Below, one piece after another: positions 1 to 64,000 of a DNA stretch of 64,000 nt (positions are counted from its first letter, which is position 1; every line of letters starts with the position of its first letter). Under the pieces are notes generated by a model that saw only the letters and a list, made by a program, of their open reading frames with translations, did no database searches and was not told where the DNA came from. The stretch comes from the human T2T-CHM13v2.0 reference genome, Homo sapiens, in the NCBI RefSeq assembly GCF_009914755.1, contig NC_060944.1; one strand, given 5' to 3'. Both the position numbers and the translations under genes were made by a program.

Positions 1-237
1 ATCCCATCATATTTACAGGTCCTCAAGGAGAGAGAATTATACAGGTTGTATATATAGGGCAGAAATCTTGCAGGCCATCTTAGAATTCTGTCTACTCCCC
101 AAACAACATAGCAAATCATAAGTAGGGGAGATGTGTTTCACTTGTAGGCCTTCCCACACCCCATGCAGGCATTGTCCCATGGTTTTGCTACCTCTGAAGA
201 TTGGCAAGATCATGAACAAAAAGTGGGCCCATGCCTG

Positions 238-310
238 GCTTCTGTAATGTAGTGGTTATCACATTCGCCTCACACATGAAAGGTCACCAGTTTGAGACCG
301 GGCCAAAACA
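238..310 (+). pseudogene. Degenerate tRNA-Val(CAC) copy
   Basis: The 73-nt GCTTCTGTAATGTAGTGGTTATCACATTCGCCT-CAC-ACATGAAAGGTCACCAGTTTGAGACCGGGCCAAAACA aligns with human tRNA-Val-CAC; anticodon at 271-273. About six CpG->TpG/CpA changes, including B-box GTTCGA->GTTTGA; acceptor stem mispaired. Confidence 0.9.
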
Positions 311-369
311 CGAGATTTTCCCCCTAAATTTAGTGAGTTTAATCGAGGTTGGAAACAAACAGAAAACTA

Positions 370-756
<387 letters not shown>

Positions 757-827
757 TTATCAGAAATAACCAGAGTTGGCTCTCCAGACAGATAAAGCCC
801 TAGTCGAGGTTGACCACTGATGGGGCT

Positions 828-1608
<781 letters not shown>

Positions 1609-1783
1609 TAAACTAATACTTTACCCAAAAAGATGGCACTGATGATGAGAACACCATATATTGAGCACTTATTGTGTGCTAAGCTCTGACTTGCCTCCCT
1701 ATAGGCTGTTGGATCACAAGGTAACAGCTGGTAAAAGCTGAAACCCAAACCCAGAGGTCCTGACTCAGTCTCACACCATCCAA

Positions 1784-1989
1784 AGCAGCCCTAACAGGAA
1801 TTTCTACAACTGGAAATGTTCTGTGTCTGCACCACCTGATACAGTAGCCACTAGCCACATGTGGCTGTTGAGCACTTAAAACAAGGCTAGTGCAACTAAG
1901 AAGCAGAATTTTTATTTTTACAATTATAATTAATTTAAATTTATAATATAGCCACAGTTCCCAGTGGCTACCATAGTGGTCAGCACAGA
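1784..1989. mobile_element. MER3 (hAT-Charlie) DNA transposon relic
   Basis: Matches the MER3 core GTAGCCACTAGCCACATGTGGCTGTTGAGCACTT...AT-rich...TAGCCACA...GTGGCTACC. Confidence 0.8.
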
Positions 1990-2200
1990 TCTAACAGATG
2001 TGAGGGCCTTCTACAAGACACAAGTTAGGAGAACAGAGACCCACTCAACCTCATGGGACTCAGAAAAACAGTGTGGCAAAGTCTCAGGAGAGATTTAAGC
2101 TGCCACGAGATTTAAGACCAGAATCACTGGTTCAGAGGGGGTTTGCAGGGGCATGAACAGCCCCCAGTGAGGGAGCCTTGGGTGATATAAACCCCTTGAT

Positions 2201-2420
2201 AGGCAGTGCAGTTGTTAGCACTCTAGAGCCCGACTGCCGGGGTTCAAATCTCACCTCTACAACTGGTAAGCTGTGTAGCTTTGAGCAAGGTATTTAACCT
2301 CTTAGATGCAGTTTCCCTATCTGTCAAATGGGGTTACTAATAGCACCTACTCTGTGGAGATCTGACAATTAAATGGGATCTGGTATAAAGCCCTAAGAAT
2401 GGGTTCCTGGCCACATGGTG
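2201..2420 (+). mobile_element. MIR
   Basis: MIR core GGGTTCAAATC...TTGAGCAAGGTATTTAACCTC...CAGTTTCCCTATCTGTCAAATGGGG. Confidence 0.8.
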
Positions 2421-3181
2421 TGTATGGGAGGGTTTGCTCCAACTACCACCAATTCCTGTTTGCGTCCTTTCCCCAACCCCAGCAAAGTACTGGGCAACAT
2501 GGTGCCAAAGGAAGATCACCAATGTCCAAGGACCTGAAATTAAGGTTCGACTCTCCAGACACACTAGGGGCAGGTTGCCCTCTTGGTAACAAGGATCTTA
2601 CCCACCTCACAGGGTTGTTATAGTGGTCAAGAAAGATGGCCCATGCTATTTCCGGAGACTGCCAGCCAGCCTGGCTGCAGCAGTGGCCTGAGTGAAGCAG
2701 GCGGAGACAGTGGTGCGGAGAGCCCACATCTAGATGGGTGCCTGCCGCTCAGCAGCTCTCTTGTTGCCATGCAGGCTGACAGTTGCCAATTTTTTTTATT
2801 TCTTTTTCCCAAGAAAAGTGAGAAATCTGGATTTTTATGAGAAACCTCCTGATTTCTATGGATGGCAACTGACGCAAAGATTTTTGTGTTTGCTATTTAA
2901 ACACAGTGCCACCTAAACAAAACCTTGAAGTAGGGGTGATATGCTGCATAGGCCATCAGGGTGCATGTTCTGAAGTCTTCCCTCTTCTCTAGGCCCCTTC
3001 CTGCCTTCTTACCTCTCTGCCCCCACCCTCTGCCCACCCCCGGCATGTCTGGCACCCCGTAGGGGATTTGGTCCGGGGAGTTTCTTCATGCTCCACTGAG
3101 ATCAAGGGGATACAGAGCCCAAAAAGGATGACTTGTTATGAACGAAAATGACAGAGGCAAGCAGTTTAGAAAGTACCAGGT

Positions 3182-3187
3182 TTTATT
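3182..3187 (-). terminator. SDC4: SDC4 polyadenylation signal AATAAA
   Basis: TTTATT on the plus strand, followed by U/GU-rich sequence downstream on the minus strand. Confidence 0.85.
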
Positions 3188-3585
3188 ATCTTTTTATCAA
3201 AAAAAATCAGTAACAGACAACAGTGTGAGAGGTGCCTACAGAGGAGGTGCTCACTCCAACACAGCCCAAGGGGAAGGGCACTGGGGGCAGAAGAGGACCC
3301 AGCCAGCTGGGACCCTGGGTTGCAGTGGTGACGGGAGCTAATGGCCACTGGTGCAGCAAGGGAGGGTGGTTCCCCTCACCGCAGCCACTGGGGTCAGGAG
3401 GAGACACGACCTGCCCAGGCTAAGCCACCAGGCCTCCCCTCTCAGGAGAGGGAGGGTCCCAGACAACAGGCCCCAGCTGGGGCCTCATCAGCCCTCCCCC
3501 ATTCCCCCCCCCCTACCCAGGGAGACAAGGGTCGTCCCAGCACAGCTGAGGCTGTGACTCGTTAAGCCAGTTTAGTTCTCTAGAA

Positions 3586-3762
3586 TAGTGCTGTCCAACA
3601 GATGGACATGCTCTCGCTGTCAGTACAGTAGCCATGAACTACATACAGTGACGCCTCTAGAAACGTGGTTAGTGCAACTGAGGAAGGAATTTTTAATCTT
3701 ATGTGATTTTAATTGGCTTAACTTTAAACAGCCGCATGTGGTTACTGTATTGGATAGCACAG
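3586..3762. mobile_element. MER3 inside the SDC4 3' UTR
   Basis: Termini TAGTGCTGTCCAA...TTGGATAGCACAG, with hAT-type 8-bp flanks CTCTAGAA (3578-3585) and CCCTAGAG (3763-3770). Confidence 0.75.
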
Positions 3763-4260
3763 CCCTAGAGCCTGAAGAAAGCAAACCAAAGAACACCAGC
3801 TGGGTCCCAAACAGAAGGCAGAAAGGGTAGAACCATCCACCTCAACTATTCCAGCCCCATCAGAAGGCACCAGGAACAGGGCAAGAGAAAAAGGCAAAAA
3901 CCCACCCAGCCACATGAAAATTCACTCACTCAACCACCCAGCAACATCAAACTGGAAACACCACACTATTTCCTGAAAAAAATATATTTATCTATTTTTC
4001 TAGAACCAAGGAAGAATAATAATATATTATAAGAACACAGACACAAATATCCCACCATCCCCTTCATTATATTTTGGGATCTGCTAAAAAAAAACTATGT
4101 TTCGGCAAAAGCTATTTTATAAGAGGAAGCAGCTTCAGAAAGGGCCAAGGCCATGAGGAGCGGGGTTTAAAGTATAAAAAAAAAACTGGGGAAGGGGTTT
4201 AATGAAAGAGAACAAAGAAAGAAGAGGGGAAGGGAGGCCCTATCTAAAGCTATAAATAGT

Positions 4261-4292
<32 letters not shown>

Positions 4293-5140
4293 AATCATCT
4301 CTCCGGCTCTTCTCTCATTTTCAAGAAACAAACAAAAACAAAAACAAAAACCATTAAATACAAACTTAGCAGGTGCTGTGGAAATGTGCGAGAGAATGAA
4401 GACACCTCGGCACCTCCACACTCTTGCCCAGGCAGAGATATACACTCTGCACAAAGGAATGAACAGTTAAAAAAACGAACAAACACTAAAAATAGATTTA
4501 CAAATATTCTATAAATCCATTTCAGCATAAACTCTCAGCTCTTTTCCCCATCCTCCCCCCCAAATAAAAAAGGTTGATTTCCAAAAGTCACTTGAAAGAG
4601 CCTAGAATGGCCCCAGGTATATACCACAGAGATTCCCGTAGTGTGATCACAAGTACCCATTTACAGAAACATCTCAAGGTGCAGGTGGTTCTAGTTCCTT
4701 CCCCCATTTCCTGGCAGAGAGACCGGCTGTGAAAGGAAGGGAGGAAGGCCACTGGGGGAGGACCTCCAGCCAGGACTCCACACAACATCCGTTAGCCCCC
4801 TGGCTTCAGAGGAGCTCTGGATGAGGCATGGTCAGTATGGGCTTGAGGGCGGACCTAGATTCTTAACTGGAAGTTTAAGAAGTGATCCAATCCCAGTCTT
4901 GCCTTCAGAAAGGCCAAGTTGAATCCATTTTTCTGCCAGGGCAACTGAGGCCCAAAGCTCAAGAAGAACCTGGCAGAACAGTAGAAGACAATGTCTCTTC
5001 TGAACACTTCAAAGGTAATCAGAGCTGGAGATACTGACAAGTCAGTATTAGGTTGACCTCACCCTACCCTAATGTCCACCCTTCAAAATCCCCTGGCTTC
5101 CCTCCCCGCTAAAGTCCAAGCCAGTGCCCACAAGCAAGCT

Positions 5141-5292
5141 TCACGCGTAGAACTCATTGGTGGGGGCTTTCTTGTAGATGGGTTTCTTGCCCAGGTCATA
5201 GCTGCCTTCATCCTTCTTCTTCATACGGTACATGAGCAGTAGGATCAGGAAGACGGCAAAGAGGATGCCCACGATGCCACCCACAATCAGAG
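5141..5292 (-). CDS. SDC4: Syndecan-4 exon 5 (transmembrane and cytoplasmic domains, PDZ motif EFYA)
   Basis: Encodes (A)[49 protein letters not shown]; AG acceptor 5293-5294; TGA 5141-5143. Confidence 0.99.
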
Positions 5293-5467
5293 CTGGAGAG
5301 GAGGAGAGAGAAGAGGCGGGGGTGAGAGCTCCTCATCAGGACCTAAGGATGAACCCCTCTTTCCCCCACTGTCAGTTCTCTTACAACCAGACATCCTCAC
5401 CATCACCACTGCCTGTGCCAGGCAAGCTGATGCCTTATTTAAGTTGACCTCATGACCCCAGTTATAA

Positions 5468-5811
<344 letters not shown>

Positions 5812-8242
5812 AAGGCCACTATTTTAACCCACATCTGCCTGAATCTAAAGCCTAGGCTCTTTCCAAACACCACGCGGACTCCCCTGCAACAGTCTAGCAC
5901 TAACTGAACCAGGAACAGGAGAAAACCGTAGGCTATGGAAATCCCTGTAGACATATTTATCCTGCAGTCCTTAGCACAGGGCACTCTCTAGCTCTCCCTG
6001 TGTGCATATTTACCTATATAGCCTACACTTCATAGACAGGTATGTACATTCAAAGTGCACACATGCAGAACATACTAATTCCAAACTCTTATGTTACAAT
6101 TACATACAGAACTCAGTAGCTAAGGCCTGGTTTCCACTCCTACCTCTCCTACTTCCTGGCTGTGTGATTTGGGGCAAGTTTCCTTCATCTCCCTACCGCA
6201 AAATGGGAAGAGCCATACCTTTCTCATACATTTGTCCTAAGGATTAAATAAATTAATCCACTCAAAGTGCTTAGAACAATGCCTAGTGCATAGCATATTC
6301 TCAAGATTCATTAACTGTAAGGGTTTAAGGTTTATATCTGTGTCCCGAACCCCCTGAATCAGGTGTGCACAACAGGAGGTGCTTAATAAATGATACTTTC
6401 AGGCTCCGAGAGGAGAACCTGCCTAGTGTTGGGCAGAGATGGGCTTCTAACAGTGAGTGGGTCTGGCCTGTCCACTCTGCCAGGTGGCCTGAATGACTCA
6501 TTCCTGTTTGCTAGGGGCAGGGATGCTTCATAGAATCCCTTCTGTGGCAGATTGAGTTCCCTAATTCGGTCTTACTCGGGCTAAGAAGATTAATTTTCCA
6601 TCCCTGCACACACTACAAATCTATGTACACAATGGGGACAGAGTGGCACAGAGGAGTCAAGCAAGGTTCTTTCTTGGGTAAAATCCTATGAAAAAGCAAC
6701 AAAAAAGTACCCCCAGGAGGTGCCAGAGCAAGCACATGGAATATCAGGCATCAACCCCATTCTTGTCTCTATCACCTTTCCCTCTGATGACCCCAGTTCC
6801 TCCACGAGGCCCTGGGTCTGCGCTGGGATGCCCCACAGGGTCAAGTTTCAAGCACAGGCTCAGAAGCTGACTGTGGTCCTCAGTCCAAATGCCAGGTCTG
6901 CCACTTCCAGCTTTGTGACTTCGGATAAGTTCTTTAGACTGAGTTTTGTGTTGTACGGACTCAATCAGGGGCACAGGAATCATACAGCATACAGCAAGCA
7001 TTTAATAAGGCTCCTGGGTGCTGATTAAAGCTTCTGGAATGGGGGATTCCACCACACCAGCTAACAATATAACTTTTCACATGAGGCTCTTAGGCTTGTA
7101 TAATTCTCAAATGGAAGATTAAAGAGATAACCTGGCTTCAGTTCTTTTCTTACTATGTGGCCTAAAGCCTGGGCCTCAGTCTCCCCATGTATAAGAAGCA
7201 GGTGCTTAGATTAATCAGTGGTTTTCAAATTTTTCTTTAGAAGCAATAGCACCTTTAGTTAATTAGAGCAAAACCTTATGCAAATCCAAAGTCTTATGCA
7301 AATCTTTTTACTTCTGAAAGAAAAGTAAAAAGAACTTTGGCTCAGATACCAGGAAGCCAGGGTCAGGGCTGAGGTGGGCCCAGTCATCAGGGGCTGTGCT
7401 CCCAGGAACCCTCTTTACAAGAGGCAGGTGAGACCTTCCATCTGTCCTGGATGAAGCCAGGCTCTGTCCCTATAGCTCAAGCCTCCTTGGAGCTGCTGGC
7501 TCTGTTGATTCCCAGGAGACAGGAGTTACCCAGCATGGGCCCAGGGTGCCCACTTGCCAGGCCGGTTCATCCAGGCTGGCCCTCGGCCATGACCTTGGGG
7601 AGTTCCCTCCATCCCTTTTGTCAACACCTGGGACAAAGCATTCCTCACCGCACATTCCAGTAAAGAACTCTCAACTGAGGCCAAATCGGAATAGCCCTTT
7701 ATAGTGTGCAAAGTTATTTCATATTTTATTTTTCATGGACTCATTATATCAACCCCAGAAGGTATCACTGTACCCATTTTACAGATAAGGAAACTGAGGC
7801 TCATCAAGTTCGAAAGCTTCTCAGCCAAGGTCACAAGGCTGCCAAGTGATAGAGTAGGGGGAGGGGAAGCTAACCCAATTCGAAGGAGCCTCCAGACTTA
7901 CAAGGGAAATTAACTTTTAATGATTAACTCCCAGATGCCAAACTTATACAGTGAAAGTCCTTTGCAAAATAAATGAGAAAGACTTAAGGCAGAAGAATGA
8001 CTCAATGCCTATTTTCCAGAAGACTTTGATAGGTGCTTTTTCCTCTCCCTCCACCAGGCTGCACAGTCAGAGCCACCCCATAAGGAAGGTGTAGTCTTTC
8101 AATGTTCTAGGGCAACCTGAATAGGCAAAAGGAAGGGGCACCAAGGAGCCTCATGGCTGGAGGCATCCCTGCCTGCAGGTGCTCTCCCCCGCTGAGCCCC
8201 ATTCCACCTTCAAGGCATCTTATAAGCAGCATGGGGACTTAC

Positions 8243-8441
8243 CTGCCAGGACCTCCGTTCTCTCAAAGATGTTGCTGCCCTGCACAGTGCTGGACATTGA
8301 CACCTTGTTGGACACATCCTCACTCTCTTCAACGGGTGAGATTCTCTTGGGGATAACCTCATTCTCCTCTAGTTTCTTGGGTTCGGTGGGGACTTGGCTC
8401 CCAGACCCTGCCCTCTCAGGGATATGGTTATCTAGAGGCAC
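8243..8441 (-). CDS. SDC4: Syndecan-4 exon 4
   Basis: 199 nt encoding VPLDNHIPERAGSGSQ...NIFERTEVLA; AG at 8442-8443; GTAAGT donor at 8242. Confidence 0.99.
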
Positions 8442-8847
8442 CTGGATGGGCGGAAAGGAGAAGAGACACTCAGCGTATTTTGGAAGAGACTCAGGGCAGG
8501 GGACAGGGACATTCAGCCAGGCAGAGAATCTGGTTCTGCCATATTCAGCTGAACCATATGGTCCTGGAGCAGGAATTGGCAACACTGTCTCCACAATTAT
8601 GCTGCCAAAATCCTTATCCCCAACTTTTTTAGTATATCTGTCCCAAATGAAAAATGAATGCACCCAAGGGAACAGGGAAGCAGGTGCTCTCCTGCACTGC
8701 TGGCCACTGGTTATTCTAGAGCAACCACTCTGGAAGCAATTTGGCAAAACCTTAGACATCGCTTGCCCTTTAAGGTGGCAGTTTTGCCCTGGAAACTCTA
8801 TTGTAAGGAGCTCTTCAGAGACTACGTGTAAAAGATGCTTGCTGCAG

Positions 8848-9849
8848 CTCCTCTGCCTATGAAGTAGCCATTCTTTTATTCCTTTACTGTCTTAATAAAC
8901 TTGCTTTCACTTTACTCTATGGACTCACCCTGAATTCTACCTTGTGCAAGATCCAAGAACCCTCTCCCTTGGGGTCTGGATCGGGACCCCTTTCTGGTAA
9001 CATCTTTCTGGAGAACCACAGAAGGGATGAGACGGAGGAGACTCCCGAATCAAAGGAAATGGACTGCAGCACTGATTGGAGGACTTTGGATATCACCTTT
9101 TGTCAGAACTAAGAGTTATGAATGGCCCTCACCATACTGGCCCTTTCTGACTGAACCCCTCTCTACCATGGATACAAGAGGCCCTAATAGTTAAGCAGGA
9201 ATATCATCACCCTATTCAGCATGAAGAAGTTATAGAAGATGGATCTTTGTCCCTCTGCAACCCTTAGGATTAAGGGTTTTCTTACAAAAGGGAGGGGGAA
9301 AATGTCAGGTGTTTGAACCAGAGTGCCTACATCTTGAATAGGGGCTGGGTAAAATAAGGCTGAGACCTGCTGGGCCGCATTCCCAGTAAGTTAAGCATCC
9401 TACGTAACAGAATGAGATAGGAGGTCTGCACAAGATACAGGTCATAAAGACCTTGCTGATAAAACAGGTTGCAATAAAGAAGCTTGCCAAAAACCACCAA
9501 AAACAGGATGGCAATGAAACTGTTGGTCTCACTGCTCATTATATGCTAATTATACTACATTAGCATGCTAAGAGACACTCCCATCAGTGCCATGGCAATT
9601 TACAAATGCCCTGGCAAAGTCAGGAAGTTACTCTATATGGTCTAAAAAGGGGAGGAGCCCCTAGTTCTGGGAATTGCCCACCCCTTTGTTGGAAAACTCA
9701 TGAATAATCTACCCCTTGCTTAACATATAATCAAGAAATAACCATAAAAATGGGCAACCAGCAGCCAATGCCACTGCTCTACCTATGGAGTAGCCATTCT
9801 TTTATTCCTTTACTTTCTTAATAAACTTGTTATTGCTTTGCAAAAATAA
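8848..9849 (+). mobile_element. MER41-family ERV1 sequence in processed-RNA arrangement (R-U5-internal-PPT-U3-R-polyA)
   Basis: LTR 3' part at 8848-9002 ends ...TGGTAACA. LTR 5' part starts TGTCAGGTGTTTGAACCAGAG at 9303. R region repeated at both ends. 18-bp TSD. Confidence 0.85.
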
Positions 9850-10021
9850 AAAAGATGTTTGCTGCAGTGTTATAATTTTAAAATGTTAACAAATTATAAG
9901 CCATTTTTCCGTCAATAAAGGGAATCAGGTAAACTATTACGCAGCCTATAAAAATGACAAGAGCATTAAATTATGCAGGGAAATACTCATGACCAGTCTA
10001 AGTGAAAAACGCAGTTCATAG

Positions 10022-10362
<341 letters not shown>

Positions 10363-10384
10363 TAGGAAATAGCTATAAATGTAG

Positions 10385-10792
<408 letters not shown>

Positions 10793-10899
10793 TAAGACCC
10801 CTCACTTATTCTGCCTATGGGGGCTGTATTTTCTGCCTCTCCCAATAGGTCTGCTATAGAGGAGCAAAGTGGAAGAGGCAGAAGCATGTAGCTACTTAC

Positions 10900-10946
10900 C
10901 AAGGGATGGACAACTTCAGGGCCGATCATGGAGTCTTCCAAGTCAT
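10900..10946 (-). CDS. SDC4: Syndecan-4 exon 3
   Basis: 47 nt encoding (D)DLEDSMIGPEVVHPL; AG at 10947-10948; GTAAGT donor. Confidence 0.99.
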
Positions 10947-11262
10947 CTGTAAGGTCAGAATAGCTGTGTGAGTGAGGTCCATTACCCCAGGAAAATGACC
11001 CCTTCAGCCAGGACTGGTGGGAGCTCCACCTTACAACCAGCTTCCAAATGCTCAATGTCCAGCAAGCGAGCTTCCCCACCCCTACTTCAGTCATCTCATC
11101 TGTAAAATGGGGCTCCTCAGACCCACCCCCTGGCTCTTTCACAGGAATGTGTGAGCTGGCAGCTGGGCAGAGGCTTCATCAGCTCTAAACCCTTGCTCTG
11201 CAAAGTGTGGATCCAAAAACCAATAGCAACACCTGAGAGCTGGTTAGAAATGTAGAATTTCA

Positions 11263-11622
<360 letters not shown>

Positions 11623-11824
11623 TCATTAACATCTTTCCATTACAATGCTTAAAGAGTTACATTATTATTTTAATTACTTCTATTCAATGAATTTCATTTA
11701 TTTTCAATAGTCTCTTACTGTTGAATGTTTAAAATGTTCTTATCTAAAAATATTGTCATGATCAGAAAACATTAAAGCTAATATTTCACTTATTTAAAAA
11801 GAGTAAAAATAATTCATTGGTTAA

Positions 11825-12173
<349 letters not shown>

Positions 12174-12302
12174 AAAATCTACATTTTAACAAGATCCCCA
12201 GGGAATTAACTTTTGAGAAAGAAAACTCTAACTGCAATATTAAAACATTTCCTGGGCGACTATGTGAGATGATGGATATATTACTTAACTCCACTGTAGT
12301 AA

Positions 12303-12663
<361 letters not shown>

Positions 12664-13055
12664 ATAAAATTTATTTTTTTTTTAAACCAAACACACACGT
12701 ACTGAGTGCTTGGTAGGTGCCAAAAGCTTTAAGTCAGTTCAGTCCCCACAACACTGATGTACTATCTTTATTATTCCCATTTTACAGATTAGAAAACTGA
12801 AGCTCAGTTCACACAGGATGGAGGCTTGAACTCAGGACCATGTGACTCCAAAGCTAAAACTTGCAAAGCTAAAACTTGCAATCATTAACACCTCTCTGCA
12901 CATAGGAGGGACACTTATTAGCTGTCTGGCCTAGAGGCCTTGGGCCCTTCACCCGCCCCCACCCCCACTGAAGCAGGGACTTGTTCTTGGTTTCCCAACT
13001 ACATCTCTGCCCACTCATGCCCCCTCCCACCCCATCCCCACTTCTAAGCTGCTAC

Positions 13056-13272
13056 TTTTCCTTTTTTGTTTTGAGACAGGGTCTCACTCTGTCACCCAGG
13101 CTGGAGTGCAGTAGCATGATCTTGGCTCACTGCAGCCCCAACCTCCTAGGCTCAAGGGATCGTCCCACCTCAGCCTCCCAAGTAGCTGGGACTCCTACAG
13201 GTGCATGCCACCACATCCAGCTAATTTTTGTGTTTTTGTAGAGACAAGTTCTCACCATGTGGCCCAGGCTGG
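13056..13272 (-). mobile_element. Partial AluJ
   Basis: Right arm plus part of the left arm. Confidence 0.85.
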
Positions 13273-13658
13273 AACTTTTCCTTTCAAAAAAAGGAAAACA
13301 CTCTATGGGTCCTCCTTCCCCACTCCCACCCTGTCCTGCCACCCATCCTACCCTCACCCCACCCCCACCATGCCCTGCAGAAAAGAGAAGAGCTTATGAG
13401 GACACGTTCAGGCTGGAGCTCAGAAAACCCAGAGCTACCAATGACTTCAAAGCAGCAAACAGCTTGTCCCCAGGGGCTCTCAGGGATGGAATAGGTTAAT
13501 CCATTACTTTTGTTTCCCCTTTTTTTGAGAAGGAAGAAGGGCACTCTAGGAAAAGTCCCACAAAAATCCAAGTCTCAAGGCATGGTCACCCTCCTGGCTG
13601 GTGAAGCCACCACTCCCTCCAGCTTTGTGCCTACGCCTGCCCAGCACACCTTCCGTAC

Positions 13659-13797
13659 CCAGATCTCCAGAGCCAGACAGCTCAAAGTCATCAGATTCCT
13701 GCCCGGGCCCCACTACATCCTCATCGTCTGGTAGGGCTCCGGAGAAGTATCGGCCTTCTAGGAGGTCCTGGGGGTCGATGACCTCAGTCTCTCGGAT
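13659..13797 (-). CDS. SDC4: Syndecan-4 exon 2 (heparan-sulfate Ser-Gly attachment sites)
   Basis: 139 nt encoding IRETEVIDPQDLLEGRYFSGALPDDEDVVGPGQESDDFELSGSGDL; AG at 13798-13799; GT at 13658-13657. Confidence 0.99.
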
Positions 13798-13964
13798 CTA
13801 AGATAAAGAAAGGAGACACATCAGCCAACATCCCCAGTGCTCCATGACAGCTGATGCCCAAAAGCTAGTGAAGTGGGCATTCAGAAACTAGAAAGAGACC
13901 AGGCCAGGGCCTGGAGACCTGCGTCCTGGATCCCACTCTACCTCTAACTCACCGCGTGTCCTTA

Positions 13965-14322
<358 letters not shown>

Positions 14323-17300
14323 TCAAATTATTAATATGGCTAGATATCCTTTACCGAGCACTTGCTATGTGCTGGGCCCTGTTTTAATAACTCTGGAGGC
14401 ATGTTATTCACTTCTTTTTACAGCCGAGGGAGTCATTTTCTTTTGGTGACACAGCTGGCAGATGGAAGAGCGAGGATTGCATACGCAGGGCTGCCTGACT
14501 TCAGAGCCAGGAGTCTCCATGCACAGGGCCCTGGGATGCTACACTCCAGGGCTCTGTGATGCAGTGGCAGCTGATTCACACAGGACAGGGAGTGGGCTCC
14601 TGGTTCTGGTCTTGCCCAGTCCAGGATACTTTTCCCAGCTGAGTCAGTCTGGGCCGGGACAGACAGGGCTGCCTCACGCACACCCTAAGACAGCCTCAGG
14701 TCAGGGCGCTGCCCAGACCTGATGACTCAGGAGTGTACTCCTGGATTCAGTCTTGCCTTCCAAACATCTCCCACAGATCTACTCTGCTGCCAGCACCATG
14801 CAGACACCGAGAGGCACAATCCCTACCCTCACAGACCATCCACTCCAGTACCCATAATCATCACTCAGCCACTACCCTGTGGAGACACAGCTGATCAGGA
14901 CAGAGTCTCAGGTCCACTCCCACCAAACCGCTTGCCAAAAGAAAGTGTCAAAGGTCCCGGGCAGCCCTACAGTACATCAGTTACCCTGCTCCCATCCTGT
15001 AGCTCCACCGAGTGGGAACAATGTACCCTCAAGAGCACAGGAAACATTTGGATGCCCATCACCCTTCCTCCAGCTTCTGGGCTCAGGCTTCTGTTTGCCC
15101 AGAGAACAGCAGCTCTGAGCAAAGTTCATTATTCTACTAATTAATTCAAACACTAAAGTGCCTAGTATTTGCCAGGAGAGTTGGGGTTTTTCATTAAGTT
15201 CAATACACCATGCCCCTCCCGCTGAAAGACATTCCCATCTTCTCCAGACGCCATAACTGCAGGAGCTGGGGGTCTGCTTAGAATCACAGAATGCCAGGAC
15301 CCAAGGAGCTCCTGTCCTCCCGTTTCACACAACTTGAATCTGAGCCCGGAACAGGGCAGGGACTTGCCCAAGGTCACACAGAGCGTTCGCTACATAACTC
15401 AGGATAGAAAGAGGTCAGGTCTCTGTTTCGGACACCCCAGGCAGTCCTTCACTCAGCTGAGACTGCCATTGACAAAGGAGGGTGTCTGAGAAGGAACATC
15501 TGTCCCTAAGATAAGGTTATTATCATTGCAGGAGAGGCCCAGGAAAGCTGCTTCAGAGCCACTCCTGTACTCTCCCCACTGGGCTTCTGGGGAGAGGCAG
15601 GTGGAACCTGACCCTCATGCACCCTCTTCCACCCCCACAGAGGGAGAATGCTGGATTCCCGGAAGGGAGCGGGGTCAGGCCACAAGGAAGGCAGTGGCCA
15701 GGAATCACTCTCTCCCGGGGAGTGGGGAGAATGCTGAACGCTTGGCACCCGTGGGGGTGGAAAGCCAGAGAGGTTAAGTGCTGCTCAGAGATGACTTCAT
15801 GACTCGGGAATCAGGAGCTGCCGGGCTGCTGGTGCTGGAATTCAAGCCCCCGCACATAGCCCGTGCCTGTGGCTTTGGTTTGGCAGAGCAGGAGGAAGGC
15901 TCCTCATGGCTGCCCAAGTGCCTATACCTAAGGGCAGGGTCCCTGTGCTCCTACCTCCATCTCCTGTGGCAAATCCCCCAAGAACCCAAGTGACAGGCCT
16001 TAACCAAGCACACAGCCTGTCTAGGTCCTTTTAATAGTCCCTTTTTGCAGAGATGGAAACAAGGGCTCAGAAAAGTAAAGTCACTTGTCCAAGGCCACAC
16101 AAGCAGGAAGTAGCCACACTGGGCCAGAACCCAGGCTTCACTGACCTGGACATTTAACCACAAACACATAAACACACGCATGAACACATATGTACACGGG
16201 GTCACCAGCCTGCCCCAGGCTCCAAGGGAGCCCTGTTAAGTAGGGGGGTCAATCTAGCCGGGAGAAAGAAAGAATGGTACACTTTGGCCAGCTGTTGACC
16301 AGGTCAAAGTCCTCAACAGGGGCTGTAGTTCCATCAGGAGACTTGTCTCAGGCTGAGAGACCTTTTCCCACCCCTCACTGCCCCCAGGAGCCATGGAAGG
16401 TTGTTTATGCATCCAGCCTCTCTTTCAGTATGTGAAAGTGCTAAGAGGTATTTCAAAACAACCCATGGGATTAGCATGCCCACTGGCTGTTAGGAATTAC
16501 CTCCGTTTTACATTAGAGAAATGAAGGCTATGAGCGAAAGTGGGGCGTGAAGATCTTGCAGCCAAGTCAGCAGCAAAACCAAGGCTGAAACCAAGATTTA
16601 TTCCCAGTTCAGCCCTCTTTGTGGGCACCTGTTCATCCTTAACCCTTCATTTTTATACTCAGTTTCCAAAAAAGAAACTAGTCTAGTCTGAAGTCACCCC
16701 GGGGCTCCGCGGCACGGCCTGGATTCGATCCTATTTCAAAGCTCTGAAAAGATGGAGTCTTCAAAGGCTGCATTTAGATGAGCCCAGGATTTCCCTCCTA
16801 CAGCAAGTCAAGGGGCTGGGAAGAAACTTCTTCCAGCTCCCAGTGGTGATAGGAGGACACAGGGAATTAAATCTCTCCTTGAGCTCTGGAAGCCCCCTCT
16901 CTGCCCTGTTTTGGTCCCTTCTCCACCCATGACCTCTGACAAGAGGGAAGGCAACTCCAAAGTGGATAAGAGCCATTTAGGACTAGGCCAGCAAGACGGG
17001 ACCAAGCCCCGTGGGATTGTGGGCAATCACTCTTTTTTGTGTAAAGGTTGGGAAGGCACCAACGGTCCTCCTCTCCTCCGCCCTCTTTTCAGATAAAGCC
17101 CATTGAGTCTGGGGTGACTTTGAAGAACCAGGCCACCCAGCAGCCAGGCCCAGCCCTGACCAGAGATGGACCCCGCCCTGCTCCTGGCTAAGAATGTGGT
17201 CTGTTCTCCTCAGCTCACCCCACCTTTGCCCAGGCATGTGTGTTCGTGTGTATACATGCACAGGCACCCTCTCTGGGCTCTCAAGTCTCCTTGTATCTTT

Positions 17301-17330
17301 GTCCCTTTCATGAACACACAACAGAAATTA

Positions 17331-18008
<678 letters not shown>

Positions 18009-21000
18009 CTAGTCTTTTGGCTATAGGCATGAAGCTACGAAAAGGTCCTATCCCAACCCTATCCCCAAATCCTATGGCTTCTATCACCCCAGGAAAAGCA
18101 TGAGTGACTAAAAGGAGTATCCACTACATGCCAAGCACCATGCTGGGTACTTTGTTTATACAAGTTCATTTAAATGGCAAAACAGCCTTGCAAGGTGCTC
18201 TACCCATTTTGCAGATGAGAAGACTGAGGTTCAGCTGAGTCACTTATCCAACGTCATGCAACTAGAAAGCTAGAGCTGGGATTCAAATCCAGATCTTCCT
18301 CAAGAACACGTCCCAACCACAACTAGGCTTCTCACTGCCACCCACTCTTCACTTCTCTCCAGCCTAACCCGCCAGTCCACAACACACTGGCTGGGCCAGG
18401 GCTCCAGGGCAACCCTGTCCCTGCCTAGGAGTAAACAAAGGTGAAAGTGATATCACTTAAACAAAGGAACAGAAACTTGGCTGGGGCACCAGAGAGGAGT
18501 TCAGGGTCAGGGCTTGGATAACTGTGAACTAATGAGAGCCTCTCCCGACCTGGCTCCTCCCCAGGGGAGGTAGGGTCGGGGACACACTTGACCCTTCTTT
18601 CAGGAGGCAAGACCAGAAGGGTAATAACTGGGCAAGCCAAATTTAGTGGGGAGAGGGGATGGTGAGTACCTGGGGCTCCAACACCTGGACCCACCAGAAT
18701 GATTTCTAGCAGGAGACCCCCAGCAGCGTACACTACTCGTAACTGTTCTTCCCCACCCCACCCACTTCTTAAGGGCCAGACATTCCCCAGAATGGCTAAA
18801 ACCTGGGGCCCACAACTGTGACTCTACCACCCAGAGTGGTTGTGCATCAAGGCAGATTCACAAGTGTGAGTTCTGCCACTTCCTAACTATATGAGCTTGG
18901 GAGTTTATTTCATCTCTGAAATCCTCAGTTTCCTCTTTTGTGACTAGGGCTGGTAGCACCTTGCAGGGTGATGAGGATTAAGAGGAATGCATTTGTGTGT
19001 GCAAGGGACCCAGCACGTGATCAATGAATAGTGGCTGTGATTAACCCCTACCTGCCTTCCTCCTGGCCAGTGGGATCAGTGCTCAAAGGATCAGAGGCCT
19101 GGGAAAACTTGCAGAGGCAGTTCTGTTGCTGGAAGGAAGCTAGCCTGGGGACAGGGAGATGGTGCTTTGCAAACTGTAAAGGAATATAATCTATAATAGG
19201 TTATCATTTTGCTTCTGAGCCCAGAGACTTTTCAACAACCAATCAGGTCCCTTCAGACTGTGAAAAAAAGATACAGAGATAGTCAGAGACCTGCCCAAGG
19301 TCACACAGCTTTGACCACCTGTCCTAAGCAGACAGAGGTAAAGACCATTTTTATTTTCCCCGAAGGTGCAAATGACAGTGACCAGAAACACCTGAAATTC
19401 TACTTGGGGACCTGGGTCCCCAGGGACAAAATAAATAAATAAAAATCTAGAAGGTAAAAAGAAACTACACACCAATCCATGGTCTGGTGCTCTGGTGCCT
19501 GAATGGTTAAACCAGGTCTGGGGGTGGGGGTGGAGTGAGGGTTCAAATGTCGCCTTCAAGGTCGGGTTACTCTGAACACAATCACTCAGGAGAGAGCCAG
19601 GCCTGGCACTGCCTGCAACCAGCTTTTCACCAAGCCTCAGGGCAGCCCATTCCCACAGCAAGAACTCCAGGATCCTAGGGTGCCAGCTAGAAATGGGGGA
19701 AGGGTTCAGGAGCCTCTGGATGTCTCCCTGCCAGGAGCTGACCCAGCACCCTTGTTACTAACTCCCTGGATGATCGTGGACAATTCCCTTCTCTGAGCCT
19801 CAGTTTTCCAATCTGTAAAAGACAGGTCTCAAAGAGACAAGCCTCCCTCTGTCCCAGCCCAGTAACCAAGCTGGGCATTGCTCCGATTACCGGTGGAGAC
19901 AGCCAGGAGGGGGCTGGCTCCCTCAGGGCCTCAGAGACAGAGGTGCATTGAAGTTGGAGCTTGTAATCTAGGCAGCAGATCCGAAATCCCTGCTGGATCC
20001 GAGGGCTAGGGAGGCTCTCGGGATGTAAACAAACCTCCTGTGTTCTCAGAGCAGAGTAGAGAGCCCACGCTGCAGCCTTATCTCAGCTGATTAGATCAGC
20101 CCTGGGTGCTGGCTTCCTGCCTCTTCCCAGCCTCCCTCACCGACCCCCAAGGAAGCCATCCTCCAGACCAGGTCAGTCTGTCCCACAGACGGCTCCGGCA
20201 GGGCTTCTCCAAGGCAAGGAGTATCCCCACTCTGGGTAGCCGGGCCAGCCATGTGCCACATCTGCCCCCACGCCCAGAGGCTAGAGTGACACCGCCAGTC
20301 CCCGCAGGCCTGGCCACTGACTGCTGGGCTTCACCAAGTCACTGTTTCCACACATACCAGCCTCTCCCTGCCTCCCCTTTCCATTACCCCAGGTGTCACC
20401 TGACCAGCAGCCTCTTCTACTGTGCCAGAGAAAACTGGAGCAGCCGAGCTCCCGGGCCTGGAGGACAGGGGGAGGGGTGAGATGCAGCCTGAAGGGGTGG
20501 GGGCCGCTGAATAGGAAGGTCTGGGCTGAAGGTGGGGGTTGGGGGAAGCAGGAGGCAAGAACAAGGCTGGGAAGTGGGGGAGGGAGGAAGGATAGCTGTA
20601 GAAAGGTCAAAGCCAGAAAGAACTGCTGAGATCAGAGTGACCTTTTGGGGAGTACTGCAGCCCCCTGAAAAGGATAAAAAGGTCTAAACCCCAATAACTG
20701 TAACTCTTAGTTTACATTTTCAACATATGCACAGACACCACCTCCCCAAAGCCAAACTCTGGCCGGGTTAAGAACCCTTGTCTAGGTGCTAATAAAGCCA
20801 GAACTTTACAAGTTTGCCAAACAGCGATGATGACCTTTGAGTGCCACAGGTGTTTTATAGAGGACACTGGAGTTCACATCAACAAAGTGACGTATTAACT
20901 GTGTGTGTCCCTGGGTGAGCAGCAGAGCTAGGACGGGGGCTGGAGTTTTCTGTACCCTCTTTTTCAGTCACCCAGCCTTCAGCAGATGGGACCAGAGAGG

Positions 21001-24000
21001 CCCCAGTGAGATGCAAGAATGTGCCCAAGGTCACCACTGTGTTAGTTAATGACAAACAAGCCCAAGAAGTCAGGCTTATTCTTCTAAGGTTAAATGAGAC
21101 CCCAACTGTTGACATATGTGTTCTCTCTCCTCCCTCTCTAGGGCACCATGCAGTGAAAACATACGAGAAACTGGCTTTTCAGAACACTGTACCTTTTCTG
21201 TCCACCAACACCCCACCCCTCAAAGTGCTATTTGCAATCACTCAGCCTCCTTAAGGGTAGAAACTCTGCCCCTCCAGCACAGGAGGGTGACCCCAGGTCC
21301 TGGACAGTGTCCAGAGTGGTCTGATACCCTTGGCAAACCCCCTGCCCCCTCTCCCTCCAGGCTGCAAACTGTTCAGCATGAGGCTCCAGCAAATCCCAGC
21401 AGGAGAGGTGGGGCTGCCCAGAACTGGTTCTTGTTTAAACATAAACCCATTCGATAATTAGCAAACAGCCCACTTCTAAGATAAACAAATAGGAGATTTG
21501 GACTCCAAAAGCCCCACCCTAGATTTCTCCCTTCCCACCTCCCAGCTGTGGGGGTAGATAAGGGGGATAAGGGGGATGGAGAAAGCTTTCCAGGAGACCT
21601 GGGCTCAGAATCTTCAGAGATAGGACCCCCTGGCATGAAGGTGGCCTGGGCAAGGAAGGGAACTGTCACTAAGTAACACCTCCTCCCTACCAGGCATGGT
21701 ACTAGGTGCCTTTATTTACAGCCCTGTCGTCTCCTTTAAGCTTCGCCACACCGGTATCATGATCTTCTTAACAGACCAGGAGGCTGGGGCTCAGAGGTGG
21801 AGTAGCATGACTGAATTCATGTAGCCAGTAAGAGGTGGACTTCGCACGTCTGGAGTTAAGTCTGTGTAACACCAAGCCAATGTTTCAATGCCCTCTGGCC
21901 AGCCCCAGGAAGCAAAGAGGAGTCCTCACAAACATCAGAAAATCCTGGGGTCACACCAAACCTGAACAGTACCAGCTTTTGCTCTCTGAAAAAATGCAGG
22001 CCAGTTGCAGCCTCAGTTTTGCCTTAAAGAGGAAAAAAGTACTACCTGCTCTGCAGAGGTCTAAAGCCCAATTTTGAGGACTGGCTGCACAATGTACAAT
22101 GTCAAAGTCTACATGCAGGCAAGGGGCTGTGAAAGTGCGGGACCTAGTACAAACATGTCCTGTATGTCCCCTCGAGGCCCCGGACACTGAAACAGTGACT
22201 CCCAAAGGACAAGGTAAAACTCTGAGCTCATTCCAACACCCCCACCACAGAGCTGTCCTATTAGCCAAGAGTTTGAAAGGAAATGGGTGACTCAGGCAGG
22301 CTACGCTAGCATGCAGTGACTCACAGCGCTCGGTCCAGCCCCTTACCCCAATTTTAAGCATTCATTTGGAAATCACACTCGCCTGTCCAGTCCGGGAGGT
22401 TGAAGGACAGCTAGGAGCCAATTTCTCCCAACAGGGAGCTGGGGCTGGGAGCCCAGCCTGGCTTCCCCAGCTCCTCATTCAGGCAGGCTCAGCACTCCAA
22501 GTCCTTGGAAAAGCCCTCTGTTTCTAGGAGCTGGGGATGGCAGGAGCTGAATGTCCCCCCGCCACCCCAACTTCTCTTCTGAGACTGGGATTTGTTTAGA
22601 CTCTTCACCAAGGAGGCCAGCAAAGGGCCCCTCCCCTCATCAATGGGCTCTCTGGGCAGGAAGGACCCTTGGAAGGCAATGGTCCAGCCTCCTTATTTTA
22701 GAGTTGGGGACACTGAGACCCAGAGACAGGGCATGTTTGCTCAAGGTCACCCAGCAACGCAGAAGTAGGACCTAAGGTATCTACCTTCAAACCCAGCAAA
22801 TTTCCTCATCTGGAATATTCTGAGGACACTCAAACCAGACACCTTGCCCTATCAGAAGGACCTGGTTCTGACCTTAGGAAGCCACTGCATTGTTCCGAGC
22901 ATCAATTTCCTGTAAAAATAGAGAAAATGGTACCTCGCAGTACTGGGAGATACTCATACTAGCAATAAATAACATTAATGAACCATTTAGAATAAAGTTA
23001 CATGCACGAATTTATTCATTCATACAAGCATTTCCTGAGTACAAACTAGGGGACAGGTATTTCACAAAAACAAATAGAGCAGAGTTCCTGCCCTCGGTGT
23101 GCGGGGGGAGAGAGGGAGGGATTCAGCATTTGGTGGAGTATGTTAATTCCCTCAAGTTAATTCCTTCAAGAGAGAGACCTCTTTTGAATAGTAGGTACTT
23201 AAGTTATTAATCAAATTGAGAGATGGAAAGGACTCTGGAGGCTACCCTGTTCAAACCTTTCATTTTAAGGTGGGGGATGTCAGCCCAGCGGGGAAAGAGG
23301 CCTCTCCCCAACCTCACGGAACCCTCCAAATCATGGCCCAAATATTTTCGTGGGTGTTTGATAACTCCCTGGGCTCAAGAAGTCCCAAGAGCTCTCACTG
23401 TTCACTCAAGGGTCCTAGAAGCCCCTAGGCTTCCGCCCCCACCCCTACTCCCATGTAATCAAGAAGAGGACGCTGTAGAAGACCAGAAATGTCCTTAAGC
23501 TAAAGTACACTTGATAGGTGATAGGTGGGGGACACTTCCCCACAACCGCCTGGGCCTGGGGCCAAGTCAGTAGGCTGTGCCCCTGGGTAGGAACACCTTT
23601 GGGTGGAGGGGACTCCCAAAACAAGGCTGCCTTTAATTGGCCTGAGAGGGAGTGGCAGGAAGGCAGATCAGGGAATGCTCCCAGCTGGACAGGAAGAACT
23701 GGTTTAGTATAGCAAGCCCAGCCAAACAGAGGAGAGGACAGCTGGGTACTGAGCCTGGGTTCCCTTCCAAAATATGGGGGTGGTAAGGGGAATGATGGAA
23801 CAGTCGGGCGAACACCACCCACAATGGGAGGGCTACTAGTCAGAGATCCTGGGGTCCTGGATGCCCTCTACTAACCCAAAGTAGTACCATTTTACCTCTC
23901 ACATTTGGAAAGTGGGCATAATAGAATCCCCATGTGACAGGTCTTTTTGTGAGGACAAAATGCACCAGATCTGTCATATAAAAAGTACTCTATCACTCCT

Positions 24001-25739
24001 AACTGCTATTAGCAAAGTCCTTCTCCCTGGGCCTCACTTTTCTCTACCTGCAAAAAGAAAAGGACACGCTGGATCATCTCTTCAGTCCGAGCCAACCGTG
24101 ACTATGTCTGATTTTTCCAACCACAATCTAGAAAAGAGGGAGGGGACAGGCCAAAGGGGAAGCCCTGTGCCCCAGTTACAGGCAGGAGGTCTGTGACATT
24201 AGCCAGGAAGGGGAGAGCTGAGGTCAGGATGAGACTTGACACCTATCTCAGGAAGCAGCTGCCCAGGGCTGATGTCTCCTGCAGCTGATGGGTCACCCAG
24301 GCAGGACTGACACAGTCCCCTTCCCCCAAACTACATCCTTCAGAATGCCCCCAGGACACAGCTGACAGCTCAGCACCCTGAAGCACCTGAAGGCTCAGCA
24401 GCCCCTGGGAGGAAACTGGCATGTGACTGGGCACACGGTGACCTCAGCAACCTCCTGGGTCCTTTCCTCTTTTTCCCTGTACTGCCTAGGTGGTATCCCT
24501 TCGGATGCTTCCCCAGTTGCTTGACCCGACACATCCTTCAGGGCCTAGTTTAGAGCACTGTGCTAGAGGCAGAAGGCTTGGGTCCTCAGCCACTAACATT
24601 TTAGGCAAGGTAGCCTTTGGTTTAGGTTAAGTCATCACCTCACTCTGGCCTTGTTTCCTTCCACCTCAGAATTCCTTTGCCTTCCAGCATAAAATCTCAA
24701 CCTATTCTAAACCCGTCTTTAGTTACCAACGATGGGACACCTGGAGTAGCACAAAGAGTAGAAGTTAAGCTAAAGCAGAAACTTGAAAGCCTGGCTGCCT
24801 AAATTTCAATCTGACTCACCCATTTATTGTGTATTAACTGTGTGACCCTGGGCAAGTTACTTAACCTCTCTAGCCTCAGGACCAGTTTAAGAACAGTACA
24901 CAGTCAGATTGTTGTTGGAATTAAGCTCCTTGATATACCCATTAGAAAGTTATTAGAGCAATGTCTGGCCCCCCGACAAAGGCGCTCCACGTTTGCAATC
25001 ATCATGGCATGCCTGGAATTGTGCTGGAAGTATTGCCTAGGGTCTCATTCATTCCTCAAGAAGAGCCTGCAGGCAGAATCAACCTTCCGCTAAGTAAATT
25101 CAGAGGAATAGGAGCCCCAAGGCTTTCAAAGAAATTAACATTAATGGTTAAACTGCAAGGACTCACTCGCTCTGAAAACTGGGGCTAAAGGGCACAAAGG
25201 GGGCACAAAGCTCAGGCTGTGGGGGACAGATTGCCTTCACCAGTAATTCCCATGCCCCCCAACTTCCCAGATGAGATTGCCCCCCTCCTCCTAAGCCGGC
25301 TGCGGGCATGGATAGAGCTTCTGCTGGCCCAGGGACAGCTATGACGGAGGCCAGTGGACAGTGAGAAGGAAAGGTTTCCCTGGGCTGATTGAGGCCTTCT
25401 CTCCCCCCTACCCCCTTCACCTCACTCAAGGTGGATGCTTCAATTTTCTTATCTGCAATTGAGAAAAAATGAACACACTTCTTGCAGAAAGCAGAGGCTC
25501 AGCTCCTGGCTAAGTGTTCAGTCTAAACCATTCCTCTCCTCTGTCCTCGAAAAGAGCAGAGTCCCCAACTTTCTAGAAACCCTAACGCAGTGTCCCCTCT
25601 TGCCCCATTCCCTCAGACCCTTGGTGCAGTATTGGGAAGAGATTCAGAAGGGCAGGACTTTGCCCTAAGTCACAAGTCAATGACAGAGCTGGGGCCAGAA
25701 CTGAGGTTAGGGCTCAGTTCTCCTTGGTGTGTGAAAGAG

Positions 25740-26520
25740 GGCCTCGCACAACCCTAAAACCCTCCCCCTTCAGAGTACACGCAGCCCCCCGACCCCCAGG
25801 GCCATCTCGGATCCTAAAGCTGTCTGCTCTGGGCGCCCCGAGAGCGAGGAGGGGATTCAGCGCTCCAAGCCTGCCCCAGGGTCACCAGGGAAGGGACGAG
25901 GGTGTGGGAGTTGAAGAGTTGACACCGGCTTAGTCACTAACGAGCCCGTAGCCCGCGGCGGGGCTGAGGCCCGGGGAGGCGGGAAGAGCAACAGGCGAGG
26001 GGCGCACGGCGCGTGAAGCCATCCCGGAGCTGGCCCGTGACCCTGGAGCAAAGTTTCCAACAAAGTTTCCCGGGCCTCGGTGTCCGGTTGGGGGTAGCGT
26101 ACCCCCTGATCTGCCCCCCCCATCCCACGCTCCGACGAACAAAGGAGGCACCGGCCTGCGCCCCCGCTTCGCCCCCAGCCCGGGAACCTCCAAGCACCCA
26201 CCGACTCGGCGACTCCGCCTACGAAGAGCAGCAGCAGCGCGAACAGACGGGCGGGGGCCATGGCACCGCGGACTGGAGAAGGCGCGCAGGCTGCGGCGAG
26301 TGGCCCCGGGCGGGCGCGCCACCCATCTTATAGGCGGCCTACCGGCCCCGCCCCGGCCCGCCCCCGCCCCGCCGCCCGCACCCCGCCCGGAATTCCCCAG
26401 TGGAAGCGAGGCCTGCGGGGCACTGCGCCCGCCCGCGGAGTTGGAAACCCCAAGGGACCCGCCCTGCCCGAGCCCGCCGGCTCCTACTCAACCCCTAGTC
26501 CTACCCTCCGGGAGCTCCAA
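25740..26520 (-). promoter_or_regulatory. SDC4: SDC4 CpG-island promoter with TATA box, GC boxes and a kB site
   Basis: Dense CpG. Minus-strand TATAAG at 26327-26332, several GGGCGG boxes at 26345-26388, GGGGAATTCC (NF-kB consensus) at 26389-26398. Confidence 0.9.
26202..26261 (-). CDS. SDC4: Syndecan-4 exon 1 coding part (signal peptide)
   Basis: GCCATGG Kozak context; MAPARLFALLLLFVGGVAES; GTGGGT donor at 26201. Confidence 0.99.
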
Positions 26521-26972
26521 CTCCCTTTATTTATTTGACCCACTGCCAGGCAGGTCCCCAGAGATCACTGCGGCTAACCCCATTTTATAGTTGGGGAAAC
26601 TAAGGCCCAGGGACGGGAAGGACTTCCCTAGGGTGTTGAGTTTAGACCAGCCTTCATACCGGGTGTGCTCCCCTCTGAAGACACAGAACTTCCCAAATGG
26701 GATGTGAACCGTGTTAAGACAGGGGACAGCAAACTATTCTGTAAAGGGCTAAATATTTTAGGTTTTGCGGGCCATACGATCCCTGTGGCAACTATTCAAA
26801 CTCGAGCGTCGTAGCTCAAAAGCAGCCATAAATACTAAAGGAATGAGGGCGGCTAGGTCCTAATAAAACATTATTTATAGACACCGACATTTGAATTTAA
26901 TATAATTTTCATGTGTCACGAAATATTATTATTCTTTTGACTTTATTCCCAACCATTTAAACATGCAAAAAT

Positions 26973-27266
26973 CGGCTGGGCTCTATGGCTCACGCCTGTA
27001 ATCCCAGCACTTTGGGAGGCCGAGGAATAGGAGGATCCCTTGAGCCCAGGAATTGGAGACCAGCCTGGGCAACCATAATGAGACCCCCATCTCTACAAAA
27101 AGTTTTTAAAGAAATTAACCAGGCATTGTGGTGCACCCCTGTGGCCCAGCTACTCTGGAGGCTGAGGTGGGAGGACTGCTTGAGCCAGAGAGGTGAAAGT
27201 TGCAGTGAGCCATGATCGCTCACTGCACTCCAGCCTGGGTGACCGAGTGAGACCCTGTCTCAAAAA

Positions 27267-27313
<47 letters not shown>

Positions 27314-27314
27314 A
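26973..27314 (+). mobile_element. AluJ-like element with (TAAA)n microsatellite tail
   Basis: Alu consensus; about 12 TAAA units at 27266-27313. Confidence 0.9.
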
Positions 27315-27337
27315 TGACATTTTAAAATAAAAATGCA

Positions 27338-27717
<380 letters not shown>

Positions 27718-28824
27718 TCAGAGTGGCTGACGTCTGTTCTAAGGGCTTCATCTACCAGATTTTGAACTTTTTCAAAAGTTTGATCTCTCTGAGAACTGGT
27801 CTGCAAGTTTATTTCCATTCTTAGGGTAAGCTTCCACCCTTTATAAGAGAAAGTTGTGTGTCCTCCTTACCCTTCATCCTCCTAACAGTGCATTGGTGGG
27901 AGCAGGTTGAGGGAAGAAGTGGAGGGGGGTGCTATATGGAGACTGTAAAATTCTCTGGGTCCCCAAGCACACGTACTGTTGGAATTATTGCAGGGTGTGA
28001 AGGTGGGCATTCTACGATGATCGAAGTACAAAAGAAGCCTAACCCTGTCTCTCCCTGACTTATGTATAAATCTTTCTAAGGGTGTAACATAGCCTTAGAA
28101 GTAGGACATTTTGGCCACTGTTGGCATATTATGAATTCATATACTTTGTGGAGTGGAGAATTGGTAGTGACTTCCCTTTTTCCACCTCTTAATTATTATC
28201 AAAGAATAAAAGTCTCTTGTGGCAGAGAACCTTGGCAGTAAAGCAAACTTCAAATGCTGACCACGGGGTTTCCACAGATTTAAAGGTAAGCAATGACTTT
28301 CAGTGGTTTTTAACATGCTTCCCTAGGATTTGGAACAAAACTGAGAAAATGAAGAAATCTCATGCCAGAATAAGAAATCCTTTTGCAAGTTAAATGGTTT
28401 GCAATCTTTGCTTTCCACAAAATTGCAGGGGGGCCTAATCTAGTTGTCAGTAGATAGATCATTAAATATAGAATAGGTAACTGTGATTTTAGTTATCTAT
28501 TGTCACACTGTTGTAACAAGAGTTCTTCTGTTCCTACCAACTTTTATAAGTTTCTCAGCACTTACAGCCAGTGGTGTGCCAGTAAATGTTTGACAATTGG
28601 CTAGGGGAAGTGGCGAGTGCTAATTTGCCAATTTCTGTAGTGTAAATACTACCAGCATGGCTGATTTCAAGCTACCAATGAGATGTCACTGAACATGGAG
28701 CTGGGAAGATATATTTCTACCACACAGATACAATAGGTGCAAATAATCTCAAAAGCATGGATAACAGTAAAGTGTAGTGAGATAATTAGTAAGTGATGAG
28801 TTTTGAGTATTTATTTCCTTTATG

Positions 28825-29125
28825 GTTTTGTTTTTGTTTTTGTTTTTTTGAGACGGAGTCTCAATTTGTCACCCAGGCTGGAGTGCGGTGACGCAATCTC
28901 GGCTCACTGCAACCTCCGCCTCCCAAGTTCAAGCGATTCTCCTCAGCCTCCAGAGTAGCTGGGACTACAGGCACACACCACCATGCCCGGCTAATTTTTG
29001 TATTTTCAGTAGAGACAGGGTTTCACCATGTTGGCCAGGATGGTCTCGATATCCTGACCTCGTGATCTACCCGCCTCAGCCTCTCAAAGTGCTGGGATTA
29101 CAGGTGTGAGCAACTGTACCCGGCC
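28825..29125 (-). mobile_element. Alu (AluS-like)
   Basis: Alu consensus. Confidence 0.95.
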
Positions 29126-29230
29126 TCCTTTTTTTTTAATATAATTGTATGTTCATATAAATTAATTTTTAGTAATAGTTATGTTTAACAACTGGCTAAT
29201 GACATAAAAAAAAAAGCAACAAAAAAAAAA

Positions 29231-29391
29231 CAGGATCTCTCTCTGTAGCCCAGGCTGGAGTGCAGTGGCAAAATTATGGCTGATTGCAGCCTCAACCTCC
29301 CAGGCTCACGAGATCCTCCCACCTCAGCCTCCTGAGTAGTTGGGACTAGACATACGCCACCACGCACAGCTAATTATTATTATTATTGTTA

Positions 29392-29423
<32 letters not shown>

Positions 29424-29534
29424 TTGGTAGAGACACAGTCTTACTATGTTGCCCAGGCTGGGTTTGAAGGCCTGGGCTCAAGCAGTCCTCTCAACTTAGC
29501 TTCCCAAAGTGCTGGGATTACATGGCACCCAGCC
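29231..29534 (-). mobile_element. AluJ-like element with an internal (ATT)n expansion
   Basis: Alu consensus; (ATT)n at 29373-29422. Confidence 0.9.
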
Positions 29535-29673
29535 ACAAAATTTCTAAAAATTGACTTTCATGAACCACTACAAGATGGCTTTACCACACCATGGTTTGAC
29601 AGCTATAAAAAATGAAAAATAGGAATAAAATTATTGCTAAAACCTGTTTCATTCTAGCAATATTCGTTGAGGT

Positions 29674-29974
29674 GTTTGTTTGTTTGTTTGTTTTTGACAA
29701 AGTCTCACTCCATCACCCAGGCTGGAGTGCAGTGGCACAACCTCTGCTCACTGCAACCTTAGCCTCCTGAGTTCAAGTGATTCTTGTGCCTCAGCCTCCC
29801 AAGTAGCTGGAATTACAGGTGCACATCACCATGCCTAGCTAATTTTAGTATTTTTAGTAGAGATGGGGTTTCGCCACATTGGCCAGGCTTGTCTCAAACT
29901 CCTGACTTCAAGTGACCCGCGTGCCTCGGCCTTCCAAAGTGCTGGTATTACAGGCATGAGCGACTATACCCAAC
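29674..29974 (-). mobile_element. Alu
   Basis: Alu consensus with (TTTG)n tail. Confidence 0.9.
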
Positions 29975-30109
29975 CTCATGGAGGTTTTAGTGAGCTAATT
30001 GGAGAGAAAAATTGCCACAGCCACCTAATTAAGACAGGTATTTCTAAAACAACTTTACTTTTTCTACTTAATAATTATTTATCAAAGTTTGTAGGACTGG
30101 TTTAGAGAG

Positions 30110-30515
30110 TGATGTGATTTGGATGTTTGTCCCCTCCAAATCTCATGTTGAAATGTGATTCCTAATGTTGGAGGTGGGGCCTGGAGGTGACTGGATCCTG
30201 GGGCAGATCCCTCATGAATAGTTTAGCATTATCCACTTGGTGATAAATGAATTCTCACTCTCAGTTCACGCTGGATCTGGTTGTTTAAGAGTCTGGGAAC
30301 TCCACCTTCCCTGTCTCTTGGTCCTGATGATGCCATGTGAGATGTCTGCTACCCCATTACCTTCCGCCATGATTGGAAGTTTCCTGAGCCCCTCGCCAGA
30401 AGCAAATGCTGGAGCCATGCTTGTATAGCCTGCAGAACTGTAAGCCAATTAAACCTCTTTTCTTTATAAATTACCCAATCTCATGTATTTATAGTAACGC
30501 AAACAGCCTAACACA
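30110..30515 (+). mobile_element. MST-family (MaLR) solo LTR
   Basis: Starts TGATGTGATTTGGATGTTTGTCCCCTCCAAATCTCATGTTGAAA; ends AAGCCAATTAAACCTCTTTTCTTTATAAATTACCC...CTAACACA. Confidence 0.85.
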
Positions 30516-33500
30516 GCAAGCATATATTTATGTCAATTGTATACTTTAAATATGTATAGCTTATTTTATGCCAGTTGTACCTTAATGAAGCTGTTTAAAT
30601 TATTGCAGGACTTTTTAAAAGAGTCATCAGTAAGCCTCTGACGCATTAAAAAAAAACACATTATGATAAAATTTTGTGGTGGAACATGGAGTAGAAATTT
30701 GACTTCAAATAGAAAAAGAAATGATGCAAAATGTCTGACTCTTAGAAAAGAGCTTGTTCATGTATTTTTTAAATGGATGATTGTAGGTATCGAATTGCTA
30801 GGGCATTTAATTTAACTGGATACATTTAAAAGAGTGATGTAATTGTTTTACTTTTACGTGTATAAATTTACAATATGCCAGAAATTACAACCTTTGCAAC
30901 TATTTAAACTTTTGATGAAAAATGTTAAGCTATCAACTAAAAATTATGTCAAGGAGTACCTAGTCTTAAAATAATCATTTACAGAGTACACTAGCAAAAA
31001 AACAAAAACAAAAACTGAAAACAGCTCGTTTAGAGAGTTAATGGAAGTTCTTCTATAAAACTATCTTAACCTCCTGGAATTAAGGAAATAATTTCCCCTT
31101 CCCCAAGTTCTGAGAATCTCTAAAGGGATGCAACATGTTTGAATATAATTATTTGTGGATGTATGGGTCTTTAACCTGGGCTCCATGACTGGGGGCAGAG
31201 GACACATGCATGGTCAGTACTCCTCTAGGTTATGTGTCTCTGCATACATTATTTTGGGGCAAGAAACTTCAGATTCTTTCTTTATATCCACAAAAAGAGG
31301 ATGTTTGGGGGATCCTCCTTTTGGGTGATCCTGACCCCCAAAGAGTTAAAAATAATTTGTCCAAAACCTGAGATTCTTTGAGAAGTTTTATTGGGTTCTT
31401 CTTTGGCCTCCAAAAAACAAAATGCAGTAGTCAAAGGTTTGTAATACTGAATAGGAGTTCCTAATTTCCTGCATGGGGCTGAGGTACAAAAACCCAAACA
31501 ACCAAACAAAACCCACAGTGTTTACAGCCAGAAGTTCTTCATTAAAATCCTGTTTCCAGGACTTGCCAACTGGAGGAAAGTTTGTGAGTCCCTTTGCTCC
31601 TCCCTACAATGGAGATAATTCCCTCTTGAACTAATTAGGAGAATGGAATAAGGTGAAGTGGTGAACACATAACATATACTCACCTATGTTGGGTCCAGCA
31701 CTCTTTCTGTATATTCTAACCTGAGATTGAGTGAGTCTGAGAGATGGCATTGGTCAAACACTTTACATCCTCCCCCTAGCTTCCTTTCAAGCAAAAGGAA
31801 ATGATCTAGGACATCAACAGGCAGCCCCCTCCCATGGAGCTAAAAAATGAGCTCAGACCCAGCCTATAGCAGAGGTGGTGTCCCTCCCCCTTTTCTCAGA
31901 CTTCCTAGGCCGGAGTTAACCAAGGCTAGGTGCACACCTGGTACATCCAGAGACACCTTAAATGCTACCTTCTCCTGGAATCCTCCATCCTCTTCTTTTA
32001 ATTCTCATTTCTTCCTGCCTTGAGGTTTCTAGGACTCTATCTGTCCCACTCTTTGGGCAGGCATCCCTTTCTCACTCATGTTAGTTTTAGGTGAAGAGCA
32101 CAGTCTTCAAAGTTAAAGAGACCTAGATTGCAATCTTGGTGGTATGGAGCAAGACACTTTTTCTCTCTGTGCCTCAGTTTTCTCATGTGTCCCCCCATGT
32201 AATTTGAGGGTCATTATAGTTCTTAACATCATAAAAATGTTAAGACTACAGTGCTTAGCACAATACGGAGCATCAAAGTGTTATCTATTTTTATAATCAA
32301 GGGGGCCTCCCCATAAGAGTCTTGACTTACTCCCCTCCCCAGCAGCTCCTCACACATGGTTAATAACAGGTAACACATTACTATTTTCAGAACAGAAAAA
32401 GGATTGGGCCATAGGGCTCTCGCCCAGGATGGTGCCAACCCTTTCTGGTCTTCCTCAGTTTATGTAAATCTCTCTCCAGCTACAGATAATGACAGCTTAG
32501 AGTTTCCAGGGGCTGTGGAATGTCCAGCCACTGCCTTGCATAACCACAGAAACTAAGAACACTAGGCCCAGAAGGGTCCTCTCAAATCATTCAGTCCAAC
32601 AGTACCCGCATTATAAGATAGGCAAACCGAGGCCCACACAGTGAATCAGCATCCACCACAGGCATTTTGAAGAATTCTAAAAATAACACCTCCAATTACT
32701 CTTTCCACTTGCTTTGCTTTATTTTTTTGTCGTAACATTTCCCTTACCTGCCATCACACACTTATTCTTTTACTTGTTTATTTTCTGTTTTCTCTGCCAC
32801 ATGTAAGTTTCATGAGGGCAAGAACATTGTTGTGTTCACAACTGCATCCCTTGCACCTTGTCCAAGGTCTGGCAGAGGTTTACATTCAGTAAATACTTGT
32901 CGCATGGATAACTGGATGAATGCCATTTGGACATTTTCCCTTAGAGGCTCAGATGTAGCAATTCACTCACTTGGTCATTTATCCAAAAAACATCTGATGA
33001 ATATCTTGTATGTGAGAAGCTTTTCGATAAATCCTGGTGAACAAGACCTGTCCGTGTTCTTAAGCAGCTCCCTGATTAGCGGACAATAGCTGCCAGCTAT
33101 ACAGTAGACTGAGGATCTACTATATGCCAAGCTGTGGGCTGGCAACTTTATATGCATCTTCTCTGTCTTAGCTCAGTTCTTGCAATTGCAAGGAAACATG
33201 CCTCACTCAGGACTCCTTAAGAAAAGGCTTAGGAGTTATTAGGAGGACCGGGAGGGCTAAAGGTTAAAACTGAAAGGGAAACATCAAGGACTGAGATGAT
33301 GCCACAGACTGGCTGACTCATCTCTTGCTCTTTAAGCCTGCTTATTCTTTCTTTAAGAGTGTCTCTTCTTTTTCCTGGATGTGTGCCTCTCTCTCTTTTA
33401 CTGACTTACTGGTTCTCTCTTCTAGTCTAAATTTTGGGAGGGGACCACAAGACTCATTGGCTTGGCCAATGGCCTTCCTTATTCCTTAAGTAAGCGCCTG

Positions 33501-34307
33501 CAGCCCAGACCACTTTTTGGATTACTATTTGGCCTAGAGGTTGAACATTTAGCTTCTCACATACCCTGAGCAGAGTGTATGTTTAATCAGAAGGGAGTGT
33601 TGAGCATCATCTTCACTTGGATGCTGTGAAGTAAGTAGTTTTATCTCTATTTTACAGATGAGAAAACAGGCTGAGCAAGGAGAAATGACAACAAAACCGT
33701 AACTGTAACAAAGCTGCCCTAACCCACCTGCAAATCTACAATTGAGAAATCCATTTCTGTTGCCCCTGAGATTTGTGGGGTGTTTGTTAAGTAGCAAAAG
33801 CTGACTGATACAAGATTCAAACTCAAGTTTCTTTGATTCTGTCTGCATCACCATGCTGTCTCACTGAACTTACAGCCCTGATTCCTGTTCCTGATTCCCA
33901 AGTGTCCTGTCCTAAAAGGAGCAGAGATAAATATTGTATTCATCCATTTTCTGATGTTATAACAGAATCCCACACTGTTGGTGTTCTGAGTATACTGACA
34001 TTCCTTGACGCTAGATTTTATATTGTTGATTGACTTGTTTATCATCTCTCTCCTCTATGAGATTAGAGTATTTTCTCTTTATTCACTTTATTCATTTATA
34101 TCCATACCACCTGGATCAGTTTCTGGCACATAATAAATGCTCAATGAATATTTATCAAGTAGATGATTGAATGAATAAATAATGATAAAAAGGAAGTGTA
34201 AAAAAACAACTTTTCATCTTAAAACAAGGCCCTGAGTCCTTTAAGGTCAGAATAAAGAATAATTTCTAGGTAGGGACAGAAAGTTTAGTACATGATGGAT
34301 GGGGTCA

Positions 34308-34940
<633 letters not shown>

Positions 34941-34944
34941 CAAC

Positions 34945-35166
34945 AGTACAACAATGAAAATAATACAAATAAAAATTAAAATATAGTTTCACAACTATTT
35001 ACATTGTATTAGATGTTTAGAGATGACTTAAAGAATGTGGGAAGATTGCATAGACTATATGCAAATACTATACCACTTTATATAAAGGATTTGAGCTTCT
35101 CTGGGTTTTCATATCTGCCAGGAGTCCTGGAACCAACCACCCATGGATGCTGAGGGATGGCTGTAC
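34945..35166. mobile_element. Tigger3-like (TcMar) terminal fragment
   Basis: TATATGCAAATACTATACCA...GTCCTGGAACCAA...CATGGATGCTGAGGGATGGCTGTA terminus. Confidence 0.7.
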
Positions 35167-35520
35167 TCAGAGGTCCTTCCACCCACTGTCATGCCTGGCA
35201 TCATCCACCCTGCATAGATAGAGGGTTTGCAGAAAACCCCTGATCATTAGACACAGAACACAGAAAACCAGTTTCCTGACTCCCTCTGGTGTGAAGGAAA
35301 GAACAGGGAGGTTGGGGTGGAAAGTTAGAGTGGAAAGACAGACACCCCAGATGTTTCTTAACTTTTGATTATTCCAGCTGACAAGACATGCCACACCTCA
35401 ATGTGTACTGAGTGTGAGTCACTTCCTTCTCTAAGCCTCAATTTCCTTACCTGTAACATGTGGACAATGTTTATACCTACATCCCTGGGGCTGTTGCAAC
35501 AATAAGATGAGGTCAGGTAG

Positions 35521-35874
<354 letters not shown>

Positions 35875-38217
35875 TGAGAAGGAATAGTGTGTGGAGTCAA
35901 ACTGGCCTGGGTTGGAGTTCAGCTCTACCACTCACTGGCAGCATGGCTCTGGGTAAATGTCCCTTCTCTGAGCCTCAGGATCTGCATGTGTTCAGTGGGG
36001 CTATTAATAGTTCTCAACTCACAGGCTTGTTTTAGAAATTAAATAAGGATTAAATTATATAAGTGCCTGTCATACAGTAGATGCTCAGCAAATATTCCTC
36101 CCCAAACACAGACACAAACAGCACTTAAAGCAACCTGGGTAACAAAGGGGTTTTCGGTCTGGAGGAGAAACCAGGCAGCTAATGAGCTCTCTCTCCAGTT
36201 TTCCTTCTAAGAGAGGAACTCACTGGCCAGAGCCCAGGATGGTCACCGATGTAGAGGACAGGCAGCCAACTCCAAGCCTCCCACGTGGGGTTTCCAAAAA
36301 CCTGTGAGCACAGAGTTGCATAACGTGTCCCTGAGACACGTGTTTCTACTGAAGTGTCTTCATCAAATATTCCCTGAAAGGAAACATGTGAGCAGGGCAG
36401 TAGGGCAGCCTAGCGGGGGAGGAAGGGAGAGGGGGAGGAAGGGAGAGAGGGAGGGATCTAGAGAACACGACAGTAGGGGTGAGAGGAGGAAGAGAAGGTA
36501 TCACATTTAATGTGCTCTTACTATGGGCCAGCCACCGGGCTTGACTTGTCTGATACATTGTTAGATCCTTGCCATAAATCTGAGATCAGGCATTTCCGTT
36601 CCCACATTCCAGAGGAAGAAATAATAACAATCATATTAACATTGCTGAGGTTAACATAGTGCCCACTGCATATCAGGCAGTGGACTAAGCACACATTTGA
36701 CCCTCAGGACAGCCCATAACATGGGTACTATTCTGAACTCCACTTTATAGAAGAGGAAACCAACTGAGACTCAGAGACATGAAGTAACTTTCCCAAGGTC
36801 ACCCAGCAGGACAGCAAGACAGCCAGAGAGCCAGGATTCGAATCTAAGCAGGGCTCTCAAGCCTATGGGCCTATGGGAGAACATTTCCCAAGGGATTTAT
36901 GGGGGTGGATCCAGAAGGTGACCTTAGCGATTGTCCTTACATGCATGCAGTGGGGCCCCAGTGTGAAAGTGACGAAAGAGACCAAGTGACCAGAGGCACT
37001 CCCCTCCCCTCCACCCAAAGGACAGTTTGTCCCAGCTTGTGGCTTTTCGTCACTCTGCCTCTGACCTGAAGTTTAACATTTCATTCATAAGTTTGGAACC
37101 ACAGACTTGGCAGCGTAGGAAGAACCCTCGTAGACCAGCTAGCTATTCAAATCCAATCCCCTCATATTACAGATGGAAGAAAACCCTGAAGCCGGAATGT
37201 GACTCGCCAAGGTCACAGAGCAGTTTTCTGTTGGATGAAGGAGCCGGTTTAGGGTCAACTACAGATCATCTTGTGCTGTAGTTATCAAATGTGGGTGCAC
37301 CTCTGAATCACTTGGGGAGCTCTCTAAATACACAGATTTCCACACTCTGCTTTGGGAGACTTGAACTGGACTTAGGTTTGCAAACAAGGACTGGAAATTT
37401 GAATATCCAGTATGTTCCTCAGGTGATTCAGATGGCACAGGGCCACGACAGCATCTGCAAGTCGGAGTCCAATGTCCCTCTTTCATTTGATAGTTTGGGA
37501 TACTGGGACCCACCAGGGGACTCGCCCAAGGTCACATAGCAAGCCAGTGGGGCTCTAGTTCAGACTCTGTGGTCTGAAGCAGACTGCTTGTGGTCAAATT
37601 TGAAAATGGGCCAATGAAGCTAAACAAGGGGGTTGCCATGATTTTCCCCAGCTCTTGGTTTCCTTCTTGGATCCAAATTAAGACGGAGGATGATGTACAT
37701 TTCCGAAGCTTGGCAAGGCGGGAATCCAAGAACTGAACTCCCAAAGGGGAAAGGAAAGGGCAGGAGGTTAGCTTGCACGCCCAGTGGGGTTTTCCCAGAG
37801 GTGAGCTCCGGACTCCAGGGATGACATCAGACATTCCAGCCAGCCCTAATATCAAAAGCTACCTGTGTTTTCTAGTTCAGCAGAATGGGGCAGGCCTTTC
37901 CTATTGGGAGGAGATGGGGTGGAGTGGGCCCAGCTGTGACGTGAAGGGAGCAGAGCCCAGGAAGAGCCACGCATTCCAGCATCTGCAAGGAAGACAGCTG
38001 CCCTGGGTATTGTCAACCTCTGCAGCCCTTTTCTAAGCCTTTCCTCCCATTTCTCCCTAATCCCTCACCCCAGGGCTAACTGAGCAGAGAGATTCACTGC
38101 CCCTTTTCCACTTCCTGCTACTCCACCACCTATTTTACTATCTCCCTTCCTTTATTTCCCTCTCCCTCCCTCCCTTCCTCCCTTCTTTCCTGTTCTTTTA
38201 TTCTAAAATGGCATCTT

Positions 38218-38810
38218 GGCTGGACACAGCGGCTTATGCCTGTAATCCTAACACTTTGGGAGGCCAAGGTGGGAGGATTGCTTGAGCCCAGGGTTCAGGA
38301 CCAGCCTGGACAACATAGGGATACCCTGTCTCTACAAAAAAATAAAATTAAATGAAAAATCAAAAAAGCCAAGTGCGGGCCAGGCATGGTGACTCATGCC
38401 TATAATCCCAGCACTTTGGGAGGCTGAGGCGGGCAGATCACTTGAGGTCAGGAGTCCAGACCAGCCTGGCCAACATGGTGAAATCCCGTCTCTACTAAAA
38501 ATACAAAAATTAGCTGGGCATGGTGGCACACACCTGTAATCCCAGCTACTCAGGAGGCTGAGGCATGAGAATCGCTCGAACCCGGGAGGCGGAGGTTGCA
38601 GTGAGCCAAGATCATGCCACTGCACCCCAGCCTGAGCGACAGAGCAAGACTCCGTTTCAAAAAAAGCCAGGTGTGGTGGCACATGCCTGTGGTCTCAGCT
38701 ATTCGGGAGGCCGAGGCTTGGGCCTGGGAGTTTGAGGGTGCAGTGAGCCATGATTGCACCACTGCAAACCAGCATGGGTGACAGATTGAGACCCTGTTTC
38801 AAAGAACCAA
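38218..38810 (+). mobile_element. AluJ-like element with a nested AluS (38378-38665)
   Basis: Inner Alu flanked by AAAAAAGCCAAGTG and AAAAAAGCCAGGTG. Confidence 0.9.
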
Positions 38811-39289
38811 ACTAAACCAAACCAAAACTAAACTAAAAGTCATCTTGATGTTTGGAGTCAGTTGTCCTGAATTTGAATCTCAGCTCTGCTCCCTGTGTGC
38901 TCTCTGACCTAGAGAGTCACACCACCTCCCCCCAAGCCTAGTTTCCTCCCCTATAAAAAGGGGACAATAGCTATATTTTCAGATTGTGAGAATTAAACAA
39001 GATCATGTAGGCACTTAAGAAACAGATGTTTTCTCAGAAACACTAGATCATGTGCATAATCAGTGAACTAGAGGAATTTGAATACATATTTGTTGGACTG
39101 AATTGAGGTGCCTAAAAGAATGGTTGAGCTGGAAAGCACCTAAGAAATCTTTGGGCCTTAATAACTCCCCAACTGGAGTCCAGGGGAACTGTTCAGGGTA
39201 TTTCCAAATGATAAGGACAATCGCACACTCTCAATAAAGTCTCAAGTTTCTTTACTTTTGTCTGGAATTGTATCAGCTCAAGGTGATAA

Positions 39290-39647
<358 letters not shown>

Positions 39648-40005
39648 TAAGTTTTTTTTTTAATGAGAAAATAATTACTGGAAGGTAGATTAAATGGTGG
39701 AAAACGTTAATCATGTCCAACTCCTCATTTCATAAACAGGGAAGCTGAGGTTTAAAGAAGGAAGTGGCTTGCTGGTCACACTGGGTGGCATAGCTGGCCC
39801 TAAAACCCAAATTCTTTTCCTGGAACAACTTACTTCCCGTCTTTCCACTTCAGAGAGGGGGAACCTAGGATCAATGAAGTTGATGGGTTTTCGTCTGCTG
39901 GAGTAGGAATAAGTGAGTTATCGATTTGCTCTTGCTTTTTCTGTTCTTAACTCATTCAGCAAATATTTACTGACTGTCCACTATTCGGATTTGGAAGATA
40001 GATAA

Positions 40006-40540
<535 letters not shown>

Positions 40541-41009
40541 AACACTTGAATTTTAATACTTACTTTGCTACTAACTGTGTCGTTGAAACAGTATGTTGCT
40601 TTCCTTCTCTGGCCCTTAGCTTAACTATCTGTACAGCGGGAACATTGGCAAACTCCTACGTGGAGGAGCTTGCAGGTCCACTTCAAGTTATCAGACTCTA
40701 ACTAGGAGAAAACATTGAGAATTTAGGCTGAAAATAACGACACAGTTTATCACCTCGTTAATTCCCAAACATCATTACCGCGTCCTAAGCCACCCCACTT
40801 CCCTCTCCCCTAGCCGCCTTCCTTTAAAAAAAGAATTCCCCTCTAGAGGGCGCGCAAGCTCTGCGGCCTTCGTTCCTCTCTTCCGTTTGCCTTCACTCTT
40901 CCTTCTGCGCATGTGCTCAGTTCGCTATCCGGCTGCTTGTACCTGGTTCAGGAGGTTCAGGCAGAGGTTGCACCCACTACGCCTGCGCAACCTCAGCCCC
41001 GCCCCTCCG

Positions 41010-41190
41010 CTGCTTTCCCCGGAAACGTTTCTTTCCTACGCAGCCGCTCCTGCCGCCGTGGTCGCTGGAGCTTTGCCTCTCTAGGCCGGCAGCGCCTCTC
41101 CTCCATGGTCCTGTCTGTCAGCGCTGTTTTGGGAGCCCGCCGGTGAGGCCGGGCCACGCTCAGACACTTCGATCGTCGAGTCTGTCACTG
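41010..41190 (+). other. SYS1: SYS1 non-coding exon 1 (start approximate)
   Basis: Strong donor CTG|GTGAGT at 41190/41191, upstream of the acceptor at 41403. Confidence 0.7.
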
Positions 41191-41406
41191 GTGAGTAGAC
41201 CCCAGAGGAGCTCGTGTACGGGCGGGGGCCGCGCAGGCGGAATGGGCTGGATTTCCCCTCACTCTGAGAATGGGTCTGTCTGCCCCGCCTTCCCCCTGAC
41301 TCTTGGAATGGGCTCACCCCTTGGTTCCAGTCCCTCCTCCCGGGCGGGGCGACGTTGCCATGGAGACAGGCCGCTGGCTGAGGCCCGGCTCGTGTCCCTG
41401 CAGGGC

Positions 41407-41568
41407 ATGGCGGGTCAGTTCCGCAGCTACGTGTGGGACCCGCTGCTGATCCTGTCGCAGATCGTCCTCATGCAGACCGTGTATTACGGCTCGCTGGGCC
41501 TGTGGCTGGCGCTGGTGGACGGGCTAGTGCGAAGCAGCCCCTCGCTGGACCAGATGTTCGACGCCGAG
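41407..41568 (+). CDS. SYS1: SYS1 Golgi trafficking protein, first coding exon
   Basis: CAG|GGCATGG; MAGQFRSYVWDPLLILSQIVLMQTVYYGSLGLWLALVDGLVRSSPSLDQMFDAE; GT at 41569. Confidence 0.98.
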
Positions 41569-42331
41569 GTAGGGTCCCCGGACTGGGGCGGGTGGGGTCT
41601 CGGCCTCCCCGAGTAGGCTTTGTGGTCCATCACTACTGTGCTGTAGACGTGGCTGGGTCACCTTCTTTCTTTGTAGCCCTGGGAAAGGGATTTCACCTTT
41701 CTGAGCCTCAGCTGCCTCATCCATAAAATGGAATGACAGCAGAGGCTGATTAGTACAAAGAAAAGGGCCTGGATGTTAATACAATAAACACGTCTGTGTT
41801 CCAGGCAACTCTGATACATTTCCTTTCTGATACTCTGGGAAAGTGACTTGATTTCTCTGAGCTAGGTTCTCAGGTGCCATATCGGAGAGAGGGGTGGATA
41901 AAAGAGCATTCGTGCGGGTACAGTGGAAACTGCCTGGACTTTGGGGTCAGACAGGCGTCCGTTTAAGATCCACTTACTAGTTGTGTGACCTGGGGCAAAT
42001 GTCACCTCTGTGAACTTGTTTTCCTGTCTTCAAAACCATGAGACTAGTTGCAGAGAGGTCGTGGACTGCAATATAAAGAGCATGTGCTTTGGGTTCAGAA
42101 AAGCAAGGGTTCAGTCTAGGCCTAAACATATAAAACTAGCTGTGGGACCTTGGGCAAGTTGCTTCCCCTTTCTGAGCCTTTTCTGAAAAGTGGGCCGGAT
42201 GCTCCTACCATGTTGCCCTCAACAAAATGTTACAAGGCCCAGAGGGGTTTAGGAATAAGAAGGTACTTTGTAAAGTGTAAAGGAGGCCTATAAGTTGTTA
42301 CATCTAAGAGGCAGCTGTGGCGTGGTGATGA

Positions 42332-42647
<316 letters not shown>

Positions 42648-43010
42648 GAGCACAGTTCTTAAAGCCAGGAGACCTGGGATGGAGTCCTTGCTCCTGCTGC
42701 TTGTTCTCTGTGTTAGCCCTTGGGCAAGTTATTATCCAAAAAGTGATAAGAATTAAAAGAAGAAGAATGGCTTTGCGAGGTTTTTTTAGGGATAATATGA
42801 GATTATGTATGTCAAAGACCTTTCTTTGTCAGCTGAAAGTGTGGTGCAGATGTTTGGCATTTGATAGTATTGTGTTGGATAGTGGAGGTTGCACACCCAC
42901 CATATGCCTAGTTGTAGTCTCGTAGGAGACTCTATGCTCCTGGGAAGAGCTGTGGGAATGCCAGGCTTTGTTGAAGAGCCATATGATGCACACAACCTGA
43001 GTTCTAGCCT

Positions 43011-43202
43011 AGGGATCAGCAAACCTTTCCTTTAAGGGTGAAGTAGTAAGGATTTTAGGTCACAATTATTCAGCTCTGCCATTGTAGCACAGAAGGCTGC
43101 TATAGACAAATATATAAGTGAATAGGTGTGGCTGTGTTTCAATAAAACCTTATGTACAGGAGCAGATGCCGGGCCTATGGAGCCATAGTCAGCTGAACGC
43201 TG
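43011..43202. mobile_element. MER58A-like hAT relic
   Basis: AGGGATCAGCAAAC...CAGCTCTGCCATTGTAGCAC...; flanks TTCTAGCC and TTCTAGAC. Confidence 0.7.
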
Positions 43203-43495
43203 TTCTAGACTTTACTCTTGTTGTTTATTACTTTGGGCAACTTAACTTGTCTGAGTTTTTACGTCCTCCTTTGTAAAATGAGAATAATCCCTTTCCACCT
43301 GCTGTGAGAAACAAATGAAATCCCATAATGGATGTCTATGAAAGCACCTATTGGAAATAGGCTGCCGTACAGATGTAGGGAGGTATTATCTTCTGTGCTC
43401 TGGGAAGAATGCTTGTTCCTTAGGAGGCTTGCTGAGATCCTGGGGCTCTGCCAAGTCACTTCTCCAGTATATTTCCATTTGTGATTCCCCCTCAG

Positions 43496-43563
43496 ATCCT
43501 GGGCTTTTCCACCCCTCCAGGCCGGCTCTCCATGATGTCCTTCATCCTCAACGCCCTCACCTG
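43496..43563 (+). CDS. SYS1: SYS1 second coding exon
   Basis: 68 nt encoding ILGFSTPPGRLSMMSFILNALT(C); CTCAG acceptor; GTGAGT donor. Confidence 0.98.
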
Positions 43564-43989
43564 GTGAGTATCACCAGTTTTGCTATCCAGCTTTTGGGCT
43601 CTTAGTGCTGGGACTAACTTCCTAAGTTTGAACATGAGACAGGCTGGCACTTGTTTCTGGGGAGTGGTGGAGTAAAGTGGGTGACAGAGGCCAGTTCTGG
43701 GACCAGCTGTATAATGGGCCTCCTTCCATTGCTGTTTTGACTTACCTGGAAAGCTCTTATGTCACTATGTTTGTGCTGCCTGCAAGACAACTTCCATCTC
43801 AGATAACTTCCCTGATGTGGAGTGAGCTGAGAAAGGATTCGACCGAGAGGCAGGAGAACTGGGTTCTGTTCTTGGTTTGTGTGCCATTGGCCAAGTTACT
43901 TGCCATGGGCCTCAGGCTCCTCTTTTGTCCATGAGGGTTTGGACTCAGTGATGTCTAAGGTCACACGTAATCATTGCCTGTCTCTTAAG

Positions 43990-44205
43990 AGGCAGTTTAG
44001 CATAGTGGTCAAGGTGTCAGGCTCTGGAGGCAGACTCATTTGGCATTGAACCTCAGCTTTACTACTAGTCTAGTGACTTTGGACAAGTTAATCTACCACA
44101 GTTGCCTCATCAGTAAAATGGGGCTAGTAATATTACCTACCTCATAGTTGTAAGGATTAAATAAGTTAATTCACAAGAAGGACTTAGAACAGTGCCTTGC
44201 ATGTT
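43990..44205 (+). mobile_element. MIR
   Basis: AGCATAGTGGTCAAG...GCCTCATCAGTAAAATGGGG...CTTAGAACAGTGCC. Confidence 0.75.
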
Positions 44206-44751
44206 ATTATTATTCTTGTCCTTACACCGGAGGTTGAAAACTGGTGGGCTGACTTTGACCTAAATTTGTCTTCCAGATAGGTTCTATTTGGCTTACATAG
44301 ATGTCAGCCCACACATGGTGTTTAAAACATTTTTTTCACTTAGTTGAAAATCAGGCTATTTTATATAAAAATCCAGATTTCTGGCTTCTCTTGAATAATG
44401 GAATGACTGACTGATTCCAGGCCAACCTTCTAGCATGATAAGATTTGCCTAGATGCAAGTAGCTACTGCCCCCCTTTAGCTAGAACATGTATGCTTCAGG
44501 GTGTCATGATCCCCACCAATTCCTAGGATCCCCTAGTGACAATTGCCATCGATCATCAAGCTCATACTCAGTCAGCTTCACTCTTGACATTACCCGCCAG
44601 GTTCTTCTAGGCGTCTGGTATCATAACCCTTGCTTCACACTTATCTTGTCACTTCTGACCACTATGCTGCCGTCCTAATTGTCCCTACCCTCCCAAATAA
44701 CCTAAGGCCAGGACAACCCAGTGACAACTCACTGCTGTCCTCTCCCCACAG

Positions 44752-44992
44752 TGCCCTGGGCTTGCTGTACTTCATCCGGCGAGGAAAGCAGTGTCTGGAT
44801 TTCACTGTCACTGTCCATTTCTTTCACCTCCTGGGCTGCTGGTTCTACAGCTCCCGTTTCCCCTCGGCGCTGACCTGGTGGCTGGTCCAAGCCGTGTGCA
44901 TTGCACTCATGGCTGTCATCGGGGAGTACCTGTGCATGCGGACGGAGCTCAAGGAGATACCCCTCAACTCAGCCCCTAAATCCAATGTCTAG
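44752..44992 (+). CDS. SYS1: SYS1 last coding exon
   Basis: 241 nt encoding ALGLLYFIRRGKQCLDF...PLNSAPKSNV*. Total CDS 162+68+241=471 nt, 156 aa. Confidence 0.98.
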
Positions 44993-47085
44993 AATCAGGC
45001 CCTTTGGACATCCTGCTGACACTTGGGCCCCTTAACACCTTGGGCTGCTCAGACCCTCCAGATGAGGTCCAGCCCAGATCTGAGAGGAACCCTGGAAATG
45101 TGAAGTCTCTGTTGGTGTGGGAGAGATAGTGAGGGCCTGTCAAAGAAGGCAGGTAGCAGTCAGCATGACAGCTGCAAGAATGACCTCTGTCTGTTGAAGC
45201 CTTGGTATCTGAGAGGTCAGGAAGGGGACCTCTTTGAGGGTAATAACATAATTGGAACCATGCCACTCTTGAGCCACAATACCTGTCACCAGCCTGTTGT
45301 TTTAAGAGAGAAAAAAAATCAAGGATATCTGATTGGAGCAAACCACTTCTTTAGTCATCTGTCTTACCTCCCTGGGACAGCTGTTACCTTTGCAGTGTTG
45401 CCGAATCACAGCAGTTACCTTTGCAATGTTGCCGAATCACAGCAGTTCTGTTGGAGAAACGCTTGGTTTCCGGATCCAGAGCCACAGAAAGAAATGTAGG
45501 TGTGAAGTATTAGGCTGCTGTCAGGGAGAGGATGGCAGATGGAGGCATCAAGCACAAGGAAAATGCACAACCTGTGCCCTGTTATACACACGTTCATGTG
45601 CACCCAAGAACCTATGACTTTCTTCCAGTTCCTTCTACCAGGTCCCCATCCTGCTGCCAGCTCTCAACATAGCAGGCCATAGGACCCAGAGAAGAATCCC
45701 AGTGTTGCTCAAAGTCTAACCATCATAAAGACACTGCCTGTCTTCTAGGAATGACCAGGCACCCAGCTCCCACTGGACTCCAATTTTTTTTCCTGCCTTA
45801 TTTAGAATTCTTTGGCGGGAAGGGTATGATGGGTTCCCAGAGACAAGAAGCCCAACCTTCTGGCCTGGGCTGTGCTGATAGTGCTGAGGGAGATAGGAAT
45901 TTGCTGCTAAGATTTTTCTTTGGGGTGGAGTTTCCTCTGTGAGGGGCTTGCAGCTATCCTTCCTGTGTATACAAATACAGTATTTTCCATGGTTCTGCCT
46001 GCACTTACTTTGTAATGCCACGGTTGAGATTGAGAGAGATCAGTGCAGCCAGGCAAGGGAACTTTAAAGAATTATTAGGCCACCTTCTCCCTTTCCTGGA
46101 CCCCAGAGTCATTCCTCCATTTGGTTAAAATACTCAGTGCAGGGAACTCTTACATCCTGTCTCCTTCACTTGCAGCGTCCCCTGCTATGCCTCAGGTGAA
46201 CCACATAATTCTTGGGTTTCCGTTCCTACTTGCTAGTGATTTCTGAACATGTTCAATGGAGCGGCACACAGTCTAGACCCACTTCCGCATTGAAACCTTC
46301 ACTGTTCCTCTTTGGTTTCTTCAGAGCTTTCCCAAGAGAGCTGTCAGTTTTCAGCTGTCAGTAACACAAATGAGTTTATGGTAACACAAATGAGTTTTGC
46401 TATCTCTCTGAGAAGCTCATCTGACCTCCTGACTCTCAGCCCTACAGAGTAGGGAGTTGATGCTGACAGGATGAAGGTTTAGGAATAAATATGCCTGGGA
46501 AGAGACTGGGAAGGTTCTAGGGTGAGGCACCTCAGTAACTCATGGTACCTTGGCCAAGTTGGAAGGAAGCAGTTTGTTAATGAGGCACAGTAATCCTGGC
46601 TGCAGGGTCTAGGAGGTAAGACCAGCTGGGATGACCTTCCCTGGGTTAATCAATTTCCCTCTAGACAACACAAACTGCAGGCATGTGACTAACTTTGAAA
46701 GAACACCCATCATGTGGCTGCTGTCACCCTTGACCAGCTGTGGTGGTGGTTACTCCATCTGTGGTTGGAGCGCCTCTTTGGGATTCACTTCAAGGTCTTG
46801 TGCCTATTTTTCTGCATATCTTCTGTGATGACAAATCTCTGTCCCCTGAGTGTTAATTTGATTTTTAGAAATGGCCAAAAGTAACGTGATCCAAACTTTT
46901 TTTCAGTAATATGGAGACTGAGCTGCATGGTAGTTGGGGATCAAAAATATGTGACCTTAATGAGATTTTTATGATTTCTAAAGTAACAATAAAAGCAGTT
47001 TTTAGAGTTGAGTTCCAGAGAGGGCAGGGCAATGGCAGTGACATGTTTGTCATTTTAATAATAAATAACATCTATTGAGTGCTTA
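44993..47085 (+). other. SYS1: SYS1 3' UTR with two AATAAA signals
   Basis: AATAAA at 46988-46993 and 47060-47065; end approximate. Confidence 0.7.
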
Positions 47086-47473
47086 AGAGGTGTCCAGCAG
47101 TGTGGGCTGAGTGCTTTATGTCTCTTTTCAAAATCTTCACAAGAACCCTCTGAAGTAAGAAGTAACGTCATCTGTATCTTACAGATGAGGGAGCTGTAAG
47201 GAACTTACCCAAGGTGACTTTTTAGGAGCTGGCAGAGCCAGGATTTGGGCTCTAATAGTGATATTAATAAGCTCATTTTGAAGAGGTCAGTAGTTAGGGA
47301 TGTATAAGTTCTGACTGGCTAAACAGTCTGGTTAAATAGTTTATCACCTTATAATCATATCTTCTTGTCCTGTCAATTTTTTTAAATACCGAGGATGAAT
47401 AGTACTTTATAAACATTACTAGCTTTCTAAGAAAAGCTGATATGCAGTACATTAAATATAGCCAGAGATTTCC

Positions 47474-48095
<622 letters not shown>

Positions 48096-50559
48096 CATTG
48101 GCCAGAGATTTTCAGATGATCTTAGGAATGTGGGAAATCTATTTCCAAAGGATAAAGGAAGGTACCTAGATAAGAGAGTACTAGCCCACTACTGAGTTGG
48201 CATATCTCTTAACTCTCCAGGTGTCTGAAGTTGACCTCCCTTTTTCCCACCCACCACCTGAACTCTGGCCATTCAGAGAGAAAAGTGGAGACTCCTACAT
48301 AGCTGATGGTCAGAATAGTTTATAACCCTTAAAGGAGGACAGGAAAGGAAAAAGGGATGTCTGGCTCAGAGGGTACTTCTAACCCCTCGCTCTAGGCAGC
48401 CCTGTCCATATCAGTGCCAAATGAGAGCCACGATGGCAGCCAGCAGACATCAGGGGGTACAATGGGAAGCTCCAGGACTCCCAGCATCCTGGAGGGTACA
48501 CAGCTCAAACAGTCTCCCCTGGACAGGAATCCCCTTGGACTCCTTCCTCAGCAACTCCCAGGTCAGAGTAGCTTCCTTCTGCCAGCCCCAGAAGGCAGTC
48601 AGTGCACAGGTATGCAACACCTCCTTGTACCGGCAGCCCAGGGACCACGGAGTCTCAGAGGTAGGGCCCTGGGGACCTAGGGCAGAGGAGTAGGGATGGA
48701 ATCAAGGTACAAGAGAACTCCTCTGTGGAGAGATTAAAAACCACTGTCTTAAGGTTTTCTGTTGTAAAGTAATAAAGGGTGGTAGAAATAGCATTGAGGC
48801 AGGAGGGAGTAGAGGGAGCTGAGGGTTTTAATCCCTGCCCTGCCGCTACCTGGGCAAGTCACAGTCCTAGGTCCAATTCTGGAAGGCTTTAGAGAGCTGC
48901 AGTGGAGTGCAAAGTCCTGGAGTCCCATTACTAGCTGTGAGATCTTGGGTAAGCTATGTTACCTCCCTTACCTAGATTTCCTCATATGTAAAATGAGGGT
49001 AATAATGGTACTTATTTCCCTGGGTTTTGTTTTGTCTTGTTTTGTTTTGTTTTCTGGTAGGTCAACACTTACTTCTTTAAAATGGAAAAAGTGTTCCCTC
49101 CCTGGTTTTATTGTGAAGATGCAATAAGATGTCACGTGTAAAGCGCCTAGCCCAGCCCCTGGCACGTAGGAAGTGATCCATAATTCTAGACAATTATTAG
49201 GCTACCGTCCCCCCTATCCATTTTACAGAACAGGGACATTTTTCTTCTGAGCCTGTGTTTTCAAATGTTGGGGGATAGGCTTGCCAGTCCTCTAGGTACC
49301 ACTACCAAGTATTGAGCTCCTATCTGGCATGTACTGCAAAGTGATTTATGTGTATTCTTACTCAGTCCAATAAGGTAAGCACTACTATTTCCCCCATTTT
49401 GCAGACAAAGAAACAGAGGATTGGGAGTAAACAACTTTTTCCCCATTACAAAGTTGGTAAGAAGCTAGGCCTGTCTGCCTCATCTGCTTTTCACGTTCCA
49501 GTTATGTTTATGTGTGATCCAGACAATTGTGAGACGGACAGTCTTAGGGATCTAAATGCCATATTAGCAAAAGGTTGTGAATGTAAACGTACGTTTGGCT
49601 TGTTAACAAGCAGCTAGTTCCATAAAGGTGAGTAGTTAGGTAGCTGCTGATAAGTGAGAAATGGAGCCGGGACTGACTGGCCACAGGGCTTTATTATGAT
49701 GGCCGTGGTGTGGCGTGGGAAAAGGCCAAACATTTGTTCAATGCCCCACAAACTGGCTTCTCCTACATCAAGCTTGATTTGCTTAAACCCCCCTGAAACA
49801 GACATTAGTATCACTATTTTATAAACATGAAATAGGCTCAGAGAGGTCATGTGACTTCTAAAAAGTCACTCAATATAAAATCAGATTCAAACACTTCAAT
49901 TTTTTCCCAGTTAACTGTTAAGCAGCCATTTCTAGGGTGGCCTCCTCCCCAAATCTGTGTTACTGGGCCCAGAGGAGGAGCTTTAGGTTGAAATGGTTAA
50001 ACAAAGAGAGGGTGGTAGTGGGGAGACCCTGGTTGTGGAATTGTGGGAGGCAGGTGGCCAGAGGCCTAAGTGCCGGGGCAGGTGGGATGAGGTGGAAGGA
50101 TGTACTGCTGGGATTCCCTCACTCCCAGACCTGCCCCTTGCTGCCCTGGCCATGCTGGGTCCCCGCCTTCGTATACAGCCCTCCCATATATTCAGTGGCG
50201 TTCCCAGTGGGCAACTGGGGCCCAACTCCGGCTCTCTGGAGCAAAGTGGAAGTTGCCAGTCTCACTCAGGCCCAACCCAATCCAGCCTCCACTTGGGGCT
50301 CCCTGGGCAGGCCCCCACGAAGGCTAGTGCAAGGGAGCTCCCCAGAAAGGGTCAGATTTTTTAGCTGGGAGGGCGCTGTCTTGACTGCCCGCTGACAGCG
50401 CACTCAGGACAGAAGTTCACGCAAAGGTTGATGGAATGGAAGAGTGAGTAGAGATTATTTTCGAAAGTTGATGGGATTGAAAATACCCAGCAAGGGAACT
50501 GCAAGGGAGACTGTTCAGGAAATGGGCTGGAGTGCAAGCTGGGTGGGAAGACCGCTGAA

Positions 50560-51960
50560 AGTGGTTACTGGGGTGGAATTTGCACGGGAATTAGCGGGGT
50601 GGTGGGGGCGGAGGTAGGCACCGACCGTAGGGGAGCTCCAGGAAGATTGCGCTGGGAGCAGGAGCTCGGGAGCACGCAGCAGCCACTATGAGGTGCTAAG
50701 CAGTCCCCGCGCTGTGGCTCCGCCCAGGCTGGTCCGCGCGGCAGCTGATGCCCAGTCTTGGTGCCCAGTAATGGTGGGGAGGAGTGTGTGAGTGGGCGGG
50801 GTGGGAGGGGGGGAGAGTCCATCCAATCGTTCTCCCTCTGTCCCAAACTGGAGATCTATCTGCATCGCTGCCCTGACCCCCAATCCCGGAGAGCTCTGTG
50901 CCCCTCGATGGCTCCACTGCTCTCCCGAGGGCGCCCACTCCATGCAGCCTGCCTCTGGGGAATATGGAGGTCTTCGTCCGGAGAAAACTCGGGCTCCCTT
51001 GGCTTTCCTCTCCCCAACGGCATGGTTAGGACCCTGTGACTCCTACCGACAGAGGGTGACCCCGGCCAGATGGGGTCGACCAGGGCTTGGGGTTGAGGTC
51101 TTCAGATTGAGGGTGGACCTGCCATGTCACCCTGGAGCAGTAGAGATGCAGTACCAGCTCCCCCTCCTGATCCGGTGCCTTCTGTGATCTGTGACCAAGG
51201 CAGGACACATTTGGAGGCCCAGCTGACATCCACTTTTTGACACCAGCCACAGTGCAATCAGTTTTTGACAATCAATTTTTGACAATCAGGTCGCAATGCA
51301 CGCGCATGACCTACAGGGTGCTGGGGCTATTCCGCCTGCCTCGTGACTTCTGAGCAGGCTCTCATTTCGCCTTTTCCCTTTCTTGGGAAAATGGAATGGG
51401 GAGCAACCAGGAGCCCTTGCTCCTGCCACTTTCTAGCTGAGTGAGCCTGGGCAAGTTACTTGCTGCCTCCGCGCCGCGGTTTCCTCTTGCGAGCTCGCGG
51501 GGCGATTGTGAGGCACTTTGCACCCAGGAAGCACACGAGCGCCCTGACTTCACAGAGCGCGCCACTCAGGAGACTAGCTCGCGGAGGTGGGGGAGGGGTG
51601 CTGCTCGCTGGCTTCTTTGGTTCTAGACTGACCTTAGGGGCCTCGGGGTGGGGGTGGGGGAAGCCTGAAGTCGCGACACAGGCTCCCTCTACCGAAGGCC
51701 TCTTTCCTTCATCCTTCCCAGCCCCAGACAAACAGGCAGAGTAAGCAGTATTCGTCTTAGGTGCCATATGGAAGATCTTATTTGTAGACTCGTGAATTTC
51801 GCCACCCATTCCTCCCCTTCAGCTGATGGCGCGATCTCCACCCTCTGCTCGCACCTCTGGCTCTCGTCCAGGTCACATCAACCTGCCAGCAGAAAGCTCG
51901 GTGTTAGGCGCTAAGACTGTCCCCAGGGGGCGCTGGTCGTTTGGGGAGCGGGCGCAGGGA
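50560..51960. promoter_or_regulatory. CpG-rich region at the TP53TG5 3' end
   Basis: Elevated CpG density in non-Alu sequence; GC boxes; CTCF-like CCCCAGGGGGCGCT at 51921-51934. Confidence 0.6.
51778..51882 (-). CDS. TP53TG5: TP53-target gene 5 protein, exon 5
   Basis: VDVTWTRARGASRGWRSRHQLKGRNGWRNSRVYK*; AG at 51883-51884; TAA at 51778-51780. Confidence 0.95.
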   Translation of the reverse strand, partial: VDVTWTRARGASRGWRSRHQLKGRNGWRNSRVYK

Positions 51961-52139
51961 CAAGGGTGCTGTGGTGTCTGGTAGGTTGGAAATGCCTTTG
52001 CTAAAAAGGAAAAGCCTCCCTTTAAGCTAGACCCGGTGGGCACTCACCCCCTTCCTTTCGTGGGACTTTCATTCTCCCACGAAAGGGCTGCGGTATTTTC
52101 TTCTTTTTTTGCTAAGGAACTTTCTGCTCAGAGTAAATC

Positions 52140-52442
52140 TTTTTTTCCTTTCTTTTTTTTTAAGACAGGGTCTTGCTCTCTTGCCCAGGCTGGAGTGCAG
52201 TGGCGAAGTCACAGCTCACTGCAGCCTCGACTCCTGGGCTTAAGCGATCCTCCGACCTCAGCCTCCTGAGTAGCTGATACTACAAGCGCAAGGCACCACA
52301 TCTGGCTAATTTTTAAATTTTTTGTAGAGACAGTGTCTCATTATGTTGCCCAGGATGGTCTTGAACTCCTGGCCTCAAGCAGTCTTCCTGCCTCGACCTC
52401 CCAAGGTGCTGGGATTACAGGCGTGAGCCACCATGCCTAGCC
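52140..52442 (-). mobile_element. AluJ-like element
   Basis: Alu consensus; TSD TCAGAGTAAATCTT. Confidence 0.95.
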
Positions 52443-52909
52443 TGTTCAGAGTAAATCTTATTTGAGGCATGAATCAATCAAACATAAATAGAGAGTTGAA
52501 TTGATCTTAGAGGGAATGGGATGCAGCAAAGCCCTACTTGACCATCTCCCCCCTCCCACATTTGGAAATCCTTAAACCCACTTATGTAGGCCTCTGACTG
52601 TGAGATTCAGAGCCACAGCAGTTTCCACCTCTGCTAAGGCCTTCAGGCAGTGAGATGGCTCACTTCAGTGCCCCTCCTTCCACACATCTCCTAGCTGTAT
52701 CCTGAGACGCCTCAACCTAGTCACTACCCTTCTGTATGATGTTGGTCTAAGGCTTCCCCCTCTCTGGACATGAAGGCGGAGCCTCCCAGCACTACCAGCC
52801 ACACACCACTCAAGACTCCAGATCCTGAACCCTGACTCTGGGGCCCAGCTCTGGGCCTGGCTTGGGGCTTGCATCTCACCTAGCCTGGCAGTGTTGTTGT
52901 CACACCCAC

Positions 52910-53420
52910 CTTGTATGGATGCCACATAGGCATTTCAAGTGATGCGGAGCAGAAGCGGGTGCAGCGGCGCTTGACCCAACGCAGGGTGGAGGATCTGCAC
53001 ATCACCCTGGGCGCCGGGAGGTGGATTCGTGTGGGCAGCCCCTCAAACCAGATCCACTGGTCGGCTACATCCAGCTGCTTCATGTGCCCCATGGGAGTTC
53101 TATTGCGGTAGGGCTTAATGAAGATGACTCGGGGGCCCTCGGTGAGTGGTTGCCTCCCCTGGACTCCAGGGTTCAAGCTATCATCCCTCGATGTCCTTGG
53201 AACCTCAGGCTCTATATGCTTTTCTTTCCGTGGCATTGCCGCCAATGACGTTTTCTCCTTGTTCCTCATCCCTGACTGCACCTGGGACTTCCACTCCTTG
53301 TACTCTTTTTTCTTAGGGTCCCCTGTGGACTCTAATTTCTTGGACTTGAGTTCCTTCTCGGAGCACCCGATCTCCTGGAACTCTTCATTTTGTTTTGTTT
53401 TATTGCAGGCACTGTTTTCC
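52910..53420 (-). CDS. TP53TG5: TP53TG5 exon 4
   Basis: 511 nt encoding (G)ENSACNKTKQNEEFQ...EMPMWHPYK; AG at 53421-53422; GTGGGT donor. Confidence 0.96.
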
Positions 53421-54329
53421 CTGGCAGGGAGAGGAAAGGCAGTCAGCACAGCAGGACCGAGGCCCTGGTTCCCGAGACAGTTGCTATGTAGCCAGCTCAG
53501 GGGAGCCTGTTAAGAAAGGCTAGAGGGGCCTGCAAAGAAACTTCTCTACTGCCCAGAGGCCTTGTGCTGGTGTGAGGAGGTGTGATGAGCACTAGCAGAG
53601 GGATGTGAGAGATTGGGAAGGTGAAAGCCATGACTAGTAGTTAAGGCCCCTAAGAATGAATATTGTCTACATCATCTGCCACTAGATTAGGGTTCTGTCT
53701 CTCTGGACTTCAGCTGGGAGGGTGAACAGTCCAGTAGTTTTTCTAAATTGTGCTCCAAGAACCTTAGGGTTCTGAGGAGGTGTCTCAATGTCACCTCCCC
53801 TGACCCACTGGGGCAGGATACCTCTCCCCAGCTCATAACAACACAATTGGGGCTTGGAGATAGATATTTGAACAGAGGTTTCACTGCTTTAATAAAGTTG
53901 GAAAACTGTTCAAGACCAGCCTGGGCAACATGGTGAGACTCTGTCTCCATACAAAAAAAAAATTTTTAAGTTGGAAAATGATGGGGCTAGATGATCCTGA
54001 TCCTCCTAGCTCTATGTTTCCTGATTGCCTGCGACTAGAGGCCAAATCAGAAAGAGGAGCCCAGAAAGGTGGCCTTGACAGAAATATTAAATGCTGAGAC
54101 TTTCCCAAAGGGTGTCTGTAACAGACTGGGCCCCCTGCAAACCCCCAGTGGCAACACCATCCTAGCCAAGGGCGTGGAGAGAGATGAGGCCTTGGGCTGC
54201 AGATAATGGCAATACTGTGATGATAATAATGGCTCCCGCTGATTGAGTCCTCGCTCTATGCCAGACTCGGGACCCTTACAACTTGGGATCCTTACTATTT
54301 CTGTGAAGTAGAAGGCAGTGAAACAGAGT

Positions 54330-54570
54330 GGCTTACAGAGCACAGGTGTTGGATTCAGACAAACGGGCTCAGATTCTGCTTCTGCCTCTTACCACCTGTG
54401 TGATTTGGGCAAGATATTTAACCTCTCAGAGCCTTAGCTTCCTTATCTGTAAAACTAGGATAATTCTGTCTACCTAACAGGATTGTTGTGAAGAATAAAC
54501 TAAATGGGAAAATTCTTAAGTGCTTAACACTGTAGGATGGTACTTAGCAGGCACCAATCAATGTTAGCTT
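54330..54570 (+). mobile_element. MIR
   Basis: TGTGTGATTTGGGCAAGATATTTAACCTCTCAGAGCCTTAGCTTCCTTATCTGTAAAA. Confidence 0.8.
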
Positions 54571-55080
54571 TCTTAATACTGTCATGTGACTTATGAGGAA
54601 ACGGTTTGAACTTGTCTCGGAGGCATGGTAAAAAAAAAATAAAAATAAAAATAAATTAATAAAGAAACCAAGCCTCAGCAAGATTAATCTTCAGATTTCA
54701 GGGGTCAGTCTGCAGGTGACTCTCTGGGTTATATTGACTTGCAGGGGAGGAGGAGGAGGAGTAACCTGTCTGTCTCAGTGCCCCAGGGTGAAGTGAGCGC
54801 CACAACTGGATGATTACAACCATTGTTATGGCCACAGCTCTAATATCAGACAGGAATGGCTTCACATCCTAGCTCTGCCACTTATCAGTTGAGTTAACTG
54901 AATGAGACAAGTCACTTCACCTCTTCAGCCTCAGCTCTCCAGCAGTAAAATAGAGTTAATAAATACCTCTCTCACAGAGGCTTTGTGAAAATTAGACTTG
55001 TTCTCTAAATGCCTTAGCACAATGCCTGTTCCCAGAAAGACGGCATTTGGGTCCATTATGGGGGCCAGGCCCCAGCTTAC

Positions 55081-55211
55081 CCAGAGGAGATGCGGAGAAT
55101 CTTTGGAACACTGAGCAGTGAATGCCAACACCTTTTGGCCAGCTTATGCAGTTCTTGGATCCGGCGGTTTGAGCTCTTGAGTAGCTTCAAGAGCGACAAG
55201 TTTTTTAACAC
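55081..55211 (-). CDS. TP53TG5: TP53TG5 exon 3
   Basis: 131 nt encoding VLKNLSLLKLLKSSNRRIQELHKLAKRCWHSLLSVPKILRISS(G); AG acceptor; GTAAGC donor. Confidence 0.96.
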
Positions 55212-55407
55212 CTGCCAGGGTCAAGAAACCAGGTAAATAGAAGCTTCAGCTTTCCTGGACAGCCTCCCTCTCCCCTGCCTGCCTCTGGCTCCGCTCAGCC
55301 AAGGGCGGGCCTGCTGGCTCCCCTGGGCCACTCAGCCTGGCAACCAGGGGCAGTACTGCATGAGTATATGAGCTTCCCCAAGCTGGGGCCAAAACAGGGC
55401 GTCTCAC

Positions 55408-55482
55408 CGTTCTCAGACGGTTCCGCTCAATTACTTTGCTCACAGGCTGCTCTGTCTCGTCCCGCAGTTTCTCATCTTGCAT
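55408..55482 (-). CDS. TP53TG5: TP53TG5 exon 2
   Basis: 75 nt encoding MQDEKLRDETEQPVSKVIERNRLRT; AG acceptor; GTGAGA donor. Confidence 0.96.
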
Positions 55483-55524
55483 CTGAGGGACAGAGGATAA
55501 GAGAGACATAAACCCAGAGGAATC

Positions 55525-55839
<315 letters not shown>

Positions 55840-56057
55840 TCATTTGGCTGAGCATGGTTTGACCAATCCTAGGCTGGGAGTTTTGTCATCTTGGTCTGGG
55901 GACAGAACTGGGAGACCATTTTAACTCTCCTGACCTCCCTTCACCCTTCACCTTTTCCTTTTCTCCCATGCTGGAAAGCCCCTTTCCTTGGCATGGTGGA
56001 TTCTTTGTTAAGGTCCCCTCTAGGGACTCACCCCCAGGGTCTAGTCCCAAGTCTGAC

Positions 56058-56105
56058 CTTGGAAACCCTGCTGTTCTTGGGCCTCTTCTTTGCTGATGGA
56101 CTCAT
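56058..56105 (-). CDS. TP53TG5: TP53TG5 exon 1 coding part
   Basis: MSPSAKKRPKNSRVSK (NLS-like basic patch); GTCAGA donor. Total CDS 870 nt, 289 aa. Confidence 0.93.
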
Positions 56106-56236
56106 GCTGGGGCTGTGAGACCTCAGAGATGAATGGAGCAACACCAGTGCCAGGCACCAACCCTGTTCCTCTCAGTTCAGCCAGCACTCAGGCTGGGCAT
56201 CAGATGGTGGTGCTGGCTCTGTACCACCTGCAGCTG

Positions 56237-56244
56237 TGACATCA
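56237..56244. promoter_or_regulatory. TP53TG5: CRE-like TGACATCA upstream of TP53TG5
   Basis: One-mismatch CRE about 130 nt upstream of the ATG in a CpG-poor promoter; motif match only. Confidence 0.35.
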
Positions 56245-56517
56245 CTGAAATGTGACAGTAGCAGGGCTGGGTCTCCAAGGAGTGTATGTGGCAGAGGTGA
56301 GGGGTAGAGGGTGAGAAAGAAATATAGACAATAGGCGACAGACAGCTGTGTGCATTGTCACAACCTCCCTGTGGGGTAAGAGGATTATCCCCTCTTTTTA
56401 AATGAGGAAGCCAGGGTTCAAAGAGGTTGAATAATCTACTCAAGGCCACACTAGATCTAGCCCAGCTAGATCATAGTGGGCTGGAAACCTAACCAAGGTC
56501 TGATAGTCAACCCATGA

Positions 56518-56912
<395 letters not shown>

Positions 56913-56999
56913 CTTGCCAGGTGCTTTTTCTAAGTGCTAGAATAACAGAAAATTCTTGCCCTCAAGCTTACATTCTAGTGGAGGGGAAACAGTGTGTGT

Positions 57000-57742
57000 A
57001 CTTGTAAATGTTTAATAATTGGCTCTCTGAAGCAAAATGTATATGTGTTTGTATTATAAATTTTACTGATAGAAATCAACAAATAATAGAATCCTATAAT
57101 ACTCTTTATTGTAACTTCTATTAGTGAGTTGCTTCTTATAGTATGCTTTTCTTGGATTTTGCCTAACCCCTCCATTTATAGCCAACCTATGGTTGTAATG
57201 GATAAACAAGTATAATACCAACATTAATGTTTGTATTTTCATTTACACTAAACAGTAAGAAGAAGGTGAAAAAGTGAAACAACAGAGATATTGAAATTTA
57301 ACTCATTTATCAATGATTTCATTGACCTATTTGCTGAATTAGACCATAGTTTTTGAATACTGGAGGTATATTTCTCAGATTCTTTTTGTTATTTACAATC
57401 GAATAGCTATGGGCAGGACACTTGCTTATGTTTTCTCTTTTTTTGTTGTTTTTGGGGGGTCTTTTTTCAGATCTACATATGATTCATATATGATATATTT
57501 CTACTCTACAGATATACAGATATAAAGAATCCTAAGAACATAGATAATAGTAAAACGTAGTAAAAAATAGAAAGTGACAAGTTTAAGCATTTTTCACCCT
57601 ATGTTAATATCACTTATTTAATTGGAAGTTGCTCTCAATTACATTTTAATGATGGCCATGCCTAACAACCAGCCTGCAGAATTCCTAGAAGTGTAACAGT
57701 AGACTTGTGAGCCCTTATGAGTTAGCCCCAGCACGCCAATGC
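57000..57742. mobile_element. MER63-like hAT relic
   Basis: GTAAATGTTTAATAATTGGCTCTC start and ...CCAGCACGCCAATG end; shares segments with 28570-29594. Confidence 0.55.
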
Positions 57743-59109
57743 TACGTCAGATGGAAATAAGTGCCTGGAGAACAGCAACCAGGGTAAAGGGAACAGGGAG
57801 GGCAGAGGTAGAGGGTTTGGTATATTAAAAAGGTGGTCTAGGAAAGATTCACCAATAAGATGAGATTTGAGCAGACACCTGAGAGAGAGAGGGAAGAGGA
57901 GAATGAATGGTGGTGGGAGAAGATGAGGCAGAGAGGGAGTCGTGGTGGGTTAGGCAGATCACAACAGGCTGTAAAGGGCGCTGGCTGCCCTGAATCCCTG
58001 GTGCCCAGCTGGCTGCATCAGAATAGTATGAAGAGCTTGTGAAAAACATTTTTGTGGGCACCACCCCATTCAGCAGGCCAGTCAGATAACCAATCAAATG
58101 TGGGACCCACTCCACACCATTCCACTTCTAGTGGGGAGAGATGTACATGCACGGGGGGTGGGTGCTTAGCTCTGAACGGAGGGGTGAGGGGCCAACCCTA
58201 CCTAGGCTGTGGGACAGCTTCTCACATATAAATATCCTTTCTTATTCAAGTGAAGGTTAGGTAGTGGGTTAAACTGCTGCTGTGGCCTAGGAAAGAAAGC
58301 AATGTGGTAATTTGGCAAGGAAGACACAGAGGGTGCACCCTCTCTCTCTCCTGTCTACCCCCATACTCCTTGGCTGCTCTGCCTGCTCAGACATACCCCT
58401 CCTTGCACACAATTTCAGCTCTGATCAACTGGACTTCACTGAACAATGCTGCTCTGAGGCCCTGGTGCCTGGTGGGCTGTATCAGAATCACCTATACTCA
58501 CTACTCAACTCCTGAGCTTCCAGGGCTGGGGAATCACTGTGTGCTAGGCACTAAGGGACAGCAACATTATAGGCAGAGCATGCCTCTGAGTTCACAGGCC
58601 AAGGGGATAGGTACCCCAGAAGGTAGACTCCTCAAGGGCAGGGATTTGTGTCCGTTTTATTCATTGATAAGCCACCAGATCCTAGAACAGTGCCTGGTGG
58701 ACAATGGGTGCCCAAAAAGTATTTTTTGAAAAATGAAATAAATAGCATGATACGGGTAATACTGAGGGTTGTAGGAGCACAGAGGTGGAGCCTCCCAACC
58801 CAGCCTGAGGATGTCAGGGGATCTTCCTAGAGATGGTGAGGAGGAATGAAGGATGAGTAGATGTTGGCCAAGCATAGCGGTATGGGGCAGGTCGAGGGAG
58901 GTGGGCAGAGCATTCTCAAAAGAGGGAACTTAAAGAATATGAGTGTGGAATGGAATTATGTTGTACATTGGATGTTGCTAGATTAGAAAGCAGTAGCCAA
59001 GAGTGGCAGGGGTGAAAACTGGAGAAGTGGGTAAAGAGACCTACCCAATGACACACAGCTGGTAAGCCTTGTGGACTAAATCCAAGACTCTTGAATGAAA
59101 ACCTCCACT

Positions 59110-64000
<4,891 letters not shown>

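What the first reader, a model, noticed from the sequence alone, without database searches (positions are those of the whole stretch)
8830..9867. Processed, L1-mobilised and probably spliced MER41 retroviral RNA in SDC4 intron 3
Seen: the LTR halves are in RNA order, not proviral order. R-U5 (8848-9002) comes first, then a PBS-like TGGAGAACCACAGAAGGGAT (about 9009-9028, resembling the complement of a tRNA-Arg 3' end) and only 300 nt of internal sequence. The polypurine tract AAAAGGGAGGGGGAAAA, U3 (from 9303), a second R copy (about 9774-9841, AATAAA at 9820-9825) and a short A-tail follow. The unit is flanked by AAAAGATG(C/T)TTGCTGCAG at 8830-8847 and 9850-9867, far longer than a 4-6 bp integrase TSD and with an L1-endonuclease-like T/AAAA start. 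Established: HERV-W processed pseudogenes have this architecture; I do not recall it being described for MER41. Inference: the copy records the MER41 transcription start (R begins about 25 nt after CATAAAAA at 9743-9750), its poly(A) site, and a likely splice junction near GACTTTGG|ATATCACC (about 9089).
Basis: partly seen in the sequence, partly recalled or inferred. Interest (0 to 1): 0.85.

Follow-up and report, generated by a model that had tools for sequence, protein, structure and literature searches.

The report
L1-copied spliced MER41 retroviral RNA
This 1-kb insert in an SDC4 intron is an ancient DNA copy of a spliced retroviral (MER41) messenger RNA pasted in by the LINE-1 machinery, and it is one of many such copies, although the literature I could read credits only HERV-W with this behaviour.

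Summary
Window 8848-9849 runs in RNA order: R-U5, a tRNA-Arg primer-binding site, 300 nt of internal sequence, polypurine tract, U3, R, a short A-tail. It is flanked by an 18-nt direct repeat (17/18).

- The junction at 9089|9090 is a true splice join. Other genomic copies keep the intron, with CTTTGG|GTAAGT at the donor (GT in 14 of 18) and TCTTCCAG|ATATCACC at the acceptor (AG in 36 of 42).
- Seven further loci carry the identical join. Three of them have clear private target-site duplications, so they inserted independently.
- Other retrocopies record other isoforms: leader-E2-E3 (2 copies), leader-exon X-E3 (1), and leader-E2 with the rest unspliced (8 or more loci). A full-length unspliced copy has a 15-nt TSD, and 5'-truncated copies exist.
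- About 100 genomic sites have this R sequence running into poly(A), against 207 running into U5.

The MER41B label rests on a published 26-mer and the tandem GAS spacing. My searches found no printed description of MER41 processed pseudogenes, and reviews call HERV-W the sole L1-mobilised HERV group.

The locus itself is a dead intronic relic. The interest lies at family level. The outgroup empty-site test could not be run.

The parts
8830..8847 (+). 5' target-site duplication, AAAAGATGCTTGCTGCAG. The target is GT/AAAA, which is L1-endonuclease-like.
   Evidence: In one search it scores 15.5 against a control maximum of 9.0.
8848..8912 (+). 5' R. It starts at the shared transcription start and contains AATAAA at 8894-8899.
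   Evidence: all R-starting retrocopies lined up there begin at (GG)CTGCTCTGCC.
8913..9002 (+). U5, ending in GGTAACA.
   Evidence: One search shows the same end in full 3' LTRs (L005, L011, L017, L018, L027).
9009..9027 (+). Primer-binding site TGGAGAACCACAGAAGGGA, complementary to the tRNA-Arg(CCG/TCG) 3' end plus CCA. It differs by 1 mismatch and 2 one-base insertions.
9003..9089 (+). Exon 1 leader, up to the major splice donor. The exon ends in ...GACTTTGG.
   Evidence: the donor is followed by GT in 14 of 18 unspliced copies.
9090..9302 (+). Last internal exon (E3), beginning ATATCACC. It includes the polypurine tract at 9286-9302.
   Evidence: AG precedes it in 36 of 42 unspliced copies.
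9303..9773 (+). U3. It holds tandem GAS-like TTnnnnnAA sites at 9665 and 9686, the MER41B 26-mer at 9708-9733, and a CATAAAAA box at 9743-9750.
9774..9841 (+). 3' R with AATAAA at 9820-9825. It ends at the poly(A) site and no U5 follows.
9842..9849 (+). Remnant of the poly(A) tail, AAAAATAA.
9850..9867 (+). 3' target-site duplication, AAAAGATGTTTGCTGCAG.

Best explanation
Window 8848-9849 is a processed pseudogene (retrocopy) of a spliced, polyadenylated transcript of a MER41-type gammaretrovirus-like ERV.

Shown by the sequence and by comparison with other copies:
- The copy begins at the LTR transcription start and ends at the LTR poly(A) site.
- It lacks an intron that other copies keep. 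The intron is bounded by GT...AG and measures about 3.2-3.5 kb in copies where both ends were located.
- It carries an A-rich tail and a 16-18-nt target-site duplication that starts with AAAA.

Inferred mechanism:
1. A source provirus was transcribed in the germ line of an ancestral simian, tens of millions of years ago.
2. The RNA was spliced from the major donor, 80 nt downstream of the tRNA-Arg PBS, to the last acceptor, 213 nt upstream of U3.
3. The RNA was cleaved and polyadenylated at the R/U5 border.
4. LINE-1 ORF2p nicked the bottom strand at 5'-TTTT/AC in SDC4 intron 3, primed on the poly(A) tail, and copied the RNA up to its 5' end.

The insert lies antisense to SDC4. It lacks an upstream U3 and appears to be a dead relic. 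The process was recurrent for this family, not a one-off.
For: Anatomy and TSD.

Splice sites in intron-retaining copies:
- Donor GTAAGT-type, with GT in 14 of 18 copies; the other 4 read ATAAGT or GCAAGT.
- Acceptor CAG| in 36 of 42 copies.

Same junction elsewhere: 7 other loci, at C1:165019954, C10:17110600, C14:65773768, C15:56154508, C12:98319468, C4:81105375 and C20:45516051.
- L003 and L004 have TSDs that beat all 56 controls. So do the window copy and the isoform-B copy L010.
- The TSDs differ from locus to locus.
- Pairwise identity among the 8 copies averages 81.5%.
- In the tree the 8 copies do not cluster: 8 changes for 8 rows. The tree is star-like with no strongly supported branch.

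Other isoforms with exact canonical joins:
- L099 has leader|E2 and E2|E3.
- L071 has leader|exon X|E3. Exon X is flanked by tttag| and |gtaatg in about 35 copies.

Other L1 hallmarks in the family:
- A full-length unspliced copy, L061+L023, with a 15-nt exact TSD.
- 5'-truncated copies L016 and L013 with TSDs of 21 nt (one mismatch) and 18 nt.
- 22 or so of 29 best-matching loci end in R plus poly(A).

Exact-pattern census:
- R 19-mer followed by A6 within 8 nt: 63 forward and 161 overlapping reverse matches, which I estimate as about 100-110 sites.
- R continuing into U5: 207 sites.
- Reversed-pattern controls: 0 for both.
Against: - The tail in the window copy is only 8 nt and is interrupted (AAAAATAA).
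- The target is GT/AAAA rather than the textbook TT/AAAA.
- The last two TSD bases (AG) could instead be a decayed GG that starts R in other copies, so the TSD may be 16 nt rather than 18 nt.
- Among the 7 sister copies, L032 shows no tail or TSD and L034 is truncated in U3. The TSD scores of L002, L045 and L055 fall within the control range.
- No outgroup genome could be examined for the empty site.
- LINE-1 involvement is inferred from hallmarks, not observed.
Confidence: 0.93

Rival explanations
1. It is an ordinary integrase-made provirus that later lost its 5' U3, its 3' U5 and most of its interior through three chance deletions.
For: Old ERVs are often deleted. The copy lies about 11% from its relatives on the tree.
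Against: - The three 'deletions' fall exactly at the transcription start, at a GT...AG pair and at the poly(A) site.
- The ends are flush with an 18-nt repeat, not a 4-6-bp one.
- The same three boundaries recur at 7 other loci that have different flanks.
Confidence: 0.01
2. The 1-kb unit is a member of a small SVA-like non-autonomous family. In this view one spliced retrocopy became a master copy, was re-transcribed, and L1 amplified it. The eight copies would then stem from a single splicing event rather than from repeated splicing.
For: - Eight copies share one junction.
- The tree is unresolved, with no strongly supported branch, so a single origin is not formally excluded.
Against: - The unit has no U3 upstream of its 5' R. 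Even so, every copy starts at the same base as the LTR transcription start and carries no transduced 5' flank.
- The 8 copies are scattered among unspliced copies on the tree.
- Several other isoforms exist in only 1-2 copies each, which fits sampling of a pool of transcripts.
Confidence: 0.05
3. A spliced viral RNA was packaged, reverse-transcribed by the retroviral enzyme and integrated by integrase.
For: L047 and three other loci lack only the last intron, and L047 has a full 3' LTR. Some spliced forms may therefore have travelled the retroviral route.
Against: Retroviral reverse transcription rebuilds complete U3-R-U5 LTRs and gives short TSDs without a poly(A) tail. The window copy has R-U5 ... 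U3-R, an A tail and a 16-18-nt TSD.
Confidence: 0.01

Closest known systems
HERV-W (HERV17/LTR17) processed pseudogenes. Sources: Pavlicek 2002 and Costas 2002, as cited in Grandi and Tramontano 2017 (PMC5537654; passages read); Grandi 2016 (PMC5016936; passages read).
   Same: - R-U5 ... U3-R order, poly(A) tail, long TSDs and 5' truncations.
- Proviruses and L1-made copies coexist.
- The families belong to the same HERVW9 supergroup, according to the Kojima 2018 table and the Vargiu 2016 section heading.
- The PBS is of the tRNA-Arg type.
   Different: - The LTR and internal sequence belong to a different family (MER41B-like).
- The window copy is a heavily spliced ~1-kb RNA rather than a near-genomic RNA.
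- Reviews state that HERV-W is the sole or unique HERV group mobilised by L1. This family is not mentioned there.
HERV-W processed pseudogenes that lack the pre-gag region. These are read as spliced transcripts in Grandi et al. 2020 (PMC6995185; passages read).
   Same: The retrocopies lack a segment bounded by GT...AG that other copies retain, and this was taken as evidence for splicing of the source RNA.
   Different: - There one intron in the 5' leader is removed and gag-pol-env remain.
- Here the donor is joined to an acceptor 213 nt before U3, which removes nearly the whole interior.
- At least four further isoforms are recorded here.
SINE-R module of SVA. It consists of the HERV-K10 env 3' end plus U3-R with a poly(A) signal and is moved by L1. 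This description is recalled, not tested here.
   Same: The 3' internal end plus U3-R of an ERV ends at the LTR poly(A) site and is inserted by L1.
   Different: SVA is a composite, self-propagating family with its own 5' modules. The MER41 copies start at the viral transcription start and look like one-off retrocopies.
Ordinary retrocopies of cellular mRNA.
   Same: Intron loss, poly(A) tail, TSD and an A-rich target.
   Different: The source gene is a multicopy provirus, so R is present at both ends.

Membership tests
L1-mediated processed pseudogene (retrocopy) | Collinear with a mature RNA: it starts at the transcription start and ends at the cleavage/poly(A) site. | tested here: met
   The 5' end is shared with the other R-starting copies. 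The 3' end lies 16-20 nt after AATAAA and no U5 follows.
L1-mediated processed pseudogene (retrocopy) | Intron(s) removed at canonical GT...AG sites. | tested here: met
   The donor has GT in 14 of 18 copies and the acceptor has AG in 36 of 42 copies.
L1-mediated processed pseudogene (retrocopy) | 3' poly(A) tail. | tested here: met
   The tail is short and decayed, AAAAATAA at 9842-9849. Sister copies have tails of up to 24 A.
L1-mediated processed pseudogene (retrocopy) | Target-site duplication of about 7-20 bp. | tested here: met
   It matches 17 of 18 and exceeds all 56 controls.
L1-mediated processed pseudogene (retrocopy) | Insertion at a TT/AAAA-like endonuclease site. | tested here: met
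   The site is GT/AAAA, which matches 5 of 6 positions. The consensus itself is recalled, not taken from a call.
L1-mediated processed pseudogene (retrocopy) | An empty site with a single copy of the TSD in species that diverged before the insertion. | not testable with these tools
   No other primate genome is held. Both flanks are single-copy in the human genome.
MER41 (MER41B-like LTR with MER41-int) | Sequence match to the family's LTR. | tested here: met
   - The 26-mer that Schmid and Bucher 2010 (Table 1) say resembles MER41B matches at 9708-9733 with 3 mismatches; 0 of 100 shuffles match.
- It also occurs in 48 of 52 related loci.
- The tandem GAS-like sites lie 21 bp apart, as those authors state for the MER41B consensus.
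- This is an indirect test. No Dfam or RepeatMasker alignment was possible.
MER41 (MER41B-like LTR with MER41-int) | The internal 300 nt are collinear with the two ends of MER41-int. | tested here: inconclusive
   The internal 300 nt are collinear with the ends of the interiors of many genomic copies that carry the same LTR. The Dfam model itself was not available.
Integrase-made provirus or solo LTR | Complete U3-R-U5 LTR(s) and a 4-6-bp TSD. | tested here: not met
   The 5' unit lacks U3, the 3' unit lacks U5, and the TSD is 16-18 nt.

The most novel reading that the evidence does not exclude
MER41 is a second HERV group that LINE-1 mobilised on a large scale, with on the order of 100 or more retrocopies. 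This would contradict the printed view that HERV-W alone has this property.

Its retrocopies preserve a fossil transcriptome of the extinct virus:
- one transcription start and one poly(A) site;
- a major donor;
- at least four acceptors, and two small internal exons of 124-128 nt and 71 nt.

These exons lie in a 3' region of about 1.1 kb, within 1.5 kb that showed no recognisable env domain. That splicing pattern would suggest that the 3' region once served an accessory or regulatory function.
Probability: 0.55. Interest if true: 0.65.

Novelty: new member of a known kind. Interest (0 to 1): 0.6.

Why it matters
The locus itself has no evident function. It is an old, promoterless insert lying antisense in an SDC4 intron, and no RefSeq functional element overlaps it in the hub's table. 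The value lies at family level.

1. Reviews state that HERV-W is the only HERV group moved by LINE-1, and they ask which feature of its RNA or LTR explains that. A second, related family (same HERVW9 supergroup) with many such copies turns that question into a comparison.

2. The retrocopies map, at nucleotide resolution, the promoter start, the poly(A) site and the splice sites of a virus extinct for tens of millions of years.

3. Many 'truncated MER41 LTRs' used in enhancer studies may in fact be U3-R ends of L1-made copies. This affects counts, dating by LTR pairs, and models of how STAT1-binding MER41 sequences spread.

Tried and rejected
**Tests that gave nothing or could not be resolved**
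- Pfam scan of 59 stop-free fragments of at least 45 aa, taken from the 1.5 kb upstream of the last acceptor in 10 loci. No retroviral domain appeared. The only hit was a CNOT1 match far below its cut-off. The position of the acceptor relative to env could therefore not be fixed.
- First tree. It included flanking DNA after the element ends and was discarded. It was redone on trimmed rows.
- L030. Its leader is joined about 850 nt upstream of the last acceptor, near a conserved pyrimidine-tract/CAG site. I could not resolve the junction to the base, so I do not count it as a proven isoform.
- L010. Its E2|E3 join is 4 nt shorter than the commonest donor would give. It fits the rarer GGAAACT|GTGAGT variant seen in L047, or a later 4-nt loss. 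L099 shows the exact expected join.
- Paralogous empty-site test. It was not possible because both flanks are unique in the genome.

**Literature**
- Searches: MER41 with 'processed pseudogene' (14 papers; passages read in 2 of them); MER41 with polyadenylated or L1-mediated; MER41-int (7 papers); and two broader HERV processed-pseudogene searches. None returned a description of MER41 processed pseudogenes.
- Not held: Pavlicek 2002. Costas 2002 was not looked up. Repbase/Dfam notes are not among the tools. Supplements of the Grandi papers were not opened. Any of these could hold a prior mention.
- The 2026 bioRxiv paper on HERV RNA architecture and Frith 2023 proved irrelevant.

Full report
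**1. Observation**

- An 18-nt direct repeat lies at 8830-8847 and 9850-9867 and matches 17 of 18.
- Between the repeat copies the order is:
  - R (8848-~8912, AATAAA at 8894-8899);
  - U5, ending GGTAACA at 9002;
  - TGGAGAACCACAGAAGGGAT at 9009-9028;
  - 300 nt of internal sequence, ending in the polypurine tract 9286-9302;
  - U3 from TGTCAGG at 9303;
  - a second R (9774-9841, AATAAA at 9820-9825);
  - AAAAATAA (9842-9849).
- The two R copies are 86% identical over 71 nt.
- I scored the flank repeat by local alignment against 56 controls, each pairing the 5' flank of one locus with the 3' flank of another. The window scores 15.5; the highest control scores 9.0.
- Both flanks are single-copy in the genome.
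- The insert lies on the + strand, antisense to SDC4. By the hub's table it sits between exon 4 (8243-8441) and exon 3 (10900-10946), that is, in intron 3.

**2. Family**

No Dfam or RepeatMasker tool is available, so I tested the label indirectly.
- Schmid and Bucher 2010 (PMC2897888; passages and Table 1 read) print a 26-mer that 'closely resembles' MER41B. They also say that the MER41B consensus has two GAS sites 21 bp apart.
- The 26-mer matches window 9708-9733 with 3 mismatches, and 0 of 100 shuffles match.
- It occurs with at most 5 substitutions in 48 of 52 related loci.
- TTCTGGGAA at 9665 and TTGTTGGAA at 9686 are 21 bp apart.
- Kojima 2018's table and Vargiu 2016's section heading place MER41-int in the HERVW9 supergroup with HERV17 (HERV-W), HERV9 and HERV30.

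**3. The junction is a splice**

I searched the window's own genome (T2T human).
- With the whole unit as query, 4551 candidates were found and 40 scored.
- With the internal 300 nt alone, 462 candidates were found and 40 scored.
- Most hits begin exactly at window position 9089/9090. Upstream of that point they share TTAATCTTCCAG|ATATCACC. AG precedes the exon in 36 of 42 unspliced loci.
- I fetched 20 small regions at leader matches. In 18 of them the leader continues into the intron as GACTTTGG|GTAAGTGG. GT is kept in 14 of the 18; two read ATAAGT and two read GCAAGT.
- The window reads GACTTTGG|ATATCACC, which is an exact exon-exon join.
- Where both ends of the same element appear among the search hits, the removed interval is about 3.2-3.5 kb (coordinates). 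It is 4.6 kb in one copy (L061+L023) that carries an insertion shared with unrelated loci.

**4. Recurrence and independence**

- Seven other loci carry the same join: C1:165019954, C10:17110600, C14:65773768, C15:56154508, C12:98319468, C4:81105375 and C20:45516051.
- A second search, using the junction region of another copy as query, returned the same eight and no more (1174 candidates, 40 scored).
- All eight start at the same base, (GG)CTGCTCTGCC. In full LTRs this lies about 28-30 nt after CATAAAAAT.
- TSD scores:
  - L003 scores 14.0 (19 nt, 2 mismatches) and L004 scores 14.0 (19 nt, 2 mismatches). Both beat all controls.
  - L002 (9.0), L045 (8.0) and L055 (7.0) fall within the control range, although their repeats sit in the right place.
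  - L032 has no tail or TSD.
  - L034 is cut off in U3.
- The eight copies are on average 81.5% identical (range 78-85%); the mean K2P distance is 0.218.
- I built a tree of 48 copies over the E3-U3-R stretch (760 columns).
  - It is star-like, with a median terminal branch of 0.10 and a window branch of 0.11.
  - It has no strongly supported branch.
  - The eight spliced rows need 8 changes, so they show no clustering.
  - Given the lack of resolution, this result is permissive rather than decisive.
- Roughly 0.11 substitutions per site since insertion means tens of millions of years. This fits Frith's statement (bioRxiv 2024.12.11.627920; passages read) that MER41 entered the genome in a simian ancestor.

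**5. Other isoforms and other L1 hallmarks in the family**

- *E2.* L010 (C6:112131868) carries a 124-nt exon (E2) between leader and E3. In unspliced copies E2 lies about 1060 nt upstream of E3. AG precedes it in 20 of 23 copies, and GTGAGT follows, usually after 4 more bases.
- *Leader-E2-E3.* L099 (C21:31156539) is a second copy of this isoform. Both of its joins are exactly as predicted.
- *Leader|E2 join elsewhere.* Eight further loci, counting one duplicated pair once, have the leader|E2 join with no match to E3 directly after E2. I did not inspect their ends, except the R-plus-poly(A) end of L028/L029.
- *Exon X.* L071 (C23:48090299) is leader|exon X|E3. Exon X is 71 nt and lies 317-247 nt upstream of E3. 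It is flanked by tttag| and |gtaatg in about 35 copies. L071 has an 11-nt TSD.
- *L074.* This copy joins the donor 18 nt upstream of exon X, after a ttgag| site.
- *Full-length unspliced copy.* L061 plus L023 (C14:97092443-97098020) starts at R, ends in R plus poly(A), and has an exact 15-nt TSD.
- *5'-truncated copies.* L016 and L013 have TSDs of 21 nt (one mismatch) and 18 nt.
- *3' ends.*
  - Of the 29 other loci, about 22 end in R followed by an A-run 12-20 nt after AATAAA, and 5 continue into U5.
  - In the sample ranked on internal sequence alone, most copies have complete 3' LTRs and a U3 about 80 nt shorter. Proviral and processed forms therefore coexist, and they differ partly by subfamily.
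- *Census by exact pattern.*
  - The R 19-mer followed within 8 nt by AAAAAA gives 63 forward matches and 161 overlapping reverse matches. The reverse matches collapse about 3.6-fold per site in the listed part, so I estimate about 100-110 sites.
  - The same 19-mer continuing 10 nt into U5 gives 207 sites.
  - Reversed-pattern controls give 0 in both searches.
  - Exact matching misses most diverged copies, the window's own among them, so these are lower bounds.

**6. PBS**

- The 14-mer TCCCTTCGTGGTCG has 98 genomic matches.
- I fetched six regions. Four of them are tRNA-Arg genes by ARAGORN, three with anticodon CCG and one with TCG, and the 14-mer sits at their 3' end.
- The PBS expected from these genes plus CCA is TGGCGACCACGAAGGGAC.
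- The window has TGGAGAACCACAGAAGGGA, which differs by one mismatch and two one-base insertions. Sister copies read TGGCGAACCAYGAAGGGA, with one extra A.

**7. Mechanism**

*Shown:* RNA-order anatomy, intron loss at canonical sites, a shared 5' end, a 3' end at the poly(A) site, an A tail, a long TSD, an A-rich target, and 5' truncations in sister copies.

*Inferred:* transcription from a source provirus, splicing, polyadenylation, and target-primed reverse transcription by LINE-1 ORF2p at the bottom-strand site 5'-TTTT/AC. That these are L1 hallmarks is established knowledge, stated for HERV-W in the passages read.

*Open point:* the last two bases of the repeat (AG) may be a decayed GG of R or a microhomology. 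The TSD is therefore 16-18 nt.

**8. Comparison with what is known**

- The kind is known. HERV-W has 135 processed pseudogenes and 65 proviruses (Grandi and Tramontano 2017; passages). A few of those pseudogenes lack the pre-gag intron at GT...AG (Grandi 2020; passages).
- The same authors write that HERV-W is the 'sole HERV group' with a 'unique capacity' to be mobilised by L1.
- My searches found no description of MER41 processed pseudogenes.
- Pavlicek 2002 is not held. Costas 2002 was not looked up, Repbase/Dfam notes are not among the tools, and paper supplements were not opened. Any of these could hold a prior mention.
- I therefore file this as a new member of a known kind.

**9. Verdict**

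The locus is a dead relic. The family-level pattern is the interesting part, and it needs a RepeatMasker-based census and outgroup checks.

Noticed in passing
L062, L064-L068, L072, L075-L077, L080 (5' ends of proviral copies): The ~86-nt PBS-leader unit is tandemly repeated in copies that have U3 upstream: 86 or 172 extra nt lie between U5 and the donor-proximal leader. It is single in the window copy and in the other retrocopies examined.
   Followed up: no
L035-L059 compared with L006-L026: There are two U3 length classes about 80 nt apart. The longer class holds most R-plus-poly(A) copies. The shorter class is mostly proviral, with complete 3' LTRs.
   Followed up: partly
L047 (C17:53848149); also C4:101149363, C9:112205342, C6:87009937: These copies lack only the last 246-nt intron (exon X joined to E3) while keeping upstream introns. 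L047 has a complete 3' LTR, so a partly spliced form may have spread by the retroviral route.
   Followed up: partly
1.5 kb upstream of the last acceptor in 10 loci (L005, L008, L012, L014, L018, L024, L035, L037, L039, L040): None of the 59 stop-free fragments matched a retroviral Pfam domain. The 3' part of the interior looks non-coding, yet it holds two small exons and several splice sites.
   Followed up: partly
L030 (C4:175314290 region): This R-starting copy has its leader joined about 850 nt upstream of the last acceptor, next to a conserved ttttgcaacag| site. The junction could not be resolved. A 12-nt stretch there reads as the reverse complement of the expected exon start.
   Followed up: partly
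L028 / L029 (C23:151046672 and C23:150951285): The same retrocopy, with identical flanks, occurs twice on the X chromosome in opposite orientation. This is a later segmental duplication.
   Followed up: no
L004 (C14:65773242) and L020 (C2:108082131-108083338): L004 carries an internal partial U3-R duplication. L020 holds two R-plus-poly(A) ends about 1 kb apart, which suggests nested or tandem insertions.
   Followed up: no
genome-wide: The 14-mer at the 3' end of tRNA-Arg(CCG/TCG) has 98 exact matches, most of them ending in ...GGTCA or ...GGTCG and lying outside tRNA genes. They may be primer-binding sites of other ERV families. I did not examine them.
   Followed up: no
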